From an uncultured delta proteobacterium (GTDB lineage Bacteria > Desulfobacterota > Syntrophobacteria > BM002), in the NCBI GenBank assembly GCA_963712115.1, contig CAVQGX010000033.1, positions 64,001 through 128,000 of the forward strand: a DNA stretch of 64,000 nucleotides, in the 5' to 3' direction. Both the position numbers and the translations under genes were made by a program. Below, in pieces: positions 1 to 64,000 of the stretch. The notes under the pieces were generated by a model, which saw only the letters and a program-made list of their open reading frames with translations, made no database searches and was not told where the DNA came from. How positions within the stretch are numbered: the first letter of the stretch is position 1; each line of letters starts with the position of its first letter.

Positions 1-28
1 TCTTTTTATGTGGAAGGAGAAACATACC

Positions 29-1192
29 TTGAAGAGAATTGCAATTCTCGGCTCCACCGGCTCAATTGGGCGTAACGCCCTACAGGTAATTGAACAATTC
101 CCAGATCGCTTTCAAGTCGTTGCCTTGGCGGCGGGGAGAAACGTCGATCTGTTGATAGAACAGATCCAACGCTTTCGACCCAAGGTTGCAGCTGCTCTTG
201 ACCAGAAACTGGCCAACGATCTGGCCAGCCGTCTCCCAGCGGATATTGGGGTGGAAGTCTTTGCCGGTTCACAAGGCTACCAGAACATAGCTAATTGCAC
301 TGAGGCGGACATGGTACTTTCCTCCATGGTGGGAGCGGCAGGCCTCATTCCTACCCTAAGTGCCATCCGAGCCGGCAAAGATGTGGCTCTAGCCAACAAG
401 GAAACATTGGTAATGGCTGGCGCTCTGGTCATGGAAGAGGTCAGGAGGTATCAGATAAGGTTGCTCCCGGTGGACAGTGAGCACAATGCCATATTCCAAG
501 CTTTGGAGGGACATAGACGGGAAGATCTCAAACGAATCTTGCTGACCGCTTCGGGCGGCCCCTTTCTCAACCTACCAAAGGAGCAACTTGAATCCGTTAC
601 TCCAGCCCAGGCCCTGAATCATCCGAACTGGGAAATGGGTGCTAAAATCACCATTGATTCAGCAACCATGATGAACAAGGGGCTTGAGGTTATTGAGGCC
701 AAGTGGCTGTTTGACCTGGCGGTGGAAAAAATCGACGTACATATCCATCCCCAGTCCATTGTTCACTCCATGGTGGAGTATGTGGACGGTTCAGTTATCG
801 CCCAATTGGGTATGCCGGATATGCGTGTCCCCATAGCCTACGCTCTAGCCTACCCCGAACGTCTAAAGTTAGATCTGCCTACCCTAGACCTCTTCTCGGT
901 GCAGACCCTCACTTTTCAGGAGCCCGATCTCGGCCGGTACCCTTGCCTTGATTTGGCCTTTAATGCCTGCAAAGCGGGCGGAACCATGCCGGCTGTCCTG
1001 AACGCTTCCAATGAGGTAGCGGTGCAAGCATTTCTTGACAAGCGCATTCCTTTTCTGGGAATCGCCAGATTGGTGGACAAGGTCATGCAAGAGCATGAAC
1101 TTGCTCCTGCAACAGAGTTGGAGGCCATTCTCGCGGCCGACACCTGGGCTCGAAGAAGAGCGGAAGAGGCAATAGATAGTATTTGCTCGTAA
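29..1192 (+). CDS. dxr: 1-deoxy-D-xylulose 5-phosphate reductoisomerase
   Basis: GSTGSIG, LANKE, PVDSEH, KITIDSATMMNKGLE motifs; TTG start at 29 after AAGGAG. Confidence 0.97.
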   Translation: MKRIAILGSTGSIGRNALQVIEQFPDRFQVVALAAGRNVDLLIEQIQRFRPKVAAALDQKLANDLASRLPADIGVEVFAGSQGYQNIANCTEADMVLSSMVGAAGLIPTLSAIRAGKDVALANKETLVMAGALVMEEVRRYQIRLLPVDSEHNAIFQALEGHRREDLKRILLTASGGPFLNLPKEQLESVTPAQALNHPNWEMGAKITIDSATMMNKGLEVIEAKWLFDLAVEKIDVHIHPQSIVHSMVEYVDGSVIAQLGMPDMRVPIAYALAYPERLKLDLPTLDLFSVQTLTFQEPDLGRYPCLDLAFNACKAGGTMPAVLNASNEVAVQAFLDKRIPFLGIARLVDKVMQEHELAPATELEAILAADTWARRRAEEAIDSICS

Positions 1193-1511
1193 CAATGCAG
1201 GGCTGCAAGAATTTACCAAATAACGCATAGGGCATAGAGTAAGGAGACAGGAGTCAGAATCCAGGAGCCAGGAGCAAAGCAATCAAAATTGACTTCATCT
1301 GAGCTACCCACTCTTTGAACCGCACAATATCGAACAAGGAATTTCGAATATCGAAGTGATCACTTCATCATTCTGCGGTTCCTTGTTCTGCTGTTCGATA
1401 TTCAGTGCTTTGAACAATCTGTCCTCTGTCGTCTGACCTCTGACCTCTAATCCCAGTCTCGCTGGGCTATACGCTTTGTTGGCAGGAAATCTGCATAAGT
1501 GAACTCAGACT

Positions 1512-1706
1512 TAGCCCGGATGTTTCATGAATTGATGTCGCGAGACCATGAAGATGGGCGGGCCACCGGGTAACCGTCCCGCGGTACCGCGGGATTGGTT
1601 TCGAGGCGTACCTGAACGGTACGTCGCAGGAGCCGACACCCGAGGACACCCGGAAGGACGGCCATATCCAGGGTCGCAGCAAGCAATTTATCAAACATCC
1701 GGGCTA
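1512..1706. mobile_element. MITE-like element, copy 1 (195 bp)
   Basis: 23-bp terminal inverted repeats TAGCCCGGATGTTTCATGAATTG / CAATTTATCAAACATCCGGGCTA; similar copies at 37075 and 41408. Confidence 0.85.
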
Positions 1707-1797
1707 CTGTTGGCAATGGGATTTTCGGCACGTTATAATGCAAAAGTAATTTTCGTCCTTATAATATGAAAAACTTTAATTGAGGAGCAGTTAAATC

Positions 1798-2898
1798 TTG
1801 GAAGCTATTTGGGAACTTTCTCGAACCTTATTATCCTTTGTTGTTTCTTTAGGAATACTCATTTTTATCCATGAGTTCGGCCATTTTTTGGCAGCCAAGA
1901 TCTTCAAGGTCAAAGTGGAGCGCTTTTCTCTAGGCTTTGGTCCACGGTTGCTTGGCAAACAGGTTGGGGACACAGACTACCGTATCTCAGCCTTTCCCCT
2001 TGGCGGATACGTTAAGATGCTTGGCGAATCGACTGATGAAGAAATTCCAGAGGATTTAAAACCTGTCTCTTTTTCCCACCAACCTCTAAGAAGACGTATA
2101 ACCATAGTAGCAGCTGGTCCGAGTTCCAATTTGCTCTTGGCAGTATTTCTCTATGCCGTAATCTTCGGACTCTTCGGTCTTGCAAAGACGACCACTCACA
2201 TCGGTTCTGTAACCCCAGATTCTCCCGCAGCCTCCTCCGGCCTGCAGCCAGAGGACAAGGTACTCGAGGTTGAGGGTACTCCTGTGGAAGAATGGGGTGA
2301 GTTGTCTCAGCTAATTCAGGATAGTGGTGGTAAACCCATTCAGCTTAAGATTCTCCGGGGAGATGAAACATTTACTGTGGTACTCACTCCTGAGATAAAG
2401 GAAACCCAAACCATACTTGGGGAAAAAGTCAGCCGGCCTCTTATCGGCATTGTTGCTTCCAACAATGTCATTGTGGAAAAGATCAATCCCCTTCAAGCTG
2501 GATATTATGCCGTCACTCAAACAATCGGCATGATAAAGCTCACCTTCGTTGTTCTCGGAAAATTGATTGTTGGTGCCATCTCTCCCAGAACTCTCGCTGG
2601 TCCCATCGGTATAGCTCAGATGTCGGGTGAAGTTGCCAAGGCTGGACCGCTGGCTTTTCTATCTTTCTTGGCGCTGCTTAGTATTAACTTGGGAATCCTT
2701 AACCTCCTTCCCATTCCGATTCTGGACGGTGGCCATCTACTTTTCTTCTTTATTGAGGGGATCATGGGTAAGCCCCTCAGTATTAGGAAGAGAGAATTGG
2801 CCCAGCAGGTTGGTCTGTTCCTACTCATTGTCCTCATGGTGTTTGTCTTCTACAACGATATCTACCGTTTGGTTGCCCCGGGTAAGGCAATCCCCTAA
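1798..2898 (+). CDS. rseP: RIP metalloprotease RseP
   Basis: HEFGH, PDZ-like middle region, NLLPIPILDGG; follows dxr. Confidence 0.95.
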   Translation: MEAIWELSRTLLSFVVSLGILIFIHEFGHFLAAKIFKVKVERFSLGFGPRLLGKQVGDTDYRISAFPLGGYVKMLGESTDEEIPEDLKPVSFSHQPLRRRITIVAAGPSSNLLLAVFLYAVIFGLFGLAKTTTHIGSVTPDSPAASSGLQPEDKVLEVEGTPVEEWGELSQLIQDSGGKPIQLKILRGDETFTVVLTPEIKETQTILGEKVSRPLIGIVASNNVIVEKINPLQAGYYAVTQTIGMIKLTFVVLGKLIVGAISPRTLAGPIGIAQMSGEVAKAGPLAFLSFLALLSINLGILNLLPIPILDGGHLLFFFIEGIMGKPLSIRKRELAQQVGLFLLIVLMVFVFYNDIYRLVAPGKAIP

Positions 2899-3051
2899 AG
2901 GGATTGCCAGCCAGCAGCTGACAGTTGGCAGCAGAACATTTATCATTTTGCATTTCGCATTTGTCATTTAACATTTTGACTAGATGATTAGGTGAATCTC
3001 AACTCACACCGTACAATGACGAATTGCTAAATGAGAGATGAGAAATGGGAA

Positions 3052-3747
3052 ATGAAAATCCTTGCTATAGAAACATCGACCCGAATGGGGAGCATTGCCC
3101 TGGTTGAGGGACCTCTGCTTAAGGCCCAACACATCCTCAACATAAGTGCGACACACAACCAACGTCTCCTGCCTGGTATTGAACGTATTCTTGCTGATGC
3201 TGGCTGGTCCTTAGACGACCTTGATGGTTTTGCAGTTAGTCTTGGTCCGGGAAGTTTTACTGGTCTGCGAATCGGCCTGAGCATAGTCAAAGGGCTTGCT
3301 TGGGCCACCGGCAAGCCTTTGGCCGGTGTGCCAACTTTGGATGCGCTGGCGCTAAATGTTTCCTTCGTCTCACACACGACCTGCCCTATCTTGGACGCGC
3401 GGAAAGGCGAAATCTACACCGCACTTTATCGCCAAGGTGATGAGGGAATTCCTCAAAGGCTTACCTCTTACATGGCCATCAAACCTGAAGAACTGGTAGC
3501 CCTCATATCGGAGACTACAGTGATAATTGGAGACGGCCTTTTGTCTTATGGGGACTATCTAAAGAGAGAGTTAGGTAATCGACTAGTCTTGGCTCCACCT
3601 CATCTTAGCGTCATCCACGCAAGCTCCGTTGCCTGGTTGGGCTGGCACAGACTCCAGTCAGGAGAATCCGAAGATGTCTCCAGTTGCACTCCTCTGTATG
3701 TAAGGCCCTCCGAAGCAGAGCTGAACAGGAAGTCCAGCCCATTTTAG
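3052..3747 (+). CDS. tsaB: tRNA threonylcarbamoyladenosine biosynthesis protein TsaB
   Basis: MKILAIETS, GPGSFTGLRIG, DARKGEIY, PLYVRPSEAE. Confidence 0.95.
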   Translation: MKILAIETSTRMGSIALVEGPLLKAQHILNISATHNQRLLPGIERILADAGWSLDDLDGFAVSLGPGSFTGLRIGLSIVKGLAWATGKPLAGVPTLDALALNVSFVSHTTCPILDARKGEIYTALYRQGDEGIPQRLTSYMAIKPEELVALISETTVIIGDGLLSYGDYLKRELGNRLVLAPPHLSVIHASSVAWLGWHRLQSGESEDVSSCTPLYVRPSEAELNRKSSPF

Positions 3748-3963
3748 ATTTTGGATTTTAGATTGCAGCTTTTTATAAATTTTCCATCTTAAGATACACG
3801 AATCAAAAATCTACAATCTTCAATCTTCAATCTTCAATAGCCATCTGGATATTGACAAAATAGTGCAGATCGCATAAACATTATCGATTATCCCTTTAAA
3901 TTATTCCGAATTGTCCGCATCCAACTTTCCCTTTGAGACTGGATGCTCCGAGAGGGGTAGAAT

Positions 3964-4188
3964 ATGGAAAAATGGGATGAGGAATTGATTGCCCGTCTAC
4001 TTCCCCACAATGAAGAGTTGCGTGGGTACGTCGAAGATCACCGGCGCTATGAAGAGCAATTGGAGAAGTTCACTCAGCGCCCCTACTTGACTTATGAAGA
4101 AGAGGTGGAGAAGAGACGCATTCAAAAATTGAAATTGGCGGGACGAGACAAAATTGAAGCCATCTTGGCTAAACATAGACAGGGGTGA
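3964..4188 (+). CDS. DUF465/YdcH-like small coiled-coil protein
   Basis: HxxYEEQL...LxxEEEVEKRRIQKLKLAGRDKIE pattern; GAGGGG RBS; directly upstream of ilvB. Confidence 0.75.
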   Translation: MEKWDEELIARLLPHNEELRGYVEDHRRYEEQLEKFTQRPYLTYEEEVEKRRIQKLKLAGRDKIEAILAKHRQG

Positions 4189-4191
4189 GTC

Positions 4192-5883
4192 ATGAAGCTA
4201 ACAGGAGCCCAAATATTCTTTGAATGTTTGAAAGCCGAAGGAGTTGAGGTCGTCTTTGGTCTGCCGGGTGGAGCAGTCATCGACATCTATGATGAGATGC
4301 CCAAACACAACATCCGCCACATCCTTGTGCGCCACGAGCAGGGTGCTACCCACATGGCTGATGGTTATGCCCGCGCCACTGGAAAAGTGGGTGTTTGCCT
4401 GGTAACGTCGGGCCCTGGAGCTACCAACACAGTTACCGGCATTGCCACGGCCTATTGTGATTCCATCCCCATAGTGGTTTTCACCGGTCAGGTGCCCACA
4501 GCTTTGATTGGCAATGACGCCTTTCAGGAGGCAGACATTGTTGGCATCACCCGTCCATGCACCAAACACAACTACTTGGTAAAGGACGTCCGTGATCTTG
4601 CCCGGGTCATTCGTGAGGCTTTCTTTTTGGCCCGCTCCGGTCGTCCGGGACCTGTATTGGTGGATCTGCCCAAAGACGTGGTCGCTGGCAAAACCGACTT
4701 CAAGTATCCCAAGAACATTGCCATGAAAGGTTATAAGCCCACCACTGAAGCTCACATGGGCCAAATCAAAAGAGCATACGCTGCAATTTCTAAAGCCAAA
4801 AGACCAGTGATCTATGCTGGTGGTGGGGTGATTCTTTCCAATGCCGCCAAAGAGTTGAAAGAGCTGGGAGAGAAACTTAGGTGCCCGGTAACCACTACTC
4901 TCATGGGGCTAGGTGGATTTCCTGCCCCTCACGATTTGTGGCTTGGGATGCTGGGAATGCACGGTACTTTCCGGGCTAATATGGCTGTGGCTAACGCTGA
5001 TATGCTTATTAGCATAGGTGCACGCTTCGACGATCGCGTAACCGGCAAGCTGGATGAGTTCGCCCCATCGGCCAAGATCATCCACATTGACATAGACCCA
5101 ACTTCAATAAGTAAGAATGTTAGAGTAGACATACCTATTGTTGGCGATTGCAAGGATGCCCTTAAAAAACTCCTTCAACTGGTTAAAGAAAACCCCATAG
5201 AAAACCTGGAAAAACAGAGGCAGCCCTGGCTGGATCAGGTCCAGAAATGGAAGGAGACCTATCCCCTAGCCTACGAACAAAAGGATGATGTGATCAAGCC
5301 ACAATATGTGGTTGAAATGCTGTACAAGCTCTGTAAAGAGAAAAACCCCATCATCACCACCGAGGTTGGTCAGAACCAAATGTGGGCCGCCCAGTACTTC
5401 CATTTTTCTGAACCTAGAACTCTACTCACCTCGGGCGGACTGGGCACCATGGGCTACGGCATGCCAGCAGCAATTGGCGCTCAAGCCGCCTTTCCTGAAA
5501 GGTTGGTCATCGACATAGCCGGAGACGGCAGTATTCAAATGTGTATACAGGAGCTTACCACTGCTGTGGAGAATAACTTGCAGGTGAAGGTGGCAATACT
5601 CAATAACCAATATCTAGGAATGGTCCGGCAATGGCAGCAACTCTTCTATGAGAAGCAATACTGTGCCACTTGCCTCAAGATGGCACCCGATTTCGTCAAA
5701 TTGGCTGAGGCCTATGGCGCTGTTGGACTCCGTGCCACCAAACCCAGCGAGGTGGAAAAGGTGATCCTGGAGGCGATTGCTACGCCCAAGCCGGTAATCA
5801 TGGATTTTGTGGTCAACCCAGAAGAATGTGTCTACCCCATGGTGCCTGCTGGAGCGGCTACCACAGAAATGATCCTGGTCTAG
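4192..5883 (+). CDS. ilvB: acetolactate synthase large subunit
   Basis: [18 protein letters not shown] ThDP motif. Confidence 0.97.
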
Positions 5884-5960
5884 AAACCGTCCGTGGTCAG
5901 TTGTCTAAAGTCGCATAGCGCATTCAGTTTGCTTCTGCACAAGCTGAAAGGAGAGACGTC

Positions 5961-6455
5961 GTGAGGCATACCCTCGGAGTCCTGGTGGAGAATCAGCCCG
6001 GTGTCCTTTCCCGGGTGGCTGGCCTGTTCAGTGGCAGGGGATTCAATATCGAAAGCCTGACCGTGGCCGAAACCCTTGATCCGCAAGTTTCCCACATCAC
6101 CTTGGTGACCACTGGCGATGAGACGATCATGGAACAGATTGTCAAGCATCTCAACAAGCTGGTTAACGTGATCAAGGTGATCGATTTTCGTGAAGTGAAA
6201 TTTGTGGACCGGGAGATGGCCCTGATCAAGGTCAAGGCCGAGGCTCACACCCGTGCTGAAGTACTCCGTATAGTCGATATTTTTAGGGGTAAGGTGGTCG
6301 ATGTCAGTCCGAATTTCCTTACCATCGAAGTTACCGGTGATGAAGGAAAGATTCAGGCAATTCTAGACCTGATGGCTCAACTGGGAATCGTTGAGGTGGT
6401 CAGAACAGGAAAGGTCGCCATTGCCCGCAGCAAGAAGAATACTAAGATGAAATAA
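5961..6455 (+). CDS. ilvN: acetolactate synthase small subunit
   Basis: ENQPGVLSRVAGLFSGRGFNIESL ACT domain. Confidence 0.96.
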   Translation: MRHTLGVLVENQPGVLSRVAGLFSGRGFNIESLTVAETLDPQVSHITLVTTGDETIMEQIVKHLNKLVNVIKVIDFREVKFVDREMALIKVKAEAHTRAEVLRIVDIFRGKVVDVSPNFLTIEVTGDEGKIQAILDLMAQLGIVEVVRTGKVAIARSKKNTKMK

Positions 6456-6627
6456 AGGCGGGTCGCTCTACCGAATTTGCTGCCGATATCCATCGATTTG
6501 AGCCATGGAGTAGTACAGAAAAACCGCCCTGCCTCACGCCCTATCAGCGATCTCTGCAGCCTGCTGAACCTGGAATTATCCCACTAAACTAGGCTTTTAT
6601 ATACTATCACCGTTACAGGAGGATACC

Positions 6628-7620
6628 GTGAAAATCTATTACGATTCGGATGCCGATCTGGGTGTGCTCAAAGGCAAGAAAGTGGCAATCATTGGCTACG
6701 GCAGTCAAGGCCACGCCCAAGCACAGAACTTAAGGGACAGTGGCGTGGATGTGGTGGTCGCCGAACTGGAGGGGACTGCCAACTACGACCTGGCCAAGGA
6801 GCATGGATTTGAACCCACCACAGCCAGTGAGGCCACGAGCCTCGCCAGTGTGGTCCAGATTCTTGCCCAGGATGACGCCCAGGCGAAATTATACCGGGAC
6901 GAAGTTGCTCCCCACATGGCCAAGGGTAAGACTCTGGTCTTTTCCCACGGCTTTAATATCCACTTCGGTCAGATCCGGCCTGCCGAACACTTGGATGTGG
7001 TGATGATTGCTCCCAAAGGTCCCGGGCATCTGGTGCGGAGCGAATACGAAAAGGGAGCGGGAGTGCCATCCTTGGTTGCCATTCACCAGGATGCCACTGG
7101 TCGCGCCCTGGAGACAGCCCTCGCTTATGCCAAGGGGTTGGGAGCCACCCGTGCTGGGGTGATTCAAACCACCTTTGAGGAAGAAACCGAGACTGACCTC
7201 TTCGGGGAGCAGACTGTTCTTTGTGGCGGGGTGACCGAGCTGGTCAAGGCCGGATTTGATACTCTGGTCGAGGCTGGCTACCAGCCGGAGATCGCTTATT
7301 TTGAGTGCCTCCATGAGTTGAAGCTCATAGTTGACCTATTTTATCAGGGAGGCATCTCTTTCATGCGCTACTCGGTTAGCGATACTGCCGAGTATGGGGA
7401 TTACTCGCGGGGAACACGTATCATTACGGAAGAAACCCGGGAAACTATGCGGGAGATTCTGGCTGAAGTCCAGAGCGGTGAGTTTGCTCGGGAGTGGATT
7501 CTGGAAAATCAGGCCGGTCGCCCCGTTTTCAATGCCCTGCGACGGGCGGAGAAAGAGCACCCCATTGAAGAGGTAGGCGCCAAACTCCGTGCCATGATGC
7601 CGTGGTTAAAGAAAAAGTAG
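6628..7620 (+). CDS. ilvC: ketol-acid reductoisomerase
   Basis: [23 protein letters not shown]. Confidence 0.97.
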
Positions 7621-7731
7621 CTTTTCTGGTGATATGAGATGTGAGATGTGGGATTTGAGATTCCGCCAGAAATAGTTTGTTTTCCCACATCCCACATCGA
7701 TTTTTTTATGTTTGTTTAGGATTTCGGTGTT

Positions 7732-8379
7732 ATGCGACGGATCCCTATTGCCAAGCAAGGACTACCGTATATTCTTGGTATTACAGTGTTATTGATCCTG
7801 CTCCTTTTCCTGGGCTGGACGTTTTTGACCGTATTGGCTTTAATCTTGACGGTTTTAGTGATAAACTTCTTTCGTGATCCCGAGCGGGTAATCCCGCAGG
7901 TCCCCCACGCGGTGCTGTCGCCGGCTGATGGCAAGATCATATTTGTGGGGCCGACATTCGAAGATAGGTTTCTCTGCAAAGAGACTTTGAAAATTAGTAT
8001 CTTTATGTCTATTTTTAACGTCCACGTTAATCGAATCCCTCTCTCTGGGGAAGTGGAGAGCATTCATTACGAAAAGGGCACATTTTTTGCTGCCAGTTTG
8101 GATAAGGCTTCTCATGATAATGAACACAACGCAGTAGTTTTGCGAACCCCTGAAGACGAAAAGATAGTCTTCGTGCAAATCGCCGGCCTGATTGCCAGGC
8201 GGATCGACTGCTGGGTGCAACCGGGCGAGCGGGTTCAGCAAGGCGAACGTTTTGGTATGATTCGCTTTGGCTCCAGGTTGGACGTTTTCGTTCCCACTAA
8301 CAGCCACCTGGCAGTAAGCAAGGGGCAACGCGTTAAAGCAGGGGAGAGTATTTTATGTTACCACCCACCAAAAAGCTAA
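7732..8379 (+). CDS. psd: phosphatidylserine decarboxylase proenzyme
   Basis: FFRDPER, SPADG, HVNRIP, FGS self-cleavage motif. Confidence 0.94.
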   Translation: MRRIPIAKQGLPYILGITVLLILLLFLGWTFLTVLALILTVLVINFFRDPERVIPQVPHAVLSPADGKIIFVGPTFEDRFLCKETLKISIFMSIFNVHVNRIPLSGEVESIHYEKGTFFAASLDKASHDNEHNAVVLRTPEDEKIVFVQIAGLIARRIDCWVQPGERVQQGERFGMIRFGSRLDVFVPTNSHLAVSKGQRVKAGESILCYHPPKS

Positions 8380-9170
8380 AAAGGAAAAGCCGTAAGCCTC
8401 GACGAAAGAAGCGAGGAATCTACCTGCTTCCTAACCTTTTAACCACAGGGAACCTTTTCTGCGGCTTTTACGGCATAGTTGCTGCCATCAACCATAATTT
8501 CAGAACGGCAGCGATTGCTATTCTTTTTGCCTGTCTCTTCGATATCCTAGACGGTAAAGTCGCTCGGCTCACCGGTTCCAACAGCCGCTTTGGGATGGAG
8601 TATGATTCTTTGGCTGATCTGGTGGCCTTTGGTGTAGCACCCGCCGTGCTCGTTTATCTATGGGCGCTCAAACCATTCGGCCGGCTGGGTTGGGTTGCAG
8701 CCTTTCTCTTTGTTGCCTGCGGCGCTCTCCGCCTGGCGCGGTTCAATGTTCAGACCGACTCAGTTTCTAAGAAGTATTTCGTTGGACTCCCCATACCTGG
8801 TGCCGCACTCATGGTTGCCACCACAGTGCTGTTCTTCTATCGAATGGGAGGGAGTGGTCCCACCAAGCACTTCTTATTACTGGCCATGGCTTACCTCTTG
8901 GGTTTTCTCATGGTCAGCAGCATTCCCTTCAACAGCTTCAAAGAATTTGACGGATTTCAGCGAATGCCTTTCCGGACGCTTTTTATCATAGTCTTACTTT
9001 TTTCGGTAATTGCGGTACAACCTTCTATAATGCTTTTCACTTTTGGGCTTGTCTATGTGAGTTCGGGTCCCATAGGGTATGTATTTAGATTTTTGCGAAG
9101 CCGCAGAGAATCCATTACTGAAGAAGCCCATAACCAGGAAATGTCCACCAGTAAAAAGGGAAGAGAATAG
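8355..9170 (+). CDS. pssA: CDP-diacylglycerol--serine O-phosphatidyltransferase
   Basis: PNLLT, DILDGKVAR...DSLADLVAFG CDP-alcohol phosphotransferase motif. Confidence 0.94.
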   Translation: MLPPTKKLKRKSRKPRRKKRGIYLLPNLLTTGNLFCGFYGIVAAINHNFRTAAIAILFACLFDILDGKVARLTGSNSRFGMEYDSLADLVAFGVAPAVLVYLWALKPFGRLGWVAAFLFVACGALRLARFNVQTDSVSKKYFVGLPIPGAALMVATTVLFFYRMGGSGPTKHFLLLAMAYLLGFLMVSSIPFNSFKEFDGFQRMPFRTLFIIVLLFSVIAVQPSIMLFTFGLVYVSSGPIGYVFRFLRSRRESITEEAHNQEMSTSKKGRE

Positions 9171-9259
9171 AGGGAGGTTCCAGCATTCGCTTGAGAGTGA
9201 GCTAAAATTTCAAATAGGTAATTTCGTTTCACCTGGCCAAGCTTGCACGGCCTAAGACA

Positions 9260-9304
9260 TTTCCCCTCCCGAAGATTATCCGGGAAGGGGAAATTTTTCT
9301 TTTT
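9260..9304 (+). terminator. Rho-independent terminator after pssA
   Basis: stem ATTTCCCCTCCCG...CGGGAAGGGGAAAT followed by TTTTCTTTTT. Confidence 0.7.
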
Positions 9305-9377
9305 AGCATAGTCAACTACATGTTAGTATCCCGTCTTACACCTTTGTGATTAACTACCACTGACACAGGTATTTGCC

Positions 9378-10640
9378 ATGGCAATGACCATTACCGAGAA
9401 GATTCTTGCTGCCCACGCGGGCTTGGACAGAGTTGAACCGGGAGAACTCATCGAAGTCGATGTTGACTTCTCTCTTGCCAACGACATTACCGCTCCTATA
9501 GCCATAGAGCGGTTTCGCCAGGCAGGGGCCAAAAAGATCTATGATGCGGCTAGGGTTGCCCTTGTCCCTGATCACTTCGTGCCCAATAAAGACATTGAAT
9601 CGGCTACCCAGTGCCAGCTACTGCGTGAGTTTGCCGCAGAGCACAAGCTTCCCCATTTCTTTGAAGTGGGACGCATGGGTATCGAACACGCACTTCTGCC
9701 CGAACAGGGACTGGTGCTTCCAGGAGATGTGGTGGTTGGCGCCGACAGTCACACCTGCACCTACGGAGGACTAGGGGCCTTCGCTACCGGAGTTGGAAGT
9801 ACAGATCTTGCTGCTGTTATGATCACTGGCCGAACTTGGTTCCGAGTGCCAGCATCCATCAAATTCGTTTACCATGGTAATCTGCGTCCTTGGGTCACAG
9901 GCAAAGATCTCATTCTTTACACTATCGGCCAAATCGGCGTAGATGGAGCCCGGTACCGGGCCATGGAGTTCACCGGTCCCGTTATTTCCCAACTTTCCAT
10001 GGATCAGCGACTGACCATGGCCAACATGGCCATTGAAGCCGGGGCAAAGAACGGCATAATCGCCCCTGATGATTGTACTCGCGCTTTTGTGGAGAAGAGG
10101 GCTCAGCGGACCTATCAATTCTACCAGAGCGACGACGATGCCCAATATGAGCAAGTGATCAAATACGATGTTAGCGAGATCGAACCCCAGGTGGCCCTGC
10201 CCCCTTCACCGGCCAACAGCCAACCGGTTTCATCTTTGGACAAAATTCCCATTGATCAGGTGGTGATCGGCTCTTGTACCAACGGTCGGCTAGAAGATTT
10301 GAGAGCGGCGGCCGAGATACTAAAAAATCGTCGGATAGCACCAGGGGTACGCTGTCTAATAATTCCAGCCACCCAACTCATCTACCGACAGGCAATGGAC
10401 GAAGGTTTATTTGCCATTTTCCTCGAGGCGGAGGCTGCCATCAGCACCCCAACCTGCGGCCCTTGCTTGGGTGGGTACATGGGCATTCTCGCTGCTGGCG
10501 AGAGGGCAGTGGCTACCACTAACCGTAATTTCGTCGGAAGGATGGGTCATCCGGAAAGCGAAGTGTATCTGGCCTCACCTGCCGTAGCTGCTGCCTCGGC
10601 TGTTCTCGGCCGTATTGCCAGCCCGGAGGATTTAGGTTAG
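9378..10640 (+). CDS. leuC: 3-isopropylmalate dehydratase large subunit
   Basis: DSHTCTYG, IGSCTNGR, CGPCLG aconitase-type Fe-S ligands. Confidence 0.93.
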   Translation: MAMTITEKILAAHAGLDRVEPGELIEVDVDFSLANDITAPIAIERFRQAGAKKIYDAARVALVPDHFVPNKDIESATQCQLLREFAAEHKLPHFFEVGRMGIEHALLPEQGLVLPGDVVVGADSHTCTYGGLGAFATGVGSTDLAAVMITGRTWFRVPASIKFVYHGNLRPWVTGKDLILYTIGQIGVDGARYRAMEFTGPVISQLSMDQRLTMANMAIEAGAKNGIIAPDDCTRAFVEKRAQRTYQFYQSDDDAQYEQVIKYDVSEIEPQVALPPSPANSQPVSSLDKIPIDQVVIGSCTNGRLEDLRAAAEILKNRRIAPGVRCLIIPATQLIYRQAMDEGLFAIFLEAEAAISTPTCGPCLGGYMGILAAGERAVATTNRNFVGRMGHPESEVYLASPAVAAASAVLGRIASPEDLG

Positions 10641-10820
10641 GGGCATTTGCTATTTCGGGAAGTTGGATTGGTCGGCATGCCAGCGTGCGACTAGGCCAAT
10701 CTAACTAAGCATGTGGGACTAAGCACTTAAAAGAATCATTTGTAAACAGGTATTTGGTGCCTAGTGCTTACTGCCTAGTGCCCAGTAAAACATAGTGCTA
10801 TGCAACCCCTGGAGGTGCGG

Positions 10821-11321
10821 ATGAAATTATCTGGAAAAGCTTGGAAATTCGGGGCGGATATTGACACTGATGCCATTATTCCGGCTCGCTATCTGAACAC
10901 TTCGGATCCGCGGGAGCTTGCCCTCCATTGCATGGAGGACGCCGATCCCGAGTTTGCGCAAAAGGTCTCGCCAGGTGATGTTGTCGTGGCTGATAAAAAT
11001 TTCGGTTGCGGCTCATCCCGAGAACACGCCCCCATTGCCATTAAAGCGGCCGGGGTGAGCTGCGTAATTGCCGCAAGCTTCGCCCGTATTTTTTACCGCA
11101 ATGCCTTTAATATGGGATTGCCTATCTTGGAGTCGCCAGAGGCGGCGGCAGATGTCGTCACAGGTGAGCAACTTGAAATAGATCTGGCAACTGGAACTAT
11201 TGTCAACAAGAGCCGAAATCTTACCTATAAGGCGCAGCCAGTGCCGGTTTTCATGCAAGAATTATTGGCCGCCGGCGGCTTAATTCCCTATGTTATGAAA
11301 CGTCTCAGTTCCTCTGAGTGA
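10821..11321 (+). CDS. leuD: 3-isopropylmalate dehydratase small subunit
   Basis: DIDTDAIIP, NFGCGSSREHA; GGAGG RBS. Confidence 0.94.
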   Translation: MKLSGKAWKFGADIDTDAIIPARYLNTSDPRELALHCMEDADPEFAQKVSPGDVVVADKNFGCGSSREHAPIAIKAAGVSCVIAASFARIFYRNAFNMGLPILESPEAAADVVTGEQLEIDLATGTIVNKSRNLTYKAQPVPVFMQELLAAGGLIPYVMKRLSSSE

Positions 11322-11333
11322 ACACTTTGTAGA

Positions 11334-11487
11334 AAATCCTAAATGCGAATATCGAAATGCGAAACAATTTTAAATTTTCAAAATCCAAATTACCGAAACT
11401 TGATTTTTTGATTACGAGGCCGTTTGGAACGTTGGAGAATTTGTATTTTGAATTTGTTTCGTGCTTCTGATTTAGGATTTAGGATTT
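11334..11487. repeat. imperfect palindromic intergenic element (AAATCC/GGATTT arms)
   Basis: left arm AAATCCTAAAT...; right arm ...ATTTAGGATTTAGGATTT; relatives at 23375 and 33705. Confidence 0.65.
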
Positions 11488-11562
11488 GCTTCGAAACCAC
11501 GGAAGGATCTAAGGCGGTCGCGGTGATTTCAACGTGTGGATTTTCTTTTGCAGGAGGTGTTA

Positions 11563-12627
11563 ATGGGAAGCTCTTATCGGATTGGCTTGATACCCGGTGA
11601 CGGTACCGGCCCTGAGGTTGTGGCGGAAGGATTAAAAGCGCTTGCGGCGGTCGCTGAACGCAATGGCTTCTCCTATGAACTGATTAGGTACGATTTGGGC
11701 GGAGATCGTTATCTAAAAACTGGTGAAACTCTGCCCGCCTCAGTTCTTGAAGAACTCAAAAATTTGCACGCTATTTACTTAGGTGCCATAGGTCACCCTG
11801 AGGTTCCACCCGGTATTTTGGAACAGGGAATCCTGTTGACCATCCGCTTTGCTCTCGACCAATATATCAATCTGCGCCCGGTGGTGCTTTATCCCGGGGT
11901 CTGGACCCCACTTCGAGACAAGAAGCCTGAAGACATCGACTGCGTGGTGGTCCGCGAAAATACGGAAGGTCTCTATGTTGGCAGCGGTGGTTTCTTGAGA
12001 AAGGGAACCCCGGACGAGGTGGCCATCCAGGAATCGGTCAATACCCGCAAAGGCGTGGAACGCTGTATCCGCTATGCTTTCGAGCTGTGCCGTCGCCAGG
12101 GGCGTAAAAAGGTAACTCTCTGCGGCAAGACCAATGTGCTTACCTTTGCCTTCGACCTATGGGAGCGTACCTTTCATGAAGTGGCTGAGGAATACAAGGA
12201 TATCCAAAGGGACTATGCTCACGTAGACGCTCTTTGCATGTGGATGGTGAAAAATCCGGAATGGTTTGACGTCATTGTGACCGACAATATGTTCGGCGAC
12301 ATCATTACCGATCTCGGAGCCATGATTCAGGGAGGTATGGGTATAGCTGCCGGGGGCAACATCAACCCTGAGGGTGTATCCATGTTTGAGCCCATAGGAG
12401 GTTCAGCTCCCAAATACACTGGTAAAAACATGATTAATCCTTTGGCAGCCATTGCCGCCTTGGCCATGCTTCTGGATTACCTCGGAGAAGAAAATGCAGG
12501 AGATCAGGTTGAAGAGGCTATCAAAAAAGTGGTAAAAGATGACATTAAAAGCATGGATGCCGGGCGTATGGGTTACACCACCCAGGAGGTTGGTGATCTG
12601 GTAGCAAGATACATTACTGAAGCCTAA
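11563..12627 (+). CDS. leuB: 3-isopropylmalate dehydrogenase
   Basis: [25 protein letters not shown]; leuCD context. Confidence 0.9.
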
Positions 12628-12801
12628 GCAGTGTCCAACCACAGCAACTCTTTCCCCTCCCATGGTGGCCTCTGGCTCGGAGAGCTTACGCCTCGGAGAG
12701 GAGGGATTAAGGGGAAGAGATCGTAGAGCGCAAAGAGCAGAGCGCATAGCGTTTGGCGCTATGCGCCGTGCGGATTTTCATCCCATGAGAGGTTAAAACC
12801 A

Positions 12802-13821
12802 ATGGCGAAAGAGTATCATGTAGCGGTAGCCGGCGCCACGGGCGCGGTGGGCAACGAGATGATCAAGATCCTCCAGGAGCTGGAGTTTCCTTTAGCCTCC
12901 CTCAAGCTTTTGGCATCTTCCCGCTCTGCCGGAAAGACCCTAGAGTTTCGCGGTGAAGACTTGCCCGTTGAGGAGCTCCGAGCGGATTCTTTTGAAGGAC
13001 TGGATATAGCTCTTTTCTCGGCAGGCGCCGGACCGAGTCGAGAATTTGCCCCGGCAGCTGCCAATTCCGGCTGTGTGGTAATTGACAATTCTAGCGCCTG
13101 GCGTATGGATCCCGAAGTACCTCTGGTGGTACCAGAGGTAAATCCTCACGCCGTAGCCGATTACGAAAAAAAAGGAATCATAGCCAACCCCAATTGCTCT
13201 ACCATTCAAATGGTGGTCGTTCTCAAACCCATTTACGACGCTGCCGGGATCGAGCGGGTGGTGGTGTCTACCTACCAGGCGGTTTCAGGCACCGGCAAAC
13301 GGGCAATGGAAGAACTGACAAGCCAAACCAGAAATTTACTCAGCTTTCAGGAAGCCAAACCTGAGGTTTATCCATACCGAATTGCCTTCAACTGCTTCCC
13401 CCACATCGGCAGTTTTCTGGAAAATGGCTATACCGAAGAAGAAATGAAAATGGTCCATGAAACCCAGAAAATAATGGAAGATCCCACCATCCGGGTGAGC
13501 GCAACCACAGTGCGGATCCCGGTATTCTATGGTCACTCTGAGGCCGTGAACATCCAAACCAAAAGGAAGCTTACAGCCAAAGAAACCAGAGTTTTGCTTG
13601 TTCAAGCCCCAGGGGTAAGAGTGATGGACAATCCAGATGAACGAATTTATCCAATGCCATTGCATGCGGCGGGTATCAACGAGACCCTGGTGGGCAGAAT
13701 CCGAGAGGACACTTCCATTGAAAATGGGCTCGACCTTTGGATAGTGGCTGACAACATACGCAAGGGTGCTGCCCTGAACACAGTGCAGATTGCAGAGCTT
13801 TTGGCGAAAGACTATATTTAG
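12802..13821 (+). CDS. asd: aspartate-semialdehyde dehydrogenase
   Basis: GATGAVG, NPNCSTIQ, DNIRKGAA. Confidence 0.97.
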   Translation: MAKEYHVAVAGATGAVGNEMIKILQELEFPLASLKLLASSRSAGKTLEFRGEDLPVEELRADSFEGLDIALFSAGAGPSREFAPAAANSGCVVIDNSSAWRMDPEVPLVVPEVNPHAVADYEKKGIIANPNCSTIQMVVVLKPIYDAAGIERVVVSTYQAVSGTGKRAMEELTSQTRNLLSFQEAKPEVYPYRIAFNCFPHIGSFLENGYTEEEMKMVHETQKIMEDPTIRVSATTVRIPVFYGHSEAVNIQTKRKLTAKETRVLLVQAPGVRVMDNPDERIYPMPLHAAGINETLVGRIREDTSIENGLDLWIVADNIRKGAALNTVQIAELLAKDYI

Positions 13822-14020
13822 CCCGGTCAGTTGTCCGTAGTTGGCTCACTGCCTTCGCAGCAAAGCGCAGAGTGCCAAGCGGATAGGGTTAAAGCGATAA
13901 AGGAGAAAGACCGACTTTTCTTGCTTTTCCCGCTTTTCTCGCCGGTAAACGCTATGCGCTGCGCGACTTGAGACACTTTAGACACTTTAGGAACTTTAGG
14001 CATTTTGGGCATTTCTATTA

Positions 14021-14830
14021 ATGAAATTCCTCCAAGATCTCACACTTGGCCACTACTACCCCACTGAGTCAGCAATTCACTCCCTCGATCCACGGGTAAA
14101 GCTCTTAGGTTTGTTTCTGAGTGGAATTACACTTTTCTCCCTTGATAGAGTTTGGGGCTTGGCCATCTTTTTTCTCGCAGCCCTTTGGCTCATACGCTGT
14201 TCTCACCTACCACTGACTACTGTCCTCCGGGGATTGCGCCCCTTCGGCTGGCTTTTCCTTTTGACCGCTTGTTTGCAGCTGTTTTTCACTTCAGGGCAAC
14301 CAATTCTTCCTTTTGATTTGGGACCGCTGGATATTACTCGGGAGGGGGTCCATCAAGCAATTCGCATCGGGGGCCAACTAGCTCTTTTTATATTGTTTTC
14401 CTCCATTCTTACCCTGACTACTTCACCTATGGAACTGCTCCGCGCCTTGGAAAAGTTTGGCAGCCCTCTCAAACGAGTCCGCATTCCAGTGGCAGATCTA
14501 TGCCTGGCCATGCTCCTTTGCATTCGCTTTCTTCCCATACTGGGTCAAGAGGCGGAAAGGATTATTGAAGCCCAAGCGGCGCGGGGTATAGATCTCAAGT
14601 CTGGAACATGGCGTAATCGCCTAGAAAAATTCCATGGCATTTTTCTTCCCCTACTTTATAATGTCTTGGGACGCGCCGAGGAGCTGGCAACTGCTATGGC
14701 AGTCCGCGGCTACGGACAGGCCGTAGAAAAGCAGACCCTGAAGAGTATGCGTATGTCCAGGGGAGACCGTTTGAGCCTGGTAGCGATTGTTTTTTGGTGC
14801 ATCACGCTTTTTTGGTTCTTCCGTGGGTGA
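14021..14830 (+). CDS. ecfT: ECF transporter transmembrane component T
   Basis: LDPRVK, LTLTTSP, RFLP, AQAARG and AMAVRGY motifs. Confidence 0.9.
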   Translation: MKFLQDLTLGHYYPTESAIHSLDPRVKLLGLFLSGITLFSLDRVWGLAIFFLAALWLIRCSHLPLTTVLRGLRPFGWLFLLTACLQLFFTSGQPILPFDLGPLDITREGVHQAIRIGGQLALFILFSSILTLTTSPMELLRALEKFGSPLKRVRIPVADLCLAMLLCIRFLPILGQEAERIIEAQAARGIDLKSGTWRNRLEKFHGIFLPLLYNVLGRAEELATAMAVRGYGQAVEKQTLKSMRMSRGDRLSLVAIVFWCITLFWFFRG

Positions 14831-15393
14831 GGTTCAAATTGCGAATTATCGCCGGCGAGTACAAAGGGCTACGCTTGGCCACCCCAAAGGGCAAGCGTCT
14901 GCGACCCACGGCCGACCGGGTGAGGGAGGCCATCTTCAACATTCTCGGTTATGATTTAAGTGGACTCTGGGTTCTTGACCTTTTCGCCGGCACCGGGGCC
15001 ATGGGATTAGAGGCACTCAGTCGCGGCGCAGGCTTTGTGGTCATGGTGGACCAGCACCCTGCTGCCATACGGCTGATTGGCCGCAACCTGGCTGCCTGTG
15101 ACAACCCCGAGCACGCCAGGGTCTACAAGCTGGATTTGCGCCGGGGCCTTAAGGGCTTAACTAACCAGGATTACAGCTTTGACTTAGTGTTTCTGGATCC
15201 CCCATACGGACGGGGGTTGACCCAGCGCTGCCTGGAGCAACTCGGAACCGGCAAGCTCCTAAAAGCGGCCGCCACCGTGGTTAGCGAGCATGCCATTGAC
15301 GAGAAACTCACTTCAACCTATGGATGCCTTCGCCGCCAGACCATGCGGGTTTATGGGACTACTGGAGTGAGCTTTTACTCACGGGGAGAATAG
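14827..15393 (+). CDS. rsmD: 16S rRNA m2G966 methyltransferase RsmD
   Basis: RIIAG, RPTADRVREAIF, DLFAGTG, DPPY; GTG start overlaps ecfT stop. Confidence 0.93.
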   Translation: MRFKLRIIAGEYKGLRLATPKGKRLRPTADRVREAIFNILGYDLSGLWVLDLFAGTGAMGLEALSRGAGFVVMVDQHPAAIRLIGRNLAACDNPEHARVYKLDLRRGLKGLTNQDYSFDLVFLDPPYGRGLTQRCLEQLGTGKLLKAAATVVSEHAIDEKLTSTYGCLRRQTMRVYGTTGVSFYSRGE

Positions 15394-15399
15394 AAAACA

Positions 15400-15906
15400 A
15401 TGAAAGACCAGAGATTGACTGTCTACGCTGGTTCCTTTGATCCTATCACCAACGGGCATCTGGATTTATTGGAGCGAGCTTTAAAGATGTTCGACAACAT
15501 TATCATTGCCGTGGCTGAGAACCCGGCCAAAGAACCGCTTTTTACCCTCGAGGAACGGCTTGAACTCATTCGTGCCAGTCTGGCCAATCACGCGGAGCCC
15601 CATCGTATAAAGGTTGACAGCTTTAAGGGACTGCTGGTGGATTACGTTGAGAGGTGCGGAGCTATGGCCATTCTCAGAGGTTTACGAGCCGTAAGCGACT
15701 TCGAGTACGAGTTTCAGATGGCTCTTATGAACCGGAAGTTGAATAGAAGGCCGGAAACTCTATATCTGATGACCGGTGCACGTTGGATCTACATCTCATC
15801 TAGAATAATCAAGGAGGTAGTCCAGGCGGGAGGCAGAGTTACCGGATTGGTACCAGAGGCTGTTGAAAAAAAGCTGCGGGAAAAGATTTTGGGCGAGACG
15901 GGTTGA
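15400..15906 (+). CDS. coaD: pantetheine-phosphate adenylyltransferase
   Basis: GSFDPITNGH, RGLRAVSDFEYE. Confidence 0.96.
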   Translation: MKDQRLTVYAGSFDPITNGHLDLLERALKMFDNIIIAVAENPAKEPLFTLEERLELIRASLANHAEPHRIKVDSFKGLLVDYVERCGAMAILRGLRAVSDFEYEFQMALMNRKLNRRPETLYLMTGARWIYISSRIIKEVVQAGGRVTGLVPEAVEKKLREKILGETG

Positions 15907-16211
15907 TTCTAGATTTTTAGTCTAACCAGATAAATCAGATTAACTCATTAGACAGCCAGCGTTTTAATTGAGGAGTGAACCGACCCAACAAGCTGCGGTT
16001 TTCTTCTCGCCTTTTACCCTTGCCATTTCATTATTTTTACTTTCCTTTCGTCCCTTGTAGAGTTTCTCCATGGAAGCAATAGAATATCTTGCGACCTAGA
16101 TTTTTTCTGAATGGCCTATATATATGGCATAGGGCATGGAGCATAGGGCAGAATTGCGGATTTAAAAAATATCATATCTGGATATTAATTAGGTTGGATA
16201 ATAAGCGTCAG

Positions 16212-16892
16212 ATGAAAATTAGAGTTGAATACATATCTTTTGAAACACGTGCTGCAAGAACCATATACCTGGCAGAGAAATTTAGCCGTTATTTGGTTGG
16301 ACGCACACTTGATGTTGGATGCGACGAGGCTCATTTAAAAGAACTGCTTCCCGACATAGAATACACCGGATTAGATATTGCTGGGAATCCGGATATAAGA
16401 TTGGATCTTGAAAAGGTCGAATGGTTGCCTTTCCGTGATAGTTCTTACGACTGTGTCATATGTGTAGATGTATTGGAGCACCTTGATAACCTGCATCGCA
16501 TCTTCGGAGAGTTGATCAGAGTGGCAAAGAAGAATTTAATTATCTCTTTGCCGAACTGCTGGTCAGTAGCCAGACGGCCCCTTGGAAAAGGAAAGGGTTC
16601 TTTCGCTCACTATGGTTTGCCGCAGGATCCACCATCTGACAGGCATAAATGGTTTTTCAGCCTTTCTCAAGCAAGAGAATTTGTTTTGCAGCAAGCGAGA
16701 AGATACGGAATTTCCATCGCTGAGCTTCATGCAACAGAGAAACCGAGGCTGGGCCTTGTAAGGGCCCTACGTAAAATCCGTTATCCCAAGCAGGAGTCCT
16801 ATCTAAACCGGTATGCCCATACCTTATGGGCGGTTTTTTATAAAGCTGAAGTAGTCTGCCAGAATTTGAGCATGATCGAACGCCAGCGATGA
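16212..16892 (+). CDS. class I SAM-dependent methyltransferase
   Basis: LDVGC, DVLEHL motifs. Confidence 0.8.
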
Positions 16893-17273
16893 AGGCAGGT
16901 CTTCTTTGCTAAACACTCCCACCTCAAGGGCGTCATCTCTGGCCTCTGGCTTACCTCGGGCGTGAGCCAAGAAAACTACCGAGATAGTGTGGTGGCGTGG
17001 ATCCCGATCAGGAGCAGAGTACGCACCGAGCTGCCCTAAAAGCTCTACTTTTAGAGATGTCTCTTCCCGGGCCTCACGCCGGGCTGCATCCTCCAGCGAC
17101 TCGCCGTAATCCACAAAGCCACCAGGTATAGCCCAGCCAAAAGGCTCCTTAGCCCTCTTGATCAAGATGATCCCTTTGTCTTCCAGTTCAATTATGATGT
17201 CCACCGTGGGTATAGGGTTTCTGTAACTGTACACCAACCTGCCACAATGGGGACAGGTCAATCCTTCTTTCAA
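16824..17273 (-). CDS. NUDIX hydrolase with N-terminal CxxC
   Basis: [24 protein letters not shown] Nudix box; CPHC. Confidence 0.92.
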
Positions 17274-17434
17274 AGTTATCTCCTTTCCTTGGAGTCAGTA
17301 CTTCGTCCTTAGTCTTTGATCGTAGTCAATCTCAAATGCCTAAAATGTGCTAAAGTGTACTAAAATGAGCTAAAATGCTTAAATGGTCTGAATAAATGGC
17401 CAAAGTTAATTCGCAGTGATTCTTGACAAAATCA

Positions 17435-18763
17435 TTATTGCTTTCGCAGCAGTAGATGCTCCAAGATGAGTACCAGCACGATACCAACAACCAGGCCATT
17501 GCTCACTACCACTCCTATTGATGCAGGGAGGATCGCAAAGAAGGATGGTGGCAAGGCTGCAACCAATGTTCCTATGATCACAGGCAGCCCCACAACCAGG
17601 TAATCCCGGCCCGCCAAAGACCTTCCCCCTGAGGTAATCACCGAGATCCCTGCTCCCACTTGGGAACCCAAGGCAACACACAGGGCAGCACCGACCACCG
17701 TTGCAGGTACTGCAGTCAATAAGGCATTCAGTCGTGGTATGAAGGCTGCGACAAGTAAGATTATGCCGCACATGGCCTGAGCATATCTGCTCGCGACTCT
17801 GCTGACAAGGATCACGCCGGGACTACTGGAGTAACTAACCGTGCCCACCACACCTAACCCTGCAGCCGCCACTCCGGCCAAACCGGTCACCCCGATTCCT
17901 CGATCGACCCGCCTCGTCAGGTCCTCCTTTCCCACGATCTCCCCCACTCCATGAATGCTTCCCACTGAATTAACTACTACGGCCAGATAGGCAAAGAAGC
18001 ATGAAATGACGGCGGGCAGATAAAAGCGGGGCATTCCGGTCCAAAGCCGGGCCGGAAAAGAAAACCAGGATGCCTCCCTCACCGGCTGAAGGTCCATAAG
18101 GCCCCAGAGCCAGAAGATGAATGTGCCCACCACTATTCCCACTATCATAGCTGTCGTCTGCCAAAATCCTTTTAGCCAGTGGGATAAAATGGCGATGAGC
18201 ATGATCAGCGCCAAAGAAGCGGCAAATATTGCGCCGTCGCCCTTGGGATGGGCCGGATCAACGCCAATCAGCAGTGGTAACAAATAGGGCAAAAGGGTGA
18301 AAGCGATTAGCAGAAGTATCACTCCCACTACATTTGGAGTGAAATAGTTTGTCAAGTGGCGCATCCAACGAAGCCGCCCAATTACGAAAAGAATCAGACC
18401 ACCAAACAAGAAACCCCCTTTAATGGCCGCCAACCCGCTGGGCGCTAGGGTAACAAAGGTGAGGAGCAGTGCGGTGGCTGGTCCCTCTTGCAAAGGGTAC
18501 TTGTGCCCGGCCAAAGTTTGCCATGTGGTAAAAGTTCCTGCGAGTAAGAGAATTTTTTGAAAAAACGCCACCTCATCCTCGGTTGGTAAGTTGAGTGCTT
18601 TAGCAGAAATAGAGGCCACTATAACCAAAGCAGGGAACATAATCAGTGCCCACTGTGCTCCATATAAGAGATTGCGCCAAAAAGGGGGACGCTGGTTCAG
18701 GCTGTAAAAGAACCACTGGTCATCCATTTCACCCTCGTTCTTCATACTCAGGGGGAGAAGCAC
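17435..18763 (-). CDS. NCS2/xanthine-uracil family permease (start uncertain)
   Basis: highly hydrophobic, YSLNQRPP...GAQW start and V-ASRY signature region. Confidence 0.85.
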   Translation of the reverse strand: MLLPLSMKNEGEMDDQWFFYSLNQRPPFWRNLLYGAQWALIMFPALVIVASISAKALNLPTEDEVAFFQKILLLAGTFTTWQTLAGHKYPLQEGPATALLLTFVTLAPSGLAAIKGGFLFGGLILFVIGRLRWMRHLTNYFTPNVVGVILLLIAFTLLPYLLPLLIGVDPAHPKGDGAIFAASLALIMLIAILSHWLKGFWQTTAMIVGIVVGTFIFWLWGLMDLQPVREASWFSFPARLWTGMPRFYLPAVISCFFAYLAVVVNSVGSIHGVGEIVGKEDLTRRVDRGIGVTGLAGVAAAGLGVVGTVSYSSSPGVILVSRVASRYAQAMCGIILLVAAFIPRLNALLTAVPATVVGAALCVALGSQVGAGISVITSGGRSLAGRDYLVVGLPVIIGTLVAALPPSFFAILPASIGVVVSNGLVVGIVLVLILEHLLLRKQ

Positions 18764-19001
18764 GCCTTAGGTCAGGCACTAAAGTGCGAGGTGCAGTTCG
18801 GGGGCACTGGAGCGCTGATTTCGGATTTTGGATTTCGGATTGAAAATCAAAAGATACGAATCGAAAACTGATTTAAAATTCCGCAATCGCGCTACTCCAA
18901 CACTCCAATACTCCAACACTCCTTTGGCGGTCTTAAGGTCGGAGCAATGGAGCTTTAATAGATCACGCCCAATGGACTAAGCTCTGCGAAAGGGGTGGTC
19001 T

Positions 19002-19952
19002 TTAATGTTGAATTTCGAATAATAGACTGATGGAATCTTCGTTGTGGATACTTTTTATGGCTTCAGCAAACAGCCTAGCCGATGAGAGCACTTTAAGGTT
19101 GGGGATGTTTCCTCTTTCTGGTCGCTTCGGTAGAGTGTCTGTGACAACTACCGAACCAAAAGGACTCTGGTTCAATCGTTCTACAGCTGGCCCGGAGAGA
19201 ATGGCATGGGTACAGCAGGCATGCACCGAACTGGCACCTTTGTCTAAAAGAGTACGGGCCGCTTCCACCAGAGTTCCACCAGTGTCCACCATGTCATCCA
19301 GAATAACCGCAGTCTTACCTCTCACCTCTCCGATTAGGTGCATAGCCTCAGCCTGGTTTGCACCTGCTCTCCGCTTGTCGATGAGGGCAAGCCCAGCGTT
19401 CAGTCTGCTGGCATATGCGCGGGCCCGGGGTACCCCTCCAGCGTCGGGGGCAACTATGACAACCTCTCGAAATTTCTCTCTGAGGTGAGGCAGAAGAATG
19501 GGAGAGGCATAGAGGTTATCCACAGGGATGTTGAAAAAGCCCTGGATCTGACCTGCATGCAAATCCATGGTGAGCACCCGATCAGCACCCACCGCCGTAA
19601 GGAGGTCGGCTACCAATCTTGCAGTGATAGGTACACGGGGTTTGTTTTTACGATCCTGGCGGGCGTATCCGTAGTAAGGCATTACGGCAGTGATCCTCCG
19701 TGCCGATGCTCTTCTCAGGGCGTCGATTATTACCAAAAGCTCCATAAGATTGTCGTTCACAGGATGGGCAAGGGACTGGATAACAAAGGTGTCTGTGCCT
19801 CTGACACTTTCTCCGAGCTCCACCAAGGTCTCGCCATCACTGAATCTATCGATTCTGGCCCGACCCAGGGAAATTCCAAGTTGATCACAGATCTTTTGTG
19901 CCAGCTTTGGGTTGCTATTGCCGCTCACGATTCTTAGGCCCACCGTTGCCAT
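19002..19952 (-). CDS. prs: ribose-phosphate pyrophosphokinase
   Basis: [35 protein letters not shown]. Confidence 0.96.
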
Positions 19953-20244
19953 ATCCGACTCTCCTTACAGAAAGATTACGGCCTGCTAACATATTACAGT
20001 CCAGCCCAAATGGCAAGACTTGAAGATTCCCTATCTTATTTTTTGGAAGAGGTCTGACTGATCGTTACGGTGGGGAGGCCAAAACAACGTTTCTCAGCAG
20101 AGCGCAGAGCGTATGAATTCATTGATACGAATTTGGATCTGATTGTTTGCAGACTGAGAAAAGAAAAGCATGGAACTGGTAATGTGGAGTCTATGCAAAA
20201 AACGCTTTTTCGCCATGCGCTATGCTCTATGCCCTATGCGCTAC

Positions 20245-20613
20245 TTAGTGACCGCCACAATGATCACAGCAGTGAACTGTGGCCGCCAAGGCCTTGACAA
20301 CCTCTTTGGGTTCAGCCTTTACAACTTCAACGACTTTCAGCTCAAGGGCCAAACCGCTCTCCAATTTAGGCCACTCCTCTTGAGATAGTAGACGGGATGC
20401 TACAAACGCTGCTGTATCAGGATCTAGATTAAGTTCCAGATGGTCGCCTTCTCTTAGGTTCTCTAGTTGCTGGTCCACCCCATCAATCCAGGACTCTACT
20501 CCATAGAGAAAGCGGTGCTGCCCTGATTTTTCAATGACCCTGTCCTCCCGGTCCTTATCATGCAACCGAAAAACAACCGTAACATAATGCAGTGGCATCA
20601 CTTGTGACGACAT
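20245..20613 (-). CDS. short FKBP/SlyD-like protein with Cys/His tail
   Basis: VTVxFxL...FLYG...LENLREGD...LELKVVEV pattern; ends CCDHCGGH. Confidence 0.55.
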   Translation of the reverse strand: MSSQVMPLHYVTVVFRLHDKDREDRVIEKSGQHRFLYGVESWIDGVDQQLENLREGDHLELNLDPDTAAFVASRLLSQEEWPKLESGLALELKVVEVVKAEPKEVVKALAATVHCCDHCGGH

Positions 20614-20843
20614 TGCGGTGATCTCCCCAGCGTATTGTGAGCTTGATTAATTTATCATACCATTTTTTATTTTATCGACCTTATACCACTTTTTCCATCA
20701 ACAATGTACCTTATCCGCAGATTTATCTCTTCTTGTTGTTTTTCTATCTCTCCGGTGCATCTGACAAAAAAAGTCAGAAATATTTGATTTTTTCACTCCT
20801 TGCCGATACTATTCGAACGGGCATCATCTAGAAGGGGGTAGAA

Positions 20844-21344
20844 ATGTTCTCGCAAGCTAGGCCTAGGAAGAAGTTATCTCGGTTGATTCTGATCTTTGTA
20901 GCGACCTTTGCTCTCTCCTCACCTTTTATCGCCCGACTCGAAGGCGGTAAGGCAAAGGATTTCACCCTACTGGATATGAACGGCAATAAGGTGCGCCTTT
21001 CTGAGTTGGCTGAGGACAAACCGCTATTACTTTATTTCTGGGCGAGCTGGTGTAAACCTTGTCGACTGACCACACCTCAGGTTTCCACCCTTGCCGAGAA
21101 GTACAAGGATCGAATCACCGTTATTGGGATAAATGTGGGAGGAGTGGATTCGCTGAAGGTTGTCAAAAAATATAACAAACGCTACGAGATCAACTACCCC
21201 TTATTGATTGATTCAGACAACGAGACGGTAGAGGCCTATTCCGTTCATGCCATTCCAACCGTTATTTTACTGGACAAAAACGGCAAAGTCCTTTTTCGAG
21301 ACAATGAACCACCTGAAAAACTGGAAGAGCTCTTGCCAAAATAG
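20844..21344 (+). CDS. TlpA/ResA family thiol-disulfide oxidoreductase
   Basis: N-terminal hydrophobic segment, DFTLLD, FWASWCKPC, IPT cis-Pro. Confidence 0.9.
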   Translation: MFSQARPRKKLSRLILIFVATFALSSPFIARLEGGKAKDFTLLDMNGNKVRLSELAEDKPLLLYFWASWCKPCRLTTPQVSTLAEKYKDRITVIGINVGGVDSLKVVKKYNKRYEINYPLLIDSDNETVEAYSVHAIPTVILLDKNGKVLFRDNEPPEKLEELLPK

Positions 21345-21548
21345 CTAATTCCCATTGCTCGAAGATTCGTTATCCTGCCCCTCTCCCTCCCTCCTTTTGC
21401 GTTTGAGGTAGTTGGCCGCACAGCTCATCAAGATGAGCATGCCTAGAACCATAGGCATGAACTCACCTTGATTGTAAGCGCGGTAGATGCCAACGCAAGT
21501 TACCAGAATACCCACTAGAATACTGGCTACGAGCAACCGGAAGCTCAT
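21345..21548 (-). CDS. small two-TM hypothetical protein
   Basis: two hydrophobic segments and charged tail; GAGAG upstream. Confidence 0.55.
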   Translation of the reverse strand: MSFRLLVASILVGILVTCVGIYRAYNQGEFMPMVLGMLILMSCAANYLKRKRREGEGQDNESSSNGN

Positions 21549-21574
21549 ATTTCACTCTCTCATTGCTTCTCTGT

Positions 21575-21768
21575 TATGACGCTGCTTCGTCATTAAGTCA
21601 TTTGGGCTTGTCGCCCCTTATCCATGGTCATTTGGCTTCGCCGTCAATAGGGCTGGCGCCTGTCATCAGGCCTTACGGCCGTCATTAAGTTGTTTCAAGT
21701 CCACAATGATAGTTAACCATGAATGACAGCGTAGCGTAATGACACGAAGGCAAATGACCTAATGACTC
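21575..21768. repeat. inverted array of GTCATT / AATGAC units
   Basis: several GTCA(T/A) units on the left and AATGAC units on the right; related tract at 51915-51963. Confidence 0.6.
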
Positions 21769-21823
21769 AAAACACCAAACGCTTTGCCTGGAACTGACAG
21801 CAGATGACCACAAGTTGCCCTTG

Positions 21824-21988
21824 CTAACTCTTTTTGGAAGTCTGGACCATAAATTCGCTGATCTGCTGCTCTACCTTTCTTTTGCCACATTTAGGGCACT
21901 TTACCTTGCCCTTCTCATACTCGCTTATGGACATTATTACTTCAAAAGGCTTCTTGCAGTGCAAACATCTATACTCGTAAGTGGGCAT
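21824..21988 (-). CDS. FmdB family zinc-ribbon protein
   Basis: MPTYEYRCxxC...CPKCG; GGAGG RBS. Confidence 0.9.
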   Translation of the reverse strand: MPTYEYRCLHCKKPFEVIMSISEYEKGKVKCPKCGKRKVEQQISEFMVQTSKKS

Positions 21989-22133
21989 GGACGCACCTCC
22001 TGCCTTGTTCATTTCGAGCAAAGCATATTTTGCCTATTTTCTAAAGATTATAGCGAGCTGTGAAAGGGACTGTCAACGAACATCGGCATGACAATCGTGC
22101 AGTTGTGGTTAACAATAGCTTATATTTTAGGAA

Positions 22134-22910
22134 CTATGGCTTGTGGGCCGTCACTAGCATCCGTTTGCTAAGAAGCCCATAATCGCCAGGTTTAGGGTGG
22201 GAAACCAATGTACCGGCACAGCTAATCTGATTGAAGCCACTGCCGGCAAGCAACACTTCCAGCTCTTTGCGCCGAAAAAGGCGAGCGAAGTAAGTGACGT
22301 CCCTGATAAGCCCACGCCGCTTGCTTACAACCATTTCCCGGACCAAAACACCTTCGTCAAGCAGTTTTCGCTGTCGACAGACTACCACGTCTCTGGTGGC
22401 CTCATGCCAACTGCTAGGTTTGAATTGCTGGCGAGCGTACTCATTGTGCACTAAATCAAGAAGAAGCGTGCCTCCCGGTCTCAGCAAACGGCAGATTTCT
22501 TGGAGTATCCTCTGGTTCTGGCTGTCGTCCTCGAAGTATCCAAAGGAGTTTCCCATGACTAGCACCACATCGAAGATGGAGTCTGCCAGTCCGAGTTCGC
22601 AGGCATCGCCCCGACAGAAATATATGGAGCATCCCTTTTTTGCTGCATCTTTGAGGCCAACTCGCAAAAGTACCTGAGAGTAGTCCACTACGGTCATATT
22701 CTTGTAACCCCGTTTATATAGCTCTATGGCATGACGCCCCTGGCCGCCGCATAGGTCAAGGATTCGATCATCATAGTTGAGCCCAAGGGTGGCCTCAACC
22801 ATATCCACTTCAGCAGCAGTTGTTACCGGACAGCACACACTGCGGGCGTCAGTGACAAGATAGGTCTCATCAAAGATATACTGCCACCAAGTCGGATCAT
22901 AGCCATCCAT
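22134..22910 (-). CDS. class I SAM-dependent methyltransferase
   Basis: ILDLCGGQGRH, NSFGYF, LRPGG. Confidence 0.88.
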   Translation of the reverse strand: MDGYDPTWWQYIFDETYLVTDARSVCCPVTTAAEVDMVEATLGLNYDDRILDLCGGQGRHAIELYKRGYKNMTVVDYSQVLLRVGLKDAAKKGCSIYFCRGDACELGLADSIFDVVLVMGNSFGYFEDDSQNQRILQEICRLLRPGGTLLLDLVHNEYARQQFKPSSWHEATRDVVVCRQRKLLDEGVLVREMVVSKRRGLIRDVTYFARLFRRKELEVLLAGSGFNQISCAGTLVSHPKPGDYGLLSKRMLVTAHKP

Positions 22911-23374
22911 ATCTTGCCTCTCGAAATGAGTTCCTCAAATAATAAAAAAAATGTAGCCTTTCCGGTATTTATGCAGTGAACATGAAACCTAATCAACGTA
23001 TCTGCAGTTTTGAGATCTACAGATTTTCTATTCAAGCCATAGCACTTTAGCCGACATACTGAAACAGAAGCTAATTAGAAAGAAACCTTGGACCGATATA
23101 TCATGCGTACAACATCTTGTCACTTTAGGTTTTTGCAAATGCAGAATAAATCTTATCAGCCACTACTCTTCTTTTTCAACCAACAATATAGTGATGCCGT
23201 CTGTGGATCCCCGAGTCTGCGAAAGTGGCCAGCTTCCTTACAGCTTCTCATAATGGCGGGGGATTCTGCTTCAAGGGAGTGCAGCGAAGTTTCAATTTCT
23301 TGACAATACTGCAGTGTTATGCCAGATTTGCACTATTGGAGTAATCTCACCTAATTGCCGAGTCATTAACTCGC

Positions 23375-23527
23375 AAATATCCAGATCCGAATGCAACACG
23401 GAATCCAAATCCGGAGATCCGCGGACGAAATAAATCCAAATTATCCAAATCCTAATGACCAAAAGTGAGAACAATTCTATTTGTACAATTTCCTTTTGAA
23501 CATTGGAGAATTAGGATTTAGGATTTA
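23375..23527. repeat. imperfect palindromic intergenic element, second copy
   Basis: AAATCCAAATTATCCAAATCC...ACATTGGAG shared with 33705-33898. Confidence 0.65.
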
Positions 23528-23927
23528 TTATCTGCCGTTTTCGCCTCGATAATGGGTTGCGGAATTTGGTGAGAAGGCTCGTTTTTATGTTGAAGTAAAG
23601 AATGCAGGAGAGGGAACAGCGTATGATGTGCAGGTGACAAGTGTCACTGACGAACCTCAAATCTCTCTCAAAACAGGAGAGAAATCCGTCGATCTCTGCC
23701 AGGTGAAATATCCGAGTTCGCATGGCGGAAGCGGAAGGAGGGAAGATCCGTCACTGGCCATCACAAGCCGGGTCCGGTATGCCAGGGAGCAAAATGTTCC
23801 TTTGGAGCAGATCGAGCGGGCTGAGAGTTTAAACCAAATGATAGTGTAGGTCTTCAAAGGGTTGTGGACAAATCAGGTATGAAATTAAGAGAGGGTTTCT
23901 GTCTTCCGTATATCCTTTTTTAAGTGT

Positions 23928-24910
23928 TCATGCAATCCTCAAAGAGCAATTATGTCTTCTACGTAACCACATAGTGTTTTTCTTAATCTGCTCACGCCTA
24001 GTCAGTATCTCCCGCTCTCTGCGATAGTAAACATCAGCCGGTGTTACATTGTTCAGCGCTTCATGGTATCGATAGTTGTTGTAGTAGTCGACAAACCTCC
24101 CGATTTGATTTTCGAGTTCCAAGGGGCTGTGGTAATGCTCAAGCAACAACAGGTTTTTCATCGAACGGTGGTATCGCTCAATCTTCCCCTGTGTCATCGG
24201 GTGATACGGCTTGCCACGAATATGGTGGATCCCTTCTGCTTCGAGATATTCTCTTAGAGCTTTGGAAACATAGCAGGGGCCGTTATCCGAAAGCAGCCGG
24301 GGGCGATGCCATACGGTTGGATTCCTAGTACCGGTGAAACCGATGGCCGCCTCAATCGTTTGTTTCACCTCCTCGGCGGACATACCGGTACATAATTGCC
24401 AGGCAAGAATATATCGTGAATAATCATCCAGAATGTTGCACAGATAGTACCAGCCCCAGTGCACTACTTTGAACCAGGTAAAGTCCGTCTGCCACAGTTC
24501 ATTTGGCTCTTTGCTCGGATGCGGGAACTTATCCTGTGCCGTTATAACTGTATAGACTGGGCTGGTTACCAGATCATGGGCTTTTAGGATCCGGTATACC
24601 GATGACTCCGAGATATAAAAACCTTGTTTGTCGGTGATGTACCAAGCCAGCTCACGCGGTGACTTCTCAGGGTGCTCAAGAGCGATCTCAACCACACGCA
24701 GTCGCTCCCACGGCGGTATCTGGTTCCAGAACTGCTTCGGAGGTCGGTAGCGGTTCGCCAGTGCCTGGTAACCTCCCTCCTGGTACCTGCGATACCATTT
24801 GTAAAACGTGCTCCGGTTGATGTTGAACTCGACAAGGTGTGCTTTACACTGAGCGGTGATTGCTCTACCACCCGGATGATTTCCATCTTTTCTGATTGGC
24901 TGTAGGGCAT
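23928..24910 (-). pseudogene. transposase orfB (rve integrase core), frameshifted near the N-terminus
   Basis: WQTDFT, LSDNG, QGKIERYH DDE motifs; N-terminus MPYSQSEKMEII lies in another frame. Confidence 0.85.
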
Positions 24911-24924
24911 GTAGCGCCTCCACT

Positions 24925-25261
24925 TCAATCCAGACCACTCAGACTTTTTTTCAGCACCCGGTTGCGCAAACTCAATTCGGCTACAAGCTGTTGAGCTGCT
25001 CGTTCTCTGCGAAGCTCAGCCACCTCGCGGCGTGCTGCTCTCGGGAGTATCGCCCTGCAAACGTGCCTGCGTTCCTCCAGAAACGCTTTGCTCCCACATA
25101 GTCTGGGCAATACCTCCTCTGCGGCAGAGTGGCAAGCTCTCTTCACCCTTTAGGCCTTCCAGAATGATTCTGATTTTTTCTTCTGAGTTGAATTTTCGGC
25201 GGGTTTTTCGCTTGATCTCACGAACAACAGATTCAGGGCTCTGGTTGGTTTTAGGTTTCAT
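24925..25261 (-). pseudogene. transposase orfA (HTH), frameshifted
   Basis: RRKFNSEEKIRIILEGLKGEES in one frame, SKAFLE...LVAELSLRNRVLKKSL in another. Confidence 0.8.
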
Positions 25262-25350
25262 TTCTTACTCCTCTCACAGCAGATGTTATTACCTAAAACC
25301 GTCTCTTATTTCATCCCCTGAATCTGTCCACTTTCCTCTGAAACGCTGCA

Positions 25351-25571
25351 GACAACGAAAATCCGTGTATCAAATTGGACCAACCCGGATTCATCTGGAC
25401 AAGGTTGAAGGCCTTGGTGAGTTTCTGGAACTCGAGGTGGTGCTCAAACCTGACCAGACTTTGTCACAGGGCAAGGAGAGTGCACGTCAAATCATGGAGA
25501 CACTGGACTTGGAACCCGAGCATTTAGTCAGCGAGGCGTATATCGATTTGCTGGAGCACAGAACGAAATAG
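25351..25571 (+). pseudogene. C-terminal fragment of a class IV adenylate cyclase/CYTH protein
   Basis: YQIGPTRIHLDKVEGLGEFLELEVVL...AYIDLL; begins at the IS end. Confidence 0.8.
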
Positions 25572-25601
25572 CGAACTTCTACGCTAATAATTCAGGTGTT
25601 T

Positions 25602-26543
25602 TTAGAAATAGATGGGAAAAATAAGGGCCGTAACCCGCTGGTCTTGGGAGTTGCTGCCATTCGTTGCTGCGCTGGCCTGAGCCTCTACCCGAAAGGAAGG
25701 GGCACTGCTGAGTCCCCACTTTTCTATACCCGAGACAACACCCTGCGAAAGGGATACCTGGTTCACGCAGGAGTGATCTGGGACTGATTTGAATTTTGGA
25801 ATGAAGCAGGGGAAATCACTGGAGGGTACGGTATACTCGACCCGCATCCTCTTTAGCGCTGTAGATTTGCCTCCCGCTTGACTTCTTTCTTCCCTTGGCT
25901 TGTTCATCCTGCGGAAAAATACTGCACAGCTAATCTCCAGTTCAGTAGCAATCATTCTTCTCACCACCGCCTCGGGAGATGCCTCATATTTTTCCGCGAG
26001 GGGATAAACGCTCTTCACGGAATAGCCATGGTAGACTACATCTCGGGCAAACCAATCCATGGGCATTAGCATTTCCGAAGCAGCAAGGTTGCACAACGAT
26101 TCCAACTCCAAGTGGTAATGTTCTGCCCTGCCCGTTTGCTTCCTCATTCTGACAATCTCAAAACAGTCTGGAAATAACGTGTGGGCTATTTCGTGGCAGA
26201 TAGTGAAATGCTGCCTGGTCTTCGGCAGTCCTTGATTAACTATGATTTCCAGCTGACCTTCGCCGTTGGCGCGAAGCACGCCGTCAGTACCAGGACTGAG
26301 GTTTTTCTCCTTTACACGGATTCCGAGGATAGAAGCCAGAATCTTCGGGTCATATGGCGGGCCTGACCAGCCTAATCTCCTTGCATAGTCAATTAGATCA
26401 TTCGCCCGTTTACGAATGATTTGCCTTGGGCACAGGACTGCACCACATTTCTCCAGAAGAGCCAGTACAGATGGATGCCGCCACTGTTCTGTTCTTAGAT
26501 GAGCTGGTATTAGACCGTTTCGTTCCTTGAAAGCCTTATCCAA
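25602..26543 (-). CDS. ImmA/IrrE family zinc metallopeptidase, CapP/IrrE-like (peptidase + HTH + probable GAF)
   Basis: RQHFTICHEIAH, ExLCNLAASEMLMP, LAEKYEASPEAVVRR, extra ~100-aa C-terminal domain. Confidence 0.85.
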   Translation of the reverse strand: MDKAFKERNGLIPAHLRTEQWRHPSVLALLEKCGAVLCPRQIIRKRANDLIDYARRLGWSGPPYDPKILASILGIRVKEKNLSPGTDGVLRANGEGQLEIIVNQGLPKTRQHFTICHEIAHTLFPDCFEIVRMRKQTGRAEHYHLELESLCNLAASEMLMPMDWFARDVVYHGYSVKSVYPLAEKYEASPEAVVRRMIATELEISCAVFFRRMNKPREERSQAGGKSTALKRMRVEYTVPSSDFPCFIPKFKSVPDHSCVNQVSLSQGVVSGIEKWGLSSAPSFRVEAQASAATNGSNSQDQRVTALIFPIYF

Positions 26544-26601
26544 TTTCTCGTCGTGCTTGTCCTGAGCTTGTCGAAGGGCTGCCCGCTGTCAGCTGCCGGC
26601 T

Positions 26602-27014
26602 TCAGCTGCCAGCTGTTTCCCTCTTCTTTATTCTCTGGTCGGCCACGTAAGCGTAGTAGCGCTTTCCTGGTTTCTCTCCCCGGAATCTTATTCTGGCAAG
26701 ATCGAGGAGAATATCTTCGGGAATGGGTTTTCCCTGCTTGTGTCGTTCTTTCGCGAGCTCCAGCAAATCCTGGTCGATGTCGGCCGGTAGTAGTCCTTTT
26801 TCAGGACAATGGGCTTGGTCTCGCCCATGAGTTGGGAGCTGGTGGTGCCCAACACCTCAGCGAAACGGTAGATGGTCTCAGCCGAAGTGGCAATTTCTCG
26901 TTTGATAATCTTGGTTAGGTTGCCCTCGGTTACACCGCTCTTTTGGCCAGCTCGCCAGGGTCCAGCCCTTGATGACGAGGAGGTTCTTGATCCTCCACCG
27001 AGCTCTTCCGCAAT
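26602..27014 (-). pseudogene. frameshifted XRE-family HTH repressor, CapH/DdrO-like
   Basis: manual translation across indels: ELGxRIKNLLVIKGWTLxELAKKSGVTEGNLTKIIKREIATSAETIYRFAEVLGTTSSQLMGE...IPEDILLDLARIRFRGEKP. Confidence 0.78.
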
Positions 27015-27179
27015 CTATGATCTGGCAGAATCACCGTGAAGGTTGAGTACCACAGTTTATTTCTTTTTTACAAGTCATTTTTAAAAAATTCCATATATGC
27101 AATTTTATCTTGACATTTCATTTACCCTAATGACCATCTCGGTCGACCAGAATAAATCGTCCAAAAGGACTCATTCACC

Positions 27180-27203
27180 GGGAGGGGATAAACCCCTCCC
27201 TAC
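27180..27203. repeat. GTAG-type REP hairpin
   Basis: reverse strand GTAGGGAGGGGTTTATCCCCTCCC. Confidence 0.55.
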
Positions 27204-27240
27204 GTTTTGATTTCAGGCACTTATCTTTGGGTGAAACACG

Positions 27241-28804
27241 ATGGCACTGGAGGTATTCCAGACTTTTTACACCTCTTTGCATGATCATTTCAATGCTTTT
27301 ATCAAAGGGATTTATATCAGTCTGCCAGATGGGGTGAGTAGCCAGAGGGTTAAGACGGATCTTTGCTTCCACTTCGGAGAGATTTTCCGGGAGATCATAA
27401 CCTACGATCCCTATAACGGACTCACCAGGATTCAAGCTGGAAACGTTGACTCGAGCGGCAGAAAAAAGACATCTGCGAGTGCAGAACGGATCGATTTCCT
27501 CACTCTGTTAGGGCGGCTTGGAAATCAGATTACAGGTTCTAAACACAGATTACTTGTGTTGTTAGATGGTGTGGACAACTACCTCAACGAAGATGTTGTA
27601 AGTTTGAGACTGGCAGAGATATTGAGTCGGAGGAGTTTCGGGTACACACTCACATTTATGGGCTTCAAGGACTTCCCTCGCTACGATCCCCTACCTAGGC
27701 TTAATCTCCACGAAATCCCTTACCCAAGTCCATGCAAGGCCAGTCTCTGCAAAATGGTGCGCTCCGGCCTTGAGGCCATCTCTATAGAGGGACAGAAATC
27801 AATTGATCTGGACAGGTTGGAGGCGGACCGCGGCCAGTCTTTTTGGTTGCCCTTCACTGGCGGTTGCCGAAGATATCTTTAATCTGGCTTACTCGGAAGA
27901 AATAGGTTTCGATCCCTCCTCTGTCGGAAAGCTGAAGCTAGGCAAGATTGTGTCGAAGATTCCGGGAATTACTATTCGATCTCCCATTGACTTGCCGTCT
28001 ATGGACCAGGTTGCCGGCTATTCCCATCTGAAGTCCTACTGTGAGATGCGAAAAGAAGTGTTCTTTAAGGAAAACGGTAAAATCAGATTACATGGCATAT
28101 GTCTCATGGGTCCTCCCGGCACAGGAAAGACACTTTTTGCCCAAGCCCTTGCTCACCAATGGCAGATACCTTACTGCAATCTTCACATGACTTTCCTCAG
28201 CAGATTTCTTGGCTCCAGCGAAAGAAATCTCGAGCGAATCCTGCGGATGCTCATAGATTTTGGCGGACCTGTGCTCTTTCACCTGGATGAATTGTCCAGA
28301 CTCTTCGGAACAGTTCAAGCTGACTCCCATGAAGTGACAAGGCGAATCGTGGCCATGTTACTTAACTTCTTGGAATCACCTGATTCAACCCACGTTTACA
28401 CGATTGGAACTATGAACACCCTCGAGTTAGACGCAGCACTGCTAAGACGTTTCGATGACGTCTTTTATGTAAGTTTGCCGGACAAATCCCACCGCAAGGA
28501 ACTCTTCGAGTGTTTTGCCAGGAAGTACGCGGTCAAGCTTCCCAATGATATTTCTGTCTACAGTGTTTCGCGGGGCATGGTGGGCAGTGAGATTGAACGC
28601 ACAGTTAAGGACCTGAAGATTGAATCAATGAGCAAGGGGACTCAGCCCTCATCCCTTGATCTGATGCGAATCCTTAGAAACAGACCGGCATTGGCTACAC
28701 TCTTTTCCAGCCTGCATGAGATAGAAGAGATGGCTTTACAGGCAGGTTTTCGTCGCGCCTCCCAGGCCGTTACAGCCTTCCATACTGATCCAGAACAGTA
28801 TTGA
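27241..28804 (+). pseudogene. Ycf46-like AAA+ ATPase split by one frameshift near 27825
   Basis: GPPGTGKT, LFHLDE, TMN, ALLRRFD; degenerate N-terminal NTPase-like half (LLVLLDGVDNYL); span is 1564 nt, so removing one base gives 520 aa. Confidence 0.75.
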
Positions 28805-29598
28805 TTACAAAATTGGCCGATTTTCAACAACTGTCTCATAGAGAGCGAAAAGACTCCTTACACGAGTATCAGGGTGGTCTGCCACCAATTAGCACTGGAA
28901 AAAGCTGCTACGTAATGGCCTGGCAGTGAAAGAAAGTTCTTCAGAGCATATTCCCCTGTAACCAAAGAAGAGATCCTAGGAGATCTATGTGAAGCTGTCA
29001 GAGGATTGAAGAGGGCAGGGCACTTCACGGAATTAACCGACTCTTGGACAATATTTACTGTCTAGAAAGCTGCGAAGAATCAGAAGGGGAGACTGCCACA
29101 TTTTCAGAATAGCTTACGTCAAAATCCACACAAAGGGGTAAGAGCGGTGCTGGCTGCAGTAATCATGGTTCTGCCGGAGAGCAGCACGTATAGATGTGGG
29201 CTGCTTGGTCCGTGTTTCTTTGTCTATGAGCACGGAGCTTGGTTTTGTGAGGGATTGAAGCTCTAACTTGCTGGCGAGAACCGCCGCGGCAATCACGTTC
29301 ACCTTTTTAGGATCATAGATAACACGATTTGCAGAGACTCTTTGAAAAGGACGATTTCGACAAAGGTGTTCCTCAGAGCCAATCAGCAAGAAGAGGGCAC
29401 CACGAACTCTTCATTGCAGAGATCTGACACAGAGCTGCGAATGATAAGGAGCGCCAGGGTTTCCCGTGCGTAGAATCTTGTCGAGCGCCAAAGAGTTTAG
29501 TTTGGACAGAGGCAAATGCAGACGAAGAGCCAAGAACTCAGTCTTTCGAAGATTTGCTGCGACGAGAAACATCAAGACACAAACTGAAGGAGGATGTC

Positions 29599-29732
29599 AT
29601 GTCGACAAAAAGGACCATCAGGACACGTCTTTATGCGGAGGATTTACCGCTGATCTGGAGACATTGGAAAAGAAAGGCTACGATTATTGGTGCAACTCAA
29701 GAATAGGGGGCTTCCAGCGCAATTTGACCTAG
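29599..29732 (+). pseudogene. small frameshifted ORF, possibly DUF1257/Ycf35-like N-terminus
   Basis: AAGGAGG RBS, MSTKRTIRTRLYAEDLPLI / LETLEKKGY. Confidence 0.35.
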
Positions 29733-29848
29733 TGGTCAAGGTAAATGGGAAGATTCTGGGATTATCGAAAACTGGGCAGGGAGATGAGTCGTATTAAAAA
29801 AAAAAAAAAAACGCGCAGCAACGGAATACAGGATTTAGAACGAGCGGC

Positions 29849-30650
29849 AAAGCAGGTACAGGATTTAGGTGAGCCATGATCAAAATCTAAATTGAGCTCC
29901 AGACCCAAATGGGGCTGCAACCGCCTCCAGGCCAGCTTACCAAGTTCCTGCGTGATTCGCTGATACTCCCAACCGCCCGGACTCCCAAGATTCCACTCAG
30001 AGTGATAGCCCAAATGATATTTGAATGAAAAGTATGATTAAATATGAGAATTGATTGAAGAATTTAGTTTGATGGATATAATAAAGTTATGAATGGTAAT
30101 TGAGCGAATAATGAGATAAAAAAAAGTGTAAAATAAAATTAAAAATTTGAATGAATGTGATATAGAAGTTTGAAAATAAAATGGGGAAGATGTATTAAAA
30201 GAAAGAATGTGATAAAATAAAAAAAAATTAAAGAAGGAAGAAAAAGAACTCTTCCACAGATACCTCCCTATTTAGTGACATGCGTGTTAGCTTATCAGGT
30301 TAATACCATTCGAATAAAAAAAAAAAATAAAAAGGAAAAAATAAAAAAAAAAAAAAAAAAAAAAAAAAAATGAAAAAATAAAAAAATAAAAATAAAAAAA
30401 CTAGAGAAATAAATAAAAAAATAAATAAAAAGAATAAAATGAAAATTAAAAAAAATAAAAATGAAAAAATAAAAATTAATAAATAATTTCGACCCTGCAC
30501 CGAATACCAGTCCGCCTCGGCTAAAGCAGGTACAGGATTTAGGTAGCCATGATCAAAATCTAAATTGATCTCAGACCCAAATGGGGCTGCAACCGCCTCC
30601 AGGCCAGCTTCCAATTCCGCGTGATTCGCCGAACTACCATCCGCCCGGAC
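29849..30650. repeat. ~130-bp direct duplication (29849-29982 and 30523-30650) around an A-rich low-complexity tract
   Basis: copies differ mostly by single-base indels; long poly-A runs at 30315-30480. Confidence 0.8.
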
Positions 30651-31964
30651 CTCGCGATGGCGGGTGGGTCGAAACAAGCTCTTTGTATTATATCAATCAA
30701 AGAACTACCGTCATATTTGAATACAAATATATCAGACAACACACTTGCAAGAGTAAATGCAGTTAGAAAAAAAACAAAATAATTTATTTTACTTTGTATT
30801 TTGTTCGATTTTTGCTGTGCCTTTTGCTCTAACTGTGTGTAATAATAATTGAAACGCGTACTTAATGTTTCAAATTTACTATTAAGACTATTCACAGTTG
30901 TCTGCGTATCCCATGTATTATAGATTCCATCGCAGACCTTCTTCTCGTCATCCACGCCGGCAAAATTCTGTGGTAATATCTCATAAGTAATTACATTGAT
31001 AGATAATTCAATGCGACGTATGGCTTCCAGCACCGTACGTATACCGTCGGGATCAAACGTTTGTTCCTCCTTGCTCAGAGAAAGAGCCCAGTCATAAAGG
31101 TATTTCTCAAGATCCCGGGCCATCGTGTAGTGATCTGTAATAAACTGCCAGAGATTCATAAGCCAAGTTTCTTGGTCGTCATTGGATACAATTGCGATGT
31201 GTCCATCATAACCTTCAGCGAGGTAAATTATGCCATTACTAAAATCATTATATTTCCTTGCCGACGAACCCGCAAAGCCTACTAGCCCTTTCTCGAGATT
31301 TCCTGGCTCGAACTTCAGATCACTTTCTTCATCGAATGAAAGTAGAGCACCTGTTCCGACAACTCTAGTTGGATTTCGTCCTTTAGCCCCGCGGAACAAG
31401 AAACCACAGAAATATATAATGATCACTTCTAAATTCAGCTTTCCTAATTCGAACATTCATTTATCAATGCGGAGTTTAGTCCACCTCCACCTGAACTACC
31501 ATTTTCCGTTAGATTTTCAAATCTCCAAGCAGCAAGCCAAGACGTTCAATCCCTCCTTCTTCTTCAAGTTCGCCTTTTATAAGGAAATTGATGCTCCCTA
31601 CACCATGGTCAAAATAAACAACGTTTTCTCTTATGTTTTCGGAGTCAAGCTTGAATCCAACGCACTCAGATTTCACTTTCTCATGAGTGATGACCTCTCG
31701 CATTATTCCTGTTGGTCCCACTAGCGTTCCAAGCAAATATCCATGTTTGGCTTGAAGAGACAAGGGGAATTGTTTGTCGAATTCCTCCGCTGACCACCGG
31801 TACCCTGTAAACTTCTCGCTATTGTTGAGTACTTTAGCGATATAATTCAATTTACGAAGTTGGTGAATCTGGTTGTCAGAATATTCGATTGAGCACCCTA
31901 AAGAGAAATGGAATGTTAAGAAAAACTTGAATTTTGTTGAAAGGCTAATATGCTCGATACTCAT
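30560..31964 (-). pseudogene. AT-rich gene split into two ORFs; C-terminal coiled coil and TM segment, weakly CorA-like
   Basis: AAGGAG RBS at 31964; YFDHGVGSI; SNKIQSKINYFVFFLTAFTLASVLSDIF. Confidence 0.45.
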
Positions 31965-32054
31965 AATTGCCTTCTCCTTGCCAGCTTAGTCTTTAAAGTA
32001 AGTTATCCCTTAGATACATTATTATCTTTGCACGTTACTATTGGGCAAAATCTG

Positions 32055-33677
32055 TCATCTTTTGGAAACGACGATAAGCAAATTGGCGGTATCTCGCCAC
32101 CCTCTAGCAGTAGAAGGTGAAAGTGCTTCCACCCAACTGGCAAGGAAACGTTCCCGCAAATCTAAGATCTCATATTTACCCAGGCTGTAACACAGCTGGT
32201 AACCAGGGTTCAACCGAAATCGCTCTATTTGCATAACGGCCTCGTCTGCTACAAAACCTACGGAAACAAGCAGAGCGGCAGCCTCCTCCGCAGTGAACCT
32301 TCGCAAGGCTAAACCAGAGTCTATTAAGCAACGAGCTGCTCTCCACAGTCTCCGCTTGCAATCCACCAGGAGCTCCAACTCGTCCTCCACGTAGCCAGAT
32401 TCGGCAAGTATGGATTCAGCATAATAGGCCCACCCTTCGTAGAAAAGTGGCGACTCAACTTGTCTTCGTACCGGGTTGTCCAGATTGCGACGAATAGTGT
32501 CCAATAAATGATGCCCTGGGTAGGTTTCGTGAGCAGAAAGAAAGCGAAACTCCCGGTGTAACCGTTGCCTTCGGAGAAGATCGATTTGTGAATTGCTTGA
32601 TGGTCAGCCGACGGTAACATAGAAACAGGCCAACTCACGAGAGTCAACGGTCAAGGGTGCGCTGTAAGAGGCCCCACTTCTAACCGGGCGCAAATAAGTT
32701 GCTGTCTCGGCTAGGACCAACTCCTGATCCTCGGGGCCGCTCAAAAGCTCAAGGTTGACGCAGAGTTTCCGCAATCTTGCTATTTCGTTACCGTAGAGTC
32801 CAAAAAGGTCAAACTCTCCTTCGTTGCTAGGTAGGTAGCTCTCATAGACCTGCTGCCAATCTTGGTTGGGATTTATCCTCCGGCGAAGCCGTTCTATTTC
32901 TTCCAGGCTAGTCCGCCATTCTTGCTCGGCAATACGGTAGATTTCCTCTAAAGACCTGGTGCAACCAAAATGGCGCTGCACGAGCTCTTCTACCGAAACA
33001 GACTGAACCGTGGCTGCGGGTGTCGAACCGAGTTCGCGCAGGTTTGCTCCAAAGGCAGTAAGTGCCTCCTGGGCCTCTGCGCATGGCAGGGCCAGTTGCT
33101 CCCGCCAGCTATGGCCATCTAACTCAAGAAGAATTTCATCGAGATACTTTTGAGCATGCTGCACCACAGCCAGGGCAACCCTATAGTAAGGACCCGGGAT
33201 GGAGCTCAGACTTTTACTCCCCTGATCAATCAGTCTTTTAAAACCAGAGAGCCGTTCAGCGGTGCGACCGAACCGTTCCTCTGCGTCTTGGAATGGCTTG
33301 TTAAGGGCATGATCGACACCGATACAACCAACTTTGAGGTAAAGGAGAGGATTATGGCGCCAGGACTTGACCTCCTCCAGTTCGATTAGCAACCCCGCCA
33401 TATTATGGAGGAGAAGCTGACGATCAATTTCCTCCTCGAGATCTTGTGCCCTTGGTTGTTTTTGCAGCTGTGCCTGCAAAGCCCGCACTGAGTAGACTAC
33501 CGAAGCAATCGCTTCCTGGCTCAAATCGTCCATAAGTTCCAGAAACCCTGCCGCCTCCTGGACCCGGGGTAAAAAGTGGAACTCATCACTGGCGCACATT
33601 ACCGGAAAGGCCCTGGCGAGCAAAGAGAAGTATTCACTGGCAATTTTGCTGACTTGGCTTACTGGCTGATCTAACAT
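32055..33677 (-). pseudogene. DUF885 family protein interrupted by an in-frame TGA (32604) and a 3' frameshift
   Basis: HETYPGHH lies in frame between the two ORFs; YEGWAYYAE, PGYQLCYSLG; FHLLLLEGGEIP in a shifted frame. Confidence 0.85.
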
Positions 33678-33704
33678 CGCTCTCAGTCTTCCGCTGCCAC
33701 CATG

Positions 33705-33898
33705 AAATTCTAAATCCCAATACCTGCCCGCCATGCGAGCAAGGCGAGGCGGGCGGGTCTAAATCCTAAACAAATCCAAATTATCCAAATCCAAATGCCC
33801 AAAACTCAGGATGAGTAAATTTGCACAATTCCGTTTGGGACATTGGAGCATTAATGTTTTGAATTTGTTTCGGATTTTGTGCTTCGGATTTGGGATTT
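33705..33898. repeat. imperfect palindromic intergenic element, third copy, with nested GC-rich hairpin
   Basis: AAATCC arms ... GGATTTGGGATTT; CCTGCCCGCC...GGCGGGCGGG insert. Confidence 0.65.
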
Positions 33899-33949
33899 TA
33901 GGATCGCTCCTATTGGCCTACAGACCTTTTAATTCGAGAAGACTTAAGT

Positions 33950-34579
33950 TTACCCCAGATTTATATCGGAGGGTACTGCCCAATCGTCCCCAAGGAAGAG
34001 CGGCAATTCTGCAATGCACAGAGGACCTACCTTAACCTGCCATTCCATTTGTTGCTCCAGTGGCTGTTTCAATGGGGAAGCGAACCCTGGTAGAACTATT
34101 TCTCTCCTCAGGTGCACTGGTAATTCTTCCAGGGCGGCCATGATCTTTTCCACCTTAAATGATTCGTAGATCATGGCCATATCAACGGTATCCCCTCGGC
34201 AGTCCACGAAGATTAGCCAATAAGAACTAAGCGTATAGGCCATAATGGAGGAAAGTACCTCCTGGGTAAACTCGCTGTTACCAGAAATAAGGACTAAGCT
34301 CCTGTCGTTCGGATGGTTTATCTCCACCAGGCCAGTAGTGGCGGGACGGGGCAGATCTAAAGCAGGCACTTGAGGAAGAATTTTTTCACCTTGCAGAGCA
34401 AGGTAAAAGGCCCGTATTTGGCTGTCCTTTAGAAGAGTGCATGTTGAGGGAGTCCGGATTCCCTTTTTCAGTTGCTTTGCGAATTCAGCACAAGAAACTT
34501 CACCGCACTCCTGGCAGTCAGTTTGTGGAAGGTATTTGAGAAAGTTTATTTTGTTGAGATAGAGATCAGCTGCAATCAT
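33950..34579 (-). CDS. FeS-domain plus corrinoid-binding-like domain protein (AcsC/CdhE-related, no TIM barrel)
   Basis: LPQTDCQECGEVSC...C; LVLISGN, VDCRGDTV, IVLPG, VKVGP..IAELPLFL. Confidence 0.7.
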   Translation of the reverse strand: MIAADLYLNKINFLKYLPQTDCQECGEVSCAEFAKQLKKGIRTPSTCTLLKDSQIRAFYLALQGEKILPQVPALDLPRPATTGLVEINHPNDRSLVLISGNSEFTQEVLSSIMAYTLSSYWLIFVDCRGDTVDMAMIYESFKVEKIMAALEELPVHLRREIVLPGFASPLKQPLEQQMEWQVKVGPLCIAELPLFLGDDWAVPSDINLG

Positions 34580-34690
34580 TCATCTTGGGGTGCCGCAGGT
34601 TTATGGTCTGAACAGAGGAAAAAGCACGCTAGATTGCAAAGGGAGGTATGGTAGTAAACACTGTTGTGGATGCTCTCAGGCGCTGCAAAG

Positions 34691-35023
34691 TCAGGCTTCT
34701 TCCCAATGGCGAACAAAGTTGTCCAGCCTGAAAACATCTGTCATGCTGAGATCGATCCACTTCAGTCCTACACCTTGGTCGCCGCAGGGCTCCTGCTTCA
34801 TACATATCCATACGACCTCAGCCTGGGAAAGAACCGAGCCATGATATTGTGGTAGATTAACGGTGATGTGTACCCGATCACCCACGCGCCAATTCTCACC
34901 GGTGCGGACAAAAACTCCAACAGGGCTAATGTTTTTGGCTTTTCCCTTAGCGGAACCACGTTTGCCTAGCAAGCAGTACTGAGTATCAATTAAAGCGCGC
35001 GGAAATCGTCTTTCTTCTCTCAT
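34691..35023 (-). CDS. PilZ domain protein
   Basis: ERRFPR and NISPVG motifs; AEVVW, GVGLKW. Confidence 0.88.
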   Translation of the reverse strand: MREERRFPRALIDTQYCLLGKRGSAKGKAKNISPVGVFVRTGENWRVGDRVHITVNLPQYHGSVLSQAEVVWICMKQEPCGDQGVGLKWIDLSMTDVFRLDNFVRHWEEA

Positions 35024-35311
35024 GTCAGTATCTTTCTCCCAGTTTTTTCTTATTTGACCTTATATCATAAAATCAAGCGCTTGCACAGAAAAAACAGACC
35101 CAGACCATAGGCAAGGGGATCATTCCTATTTTCGGCTCTTGCCCCCCAGTTCCTGTGCTGTGTACCTCGCAGCTCACCCTGGCCTTGCTTGTGACTGGTT
35201 CCTCCTTGGGGATGTTTCCCGAGATACTTCTTTGTCTGGCAAATCTTTGTTTTTCAAATTGATCATGCTAAGATGTCTCGATTTTCCCCTTGTTTTCTCC
35301 TGGAGGTGATT

Positions 35312-36991
35312 ATGAAAGTAAGGAAGTTAGTTATTGTCGGGGGTGTGGCTGGGGGTGCCTCAGCCGCAGCCAAGGCGAGGCGCTGCAGCGAGGAGGTAGA
35401 GATCATCATGTACGAAAAGGGCCCAGATATTTCCTATGCTAACTGCGGCCTGCCCTACTATCTCTCCGGTGTCATCCAGAAGCGAGAGGACTTGCTCATC
35501 ACAAGCGCCGAATTTTTTCGTCGCCGTTTCCGGGTGGACGCCCGGACAAAGTGTGAGGTTGTTCAAATTGACCGCGAGGAAAAAAGAGTAATCGTCAATA
35601 ATCTCGCTACAGGGCTAACTGAAGAGGAATCCTATGACCGCCTAGTTCTGGCGCCAGGCTCCCATCCCATAATACCGCCGGTGCCGGGTGTGGACCTTCC
35701 CTTTGTCTCCACTCTCAAGACTCTTGAAGACACTGATCGAATATTCAACTTCCTTAAAGAGAAGAAACCCAATAGGGCCTTGGTGGTAGGCGGAGGTCTC
35801 ATCGGTGTTGAGGCCATTGAAAATCTTGCTCTAAAGGGTCTCCAAACCACAGCTGTTGAGCTTGCTCCGCAATTACTCACTTTCCTGGATTGGGAAATGG
35901 CCGAGAAAGTTCGCTGGCACATGCAGCACAAGGGCGTAAACATCCATCTTTCAGAGGGTCTGGCGTCGGTGGAGGAACAAAACGGCCAAGGAATGGTAAG
36001 AACTGACCAAGGCCGAGAAATCCCCACCGACCTGGTTCTCATTGCGGTTGGCATAAGGCCAAACGTCGCTTTAGCCAAGAATGCCGGACTTGAACTTGGT
36101 ATTACCGGTGGAATCAAGGTCAACCAGTTCATGCAGACAAGTGACCCCGATATTTTCGCCGCAGGAGATTGTATCGAAACCACCAACCTGGTGACTGGCA
36201 AGCCGGTTCTTACGCCCATGGGCTCAGCAGCAAACAAAGAAGGTAGAGCCGCTGGCGCCAACGCACTCGGTCGCCGTATTGCGGTCAAGGGTTTCACCTC
36301 CACTATTATCGTCAAGGTCTTCGACCTGACTGTGGCCAAAACCGGCCTTTCAGAACGGGAGGCCTTGGCTGAGGGCTATTCACCTCTGGCGCTCTACGTG
36401 GACCCCAGTCATCATGCCGGTTATTATCCGGGAGCCAAATCTCTGAGTATCAAGACGGTGACCGACCGTGACAGCGGCAGACTGCTTGGTGCCCAGGTTA
36501 TTGGCGAGGAAGGAGTAGATAAACGTATTGACGTCTTGGCAACTGCCATTTATCACCATATGAGTTTGGAGGATCTTCTCAATCTGGATTTGGCCTATGC
36601 CCCTCCCTATTCAGCAGCCCGCGATCCGGTCATAATTGCCGGAGCTGTGGGCCAGAATTATTATCAGGGCGACTGGAATCCCATCACCCCTCACGAACTT
36701 AAAGAAAAGATGGATGCGGGAGAAGACATTGCCCTAATAGATGTCCGAAACCGGCTGGAATTGGCCAAACGAGGCCCTCTCCCAGGGGCCACCCACATTC
36801 CTATAGATCTTCTCCGCAGAGAACTGCAGAAACTGGATCCTGATAAAGAAACCATTTTGTACTGTGCCCAGGGATTGCGTTCCTATCTCGGCAACCGTAT
36901 TTTGGCCATGAGAGGTTTCAACCGGGTAAGGACGTTGTCGGGGGGACTGGACAATTGGATGTATGAGGTGGAATCAACGGATTCCAGCTAG
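35312..36991 (+). CDS. CoA-disulfide/persulfide reductase with C-terminal rhodanese domain
   Basis: GGVAGG, SYANCGLPYY, GGGLIG, YAPPY, YCAQGLRS. Confidence 0.9.
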   Translation: MKVRKLVIVGGVAGGASAAAKARRCSEEVEIIMYEKGPDISYANCGLPYYLSGVIQKREDLLITSAEFFRRRFRVDARTKCEVVQIDREEKRVIVNNLATGLTEEESYDRLVLAPGSHPIIPPVPGVDLPFVSTLKTLEDTDRIFNFLKEKKPNRALVVGGGLIGVEAIENLALKGLQTTAVELAPQLLTFLDWEMAEKVRWHMQHKGVNIHLSEGLASVEEQNGQGMVRTDQGREIPTDLVLIAVGIRPNVALAKNAGLELGITGGIKVNQFMQTSDPDIFAAGDCIETTNLVTGKPVLTPMGSAANKEGRAAGANALGRRIAVKGFTSTIIVKVFDLTVAKTGLSEREALAEGYSPLALYVDPSHHAGYYPGAKSLSIKTVTDRDSGRLLGAQVIGEEGVDKRIDVLATAIYHHMSLEDLLNLDLAYAPPYSAARDPVIIAGAVGQNYYQGDWNPITPHELKEKMDAGEDIALIDVRNRLELAKRGPLPGATHIPIDLLRRELQKLDPDKETILYCAQGLRSYLGNRILAMRGFNRVRTLSGGLDNWMYEVESTDSS

Positions 36992-37074
36992 AGAATCAAA
37001 TTAAAGCTGGACTTTTTTCGCTTGATTTTTACTAGAGCCCTGTATTAAAGTCGCCTCGGATATGGCCCGTATTA

Positions 37075-37260
37075 TAGCCCGGATGTTTGATGAATTGCTG
37101 TCACGAGACCACGAAGATGGGCGTGCCACCGGGTAACCGCCGGGTGTTGGTCCCGAGGCGTACTTTTGAATGGTACGTCGCAGGGGCCAATGCCCGAGGA
37201 CGCACGGAAGGACGGCCATATCCGTGGTCGTAATAAGCGATTCATGAAGCATCCGGGCTA
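37075..37260. mobile_element. MITE-like element, copy 2 (186 bp)
   Basis: TAGCCCGGATGTTTGATGAAT...ATTCATGAAGCATCCGGGCTA. Confidence 0.85.
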
Positions 37261-37360
37261 TATAGGTCGATCTCGCTTCAGAGGATTGGACTCCTTTGCC
37301 AAAGCGAGGACCTGGAGTTAGGGACCATATGATTTAATTTTTTGAAAGGAGGTTAGCGCT

Positions 37361-37561
37361 TTGACAAACGGAACGGTTAAATGGTTTAATGACAAGAAAG
37401 GGTATGGTTTTATCCAGCAGGAAAATGGTGAGGACATATTTGTTCATTACTCTTCCATCACGATGCCTGGATTCAAAACTCTCACTGAAGGTGAGCAGGT
37501 GACCTTTGAGATAGAAGAAGGTGACCGAGGTCCTGTGGCCAAAAACGTTTCCAAACTTTGA
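37361..37561 (+). CDS. cold-shock protein
   Basis: GTVKWFN, KGYGFI, DIFVHYS; AGGAGG RBS. Confidence 0.96.
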
Positions 37562-37596
37562 TGACAACTGAGAGGTAGTCTAATCTAAAACATTAT

Positions 37597-37635
37597 GGGC
37601 ATCTTGTCTCATGCGGACTGGATGCCCTTTTATTT
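37597..37635 (+). terminator. probable terminator after the csp gene
   Basis: GGGCATC...GATGCCC followed by TTTTATTT. Confidence 0.55.
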
Positions 37636-37657
37636 AACTCTGAATGCTGGACTGTCG

Positions 37658-37879
37658 ATGATTGATAAAGAAGCAAAAAAGAGGCTAAAGAGGATACAAA
37701 AAGAGGTCAAGAAATTAAAAAAAGAGCTCAATAAGTTAGAGCTTCGCCCTTGTCAAAACGATGTTGAGTTGCAGCAGAAAGAGGAAGACCTTAAAGAACT
37801 AAACGACAAACTGCGTGAATTGGAAAAGGAGCAGGATAGATACATTCTTGACTCCGGCCGGATAAAACACAGCCTTTGA
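37658..37879 (+). CDS. coiled-coil hypothetical protein
   Basis: K/E/L heptad-rich 73-aa ORF. Confidence 0.55.
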   Translation: MIDKEAKKRLKRIQKEVKKLKKELNKLELRPCQNDVELQQKEEDLKELNDKLRELEKEQDRYILDSGRIKHSL

Positions 37880-37883
37880 TTGC

Positions 37884-38645
37884 TTAACAGTTCCCGGCCC
37901 CTGGCTCAACCCGCACACCTTCGGCCCGCTCTCTGGCCGCGTCCTTTTGCAAGAAGTCGCACTCTTCTCGATCAAACTCCCAACAGCATTGCGGCTTGAT
38001 TAGATAGATGGAGCAGAAAAACTTGCCGGTGGCGAAATATTCGAAAAGAAAAGGGCAGAATCGCTGATACCCTGAGCCATCACCACGAAAATACATCAGC
38101 CACTCGCTAGGCGGTTCAATGGATCCGGTGAACTCCGCAGGGCCGCCTCGTATTTCACAGCAGCATCCACAGTGATTACAGCTGCCTGTTTGCGGAATAG
38201 TTTCTTCGGGGGAGCCTTTGAGGCTCATACTAGAAACCTGGCCATCCTTATTGAGACTCCTTAAGGCCAGTCGAATAGACTGGAATATTCTTGCCCATTC
38301 CAACAAATGCTCAGCTGCGATCCTCGCTAAACTCTCCTCAGACAAATCGTTAAGTCCTGGCTCTCTCCCAAGTTCTTGGACGTTGAGTTTCTCCAGTTTA
38401 GTGAAAGGAAAGTACGGATCAGACAGAGCCTCTATGAGTAACTGGCGTTCGGTTTGGAGCTGGTAGCAGCTAAGAAGCGAATCAAGCGCTTCATACCAAC
38501 CGCTCAAGTCCAGCTTAGACTTGCCCTGTATTTCCTGCTCACGACGGCTACGATTAACTTGGCAAAAATTAAAAAAAAGGTGATTTAAGGGAGTTATTGA
38601 CATCGGGGCGAATGTGGATGGCAAGCTTACCGGATAGTTTCCCAC
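37884..38645 (-). CDS. hypothetical protein with YkgJ-like cysteine cluster (start uncertain)
   Basis: CNHCGCCC...CPFL...CSIY..KPQCC. Confidence 0.7.
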   Translation of the reverse strand: MGNYPVSLPSTFAPMSITPLNHLFFNFCQVNRSRREQEIQGKSKLDLSGWYEALDSLLSCYQLQTERQLLIEALSDPYFPFTKLEKLNVQELGREPGLNDLSEESLARIAAEHLLEWARIFQSIRLALRSLNKDGQVSSMSLKGSPEETIPQTGSCNHCGCCCEIRGGPAEFTGSIEPPSEWLMYFRGDGSGYQRFCPFLFEYFATGKFFCSIYLIKPQCCWEFDREECDFLQKDAARERAEGVRVEPGAGNC

Positions 38646-38706
38646 GCTGTGCGCTGCCTGTCCTCAGCTTTTTGTCCTGAGGGTGTCGAAGTAGTCGAAG
38701 GATACC

Positions 38707-39615
38707 CTATGGGTCAACGGACAAATTGTGGCGCTGCAAAAACTTCTCCCAGCGATTGTCAACCCAAGCTTGCAGATGGGCAACCTGTTCAGGTGTTATG
38801 TGTCTAAATCTTTCCTGTGACTTCACATACTCCTCAACTGGTTTTTGCTTACCGCTTTTTGCCATTGTACGGCTACGACCTGTGAGACGGAAAACTCCAT
38901 CTTCAACCTCGAAAAGAACCCACATGGCAGTATCCACCCCCAGCTTGCCAAGTTTTACCAATTGATCTGTGGGAAACCCCCAGCCGGGAGCACAGGGGAT
39001 GTTTATTTGGATGAAGCGAGTACCATGGATGGCCCTAGCCTTTGCTACCTTATCATAAAGATCCAGAGGGTATGCCGGAGATGCTGAGGCAGTGTAAGGA
39101 ATATCGTGGGCTTCCATGATTGCCAGCATATCCTTTTTGTGCTCGACCTTTGTGGCTGGAGTGGTGGTGGTAAATGCTCCCAGAGGTGTGGCGCTTGAGC
39201 GCTGAGTGCCTGTGTTCATGTAACCTTCATTGTCGTAACAGATGTAGAGAAAATCGGTATTCCTCTCCGCCGCAGCGCTCAAGGCTTGAATGCCGATGTC
39301 GAAAGTGCCCCCGTCTCCGGCTATCCCCACTACTGTGTAGTCTGTCTTCCCTAGCACTTTAAGACCAGCAACAATGCCTGTAGCCGAAGCAGCGGTACTA
39401 GCAAAGGCGGTGTTGATATTGGTCAGTCGCACCGAGGTACAAGGATATAGCCCGTGCAGCACGGTCAAACAAGAGGCAGGTATGGTCAGAATGGTCTTTT
39501 CCCCCAAAGCCTTTAGAATGTGGCGGTAGGCCAAAGACAAACCACACCCTGAACAGGCCCGGGTCCCGGGCAAGAAATATTCTTGCTCTGGAAGTTGCAT
39601 CACTGTTGTGGCCAT
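38707..39615 (-). CDS. porB: 2-oxoacid:ferredoxin oxidoreductase beta subunit
   Basis: ACSGCG, GDGG...DNEGYMNTGTQRS. Confidence 0.88.
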   Translation of the reverse strand: MATTVMQLPEQEYFLPGTRACSGCGLSLAYRHILKALGEKTILTIPASCLTVLHGLYPCTSVRLTNINTAFASTAASATGIVAGLKVLGKTDYTVVGIAGDGGTFDIGIQALSAAAERNTDFLYICYDNEGYMNTGTQRSSATPLGAFTTTTPATKVEHKKDMLAIMEAHDIPYTASASPAYPLDLYDKVAKARAIHGTRFIQINIPCAPGWGFPTDQLVKLGKLGVDTAMWVLFEVEDGVFRLTGRSRTMAKSGKQKPVEEYVKSQERFRHITPEQVAHLQAWVDNRWEKFLQRHNLSVDP

Positions 39616-39653
39616 AGCCTCAATCCTCTAGGTTTTTCTAGATTCAACTATGA

Positions 39654-39682
39654 GTGGATTCACTCCGCTTAATCCACCCTAC
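39654..39682. repeat. GTAG-type REP hairpin
   Basis: reverse strand GTAGGGTGGATTAAGCGGAGTGAATCCAC. Confidence 0.55.
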
Positions 39683-39711
39683 AAAGAGCTATGCGCTCTG
39701 CGCCATGCGAA

Positions 39712-40908
39712 TTAAACTGCCACCCCTAACCACTTTGGGCCGTTAACCCGGCCCTTCATCTGCAAGGCCTCTAAAGTAGCGGCTTCCAGGTCGGAAGCAA
39801 CCACGTTCTTTCCCCCCAGACCCACAATATAATTAGCTATGGAGGGGCGCAATCCACCTTCAAAAAGAGCTGCTTTTGTCTCGGTGCAGGTGGCTCCCTC
39901 GTTTCCGTAACTTATGTTCTTGTCGAAAATCACCACTTGTTTCACACCTGACAGCGCTTGCCGCAATTGCTCGGCGGGAAAAGGCCTGAAGACTCTAAGC
40001 CCTACTACCCCAGCTTTATGGCCTTTTTCGCGGAGCATATCAACAGCGAGGGAAGCCTCGTTGGCGAGAGACCCCATGGTGAGAAGAATTGTATCAGCCT
40101 CTTCAGTCTTGTATTCCCAGATCAAACACTCGTAGCTTCGGCCGAAAATCCTTCCGAATTCGCCACCAACTTTGGCAATCAGCTCTCCTGCACTTTCGAG
40201 GGCCTCTTGTAACCTCATGCGAAATCCCATGTAACTGGGACAGGCAACACCCTGAGCGTTAGCTCTGGGTTCTGCCAGCATCACCGGGTTGATGTTTATA
40301 GGTTCCGGGCCGTCCACCTGCAAATGTGGCACATAGGGCGGCAAAAAAGCATCCACTTGTTCCTGCTCTGGTATTTCTACTGGCATAACCGTGTGCGACA
40401 GAATGAAACCGTCGAAACAGACCATCATGGGGACGTGGATCTGCTCACAGATTCTGTAACCCATAAGAACACTGTCCAAAACCTCTTGATTATCTCTGCA
40501 GTAGACTTGCATCCAGCCGGTATCCCGCTGGGAAATGGAATCTTGCATGTCGTTGAAAATAGTCCAAGGCGCTCCAAGTCCTCGGTTCGCCAGGGCCATG
40601 ACTATGGGAAGCCTTGCTCCGGCAGCCCAATGTAGTTGCTCGTGCATGTAGGCCAGACCGTTTGCTGAAGTTGCGGTGAAGACTCTGGCTCCCACTGTGG
40701 AAGCAGAAATGCATACGGTTAGGGCGCTGTGTTCGCTTTCCACTCGAATAAACTCGGCTTTTAATTCGCCCGACTCAACATATTTCACCAGAGTCTCAGG
40801 AATCTTCGATTGTGGGGTTATGGGATAGGCAGCAATAACTTGCACCCGGCTAAGCTTGGCCCCCATGGCGGCTGCCTCGTTGCCATTGATAATTTCTACC
40901 TTACTCAT
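39712..40908 (-). CDS. porA: 2-oxoacid:ferredoxin oxidoreductase alpha subunit
   Basis: YPITPQ, VESEHSA, FDGFILSH. Confidence 0.88.
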   Translation of the reverse strand: MSKVEIINGNEAAAMGAKLSRVQVIAAYPITPQSKIPETLVKYVESGELKAEFIRVESEHSALTVCISASTVGARVFTATSANGLAYMHEQLHWAAGARLPIVMALANRGLGAPWTIFNDMQDSISQRDTGWMQVYCRDNQEVLDSVLMGYRICEQIHVPMMVCFDGFILSHTVMPVEIPEQEQVDAFLPPYVPHLQVDGPEPININPVMLAEPRANAQGVACPSYMGFRMRLQEALESAGELIAKVGGEFGRIFGRSYECLIWEYKTEEADTILLTMGSLANEASLAVDMLREKGHKAGVVGLRVFRPFPAEQLRQALSGVKQVVIFDKNISYGNEGATCTETKAALFEGGLRPSIANYIVGLGGKNVVASDLEAATLEALQMKGRVNGPKWLGVAV

Positions 40909-40959
40909 CTCTGTACCCCAAAATCCCGATCGCACTCCCCCAGTTCAAATCAGTACCCC

Positions 40960-41286
40960 TTATTCAACTTCCTCTTGGATGGAGCATTCACTGAGGACGA
41001 ATTTTTCCTCTACTTCCATGCGTATTGCCTTTGTCGGGCACACCTCGGCGCAAACGCCGCAGCCCTTGCAATAGGTTAAGTCTATCTCAACCGGGATTTG
41101 CCTCGTTACTGTGCCGTCAGGACAGTATAGCCAGCACAAGTAGCAGGTGTCTTTTTGCTTCTTACAAGGAGTGCACTTGCTAAGATCGATGACTGGACGC
41201 TTGGCCCTCCAATCACCCGTTTTCCCCGCTTCACCTCGCGTCAAGGTGGCACAGGCAGAAACAAACTGGTTTTTTTCCGATGCCAT
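40960..41286 (-). CDS. porD: 2-oxoacid:ferredoxin oxidoreductase delta subunit (ferredoxin-like)
   Basis: KTGDWR, CYLCWLYCP, YCKGCGVCAEVCP. Confidence 0.88.
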   Translation of the reverse strand: MASEKNQFVSACATLTRGEAGKTGDWRAKRPVIDLSKCTPCKKQKDTCYLCWLYCPDGTVTRQIPVEIDLTYCKGCGVCAEVCPTKAIRMEVEEKFVLSECSIQEEVE

Positions 41287-41407
41287 AGTAAAGTTTCCTC
41301 ACCTCGAATGGGATCCTGCTGGCCCCTTAACCTCTAAGCGAGTTTTTCAGTCCCTTGTCAAAATTGGGGGTATTATAACACTTGCCAGCAAGAAAAAGGA
41401 TCCGGCC

Positions 41408-41602
41408 TAGCCCGAATATTTCATGAATTATTGTCGCGAGACCGCGAAGATGGGCGTGCCACCTGGCAACCGTCCCGCGGTAGCGCGGGATTGTTTCCGA
41501 GGCGTACCTGAACGGTACTTCGCAGGGGCCAACACCCGAGGACGCCAGGAAGGACGGCCATATCCGTGGTCGCAGCAGGCGATTCATGAAATATCCGGGC
41601 TA
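41408..41602. mobile_element. MITE-like element, copy 3 (195 bp)
   Basis: TAGCCCGAATATTTCATGAAT...ATTCATGAAATATCCGGGCTA. Confidence 0.85.
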
Positions 41603-42214
41603 TACTCCAGGCGATGATAATTTCCATACACGGTTTATCCGAGTTGCTTGGTAGGTGAGCCGGGCACCTCGAATATTGATCTGAGCCGCTTTCGGGTTGA
41701 AGTTCTTGCTGATGGCTTTTTCCAGACTCTCCATGTTGACAAGGCTGCTAGCCCTGGAAAAAGCCCCAAGCAGAGAAGTATTGATCATTACTGTCCCCGC
41801 AACCACCAAGCCGACCTCTTCAGCAATTGAGTTGGCATCGGAGGTTGCCACCGCAATGTCCATATCAGTGCAGAACTTTTCGGGGGGATTACTGGAGTTC
41901 AAGATAAGGAGTCCATCCGGTTTCAGACCCCCTAGTACATCCACCGCTTGCATTAACCTTTCATCCAAAACCACCACTACTTCAGCTTTAGCCGTTGGGG
42001 TCAGCGTACGAATGGGTGTTCTCGAAAACCTTGTCGTAGCGGTAATTGGCGCCCCCCTTCGCTCAACACCAAAAAAAGGTGCTGCAGTAACCCCTTTATA
42101 CCCATCAATGTACGCCGCCTCAGCAAGTATCATTGCTGCGGTTACGGCTCCCTGACCGCCTCGGCCGTGCCAGGTGACATTGATGATCGCCTGATCTCTA
42201 ACGTTTAGGTCCAT
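41600..42214 (-). CDS. porC: 2-oxoacid:ferredoxin oxidoreductase gamma subunit
   Basis: HGRGGQGAVTA, FGVERRGAP, NTSLLGA. Confidence 0.88.
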   Translation of the reverse strand: MDLNVRDQAIINVTWHGRGGQGAVTAAMILAEAAYIDGYKGVTAAPFFGVERRGAPITATTRFSRTPIRTLTPTAKAEVVVVLDERLMQAVDVLGGLKPDGLLILNSSNPPEKFCTDMDIAVATSDANSIAEEVGLVVAGTVMINTSLLGAFSRASSLVNMESLEKAISKNFNPKAAQINIRGARLTYQATRINRVWKLSSPGV

Positions 42215-42332
42215 AGTCGGGCTTTTTTCCTTGGAAGCGTTTTGGCTTGGGGTTTCTCCTTGCCGGCGACTAATTTCTGGGATAGTCTTTCCCGGTATAA
42301 GAATAACCTAGTCGTTTTTGTGCTAGAGAGCA

Positions 42333-42743
42333 TTGAACATGCCGAAAAACCTGATAGAGACAATTACTCTGCCGAACGGTTTGATTTTGGAACTCTGGGA
42401 CAAGTCTAGACCAATGGCTGGCGACAGGTGGCTCATCTCCCTTCTGGCCAAAGTGGAAGTCCCTGTCTTATCAGAATACTTCTCCACCCTGGACAACGGC
42501 GAACAAGCTTACCGGGATCTACTCGCTGCTTACGGTGACCCCCTGGTTTTCATCCAGGAAAAAAATAGACATTTCGTGGATGAAAAGGACACCAAAGACG
42601 TGCTCGCAGGACTCTGTCAGCGGTTTAAGGATAATCTGCTTTCCTACCTTGGCAACCCCAGATTTGCTTTGCTCTATGTAATGAAAAAATATGGCGACCT
42701 ACAAGATCGCCAATATTCTAGTGCCGAAGACCCCCAGAAATGA
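42333..42743 (+). CDS. hypothetical protein
   Basis: 136-aa ORF with protein-like composition filling the gap. Confidence 0.6.
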   Translation: MNMPKNLIETITLPNGLILELWDKSRPMAGDRWLISLLAKVEVPVLSEYFSTLDNGEQAYRDLLAAYGDPLVFIQEKNRHFVDEKDTKDVLAGLCQRFKDNLLSYLGNPRFALLYVMKKYGDLQDRQYSSAEDPQK

Positions 42744-42822
42744 TGCACTCCTGCCCTAGAGGCAGAAGCGGAATTTTACTGACTGTTTCTAAGTTAACAT
42801 TCCTCGGCCAAGGATTGTAATT

Positions 42823-43014
42823 TTAGGCTGCCGGTCGATAACGTCTCTGTCTTCTCTGAATTCTTTTGATTGCTTTCTTGCGTTTGATTCTTCTCCGTTC
42901 GCTTTTGCTCAGGTAGTAAGTGTGTCGCCGGAGTGCTGGTTGTACATTTTTCTGAAAATCTTTTCGGAGTTTTTTTATTTTCCTTTCCAGAGAATCTTTT
43001 TCAGAGCTGACCAT
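42823..43014 (-). CDS. rpsU: 30S ribosomal protein S21, divergent
   Basis: LRRHTYYLSKSERRRIKRKKA resembles the S21 YEKPS..R..K pattern. Confidence 0.7.
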   Translation of the reverse strand: MVSSEKDSLERKIKKLRKDFQKNVQPALRRHTYYLSKSERRRIKRKKAIKRIQRRQRRYRPAA

Positions 43015-43317
43015 CCACTGTTCACCTCTCTTTCAATAAGAAAAAGCCCTTTTAGAGGGCCAGCCGCAACTTATTTGAGAAATGAAACGTTTTCTAACCT
43101 CTTCATAATCCAGAAGGTCATCACCCAAAGAAAGTATACTGCTGTAGCCCTATAGAATTTTTTTTTCTAACATATCTTGAAAAGACTTGCAACCCCACAG
43201 ATTGATCTCGCAGAGCGCATAGAACAAAGCTTATGCGGCGAGACGGGCCCTTCGGCAGGCTCAGGGTAAACTCCCGTGAGGTCGAGCGAGACGAGGGACA
43301 GAGATTAATCAGATGCT

Positions 43318-44109
43318 CTATTCCTTCAGTGAACCTTTAAAGTCCGGCTTCCTTTTTTGTAAGAAAGCCCCAAAGCCTTCACTCGCATCCTCACTGGCAA
43401 AACAGAGGGCAAAAGCTTCCATCTCTAAAGCGCATGCGTTTCTTAAATCCAGGCTCATTCCCTGGTCAATAACGTGCTTGACCGCCCGAGTCGCCACTCT
43501 CCCTTTACTGGCGATAAGGGATGCCACCTTCCTGGTCTCCTCCATGAGCTTGTCAGGCGGAAACACCTTGTTCACCAACCCTATTTCCTTAGCCTCCTGA
43601 GCACTGATCATCACACCGGTCAAACAGAGTTCTTTGGCCAGGGCCCGCCCCACCAAACGAAGCAAGCGCTGAGTTCCACCAAAGCCGGGAATAATGCCTA
43701 GGTTGATTTCGGGCTGCCCAAGCTTTGCCGTTTCCGAGGCATAGATAAAATCGCATGCCAGGGCGATCTCGCACCCACCGCCAAGTGCAAACCCGTTTAC
43801 GCACGCGATTACAGGAATACTCAAATTCTCCAGGGCAAAGAGAACTTCCTGCCCCTTGACCGCGAAGTGCTTGGCAGAGACAGGATTCAGTTTCTGTAAT
43901 TCCTTTATATCAGCACCCGCAACGAAGGCCCGATCCCCCGCGCCCGTCAAGATAAGGGCCCTGACATCCTCATTGTCTTCAATCGTCCTTACGGCCTCAC
44001 CTACTTCGGTAAGGGTACCCATTTTCAATGCATTCAGCACCTCAGGCCGGTTAAAGGTTAAAGTGGCAATTCCCTCTTCTACTTCAAACAGGATATCCTC
44101 ATACGCCAT
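43318..44109 (-). CDS. enoyl-CoA hydratase (crotonase family)
   Basis: AFVAGADI, ALGGGCE, PEINLGIIPGFGGTQRL. Confidence 0.93.
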   Translation of the reverse strand: MAYEDILFEVEEGIATLTFNRPEVLNALKMGTLTEVGEAVRTIEDNEDVRALILTGAGDRAFVAGADIKELQKLNPVSAKHFAVKGQEVLFALENLSIPVIACVNGFALGGGCEIALACDFIYASETAKLGQPEINLGIIPGFGGTQRLLRLVGRALAKELCLTGVMISAQEAKEIGLVNKVFPPDKLMEETRKVASLIASKGRVATRAVKHVIDQGMSLDLRNACALEMEAFALCFASEDASEGFGAFLQKRKPDFKGSLKE

Positions 44110-44305
44110 ATTGCACCTCTCCTTTGCTAATCAAACAGACCATTACACATGCGTTATCGGCTGAGTCCATAAAAATTGAAATCCTTCTCCATGTCAAGAA
44201 AAAGCCTCCACAAATAAAAAACCACCACTTTTTCTCTTTCCACCGCCTCAACCCAGGATAATCAAGCTAACAATATGGATTCTGCACCACAATAATTTTT
44301 AGAAA

Positions 44306-44373
44306 TTACCCAAAACCGGTTTGACCACAAATGAGTAATTTTACCCAAAAGTGGTCAGACCAGAAATGGGTAA
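44306..44373. promoter_or_regulatory. two tandem TTACCCA-N19-TG(A/G)GTAA units forming a 68-bp imperfect palindrome
   Basis: units at 44306-44338 and 44341-44373; third unit at 46208-46240. Confidence 0.55.
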
Positions 44374-44589
44374 AAATTGTTTTAAGGTAATGTTTTGTGC
44401 CGAACAAAATCACAGCCAAAGTTTAGATTAAGGGATGATATCTGAAATCTCTGACTGACCGAGGTTAGTCTAGATTTCTCGTCATTAAACGTAACCACCT
44501 TAGGGCATATTTGAACCGATCCAATTTAATAGTTCCTTGGTGTTGTAAGATTGGCGTTTCAAGTTTCCACAATTGTTCTATACCGCCCG

Positions 44590-45684
44590 TTAACATTGAC
44601 CTATGCATTCACTGGGCTCTGGCTCCGAGTTTATATGGCGACTGAGCTGCTTGTGGGCCGATAGGAATAGTTTTTCTGTCTCTGCCCAGGCGATGCAGGC
44701 ATCGGTAATGGAGACACCGTATTTCATGTTAGACAAGTCGCCGGTATTTCTCTGCTTGCCGTCATTCAGGTTGCTTTCCAGCATCAGGCCGATCAAAGAG
44801 TCATTTCCTGCGATGCGCTGATTGATCACATCTTGCCAGGCAATCGCCTGATTTCGATGATCTTTTCTTGAATTAGCATGAGAGCAGTCGACCATAATCG
44901 CTTCGGTCAACTTCCTTTCTCGTAAAAGCGTCAGCGCTTCTCCGATGCTGACCGAATCATAATTGGGCCGGCTGCCGCCACGCATCACCACATGAGTCCA
45001 GGGATTGCCGCTTGTTTTAACGATACTGGTCAGGCCATTATGATCGATGCCCAAGAAACTTTGCGGCGACCCGGCGGCTATCACGGCGTTTACGGCCATG
45101 GTTAAATCGCCGTCGGTGCTGTTCTTGAATCCAACCGGCATGGAAAGGCCGCTGGCCATTTCACGGTGTGTCTGCGATTCGGTCGTTCGAGCTCCGATGG
45201 CGGCCCAGCAGATTAGATCCGCGATGTACTGAGGCGTGATCGGATCGAGCATTTCCGTAGCCGCTGGCAGACCCATCTCAGTGATTTGCAAAAGCAGTTT
45301 GCGAGCAATCCTAAGGCCCGCTTCCATATCGCAGGAGCCGTCCAGTCCCGGATCGTTAATAAGTCCCTTCCAGCCCACAGTGGTGCGGGGCTTTTCGAAA
45401 TATACCCGCATTACCACATAAAGCGTCTCGGCGACCTGTCGCCGCAAATGGTTTAACTTCTCAGCATACTCCATGGCCGCCTTCACTTCATGAATAGAGC
45501 AGGGTCCGACAATAACCAGAATGCGTTTGTCCTTCTTGCTCAAGATGTTCTCGATGGTTTCTCGACCTGTAAGAATCGTTTCAGTGGCCTTGCGAGTCAT
45601 CGGCAACTCTTCTTTAAGGGCTGCCGGAGAGGCTAGCTGGATGAATTCTTCAACGTGAATATCATACGTTTTCTTCAATGCCAT
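44590..45684 (-). CDS. 3-deoxy-7-phosphoheptulonate (DAHP) synthase, class I alpha (AroF/G/H type)
   Basis: GPCSIH, KPRTTVGWKGL, IGARTTESQTHR, DCSHANS; GGAGG RBS. Confidence 0.95.
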   Translation of the reverse strand: MALKKTYDIHVEEFIQLASPAALKEELPMTRKATETILTGRETIENILSKKDKRILVIVGPCSIHEVKAAMEYAEKLNHLRRQVAETLYVVMRVYFEKPRTTVGWKGLINDPGLDGSCDMEAGLRIARKLLLQITEMGLPAATEMLDPITPQYIADLICWAAIGARTTESQTHREMASGLSMPVGFKNSTDGDLTMAVNAVIAAGSPQSFLGIDHNGLTSIVKTSGNPWTHVVMRGGSRPNYDSVSIGEALTLLRERKLTEAIMVDCSHANSRKDHRNQAIAWQDVINQRIAGNDSLIGLMLESNLNDGKQRNTGDLSNMKYGVSITDACIAWAETEKLFLSAHKQLSRHINSEPEPSECIGQC

Positions 45685-45700
45685 ATCTCTGCCTCCTTTA

Positions 45701-45784
45701 ACAAAACAAAAAGACCGAAGGGATTTCATCCCGCGGCCTTTTTGCAAAGAGAAAAGCCGCGGGCTTTTGTCTGCCTGCGGCTTT
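45701..45784 (-). terminator. tandem terminator hairpins of the DAHP synthase leader
   Basis: minus strand AAAGCCGCAGGC-loop-GCCCGCGGCTTTTCTCTTT, then AAAAGGCCGCGGGAT-GAA-ATCCCTTCGGTCTTTTTGTTTT. Confidence 0.75.
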
Positions 45785-45807
45785 GTGTTTGCTACAAATG
45801 TTATAAC

Positions 45808-45891
45808 TCAGCGCACCTCAAGCAGACTTATGGCACAGTAATAGAAATAATACTTACACTGAAAAAGTATGCCCGTAGATGCTTTACCCAC
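45808..45891 (-). CDS. attenuator leader peptide MGKASTGILFQCKYYFYYCAISLLEVR
   Basis: GAGGG RBS, GTG start, YYFYY codon run, upstream of the terminator and DAHP synthase. Confidence 0.75.
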   Translation of the reverse strand: MGKASTGILFQCKYYFYYCAISLLEVR

Positions 45892-46207
45892 CGATATTTC
45901 CCTCACTGAATTTTTCCTAATATAAAGCTAGCGGACCCCTTTAATCATGTCAAGGGATTTCTCTTACCCTCTCGGTGGAACTCAACATACTTTAAACCAC
46001 ACTTTTCCTCTTAAGATCCAGCTACCATATCTGGTATTGAATGATTAGAGGTATTAGCCACGCCTGCCGACAGTGAGGCTATTCACTTACCCAAGAACAC
46101 TGGCAGAGCATCGGCTGCGCTTTTCTCTTGCCAACTCTTTATTCGAATTAGAGTCCCTCAGCAATTTTCAACCTAAGCCAATCAATTCTAGCCCGGCTGG
46201 GGAATTT

Positions 46208-46240
46208 TTACCCAAAAAATACCGGGTATAAAATGGGTAA
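46208..46240. promoter_or_regulatory. TTACCCA-N19-TGGGTAA unit
   Basis: same half-sites and spacing as 44306-44373. Confidence 0.5.
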
Positions 46241-46467
46241 AAAGGATGTAGCACTGGTGTGGGCTTTTCAGCTGATTGACTGGCCCTTGCCCCTGTGCTA
46301 GTAAATGAGGCCACGTCATGATGCTATTGCACAAATTAACTTCCAATAGTTCGAAACTGTTTGCTATCTCCCGCTAGCTTTTGTATCAATGGACTACAAC
46401 CACCCAAAGCTTAACTGGCGGCTTGCAACCACTCCCTAGCTTGTTGACCAGATAGAGGACTCTAAAA

Positions 46468-47499
46468 ATGATTGATCTTCGCAGCGATACGGTGACAAAA
46501 CCTACTGAGGCAATGAGGAAGGCCATGGCCACGGCCGAGGTGGGAGACGACGTTCTGGGTGAGGATCCTACGGTAAACCAACTGCAGGACAGAATAGCCT
46601 CAATCTTGGGCAAGGAGGCTGGTCTTTTTGTGCCCTCCGGCACCATGGCAAACCAGGTGGCTATTAAAACCCACATTCAACCTGGGGATGAGATCATAAT
46701 CGATCAGAATGCTCATATCTTCTATTATGAGTGTGGCGCAGCGGCAGTTATCTCCGGTGGCCAATTTCACTGTTTGAGAGGAGAAAAGGGTATTCTCTCA
46801 GCTGAAATTATAGACGCTGCCATTCGTCCGGAGGACATCCACCAGCCACCCACCCGCCTCATCTGCCTGGAGAACAGCCACAATCGCGGTGGGGGAAGTA
46901 TCTATACTTTAGAGAACCTGGCCGGTATTGCCCAGCTTGCCGCCAAGCACAACATCAGAGTCCACTTAGATGGTGCCCGACTGTTCAACTCCGCTCTAGC
47001 AGCCAAGACCACAGTAAAAGAACTCGCCCGCCAGACGGATTCTGTCTGTGTCGCTTTTTCCAAAGGTTTGGGGGCACCAGCCGGCTCGGTTATTTGCGGT
47101 TCGGCGGAATTCATCGAAAAAGCCATCCGCTTCCGAAAAATGCTTGGAGGTGGGATGCGGCAGGTTGGTATCCTGGCAGCCGCTTGTCTTTATGCCCTAG
47201 ATAACAATGTGGAACGTCTGGAGGTGGATCACCAAAACGCCAAGAAACTGGCCCATGGACTCTCCGAGATTGATGGAATTAAAATTGATCCTGCACAAGT
47301 GGTGACCAACATCGTCCTCTTCGATGTGGGTTCCACTCCTATGGATGCAGATACTTTCGCAGAAAGGTTGGCCCCCGCGGGCGTTCTTCTTATTCCATTC
47401 GGTCCCACAACCCTTCGGGCCGTAACTCATCTGGACGTCACCACTGCAGAGATTGACGAAGCCTTGGAGATCATTCACAAATTCCTGAAAAAGGTTTAG
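46468..47499 (+). CDS. ltaE: low-specificity L-threonine aldolase
   Basis: [34 protein letters not shown]. Confidence 0.94.
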
Positions 47500-47557
47500 C
47501 CGGTTTGGCCAGATAAGTGGCAAACTGGTCAAACAGGCCAAACTAGCGGAGTCCTCA

Positions 47558-48343
47558 ATGCAGCGAATAGTGACTTTGCTGACTGACTTTGGAACCCGAG
47601 ATCACTATGTGGCTGCGGTCAAGGGGGTACTGTTGAATATCAACCCCGGCCTCTATTTGGTTGACATCACCCACGAAATAAGACCTCAAAACATTAGAGA
47701 AGGAGCCTTTGTACTCGGTTCAACCTTCAAGTATTTTCCAGAGGGCACAATACATCTGGCAGTAGTCGACCCCGGGGTGGGGGGCAAACGTCAAGGCTTG
47801 GCCGCTGCTAGTGAACGACACCTCTTTGTCGGCCCAGACAACGGTCTCTTCGACTGGGCTTTTTCTCTTGAGCCACCCCGTCAGGTAGTGGCCTTGGAAG
47901 ACCCTGCTTATCGGTTGCCTCAGCCAAGTTCCGTATTTCACGGCCGTGACATCTTCGCCCCAGCAGCCGGACATCTATCCACTGGGTTAACCTTGGAAAA
48001 ACTGGGACCACCACTCGACTACCGAATGCGTCTGCCAGGTCGACTAGTCTTCCAAGAACAGAAGGAACTCCAAGGCGAAATCATCTACATAGATCATTTT
48101 GGCAACCTTATTTCTAATATTGAAATCCCCCCTTCGGCGGGCGGGAGACAACTGCAAGGTCTGCAAGTTTACCTTGGCACCGTAGAACTGTCAGTCGGCC
48201 CCAGCACATATGAGGAAGGGCCACCGTTGCAACCTTTTGCCCTAATAGGAAGCAGCAGCCTGTTAGAGGTCTCGGTGCCCAACGGCAGCGCCCATGAAGT
48301 AACCGGTTGCTCCGTAGGTACTTCGGTCCTGGTTCGGAGGTAA
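47558..48343 (+). CDS. SAM hydroxide adenosyltransferase / DUF62 (chlorinase-fluorinase superfamily)
   Basis: TLLTDFG, VVDPGVG, GPDNG, FHGRDIFAP, IDHFGN. Confidence 0.9.
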   Translation: MQRIVTLLTDFGTRDHYVAAVKGVLLNINPGLYLVDITHEIRPQNIREGAFVLGSTFKYFPEGTIHLAVVDPGVGGKRQGLAAASERHLFVGPDNGLFDWAFSLEPPRQVVALEDPAYRLPQPSSVFHGRDIFAPAAGHLSTGLTLEKLGPPLDYRMRLPGRLVFQEQKELQGEIIYIDHFGNLISNIEIPPSAGGRQLQGLQVYLGTVELSVGPSTYEEGPPLQPFALIGSSSLLEVSVPNGSAHEVTGCSVGTSVLVRR

Positions 48344-48347
48344 GCGC

Positions 48348-49052
48348 ATGGAGAAAAATCGGCTTATTGAGGAACTGAAGCAGGCGGATTTGTTTTCGAG
48401 ACTTGAAACCGATGAACTGGACGACCTTGTGGCAATAGCACGGGCCCGGCGGTTAGACAGCGGCAACATACTTTTCTCTGCCGGTGATCGAGCAAAGGGG
48501 TTCTATGTCCTCTTCGAGGGAAAGATAAAACTTTACAAGATTTCTCCCGATGGGAAGGAATACATCCTGCGCGTAGTAGGCGGCGGCCAAACATTTGCGG
48601 AGGCTGCCGCTTTTTCTGGTCTCGCCTACCCGGTGTTCGCGGAAAGCATGAGTCGATGTCGACTGGTGTACTTTGACGCCGGTGATTTCCGCAACCTCAT
48701 CCAGAAAAGTCCTCAACTGGCCCTCAATATGATAGCCACCATGGCTTTACTTCTACAATCCCTCAACCAGAAGATCGAAGATCTTTCCCTGCGCGAGGTG
48801 GCTGCCCGACTTTGTCGCCATTTGTTAGTACGGGCCAGGCGGCAGCAGGGTGAAGCGAAAGACGGGACGACTTTCCAACTTGAAACCAGCAAGAGTGCCC
48901 TGGCGGCAAGCCTTGGGACCATAAGCGAGACTCTCTCCCGCACCTTTAAAAAGCTCCAACAGCGCGGAATTGTGCAAGTGGATGGCGGCGCTGTAACCCT
49001 GCTCGACTGCAACCAGCTAGAGCAAATTGCCGACGGAGACATTAAGCTTTAG
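48348..49052 (+). CDS. Crp/Fnr family transcriptional regulator
   Basis: cNMP-binding fold and C-terminal HTH LGTISETLSR. Confidence 0.92.
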   Translation: MEKNRLIEELKQADLFSRLETDELDDLVAIARARRLDSGNILFSAGDRAKGFYVLFEGKIKLYKISPDGKEYILRVVGGGQTFAEAAAFSGLAYPVFAESMSRCRLVYFDAGDFRNLIQKSPQLALNMIATMALLLQSLNQKIEDLSLREVAARLCRHLLVRARRQQGEAKDGTTFQLETSKSALAASLGTISETLSRTFKKLQQRGIVQVDGGAVTLLDCNQLEQIADGDIKL

Positions 49053-49166
49053 TGGGTGGTCCTTTACAACCATATTGATCGTGCTTAACTTTCAGTCTGC
49101 AAAAAAACAAGTTTCCAAGGTTCTAGTTATAAGCATTTGCCGGAAGCTTGCAAGTTGGAGGACACA

Positions 49167-49427
49167 ATGGCCGCAATCATGGAAAGATACAATATAGCGA
49201 TAGATGTAGTGCTACTGAATCCGATGCAATCAACTCCCTTTGCCCATGGTTTTCACCTGGCTAGCCAAACTCCGAGTCACTCGGAGTCTCAATCGCCGGA
49301 TCTCACCAGCACCTGGGAGAAGCATGAAAATACAAAGGCCGTTGATACTGATGAGGACCTTGAGCTTCATCAGTTAATGGAAGATGTTAAGCGCTATATT
49401 CGCAGTATTGATATAAGTAATTTGTAA
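49167..49427 (+). CDS. hypothetical protein
   Basis: GGAGG before the ATG at 49167. Confidence 0.45.
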   Translation: MAAIMERYNIAIDVVLLNPMQSTPFAHGFHLASQTPSHSESQSPDLTSTWEKHENTKAVDTDEDLELHQLMEDVKRYIRSIDISNL

Positions 49428-49482
49428 TTGAGAAAACCTCTCCAAGCCGGCGGGCAGCCTTTTCTGAGCCCTCCTCAGCTAG

Positions 49483-50373
49483 TTAACGGAGGGTATTTTT
49501 TTTGGCGTGAACAAAGTTTCCTTTTTTCTGTGTCAATGCATCTTGCAGTTGTCGGAGGACAAGTGGGCCATCTGTTGTGATCGGTCCAGTGCTCATCCCG
49601 CTCTGCTTAAGGAAAAAGCTGAGCTCGGCCATAATCGGCAGGGAAGCTGCCTCTCGCACATTGGGGTCAGTGGATTGGCAGAGTTCATCCGGCGAACCCG
49701 AAAAGATCACCTGTCCTCTCTCCATTACAGCCACTTTCTCCACCCAACCCAAAAATAACTCGAGCTCGTGAGCAATTATAAGCATAGTCCGATTGTGGTT
49801 GGCCCAGTCTTGTAAGAGCGAGATCAAGCGTTTTCGTTCTTTGGCGTTTAATCCCGCCAAGGGCTCATCGAGAATCAAAACTCGCGGTTCCAGGACCAGT
49901 AGGCTTGCCAAGGCGGCCTTTCGTTGTTGACCCGAGCTCAGAGATTTTGGCGAACGTTTGGCTAGTTCCTCAAGGGGAAAGGCAAGATCCTCGGCAATAC
50001 TGCTCAGGCGGTTGGCAATTTCCCCTCTGTCCATGCCCAAGCCCACTCGAAGTCCCCAGGTGAGCTCGTCCCAAACAGTGTTGGCAAAGAACTGACGTTC
50101 AGGGTATTGACATGCCAGTATGACCCGCTCCGTGGCAGGCGAGGGTCCACCGTTAGTAGCGTGGAGATCCACCCCATTTAATCTTATGGTTCCCTTTGTG
50201 GGCTTCACTAACCCGGCCAATATTCGTGCTAGAGTTGTCTTGCCGCTGCCGCTCGGCCCCGTCAGCAGAACAACCTCCCCTGGGGCCAACTTCAATTCGA
50301 CCCCGCTGAGCACCTGGCGACTGAAAGGGGTGTGAGCATAGAAATTGTGGCTTATATTTACTGCTTCCAGCAT
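49483..50373 (-). CDS. ecfA2: ECF transporter ATPase A2
   Basis: GPSGSGKT, QYPERQFF, LSSGQ, ILDEP. Confidence 0.85.
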   Translation of the reverse strand: MLEAVNISHNFYAHTPFSRQVLSGVELKLAPGEVVLLTGPSGSGKTTLARILAGLVKPTKGTIRLNGVDLHATNGGPSPATERVILACQYPERQFFANTVWDELTWGLRVGLGMDRGEIANRLSSIAEDLAFPLEELAKRSPKSLSSGQQRKAALASLLVLEPRVLILDEPLAGLNAKERKRLISLLQDWANHNRTMLIIAHELELFLGWVEKVAVMERGQVIFSGSPDELCQSTDPNVREAASLPIMAELSFFLKQSGMSTGPITTDGPLVLRQLQDALTQKKGNFVHAKKNTLR

Positions 50374-50376
50374 AAA

Positions 50377-50634
50377 TCAGTCCGTTACCTTGTAAACGAG
50401 ATCGTTCTCCCTAACTCGCTCTTTAACCTGGACACCAATCAGTTGACCCTTTACTGCCTTATCAATCGTTTGTTTCTCCTCCTGGATGCTTTTCACTTCT
50501 TGCTTGAAATCGGTTGTGTATCCCTTGAACCAGATCAGATCACCAACCTGCAACTCCCCTTCTGTGACCTCAATAGCCGCTACACTCGGTTTGGCAAAGT
50601 AATTCTTGACCACTCCCACCTTGATGTCAGCCAT
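50377..50634 (-). CDS. small beta-barrel protein (translation-factor domain II / U32 C-terminal-like)
   Basis: VGVVKNYFAKPSVAAI...GYTTDFKQ...VRENDLVYKV; GGAGG RBS. Confidence 0.75.
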   Translation of the reverse strand: MADIKVGVVKNYFAKPSVAAIEVTEGELQVGDLIWFKGYTTDFKQEVKSIQEEKQTIDKAVKGQLIGVQVKERVRENDLVYKVTD

Positions 50635-50744
50635 TAGCCTCACCTCCTTGCACATTTTAGATTGCAGATTGAAGATTGAAGATTACAAAATCTCAATGCT
50701 GCGACTGAGGTCAATCTAAAATCTCCAATCTTAAATCTTAAATC

Positions 50745-51587
50745 TCACGTGGCCTCATTATCTTTCCTGTGCTCTGAAGCTGTCAAGACCTCTAACAATT
50801 GTTCCAGGCTGGTAACTCCACCCGGCTCTGCTAGACCACTTCTGGTAAGCATCTCATCGAGCTGGACAATGGCCGGCAACTCCAGCCCCAGTCGCTCAAT
50901 AAGCTCCTCTTCCTGTAAGAAATAGTACGGGGAGCTATCAAAAACCACGCTGCCCCTTTCCAGGGCAATTAGCCTCTGGGCTACAACAGCCTCCTCCAGC
51001 AGGTGCGTGGTATGCAGCATAGTGCAGGATGCCTTTCGGTGGATGCTTTGCAGCAGGCTTAACATTTCCCTCCGGCTGCGGCCGCCAACCATTGAGAGGG
51101 GATCGTCTAGCAAGAGACAGCTCTTGCTCTGCGCTAAGGCGCCTGCAAGGATTAGCCGTTGCTGCTCACCTCCGGAGAGATGATGGCTGAAGTCCCTGGC
51201 CCGTTGCCAAAGACCAACCCATCTCAAAGCTTCCTCTACACGAATACTGATGACCTCTGGAGCCAAACCCATGTTTTCGAGAGCAAAGGCCACATCTTCG
51301 GCTACCACGGGCGAAACAATCTGATTCTCGGGGTTGGCAAAAACACAGGCAGCAAAATGGTTCAGTACCCCAGCAGGAAGAACAGTGGAGTTCACCCTAA
51401 TTTTCCCTGTTTGGGGCTGAAGAAGTCCCTTTATCAACTTCAGGAGGGTGGTCTTGCCGGCGCCTGACGGACCTACCACAGCAACCCATTCGCCAGCTGA
51501 GATTGTTAAACTGAAATCAGCAAAGAGAGGTTCTTCCTCACCAGCTCCGTAGGAAAAGGTGATGTTATCGAGTTCTATACTTCCCAT
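50745..51587 (-). CDS. ecfA1: ECF transporter ATPase A1
   Basis: GPSGAGKT, FANPENQ, EDVAFALEN, LSGGE. Confidence 0.85.
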   Translation of the reverse strand: MGSIELDNITFSYGAGEEEPLFADFSLTISAGEWVAVVGPSGAGKTTLLKLIKGLLQPQTGKIRVNSTVLPAGVLNHFAACVFANPENQIVSPVVAEDVAFALENMGLAPEVISIRVEEALRWVGLWQRARDFSHHLSGGEQQRLILAGALAQSKSCLLLDDPLSMVGGRSRREMLSLLQSIHRKASCTMLHTTHLLEEAVVAQRLIALERGSVVFDSSPYYFLQEEELIERLGLELPAIVQLDEMLTRSGLAEPGGVTSLEQLLEVLTASEHRKDNEAT

Positions 51588-51654
51588 GTGGCAAGAATAC
51601 CCGGATTTCTGGCAGATTCAAGCGATTTCATCTCAGGATGTGCCATTTTGTCTT

Positions 51655-52050
51655 TAGGTGTCAGGTGTCAGAATCCAGTAGGCATAGAGCACTATTGAGG
51701 ATTTTGAATTTCGAATTGCGGATTGCGGATTGGGTATGTGAGATGTGGGATATGGGATATGGCATAGGGCATAGGGCATAGAGCGTAGCGTTTTGTTGAT
51801 TAGTTGATTAGAGAATTAGTTAATTCGTTAAAACCTTTGAAACCGTTGAAGTCGTTGAAACCGTTCAATTCGCGAGACTCACTTGCGATTTGAATGCTCC
51901 TACCTGTTACAACGAATGACAGCGAAGCGTATTGACCTAATGACGGCGAAGCCAAAATGACCTGAAGCTCGTCAGCGCGAATCAGTGGTGCCTAGTGCAT
52001 AGTGCCTTGTTGAAAAGGCTGTCAGCTGTCTGCTGCTTGCTGTCCGCTGG
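51655..52050. repeat. mosaic of short tandem repeat tracts
   Basis: AGGTGTC, GCGGATT, ATGGGAT, GCATAGG, TTGATTAG, TTGAAACCG, AATGAC, GCCTAGT, GCTGTCA units in succession. Confidence 0.75.
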
Positions 52051-52133
52051 AATGGGCGCTTTGCTCTGTTCGATCTGACCTGGCCTACCGAAGATCCCGC
52101 TTTGCGGGGAAGGACCAGGCTTGCTAGGTGGTT

Positions 52134-52149
52134 TGGCACGCACCTTGAA
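52134..52149 (+). promoter_or_regulatory. putative sigma-54 promoter
   Basis: TGGCACG-CACC-TTGAA versus consensus TGGCACG-N4-TTGCW. Confidence 0.5.
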
Positions 52150-52221
52150 TGTGATTGACTAGTTTTTTTATTTAGTGATAATTTAGCCACTGATGTCCAC
52201 GACCGCTGGGGAAAACTAGAC

Positions 52222-52971
52222 ATGGCTGACACCATGAATTTCAAGAAAGGAGCCACCATCATCCACGAAGGGACCACTGGCTCCTATGCCTATCTTATAC
52301 TCTCGGGCTCGGTTGAGGTGTCCAAAAAAGTCGGAGAGGAAAAGCTTGTTCTGTCCAGATTAGTAAAGGGTAACATTTTCGGGGAGATGAGCCTTGTTGA
52401 TGACAAGCCCCGGTCCGCCACCATTGTTGCCCTTGAAGATACTGAGGTTAGAGTCATAAGCCGTGACCGCTTTGAGTCCATGTTAGAACAGAACCCTCGT
52501 GCCGTGATCCCTCTGCTCAAACAGGTTTTTCAGCGTGTCAGGTATCTGAACCAAATGGTAACGGCTTTTTGCGGCCAGGCCAGCACCGGGACCGTAGAAC
52601 TTGCAACTCAACCACTGCGATTGAGGGCGGTGACTGAAGAGGCCGAGCGGGCTATGCAAGGTAAGGAAATAGACATCACCAAGATACCTTTTCAGATTGG
52701 TAGACTTTCCAAAGCCAGTGTTTTTGGCTCTAATGATTTGGATATCCAAGACACCGAACCATATCGGGTTTCAAGGTGTCACTGCTTAATAACCATCGTG
52801 GATAATGAATACTATGTAGTTGATACAGTCAGCAGCCGCGGTACAGCGGTTGACGGCAACAAGATTGGCGGCCGTGAAGAGCAAAAACGAGTATTATTGG
52901 AAAGCGGCAAACATCGTATTACCCTCGGCGGAGAAGAGTCTCCCTACGTTTTTGACCTTGTAGTTCCCTGA
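52222..52971 (+). CDS. cyclic-nucleotide-binding plus FHA domain protein
   Basis: FGEMSL...PRSAT; IGR...VSRCH...SSRGT. Confidence 0.85.
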   Translation: MADTMNFKKGATIIHEGTTGSYAYLILSGSVEVSKKVGEEKLVLSRLVKGNIFGEMSLVDDKPRSATIVALEDTEVRVISRDRFESMLEQNPRAVIPLLKQVFQRVRYLNQMVTAFCGQASTGTVELATQPLRLRAVTEEAERAMQGKEIDITKIPFQIGRLSKASVFGSNDLDIQDTEPYRVSRCHCLITIVDNEYYVVDTVSSRGTAVDGNKIGGREEQKRVLLESGKHRITLGGEESPYVFDLVVP

Positions 52972-53076
52972 CCTGTCTTCAAGAGTTTTGGAAAGTAATT
53001 CTAAATTTCCTCCAACCCTCCTGCACTCTCTTTTCAATAGCAACAAGATTTCTAGAAAGTATAACTTCTGTGGAAC

Positions 53077-53157
53077 TTGACAGGGTCGCCCATTATTCTT
53101 ATTTTTGAATAGCTTAGAAATGATTTCCAGAATCGTTAGCACCTGTTTTATGCTAAC
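53077..53157 (+). promoter_or_regulatory. sigma-70-like promoter and GTTAGCA-N9-TGCTAAC inverted repeat upstream of hsp20
   Basis: TTGACA-17-TATTTT at 53077-53105; IR at 53135-53157. Confidence 0.5.
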
Positions 53158-53207
53158 TCATCAAGTTCATATGTTGCCATATTAGTTAGGTATATTTCCA
53201 AGGAGGT

Positions 53208-53657
53208 GTGATGGTAATGTTGATAAAATCAGGATCCGTCAGAGGAGAGCTCGAGCGAATGCGGCGAGAGATGGAGCGCATTTGGGATCGATTCTCCAGT
53301 GAGTTGCCAACTTCAACCCTTGAGCGGGATTGGAATCCGTCTTTAGACCTGATGGAAACCGAGGACAGCCTGGCGGCCGAAGTAGAAGTTCCTGGGATCA
53401 ATCCTGATGATATTAATATCTCAGTCACTCCAGATTTGCTCACCGTGACCGGTGAAAAAAAGCAGGAACCCGGGGTGCAAGAAAAGAACTACCATGTTAT
53501 GGAGCGGGCCTACGGTAGGTTTAGCAGGTCAATTCCCTTGCCAACTGCGGTGAATCCTGATCGGGTGGAAGCTCGTTACAGAGATGGTATCTTGAGAATC
53601 ACCATGGGGAAGAGTAAAGCAGTCAAAAGTAAACGAATAGAGGTAAAAACAGCCTGA
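53208..53657 (+). CDS. Hsp20/alpha-crystallin family protein
   Basis: EVPGI, ERAYGRFSRSIPLP, ARYRDGIL. Confidence 0.93.
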   Translation: MMVMLIKSGSVRGELERMRREMERIWDRFSSELPTSTLERDWNPSLDLMETEDSLAAEVEVPGINPDDINISVTPDLLTVTGEKKQEPGVQEKNYHVMERAYGRFSRSIPLPTAVNPDRVEARYRDGILRITMGKSKAVKSKRIEVKTA

Positions 53658-53773
53658 TCAGATTCTAGAAAAAAATATTTACCCCGGAAGGACACGGAAT
53701 CTTAAAGAGAGTAACAAAATCTGACTTCGCACTATTTATATTCCGGTAATTCCGTGAAAATCCGTGGTGGTGT

Positions 53774-54550
53774 TTAGTGTAAAATTTGACTGAGAAATAA
53801 TTTGGTGCGCTCGTGCTGTGGGTTCTCAAAAAAATCTATCGGAGTGTTTTCCTCTAAAATTTCACCTTCATCCATAAAAAGCACCCTGTGGGCCGCGCTC
53901 TTGGCAAAACCCATTTCGTGAGAGACCACGAGCATGGTCATGCCCTCTTTTGCCAAGTCGATCATAACGTCCAGAACTTCCTTGATCATTTCAGGATCTA
54001 GGGCAGAAGTAGGCTCGTCGAACAACATTACTTTCGGTCTCATGCACAAACTGCGGGCAATGGCCACACGCTGCTGCTGTCCCCCTGAAAGCTGCCCTGG
54101 GTATTTTAGGGCCTGCTCAGCAATGTGTACCTTCTCCAGGAAAAACATAGCGGTTTCTTCCGCTTCTGCCTTTGGAGTTTTTCTTACCCATATCGGCCCT
54201 AAGCTCAGATTGTCAAGGATTGTGAGGTGGGGGAAAAGGTTGAAGTGTTGAAAAACCATGCCCACCTCTTCACGAATCTTCTCGATATTCTTCAAATCAT
54301 TGGTTAGTTCAATGCCATCGACAATAATGCGGCCCCGTTGATGTTCCTCCAATCGGTTAATACAGCGGATCAGGGTTGATTTTCCGGAGCCTGAGGGGCC
54401 GCAAATGATGATTCGTTCCCCTTTGTGGACAGTGAGATTTATGTCCTTGAGAACATGAAAGTCGCCAAACCACTTGTGCATATCGATGATCTCAATAATA
54501 GGATCACTCTCTAGCTTCTCATCATTCTTGGTTGGCAATTCATTGGCCAT
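53774..54550 (-). CDS. aapP: amino acid ABC transporter ATP-binding protein
   Basis: [27 protein letters not shown]. Confidence 0.88.
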
Positions 54551-54616
54551 ATCTATCTCTCTTATTTAATCCTAGCCAGCATCCAGTATCTAGCATCTAG
54601 CATCCAGCCTCCAGAA

Positions 54617-55702
54617 TCAAGTCCCTCTATACAACTCTCGCTCCAGGCGGCGGCTGTAACTGGACATGGAAAAACAACCGGTGAAGTAAATCAAAGCAAT
54701 GAAAATATAGGCCTCCACACTAAATCCCATCCATCTTGGATCAGATAGGGTTGTTTGCGTGGTCTTGAGGAGATCGAACAGCCCTATGATCACCACCAGA
54801 GATGTATCTTTGAAAGCGGAAATAAGAATACCGACGGATGGTGGAATCACAATCTTCAATGCCTGGGGCAAAATAATCAATCGCATCTTCTGGTAATAAT
54901 TCAATCCCAACGACTCAGCCGCTTCATACTGCCCACGGCTTATGGCCTGCAGGCCACCCCTGACCACTTCTGCTATGTAGGCAGCAGTGAACAGGATGAT
55001 GGCCACTTGCGCCCGGAGAATGTTGTTTATTGTTATCCCTTCCGGCAAAAACAAGGGAAACATAACGGAGGACATGAATAGGAGACTGATCAAAGGCACT
55101 CCGCGAATTGTCTCAATATAGACAACAGAGAGGGACTTTATGGCAGGCAGTCTTGACTGGCGTCCCAGCGCCAGAAGAACTCCCAGCGGGTAGGCAGCCG
55201 TCAGCCCGAAAACTGAAAGTAACAAGGTAAGTGGTAATCCACTCCACTTGGTGCTTTCCACTGGCGGCAAGCCGAATAAGCCACCTTTCAGGAGCAGACC
55301 CATGACGAAGAGACCGATGAGCCACAAGTAGCCCAGCCATTTCTTCCAGTAGCGCCTGTTCCTGCTGACGATAAGCAGGGTGATCAAAATAATCATAGCC
55401 AGCAGGGGACGCCACTGCCACTCGTATGGAAAGAAACCAAAGATGATGAAACGCAGATTCTTGGTCACAATGGACCAGCAAGCGCCGCCAGCCGCCCTGC
55501 ACTCAGCCCCAGTGGTGATCCAACTGCTGTCAATGAAGGTCCAGCGAATCAACCCGGGCACTATTTTCCACAAAAAATAGATGGTCACAAGGGTCAAAAA
55601 GGAGCTGAAAACCGAGCTAAACAGATTAGCCCGCGCCCATCCTAAGACCCCTATTCGGGCAACAAGCGGCTTCAGTACTGTGGTCCTGTGAGCTTCTTGC
55701 AT
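54617..55702 (-). CDS. aapM: amino acid ABC transporter permease
   Basis: WARANLFS, GACW, RGVPLI, GQYEAA. Confidence 0.85.
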   Translation of the reverse strand: MQEAHRTTVLKPLVARIGVLGWARANLFSSVFSSFLTLVTIYFLWKIVPGLIRWTFIDSSWITTGAECRAAGGACWSIVTKNLRFIIFGFFPYEWQWRPLLAMIILITLLIVSRNRRYWKKWLGYLWLIGLFVMGLLLKGGLFGLPPVESTKWSGLPLTLLLSVFGLTAAYPLGVLLALGRQSRLPAIKSLSVVYIETIRGVPLISLLFMSSVMFPLFLPEGITINNILRAQVAIILFTAAYIAEVVRGGLQAISRGQYEAAESLGLNYYQKMRLIILPQALKIVIPPSVGILISAFKDTSLVVIIGLFDLLKTTQTTLSDPRWMGFSVEAYIFIALIYFTGCFSMSSYSRRLERELYRGT

Positions 55703-55709
55703 GGGAGTT

Positions 55710-56906
55710 CTATCTCTCCACCAATGCTACTCTTTTGTTATACCAGTTCATGAACCCTGAGGTGCTCAGACTAAAAAAGAGATACACCACCATGATCATA
55801 CCCACACCTTCAATGGCCTGTCCCGTCTGGTTGATAATGGTGTTGGCCACGGAAACGAAGTCTGGGAAGCCAATGGCAATGGCAAGAGTGCTGTTTTTCG
55901 TGAGATTCAACATCTGACTGGTAAGTGGTGGAATGATCACCCTGAGGGCCTGAGGTAAGATGACCAACCGCAAAACTTGCCCGGGTTTCAGACCCATAGA
56001 CATGGCAGCTTCCACCTGGCCGCGACTTATGGCCTGGATACCGGCGCGGACTATTTCAGCCACGAAGGCGGCGGTGTAAAGAACCAACCCTAATAAAAGG
56101 GCGGCGAACTCGGGGCTGAAGGTGGTGCCTCCCTCAAAATTGAAGCCCACAAGTTTGGGAACGTTCATTTTCAGAGGCGCTCCCCCCAGTAACCAGGTGG
56201 CAAGAGGAAGTACCAGGAGAATAGCAAGGGAGACGAGGAAGATTGGAAAAATTTGTCCTGTTTGTTCTTGTCTTTTTTTGGCCCATCGCCGCAGCACCCA
56301 TACAGCAAAAGAGCCTGCCAGAAAGACAAGAGCCATATAAACGTACACCGGGTGAGGTTCGGGAACGGCAAAAGCCATTCCACGATTACAAAAATATACA
56401 CCACTTATGGGGTTCAGAGCCTGCCGAGGAGAGGGAAAGGTGTCATAAAAGACAGCGTACCAGAAAACTAACTGCAGGAGCACAGGTATGTCCTGCATGA
56501 CTTCAATGTAGATTCCTGCCAGCTTGGCCACCAGCCAGTTTCTGGACAGACGGGCAATGCCAAGGAAAGTGCCTAGAATTACCGTCAGTATAATCCCGAT
56601 GAATGAAACCTTTATGGTGTTGAGGACACCGACCAGCAGGGCACGACCGTAGGTGTCCGCCGCTGAGTAGGAAATAGGGGATTCACCAATTTCGAAGGAA
56701 GCTTCTTTGGTAAAGAAGCCAAATCCTGTTGCTATGTTCTGTCTTTCAAGGTTTGCCAGGGTATTGGTAAAAAGATAATAGGCCACCATCCCAACTATGC
56801 CCAGAACAACAACCTGGTAAATGATGGCCCGTTTGGTGGGATCGTACCAGAATGAAATCTTGGCTGACGTTGTGATTTCCGGCGAATCCTTAACTTCTTG
56901 TGCCAC
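55710..56906 (-). CDS. aapQ: amino acid ABC transporter permease
   Basis: TYGRALLVGVLNT, AEIVRAGI, GQVEAA. Confidence 0.85.
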   Translation of the reverse strand: MAQEVKDSPEITTSAKISFWYDPTKRAIIYQVVVLGIVGMVAYYLFTNTLANLERQNIATGFGFFTKEASFEIGESPISYSAADTYGRALLVGVLNTIKVSFIGIILTVILGTFLGIARLSRNWLVAKLAGIYIEVMQDIPVLLQLVFWYAVFYDTFPSPRQALNPISGVYFCNRGMAFAVPEPHPVYVYMALVFLAGSFAVWVLRRWAKKRQEQTGQIFPIFLVSLAILLVLPLATWLLGGAPLKMNVPKLVGFNFEGGTTFSPEFAALLLGLVLYTAAFVAEIVRAGIQAISRGQVEAAMSMGLKPGQVLRLVILPQALRVIIPPLTSQMLNLTKNSTLAIAIGFPDFVSVANTIINQTGQAIEGVGMIMVVYLFFSLSTSGFMNWYNKRVALVER

Positions 56907-56957
56907 AGTCTGACTCTGGCTTAGAAATCGGCTTAGAGTTTAGAATTGACTAGAAAT

Positions 56958-56981
56958 AGGTGCCCCCCGGAGGGGGCACCT
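56958..56981. other. intercistronic hairpin between aapJ and aapQ
   Basis: AGGTGCCCCC-CGGA-GGGGGCACCT. Confidence 0.6.
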
Positions 56982-56991
56982 CACATGCGGA

Positions 56992-58014
56992 TTACCTGAA
57001 AGGCGCTGCAAACATCAGTCCGCCTTTGTACCACTGATCATTCAGACCTCGGGGAATTCCCAGGGAGGTGTTTACCCCTACATTAGCCTCGTAAATTTGG
57101 CCGTAGTTCCCCACCTGTTTGACGATGTTGTAGGCCCAGTTGTCATCGAGGCCGAGGGCTTTGCCCATACCAGGGATTACTCCGAGGAAACGCTGGACCC
57201 TCGGGTTCTGGCTCTTGAGCATACTATCTACGTTGTTTGAATTGATGCCCAGTTCCTCAGCTTGAAGCAGAGCCATAACCGTCCAGTTGACAATATCATA
57301 CCACTGGTCGTCACCGTGGCGGACCACCGGGGCAAGAGGTTCCTTTGAAATAATCTCCGGCAAGAGCACATAGTCGGTGGGATTAGGGGCGACAGCCCGG
57401 TGAGCGGCCAACTGAGAAAGGTCCGAGGTCAAGACGTCGCAACGCCCGCCAAAAAAAGCTTTGGAAAGCTCGGAGGTCTGTTCAATTACAACCGGTCTCC
57501 ATCTCATGTCGTTTGCTCGGAAAAAATCCGCCACATTGAGTTCGGTTGTTGTGCCAGGCAGGACGCATATTGTGGCGCCCTGCAGTTCCCTGGCGCTCTT
57601 GACCCCCAGTTTCCTCGGCACTAGAAAGCCTTGGCCGTCATAATAGTTCACGTGGGCGAAATTCAGACCGTTGGCGGTTTCGCGAGTCAGAGTCTGAGTG
57701 GTATTACGGCACAGCACATCAATCTCTTTCGCTTGCAGCGCGGGTAAACGCTGGACGGCGGTAAGGGGCACATACTTTATCTTGCTGGCATCGCCGAACA
57801 CTGCGGTGGCAATCGCCCGGGCCGTATCCACATCAAGACCTTTCCACACACCCTTGTCGTCCGGCATGCTGAAACCAAAGACACCGCCGTTAACCCCGGC
57901 TATTAAGTAGCCTCTTTTCTTAACAGCATCTAAAGTCTCACCGGCAATTGCTACACTGGTGGTGGCAATCAAGGCCACCGCCACTAACACTGCACATACC
58001 TTCATAAATCTCAT
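56992..58014 (-). CDS. aapJ: amino acid ABC transporter substrate-binding protein
   Basis: signal peptide, YYDGQGF, PEIISKEPL, VGNYG. Confidence 0.88.
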   Translation of the reverse strand: MRFMKVCAVLVAVALIATTSVAIAGETLDAVKKRGYLIAGVNGGVFGFSMPDDKGVWKGLDVDTARAIATAVFGDASKIKYVPLTAVQRLPALQAKEIDVLCRNTTQTLTRETANGLNFAHVNYYDGQGFLVPRKLGVKSARELQGATICVLPGTTTELNVADFFRANDMRWRPVVIEQTSELSKAFFGGRCDVLTSDLSQLAAHRAVAPNPTDYVLLPEIISKEPLAPVVRHGDDQWYDIVNWTVMALLQAEELGINSNNVDSMLKSQNPRVQRFLGVIPGMGKALGLDDNWAYNIVKQVGNYGQIYEANVGVNTSLGIPRGLNDQWYKGGLMFAAPFR

Positions 58015-58167
58015 TTACTCCTCCTTTTCTCTACCACAGGGTTTACCATCTTGATCGCACCAAGCCAATCGTCCTTCGCAGGAAAAAACAAACTCCATTT
58101 TCCCTATTCTCTCAAAAAATCCGGAGACCTTTCGACAGTCAAGATATCAGTCTTGGGTGACCCAACA

Positions 58168-58182
58168 GAAACGTCCGGGCTA
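58168..58182. repeat. solitary MITE terminus
   Basis: GAAACGTCCGGGCTA matches the MITE TIR. Confidence 0.45.
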
Positions 58183-58322
58183 GGGTATTCTTTTAGATTG
58201 AGTAGATCTCTATTCGACCTGAATGAACTTGTTACAGCTATCTTTGACACAAGATAGTAGTATTTGTCAAGGAGCGTTGATCCGGGCAAATTCAAATAAT
58301 CGCAGGATGGGAGAAAATTGGG

Positions 58323-59705
58323 TTACTGGCAGCGGGGCACCGAAAAAAATGTGCTGTGGATAGCGTTCACCGCGCTGTGCAAATCTTTGTTTTTAATGAG
58401 AAAATAGAGCGCCACCCTGGAGGGACCAAAGGAAATCATCTCCACGTTGACACCGCAACCTGCAACTGCCTCAAAGCAGCGAGCCGCTATGCCTTTACGC
58501 TGAGCGAGACCTTCCCCCACAATCCCCACCAGGGCCACATCATCAACTCTCTCCAAACGCCGAAAAGGTCTCGGCCTCAAGTGTTTTAGGGCGAGATATC
58601 CTGCCTCCAAGTCCTCACGTGCCAGCAAAAGGCTAATGCAGGTTTGGGAGGTGACCACTGATTTTATGTTAATATCGCTCTCAGTAAGCTGGCCTGCCAC
58701 TTGAGCCAAAATTCCAGGGCGAGCGCCAACACCCGAGGCATGCACCTTTATGATACTGATATCAGTGTCGTGAGCCACGCTTTTGATTACGTGTTTTGGC
58801 CGGGGGCTTTTTGCGGTGATCAGGCTGCCGGGTCCGTCAGGATTAACCGTGTTCTTGATGCTGATCTTCAGTTTACTTTTCCTGAGCGGTTCCACCGTTC
58901 GAGGGTGAAGAATCTTGGCACCAAAATAGGAAAGCTCTGCTGCTTCCTCGTATGAGAGAACGGGTATAAGCTGTGCCTCAGGGACGAATTTCGGATCGGC
59001 ACTCATGAAACCATCCACGTCCTTCCATATCTCCAGGAGTTCAGCCTGCATTGCCACCGCCACCACTGCGGCAGAGTAGTCGCTACCCCCACGACCAAAG
59101 GTTGTGATATCCCCTTGTTCGCTTACGCCGAAAAATCCTGGAACGAAGACAATCTTACCCTCATTAAGTAATGAGGTCAGATGGAGCTGCAAGTTTTTGG
59201 ATGTCTTTCTCAGGTTTGCTGTGGCATCACCAAATTTACCGTCCGTTGACAGGCCGATTTTCTCAGGCATACGGTAGGTGGCATTAACACCTTGGCAATT
59301 GAGCCCGCTTGCAAAGAGCTCAACCGCGAAGCGTTCGCCGTAACTACTAATCACGTCTCTCAGTCGCGGTGTAATCTCCCGAGTGAAATTCAGGCCGTAG
59401 TAGTACCGCTCGAGTTCACTCAGTGACTTGTCCAAGTCTCTGGCAAACTCCTCATAGTCTTTGTAGTTAGAGATAAGATGGCGAGCGACCTGTAAGTGCT
59501 TATCCCTCAGGTGGCTGATGAGGTGAGTAATATTATCCTCCTTGGCTAGGGCCTCACTCATGCCATCTATGAGGGTGTCGGTGACGCCGTTCAGGGCAGA
59601 GAGCACGAATATGCTGCCCTGCCCCCGAAGGGCAACCAGTTTCAGGATGTGCCCTATAGTTTCACTATCTGTGAGGCAACCACCACCGATTTTTATTACT
59701 TTCAT
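58323..59705 (-). CDS. lysC: aspartate kinase
   Basis: KIGG, SYGE, GRGGSDYSA, DVDGFMSADP, two ACT domains. Confidence 0.9.
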   Translation of the reverse strand: MKVIKIGGGCLTDSETIGHILKLVALRGQGSIFVLSALNGVTDTLIDGMSEALAKEDNITHLISHLRDKHLQVARHLISNYKDYEEFARDLDKSLSELERYYYGLNFTREITPRLRDVISSYGERFAVELFASGLNCQGVNATYRMPEKIGLSTDGKFGDATANLRKTSKNLQLHLTSLLNEGKIVFVPGFFGVSEQGDITTFGRGGSDYSAAVVAVAMQAELLEIWKDVDGFMSADPKFVPEAQLIPVLSYEEAAELSYFGAKILHPRTVEPLRKSKLKISIKNTVNPDGPGSLITAKSPRPKHVIKSVAHDTDISIIKVHASGVGARPGILAQVAGQLTESDINIKSVVTSQTCISLLLAREDLEAGYLALKHLRPRPFRRLERVDDVALVGIVGEGLAQRKGIAARCFEAVAGCGVNVEMISFGPSRVALYFLIKNKDLHSAVNAIHSTFFSVPRCQ

Positions 59706-59856
59706 ATTTCCCCTTCCCACGATAACGCAGAGCATATTGTAAACAGTAAACGGTGAACGGTAAACCGATTATGCGCAGGCTCCTTAACCTTTCACCGTTT
59801 ACCATTTACCGTTTACTCTTTTTTTCGCTATGCGCTTGGCGCTGATTGTGTTCATT

Positions 59857-59892
59857 GTGGTCGCAGCAGGTGATTCATGAATATCCGGGTTA
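59857..59892. repeat. partial MITE (right end)
   Basis: GTGGTCGCAGCAGGTGATTCATGAATATCCGGGTTA matches the end of copy 3. Confidence 0.7.
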
Positions 59893-59905
59893 AGTTAATG
59901 GGCGT

Positions 59906-59943
59906 AAAAAAAACGGCAAGCCCCCAGGGAGATTGCCGTTTTT
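59906..59943 (-). terminator. terminator after rplQ
   Basis: AAAAAAAACGGCAA...TTGCCGTTTTT. Confidence 0.75.
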
Positions 59944-59966
59944 ATATTTATAAAGTAGTAAGATTA

Positions 59967-60647
59967 CTATTCGTCGGCTTTTTTCGGTTTCTCTTTCTTG
60001 GCAGGTTCGGTAGATTCTTCTGCAGCCGCCCCCGGTTCAGCATCACTGATTTCAGGTTCCCCTTCTGCCTTTTCCTTGACCGCTGCCTTTTTAGCCTTCG
60101 GTTTCGTTGTCTGTTTACCTTTAGCTTTTTTCTTCTTTTCGGGAACTTCCTCGGCTGCGGCCTCTTCCGGTTCAGCCTCTGCAACCTCGGCCACCTCAGG
60201 TTCAGTTTCTGGAGTTGGTTCAACCGCTGGTGCCTTCACTTTGGCGGCTTTCGGGGCTTTGGTCTTTTTCTTTTTCTTCTTTTTCTCGGTTTCACCTGTC
60301 AGCAGTTCGATGAGACTCAAAGGTGCTCCATCACCGACGCGAAAGCCTACTTTCACCGTTCGAGTATAGCCACCGCTGCGTGCTTGATAACGCTGAGCCA
60401 GGTCGGTGAATAGCTTGTGAACTACGCTCTTATCACGGATCACTTGCAGGGCCTGGCGTCTTGCATGTAGATCTCCCCTCTTGCCCAGCGTGATCATCCA
60501 ATCAGCCCAGCGCCTAAGCTCCTTAGCTTTTGCCTCGGTGGTATATATCCGTTCGTGCTCCAGCAATGAAGTCACCATGTTGCGAAACATGGCCAACCGA
60601 TGGCTGGAAGTGCGGCCTAGTTTCCTCCCACTCTTCCCGTGTCGCAT
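59967..60647 (-). CDS. rplQ: 50S ribosomal protein L17 with long C-terminal extension
   Basis: [24 protein letters not shown]. Confidence 0.96.
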
Positions 60648-61655
60648 CTACTCCTGTTCCTTTCTCGCCTCTATTTCATCTCTTGAGGGGAAGTTCTCAA
60701 GTTTCATGCCCAGCGCCAAGCCCATTTCGGTGAGAATTTCTTTGATCTCGTTGAGTGACTTGCGGCCAAAATTCTTGGTTTTTAGCATTTCTGCTTCGGT
60801 TTTCTGGACTAGTTCGCCAATGAGTCGGATGTTGGCGTTCTTCAGACAATTAGCAGAACGTACTGACAATTCAAGCTCGTCCACCGAACGGAAAAGGTTG
60901 TCGTTCAGTTTGGGTTCCTCTTCCTCTTCCTCCTTGGGTTCAACTTCTGGTTCCTCGTCGAAGTTGATAAAGATGGTCATTTGCTCTTTCAAAATTTTTG
61001 CCGCATAGGCCAGGGCGTCCTCTGGCATGACGCTGCCGTCGGTCCAAATTTCCATGGTAAGCTTGTCGTAATCAGTTATCTGGCCCACACGAGCCTGGCT
61101 TATCACATAGTTTACCCTGCGGATGGGAGAAAAGATCGCATCCATTGGGATGACTCCTATGGCAGCATCTTCTTCCAAATTTCGTTCTGCCGGCATGTAG
61201 CCCTTACCGTTCTTGACTTGCATCTCCATGTGCAATCTACCGTCTTTGGACAGAGAGGCTATATGTTGCTCCGGATTGAGAATTTCCACCTCCGGCGGGC
61301 AGTTGAAATCCCCAGCTGTGACCTCGCCCTGCCCTGCTTTGTCCACCTCTATTGTCCTGGGCTCTTCACCATGCAACTTGAGCCTGACCTCTTTTAAGTT
61401 CAAAATGATGTCGGTTACATCTTCACGAACCCCGGGAATAGTGGAGAATTCGTGTAGCACTGCGTCTAATTTCACCGAGGTTATGGCGGCACCCTGCAGT
61501 GATGACAGCATGATGCGTCTTAGGGCGTTGCCAATGGTAATGCCAAAGCCTCTCTCCAATGGTTCACAGGCGAATTTCCCAAAAAACCTTGAGGCGGTTT
61601 TGGAATCTAGTTCTAACTTTTTTGGACTAATTAATTCTCGCCAATTTCTGTACAT
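60648..61655 (-). CDS. rpoA: RNA polymerase alpha subunit
   Basis: [27 protein letters not shown]; AGGAG RBS. Confidence 0.97.
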
Positions 61656-61742
61656 ATTAACTCCTTTTAGAAGAACCCGATTTGGCCAGCGGTACGACAT
61701 GTACCGAAAAACAAATAGATAAAATTTGGCCACAATGGGAGT

Positions 61743-62369
61743 CTATTTGGAGTAAAGCTCCACAATGAGCTGTTCCTGGATAGGCATGGTCAATTCGTCA
61801 CGAGACGGATAAGCCTTGACTGTTCCCTTGAACTTGTCCTTTTCCACCTCCAGCCACTGTGGGATCCCCCGCCGCGCTACCGCCTCCATTGCCTCGGCAA
61901 TGGGGACGATGTTGCGACTTTTCTCTTTGACCTCAATGGTGTCATTCTCTTTGATTAAGTAGGATGGAACGTTGACCCGTTTACCATTGACGAAAAAGTG
62001 GTTGTGACGCACCAACTGTCTGGCTTGGGACCTGGAATTAGCAAAGCCCATGCGGTAGACCACATTGTCCAACCGGCGCTCCAGAAAAATGAGCAGGTTG
62101 GTTCCGGTAACCCCCTTCTGTCTTTCAGCCCTGTGGAAATAGGCGCGGAACTGACGTTCCAGCAAGCCGTACATCCGCTTTACCTTCTGCTTTTCCCTTA
62201 ACTGAATGCCGTAGTCAGAAAACTTCTTTCGTCCCTGGCCATGTTGGCCCGGAGGATAACTCCGTCTTTCATAAGCACATTTATCCGAGTAGCAGCGATC
62301 GCCTTTCAGATATAGCTTAAGGTTTTCACGTCGACAGATGCGACATACTGAATCAGTGTATCGAGCCAA
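61743..62369 (-). CDS. rpsD: 30S ribosomal protein S4
   Basis: CRICRRE, PGQHG, LERRLDN. Confidence 0.98.
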
Positions 62370-62384
62370 AGTAAACCTCCTTGC

Positions 62385-62780
62385 TTACACTCTTCTCCTT
62401 TTAGGTGGCCGGCATCCATTATGGGGAATGGGTGTTACATCACGAATAAGCGTAACGTTAAAACCAGCTGCCTGAAGTGCACGCAGGGCAGCTTCTCGAC
62501 CAGAACCCGGGCCTTTTACGTAAACTTCGATATTCTGCACCCCATGCTCTTGAGCCTTCTTCGCTGCATCATCCGCTGCAAGCTGGGCAGCAAAAGGTGT
62601 GCTCTTACGTGAGCCCTTGAAACCCTGACTACCCGCGCTGGACCAGGCGATTGTATTACCGTTCATATCCGTGATGGTAATTATGGTATTGTTGAAAGTG
62701 GATTGGATATGGGCAACACCATTTTGGATGTTCTTTTTTTCCTTCTTTTTTTTGGAAGCTTTGCCTTTTGCCTTGGCCAT
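62385..62780 (-). CDS. rpsK: 30S ribosomal protein S11
   Basis: [26 protein letters not shown]. Confidence 0.98.
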
Positions 62781-62915
62781 TTCTCCTCCTGAGTCGGAAT
62801 CTCTCTACAACAAATCATCCTCAGAATGTCTTGTGGATCTTCTTTTCTGCCAACTCTTTTGGAATGATGGAATGTTATTCCAATATTCCACTTGCGGGCC
62901 CGGCCCGCAAGCTGC

Positions 62916-63287
62916 CTACTTCTTACGTCGACCGATCATGGATCGCCGAGGTCCTTTTCTGGTACGGGCATTGGTGTGGGTCCGCTGTCCATTCACTGGC
63001 ATTCCCCGCCTGTGACGCAACCCTCGATAGCAGCCTAAATCCATAAGCCGCTTAATGTTCATGGAGACCTCAGTTCTCAAGTCACCTTCCACCTTGTAGT
63101 CGCTATCAATGACTCTACGAATAGCGTTAATTTCCTCCTCGGTGAGAAGATCAGACTTGGTATTGAGGTCTACATTTGCCTTTTCCAAAATTTTCTGCGA
63201 CGTATTACGCCCGATCCCGTAAATGTAGGTAAGAGCTATCTCTATTCGCTTGTTTTTGGGCAAGTCAATGCCCGCAATTCGTGCCAA
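62916..63287 (-). CDS. rpsM: 30S ribosomal protein S13
   Basis: [27 protein letters not shown]. Confidence 0.98.
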
Positions 63288-63303
63288 TGGTTACCCTCCG
63301 TTA

Positions 63304-63417
63304 TTATCCCTGACGCTGCTTGTGCCTGGGATTCTCGCAAATGACACGCACGACGCCGTGACGCCGGATAATTTTGCACTTTCGACAAATACGCTTAACT
63401 GAAGCCCGCACTTTCAT
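63304..63417 (-). CDS. rpmJ: 50S ribosomal protein L36
   Basis: manual translation [37 protein letters not shown]. Confidence 0.96.
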
Positions 63418-63477
63418 AAGGCGCTCTCCATCCGTCCGCCTTCGAGCGGCAACTGTTGCCGCCAGCCGCAACCGCGG

Positions 63478-63696
63478 TTACTTGGCCCGATAGGTAATCC
63501 GGCCTCTCGTCAGATCATATGGTGACAACTCAACGGTCACCCTGTCTCCAGGAAGAATTTTGATGAAATGCATGCGCATCTTCCCGGAGATGTGGGCAAG
63601 GATCCGGTGGCCATTCTCCAACTCCACCCTGAACATAGCGTTGGGTAGAGGCTCCACCACCGTTCCTTCCACCTCTATCGCTTCTTCCTTTGCCAT
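63478..63696 (-). CDS. infA: translation initiation factor IF-1
   Basis: [29 protein letters not shown]. Confidence 0.98.
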
Positions 63697-63747
63697 TGGC
63701 TCCTCCAATTTGGCATTATCAAGTAGCCATAAATCGGAATGGAAACC

Positions 63748-63843
63748 TTATATAAGGATCACCAGTCCGTTTTCTGCTATGTCAATCAAATGCTCAAAAT
63801 GGGCCCAACGACTAAGATCCTTGGTTGCCGCGGTCAATCCTTT
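63748..63843 (-). pseudogene. map: C-terminal remnant of methionine aminopeptidase
   Basis: KGLTAATKDLSRWAHFEHLIDIAENGLVILI resembles the Map C-terminus (DGWT..T.D....AHFEHT...T..G...LT); canonical adk-map-infA position. Confidence 0.75.
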
Positions 63844-63846
63844 CCT

Positions 63847-64000
63847 TTAGGAAAGCACCGAAGTGATCCGCTCGAAGATCTCTTTCATCTCACCCACTCC
63901 GTCGATGGGCCTTATTTTCCCCTGTACCTTGTAATAGTCAATGAGCGGCAGGGTTTGAGAATCATAAACATCGAGGCGAGACTTCACGGTCCCTTCATTA
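63847..64000 (-). CDS. adk: adenylate kinase, 3' end (partial)
   Basis: NEGTVKSRLDVYDSQTLPLIDYY...IDG. Confidence 0.93.
   Translation of the reverse strand, partial: NEGTVKSRLDVYDSQTLPLIDYYKVQGKIRPIDGVGEMKEIFERITSVLS

Follow-up and report, generated by a model that had tools for sequence, protein, structure and literature searches.

The window, a 64,000-nt stretch of contig CAVQGX010000033.1 from an uncultured delta proteobacterium, carries on its minus strand (25602-26543) an ORF for a 313-aa M78 (HExxH) zinc peptidase of the IrrE/PprI/CapP-like type; a preliminary description made from the sequence alone had placed a CapP-type peptidase here. It is the sole unbroken gene in the window of the cassette described below. 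The peptidase matched PF06114 (E 2.4e-13), had capP as its best PADLOC model (E 1.2e-23) and retains both the HEIAH motif and the downstream glutamate; H117, E118, H121 and E148 are invariant in the peptidase alignment. A PDB sequence search returned IrrE/PprI, and the top five fold matches of an AF2 model were PprI, IrrE and CapP (7t5t), with E about 1e-6. Because the C-terminal 110 residues of the model have a pLDDT of about 30, the GAF domain, i.e., the ssDNA binder of CapP and PprI, was left out of this likeness. Comparison of the window with genome G012 gave a dN/dS of 0.15 for the peptidase. Beyond it lie an IS3-type transposase in two frames (ORFs at 23928-25261, minus strand) and, abutting the transposase, a C-terminal fragment of a CYTH-domain protein (about 25344-25571, plus strand; PF01928 profile positions 113-179 of 179).

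Just upstream of the peptidase and on the same strand, the DNA codes for an XRE-HTH repressor (26605-27037, minus strand). An HTH gene had been proposed here and its coding DNA is indeed present, but the gene is dead: three-frame translations and tblastn matches containing stops spread it over three frames, the start ATG has become ACG, and five 1-nt deletions (at 26789, ~26944, ~26957, ~26996 and ~27008) separate it from G012 and locus L095. Intact relatives are 146-166 aa long and match HTH_3 (E 1.1e-12). One of them, the G018 repressor, matches DdrO (6jq1/6rnx) over residues 25-138, C-terminal domain included; this match is limited to G018, the L095 repressor matching generic XRE proteins only. 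Four of five family members retain a tryptophan within the HTH (IKGWTQ), and the C-terminal part has a conserved F-R-G.

Alignment of the region between repressor and ATPase from six loci revealed the remnant of a 14-bp operator palindrome at 27089-27102, which reads TTCCATATATGCAA in the window; five relatives have TTTCATATATGAAA or differ from it by one or two changes. The palindrome sits at the -35 box, and in L095 its two 16-nt arms show 94% complementarity. Allowing at most one mismatch, the pattern occurs once each in genomes G012 and G020, is absent from G000, and in G018 is found at the cassette locus and at one other site with one mismatch. The palindrome is hence unique or nearly so per genome. 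The adjacent promoter of the ATPase operon (27110-27128, plus strand) is disabled. The spacer had been described as AT-rich with a TTGACA at 27110, and both features are there; however, this -35 box (27110-27115) lies only 7 nt from a -10-like TACCCT (27123-27128), compared with 17-18 nt in the five relatives, and an 11-column gap falls between the two conserved boxes in the window alone. As a strict consensus scan for sigma-70 promoters returned none in either the window or L095, we infer the promoter from conservation. Further downstream, the 5′ UTR of the ATPase gene contains a terminator-like site, present in both the window and L095, that consists of the hairpin GGGAGGGG-ATAAA-CCCCTCCC and a T-rich run (27180-27200, plus strand). 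Its 8-pair stem is kept in four loci with one compensatory pair, and a search with L095 found no matching Rfam family.

The plus strand continues with a Ycf46-like two-domain AAA+ ATPase (27241-28804), assigned by PF00004 (E 6.6e-22) and by hhalign against DUF1257-linked ATPases (100% probability, E 1e-39, residues 50-515). The ~520-aa ATPase of the preliminary description thus exists as coding DNA with an intact Walker A (GPPGTGKT), Walker B (HLDE), sensor-1 asparagine and RR finger, yet it is divided into two ORFs, 27241-27882 (213 aa) and 27803-28804 (333 aa), by a 2-nt deletion after 27832; intact relatives measure 517-544 aa. Given dN/dS values of 0.10 and 0.16 between the window and G012, the lesion is recent at most, and this single break may be an assembly error. 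The ~800 bp of broken DNA reported to follow is a dead gene of ~330 codons, here called X (28801-29725, plus strand), recognized from islands of tblastn similarity. Its best frame contains seven stops, with several frame changes and many small deletions. The X protein, an orphan about 331 aa in length, is modeled by AF2 as a helical-repeat domain (residues 1-220) with a disordered tail; the 12 proteins of its family all lack Pfam domains, and it has only 6 representatives among 1.84 billion. The small ORF noted at the end does start at 29599, but rather than a whole gene it is what remains of the 5′ part of a DUF1257-like gene, Y (29599-29794, plus strand; tblastn), of which about 67 of 127 codons survive in three frames before the sequence is cut off.

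The intact arrangement was recovered from two related genomes and two metagenome contigs (complete ORFs in L012, L013, L095 and L096). Here, the peptidase and HTH genes diverge from an operon that runs ATPase, X, DUF1257-like Y, DUF2997-like Z and an NrdG-like radical SAM gene, the last two following Y in both loci that extend that far. Y falls under the Pfam detection limit, but hhalign assigns it to DUF1257 (90.8%, E 1.2e-6), as do 29 of 30 ESM Atlas hits. Z scores just under the DUF2997 cut-off (23.4 versus 24.1 bits, E 5.6e-5) and its alignment has invariant G, G, C and G columns, while the radical SAM enzyme matches Fer4_12 (E 1.7e-19). For neither Z nor the radical SAM enzyme did tblastn find a window match better than E 0.008.

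Among the loci holding the ATPase N-domain, the switch adjoins the ATPase in the same order and orientation in all seven, so that the predicted co-occurrence of HTH, peptidase, ATPase and downstream genes, and with it the layout in which a Ycf46-like ATPase operon lies opposite a CapH/CapP-type switch, is borne out by intact homologs. Together with the conserved intergenic core, this constancy argues for an arrangement beyond chance. The subfamily is rare, being found in 4/122 genomes of the class, two of which carry a broken cassette, and amounting to 8 clusters among 5.8 billion proteins. Flanking genes vary from locus to locus and are ordinary housekeeping genes in L013, L014 and L096. In a second lineage, belonging to another class, HTH and M78 lie directly upstream of the same core in 5/15 loci, in the order HTH, M78, 62-aa ORF, ATPase, and an HTH-M78 fusion adjoins the core in L150; the pairing of HTH/M78 with the ATPase recurs independently. 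As had been expected, PADLOC assigned no family to X, Y, Z or the radical SAM enzyme, and the ATPase gave only generic AAA matches to IetA and TRIP13. IetAS, reportedly a defense system from the work of Gao and colleagues in 2020, was considered since the AAA domain matches the PADLOC IetA model with E 4.4e-22 (NCBIfam IteA: E 6.5e-21, 75 bits against a cut-off of 510). The cassette differs from IetAS in that the similarity is confined to the generic AAA module, an S8 protease partner is missing and the N-domain is of the Ycf46 type. Given the adjacency in every locus, the lack of a catalogued match and the absence of integrase, excisionase and replication genes inside the cassette at the loci read, the switch-ATPase pairing stands as undescribed and is probably not that of an ordinary prophage immunity region. 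We found no publication on such a switch joined to cargo of the AAA-DUF1257-DUF2997 type.

The window copy is a relic: its repressor, promoter, ATPase, X and Y are all broken, and it lacks Z and the radical SAM gene. A functional copy, whose breaks would be errors of sequencing or assembly, is highly improbable. Most differences are 1-nt deletions, the source genome is metagenome-assembled (70 contigs, 6% contamination), and the dN/dS values of ATPase and peptidase indicate purifying selection, all of which such errors would accommodate. The lesions, however, are clustered: the 430-bp HTH has five and X has seven stops, while the 942-bp peptidase is free of them and many long ORFs in other parts of the window stay open. 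Nor do such errors take the form of a promoter shortened by 11 bp, a Y gene cut to half its length, or a Z and a radical SAM gene missing altogether. In 4-kb bins, ORF density, normal in the rest of the window, is 0.75-0.89 for 9 of 16 bins and 0.66-0.74 for another five; the remaining two, with the lowest values (0.43 and 0.54), flank the peptidase-ATPase stretch on either side. Contigs of relatives from three metagenome runs have the undeleted bases at 26789, 26940, 27828, 28934 and elsewhere, and X6 is identical only over 27281-27613.

In the text available from Lau et al. 2022 (10.1101/2022.04.27.489752) and a preprint by Calloji et al. 2026, CapH/CapP regulates operons of the CBASS, DISARM, DUF2188/DUF3892 and ubiquitin-like kinds, its genes as a rule being oriented divergently from the operon, and CapH has W35 in its HTH and is cut at F82-R83. 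As far as these accounts go, the cassette resembles CapH/CapP in placing an XRE-HTH repressor and an M78 HExxH peptidase upstream of a cargo operon on the opposite strand, and its repressors keep the HTH tryptophan and the C-terminal F-R. The likeness of the peptidase to CapP, i.e., the PADLOC and 7t5t matches, is taken without the GAF domain and cysteine-switch loop, and identity is only about 21% over the aligned part. The repressor differs from CapH in its longer basic tail, and the preprint text, supplementary tables aside, does not name this cargo. Among relatives of solved structure, DdrO and IrrE (PprI) come closest to the two switch proteins in sequence, and for the peptidase also in fold. 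For PprI/DdrO, the published model, in the portion of PMC10904395 that covers it, has ssDNA activating the peptidase and the repressor cleaved in its C-terminal domain; this is the model transferred here. Unlike the DdrO regulon with its many RDRM sites, the cassette is an accessory unit with its operator at one locus.

By sequence relationship, the cargo is assigned to the AAA-DUF1257-DUF2997(-radical SAM) module, which is widespread and of which it forms a divergent member. It shares with the ycf46/ycf35-type cluster the two-domain ATPase and its DUF1257-like, DUF2997-like and NrdG-like radical SAM partners. PF06868 occurs in 34/401 genomes of the phylum; of the canonical DUF1257 loci, 19/20 have a related ATPase as a neighbor and 19/20 contain DUF2997, and on plasmid alpha of Nostoc sp. 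PCC 7120 (NC_003276.1, 37622-40199) consecutive genes are annotated as DUF1257, DUF2997, hypothetical protein and AAA ATPase. The cassette departs from the canonical cluster in its order (ATPase-X-DUF1257-DUF2997-radical SAM), with the orphan X as an extra gene that shares about 130 nt with Y, in the sub-threshold Pfam scores of Y and Z, and in the added repressor/peptidase switch. An M78 gene is nearby in 2/20 sampled canonical loci, and the switch is therefore an add-on of some lineages. Literature mentioning DUF1257 or DUF2997 yielded no functional study of the AAA-DUF1257-DUF2997 core.

On balance, we regard the locus as probably a dead copy of a rare seven-gene accessory cassette under the control of a damage switch. 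In an intact cassette, a repressor dimer would bind the 14-bp palindrome, whose conservation and position beside the -35 box are observed, and hold the operon off. By analogy, ssDNA arising from DNA damage or phage replication would activate the peptidase, which would then cleave the C-terminal domain of the repressor, with the conserved F|RG as the probable site (compare F82-R83 of CapH, and DdrO), allowing expression of the ATPase operon. Such damage-induced expression is suggested by sequence comparison. The products may form one machine composed of an unfoldase, dedicated small partners and a radical-generating enzyme. Our guess is that this machine would most likely harm or remodel either the cell or an invader, in a defense-like or mobile-element function; for defense, the guess draws on homology and analogy only. 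The cargo proteins include no effector-like nuclease, pore or NADase.

It is rather unlikely that the cassette is instead an ImmR/ImmA-type region serving the immunity and regulation of an integrative element, or of a prophage now reduced to a remnant, and equally so that the switch would run the life cycle of such an element, with the ATPase operon as replication, packaging or counter-defense cargo. ImmR/ImmA of ICEBs1 and phage phi105 do share the repressor/peptidase logic, a partner M78 peptidase cutting the repressor upon DNA damage, but in the descriptions available they control excision and lytic genes of the mobile element, and the cassettes read contain none. In favor of an element, the distribution is patchy, the window cassette adjoins the IS3-type element, and ESM Atlas clusters of DUF1257 count as 50-100% viral, judged from the few records that they have. 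The G018 cassette is also about 2.1 kb away from a tRNA-Leu gene, behind which comes an integrase-like C-terminal fragment, yet a search of G018 for a direct repeat of the tRNA end found none. Against an element speak further the absence of integrase, excisionase, replication and structural genes in or beside the cassette of L013, L014, L095 and L096, and a switch that faces the same operon every time and nothing else. Nor was the cassette found in phage, plasmid or IMG/VR collections: 0/64 candidate stretches on IMG/VR contigs are related to it, and 0/116 phage and 0/1805 plasmid records cover 80% of the ATPase.

We consider it quite unlikely that the cassette is a chromosomal stress module akin to the Deinococcus DdrO/IrrE regulon, with phage conflict playing no part, and that its AAA+ chaperone/unfoldase set repairs or clears damaged proteins or Fe-S enzymes after DNA damage. 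The kinship with IrrE/PprI and DdrO would fit, as would the housekeeping flanks at three loci, the Hsp70-like and HEAT proteins in canonical clusters, and the ferredoxin gene that accompanies cyanobacterial DUF2997-ycf35(DUF1257) clusters in the text available from PMC4284462. The operator, however, is confined to the cassette locus apart from the extra site in G018, which argues for a local switch and not a regulon, and the scarcity of carrier genomes, half of them with a broken copy, fits a dispensable accessory gene set. With the damage switch as the preferred reading, the presence of a switch of the damage-sensing type would provide a first hint of when this unstudied ATPase operon turns on.

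A peptidase gene and the adjacent gene for an HTH repressor stand upstream of, and divergent from, an operon that opens with a Ycf46-like AAA+ ATPase gene followed by X (an orphan protein of ~331 aa) and Y (a DUF1257-like protein). This order was found in 7/7 loci, within the reach of each contig, and the preliminary description of the region as an undescribed system, a CapH/CapP-type switch facing a Ycf46-like ATPase operon, is kept as a candidate on that account. Whole ORFs are present in two related genomes (G018 and G020) and on two metagenome contigs (L095 and L096). In a third relative, G012, which belongs to the genus of the window's genome, the ATPase gene (contig G012:C146, 572-2142, minus strand) is split at residue 260/261, elsewhere than in the window, while repressor and peptidase are whole. 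Downstream of Y follow a gene of 66-67 aa (Z, DUF2997-like) and a gene of 193-199 aa for a radical SAM enzyme, as seen in both loci that extend far enough. Genes outside the cassette vary between loci. In both loci that hold X and Y whole, Y begins, in another frame, ~130 nt before X ends (overlap at 3946-4076 in L095; 10934-11064 in L012, the G018 locus), and the overlapping tail is open in all nine full-length X proteins. A 21-nt repeat occurs in three copies in G018 (L012 11472-11513 and 11828-11848), upstream of the DUF2997-like and radical SAM genes.

The cassette is rare. In a search of 40 relatives, three further genomes (G012, G018 and G020) gave close matches to the ATPase, and a profile of the ATPase N-domain placed the subfamily in four of the 122 genomes of the class, that of the window included, all from one family; the same profile led to three metagenome contigs. 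Only eight full-length relatives of the ATPase were found among 5.8 billion protein clusters, the next match (E 2e-38) covering 38% of its length. Used as a query of genome contigs, the full ATPase alignment selected for the Walker A pattern and yielded generic AAA loci only. IMG/VR and the phage and plasmid collections held no close relative of the cassette. The G018 cassette is 2 kb away from a tRNA-Leu gene and an integrase-like fragment, and no att-like repeat of the tRNA-Leu end was found in that genome.

The window copy itself is a relic, of worth only as a pointer to the family, the value of which lies in the intact relatives. It comes from a metagenome-assembled genome of 4.9 Mb (70 contigs, 94% complete, 6% contamination). 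The outline of the layout proposed in the preliminary description stands, but its account of the state of the genes does not. The M78 peptidase (25602-26543, minus strand) is an intact ORF of 313 aa. The XRE-type HTH coding sequence, which lies upstream on that strand, is left in pieces over three frames: compared with G012 and L095, it carries five single-base deletions (26789, ~26944, ~26957, ~26996 and ~27008), and ACG replaces its ATG start codon. The ATPase retains the Walker A and B motifs, sensor 1 and arginine finger described before, yet is not a single gene; it is read as two plus-strand ORFs (27241-27882 and 27803-28804) owing to a 2-nt deletion after 27832, with the Walker motifs, sensor 1 and an arginine pair all in the second (PF00004, E 6.6e-22). 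What had been noted as 800 bp of broken DNA is indeed broken coding DNA and can now be identified as the remains of X (28801-29725, plus strand), in which islands of similarity are separated by stretches that are out of frame and seven stops interrupt the best frame. The small RBS-led ORF behind it is not a standalone gene; it is the 5′ part of the 127-aa gene Y, of which the first ~67 codons persist in three frames (plus strand, from 29599, cut off near 29795). Besides half of Y, the window has lost Z and the radical SAM gene, no copy of which was found there.

Sequencing error as the source of these lesions was weighed against genuine decay. The lesions are unevenly spread, with none in the peptidase (942 bp), one in the ATPase (1.56 kb), five in the HTH stretch (430 bp) and many in X, a pattern not expected from random read errors. 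Neither the removal of 11 bp from between the promoter boxes of the window copy nor the loss of two genes and half of Y is of an error type. Undeleted bases at positions 26789, 26940, 27828, 28934, 29100, 29110, 29655 and 29752-29754 are carried by contigs of relatives from three sediment and marsh metagenome runs. None of the sequencing runs searched held the same strain across the lesion sites (at most 14% of sampled words in the best run), and the single ATPase lesion may therefore be an error. Relative to G012, the two parts of the ATPase have dN/dS values of 0.10 and 0.16 and the peptidase one of 0.15, so that any inactivation of the ATPase would be recent. A programmed frameshift in the ATPase gene was ruled out, as the gene is one ORF in four relatives and is broken at a different site in G012.

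The surroundings (20-34 kb of the window) look like a decay zone: besides an IS3-type transposase and a CYTH fragment, they contain a poly(A)-rich insert of 30% GC, accompanied by a duplication of 90 bp, and one more split gene. ORF density over the rest of the window is ordinary; per 4-kb bin, it is 0.75-0.89 in nine of the 16 bins and 0.66-0.74 in five. The remaining two bins, which flank the peptidase-ATPase stretch, are the lowest at 0.43 and 0.54. The transposase (23928-25261, minus strand) is in two frames and abuts the last third of the CYTH-domain gene (~25344-25571, plus strand), which it seems to have truncated. A direct repeat of ~90 bp (29849-29938 and 30523-30610, 96-100% identical) encloses the 30% GC stretch (30100-30500) with its many poly(A) runs, which starts just past the truncation of the DUF1257-like gene. 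Two minus-strand ORFs beyond it (30560-31456 and 31509-31964) matched no Pfam or PADLOC family. At 32055-33734 (minus strand), a single gene is read as ORFs of 376 and 149 aa with a third frame overlapping, and is probably another pseudogene of the same decay zone.

The switch is of the kind seen in CapH/CapP, in DdrO/IrrE and in ImmR/ImmA. Its peptidase matches Peptidase_M78 (PF06114, E 2.4e-13) and the PADLOC capP model (E 1.2e-23) and, like the M78/COG2856 peptidases of those switches, has an HExxH motif and a downstream metal-binding glutamate; HEIAH (H117, E118 and H121) and E148 are invariant in 6/6 sequences. By sequence, IrrE/PprI proteins are its only solved relatives. The five best PDB matches of an AF2 model, which is usable over residues 20-200 (pLDDT 55-90), are PprI (8sln, 8slm), IrrE (3dti, 3dte) and CapP (7t5t), with E-values of 8e-7 to 2.5e-6, and the modeled fold comprises a peptidase and a helical linker as in these three proteins. 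Residues 205-313, where a GAF domain with an ssDNA-binding groove would be expected, are conserved, were modeled at a pLDDT of ~30 from a six-row alignment and are covered by no PDB match. The adjacent XRE-HTH repressor, broken in the window, has in the intact relatives a C-terminal domain that, by analogy with the known switches, would mediate dimerization and hold the site at which the peptidase, stimulated by ssDNA or DNA damage, would cut. Intact repressors match HTH_3 (E 1.1e-12); that of G018 matches DdrO over HTH and C-terminal domain (residues 25-138), and that of L095 generic XRE proteins only. According to published work on CapH, its W35 contacts CapP and the cut falls between F82 and R83. 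An HTH tryptophan is kept in four of five members of the present repressor family and F-R-G is conserved in the C-terminal part; from this likeness we infer F|RG to be the putative cleavage site.

The pair is divergent from its operon in all seven loci, the placement that Lau et al. 2022 (10.1101/2022.04.27.489752) describe for all CapH/CapP-like operons, and a predicted palindromic operator lies at the promoter, likewise as in the known switches. Six loci share an intergenic core of a palindrome, TTTCATATATGAAA, TTGAC(T/A) 7-8 bp further on and a TA...T hexamer 17-18 nt later. The distance of 7-8 bp between palindrome and -35 box holds in 6/6 aligned loci; the palindrome has arms of 16 nt in L095 and is degraded in the window, where the TTGACA reported at 27110 is present as described. 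A strict consensus scan called no promoter in the window or L095, and the putative promoter is therefore placed by its conservation. At up to one mismatch, this locus is the only site of the palindrome in G012 and G020, while G018 has a single additional site and the genome of the window none at all; this distribution fits a local switch rather than a regulon. In the ATPase leader (27180-27200 in the window; 1450-1470 in L095), a GC-rich 8-bp hairpin precedes a T-rich run. Four loci retain the hairpin, one of its pairs being compensatory, and attenuation is a possible role; a search of L095 matched nothing in Rfam. Taken as far as derepression, the predicted mechanism of the switch is well grounded by homology.

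Within the cargo, an hhalign comparison of the ATPase with seven DUF1257-linked ATPases (100%, E 1e-39) aligned residues 50-515 with 41-496 across both domains, in agreement with a build of about 500 aa in which a Ycf46-type N-domain is combined with a single classical AAA domain. Pfam gave no match to Y even at E 10 and likewise nothing useful for X or the N-terminal half of the ATPase. Y aligned over its full length with canonical DUF1257 proteins (hhalign 90.8%, E 1.2e-6) and 29 of its 30 neighbors in the ESM Atlas are DUF1257 clusters; we read it as a putative divergent member of that family (PF06868). Z scores just below the DUF2997 (PF11211) cut-off of 24.1 bits (E 5.6e-5 at 23.4 bits; E 0.0025 at 18.1 bits), and G13, G21, C27 and G37 are invariant in its alignment with eight canonical members. 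The radical SAM enzyme matches Fer4_12 (E 1.7e-19) and NrdG models (E 2e-15). A class III ribonucleotide reductase (NrdD-NrdG) was ruled out, as the NrdG score is below the cut-off (57 versus 126 bits) and no gene for a large glycyl-radical enzyme, the NrdD partner, lies beside the radical SAM gene in L012 or L095. X has 12 relatives, none with a Pfam domain, and six representatives among 1.84 billion proteins. In its model, residues 1-220 form a helical-repeat domain predicted with confidence and the tail is disordered; no PDB match was found at E ≤ 0.001. By profile, X is unrelated to a 303-aa protein of L151, a DUF1257 locus from another class (hhalign 1.4%), and to the HEAT proteins of canonical clusters (0.1%); PHROGs held nothing for X or Y. 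Predicted complexes of X (residues 1-225) with the ATPase N-domain, Y and Z scored 0.00, which is uninformative either way.

No catalogued system accounts for this cargo. As the preliminary description had expected, PADLOC has no model that matches X, Y, Z or the radical SAM enzyme, and the ATPase drew generic AAA matches only. IetAS pairs the IetA ATPase with IetS, an S8-type protease; here, the AAA module alone matches IetA (NCBIfam IteA, 75 bits against a cut-off of 510) and no peptidase S8 is found among X, Y, Z and the radical SAM enzyme, which rules this identity out. Type III CBASS places a CD-NTase, a HORMA protein and an effector beside a TRIP13-like ATPase. A TRIP13 match exists here (E 1e-11) but covers the AAA part only, and with the other operon proteins lacking any PADLOC match, CBASS of this type was also ruled out. 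The cargoes named in the sections of Lau et al. 2022 on such operons, namely CBASS, DISARM, DUF2188/DUF3892 and two ubiquitin-like operon types, do not include the present one.

The ATPase, Y and Z have counterparts in a wider core that is related to the plastid and cyanobacterial ycf46 and ycf35 genes. Of 401 genomes that sample the phylum, 34 contain PF06868, and a related ATPase lies within 1.5 kb at 27 of 30 loci. Canonical loci with longer flanks included the ATPase and DUF2997 in 19/20 cases each and a Fer4_12 radical SAM gene and an M78 peptidase in 2/20 each. In another version of the core (L135, 985-5774), a Fer4_12 radical SAM gene lies directly upstream of the ATPase, which is followed by an 872-aa WD40 protein; in yet another (L144, 2561-8622), a 678-aa HEAT, a 505-aa Hsp70-like and a 67-aa protein precede the ATPase. 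On the alpha plasmid of Nostoc PCC 7120, genes annotated as DUF1257, DUF2997, hypothetical protein and AAA ATPase follow one another, and a review (PMC4284462) lists a duf2997-ycf35-fed7 cluster in cyanobacteria. A full-text literature search by names and Pfam accession numbers found no functional study of DUF1257 or DUF2997.

A switch of this type adjoins the core elsewhere, too. L151, from a different class of the same phylum, carries, on one strand, genes for an HTH protein (HTH_31, E 1.8e-11), an M78 peptidase (E 9.2e-11), a 62-aa protein, the ATPase, DUF1257 and DUF2997 (E 1.3e-14). Relatives of its peptidase were found in 25 of 151 genomes of its class; five of the 15 loci fetched, that of L151 included, have the HTH, peptidase, 62-aa and ATPase genes together, the other ten placing the peptidase beside unrelated genes that are uninformative on function. 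At a further locus, L150, an HTH-M78 fusion adjoins the core. Together, the L151-type pairing and this fusion argue that the switch was joined to the core more than once. On a plasmid of Clostridium butyricum, a WYL regulator stands beside an AAA ATPase, but this locus was ruled out as a parallel, having no DUF1257 or DUF2997 gene.

CapH/CapP-type switches so far mark operons that act in phage defense or stress responses. It is possible, albeit on balance doubtful, that the core is an inducible conflict system, which at least two lineages have placed under a repressor/peptidase switch that senses ssDNA, and whose unfoldase and radical-generating enzyme would disable the cell or the invader upon phage infection or DNA damage. 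If so, the fact that the ATPase was inactivated repeatedly, at different sites in two of four genomes, would reflect its cost. The family also yields a 14-bp candidate operator, a putative site of cleavage and intact cassettes of ~5.5 kb. The finding is a known kind of switch with new cargo: together with the second, unrelated HTH-M78 pair on the core in another class, it is the first regulatory clue for a core with a wide distribution, from bacteria and phages to cyanobacteria and plastids (ycf46, ycf35).
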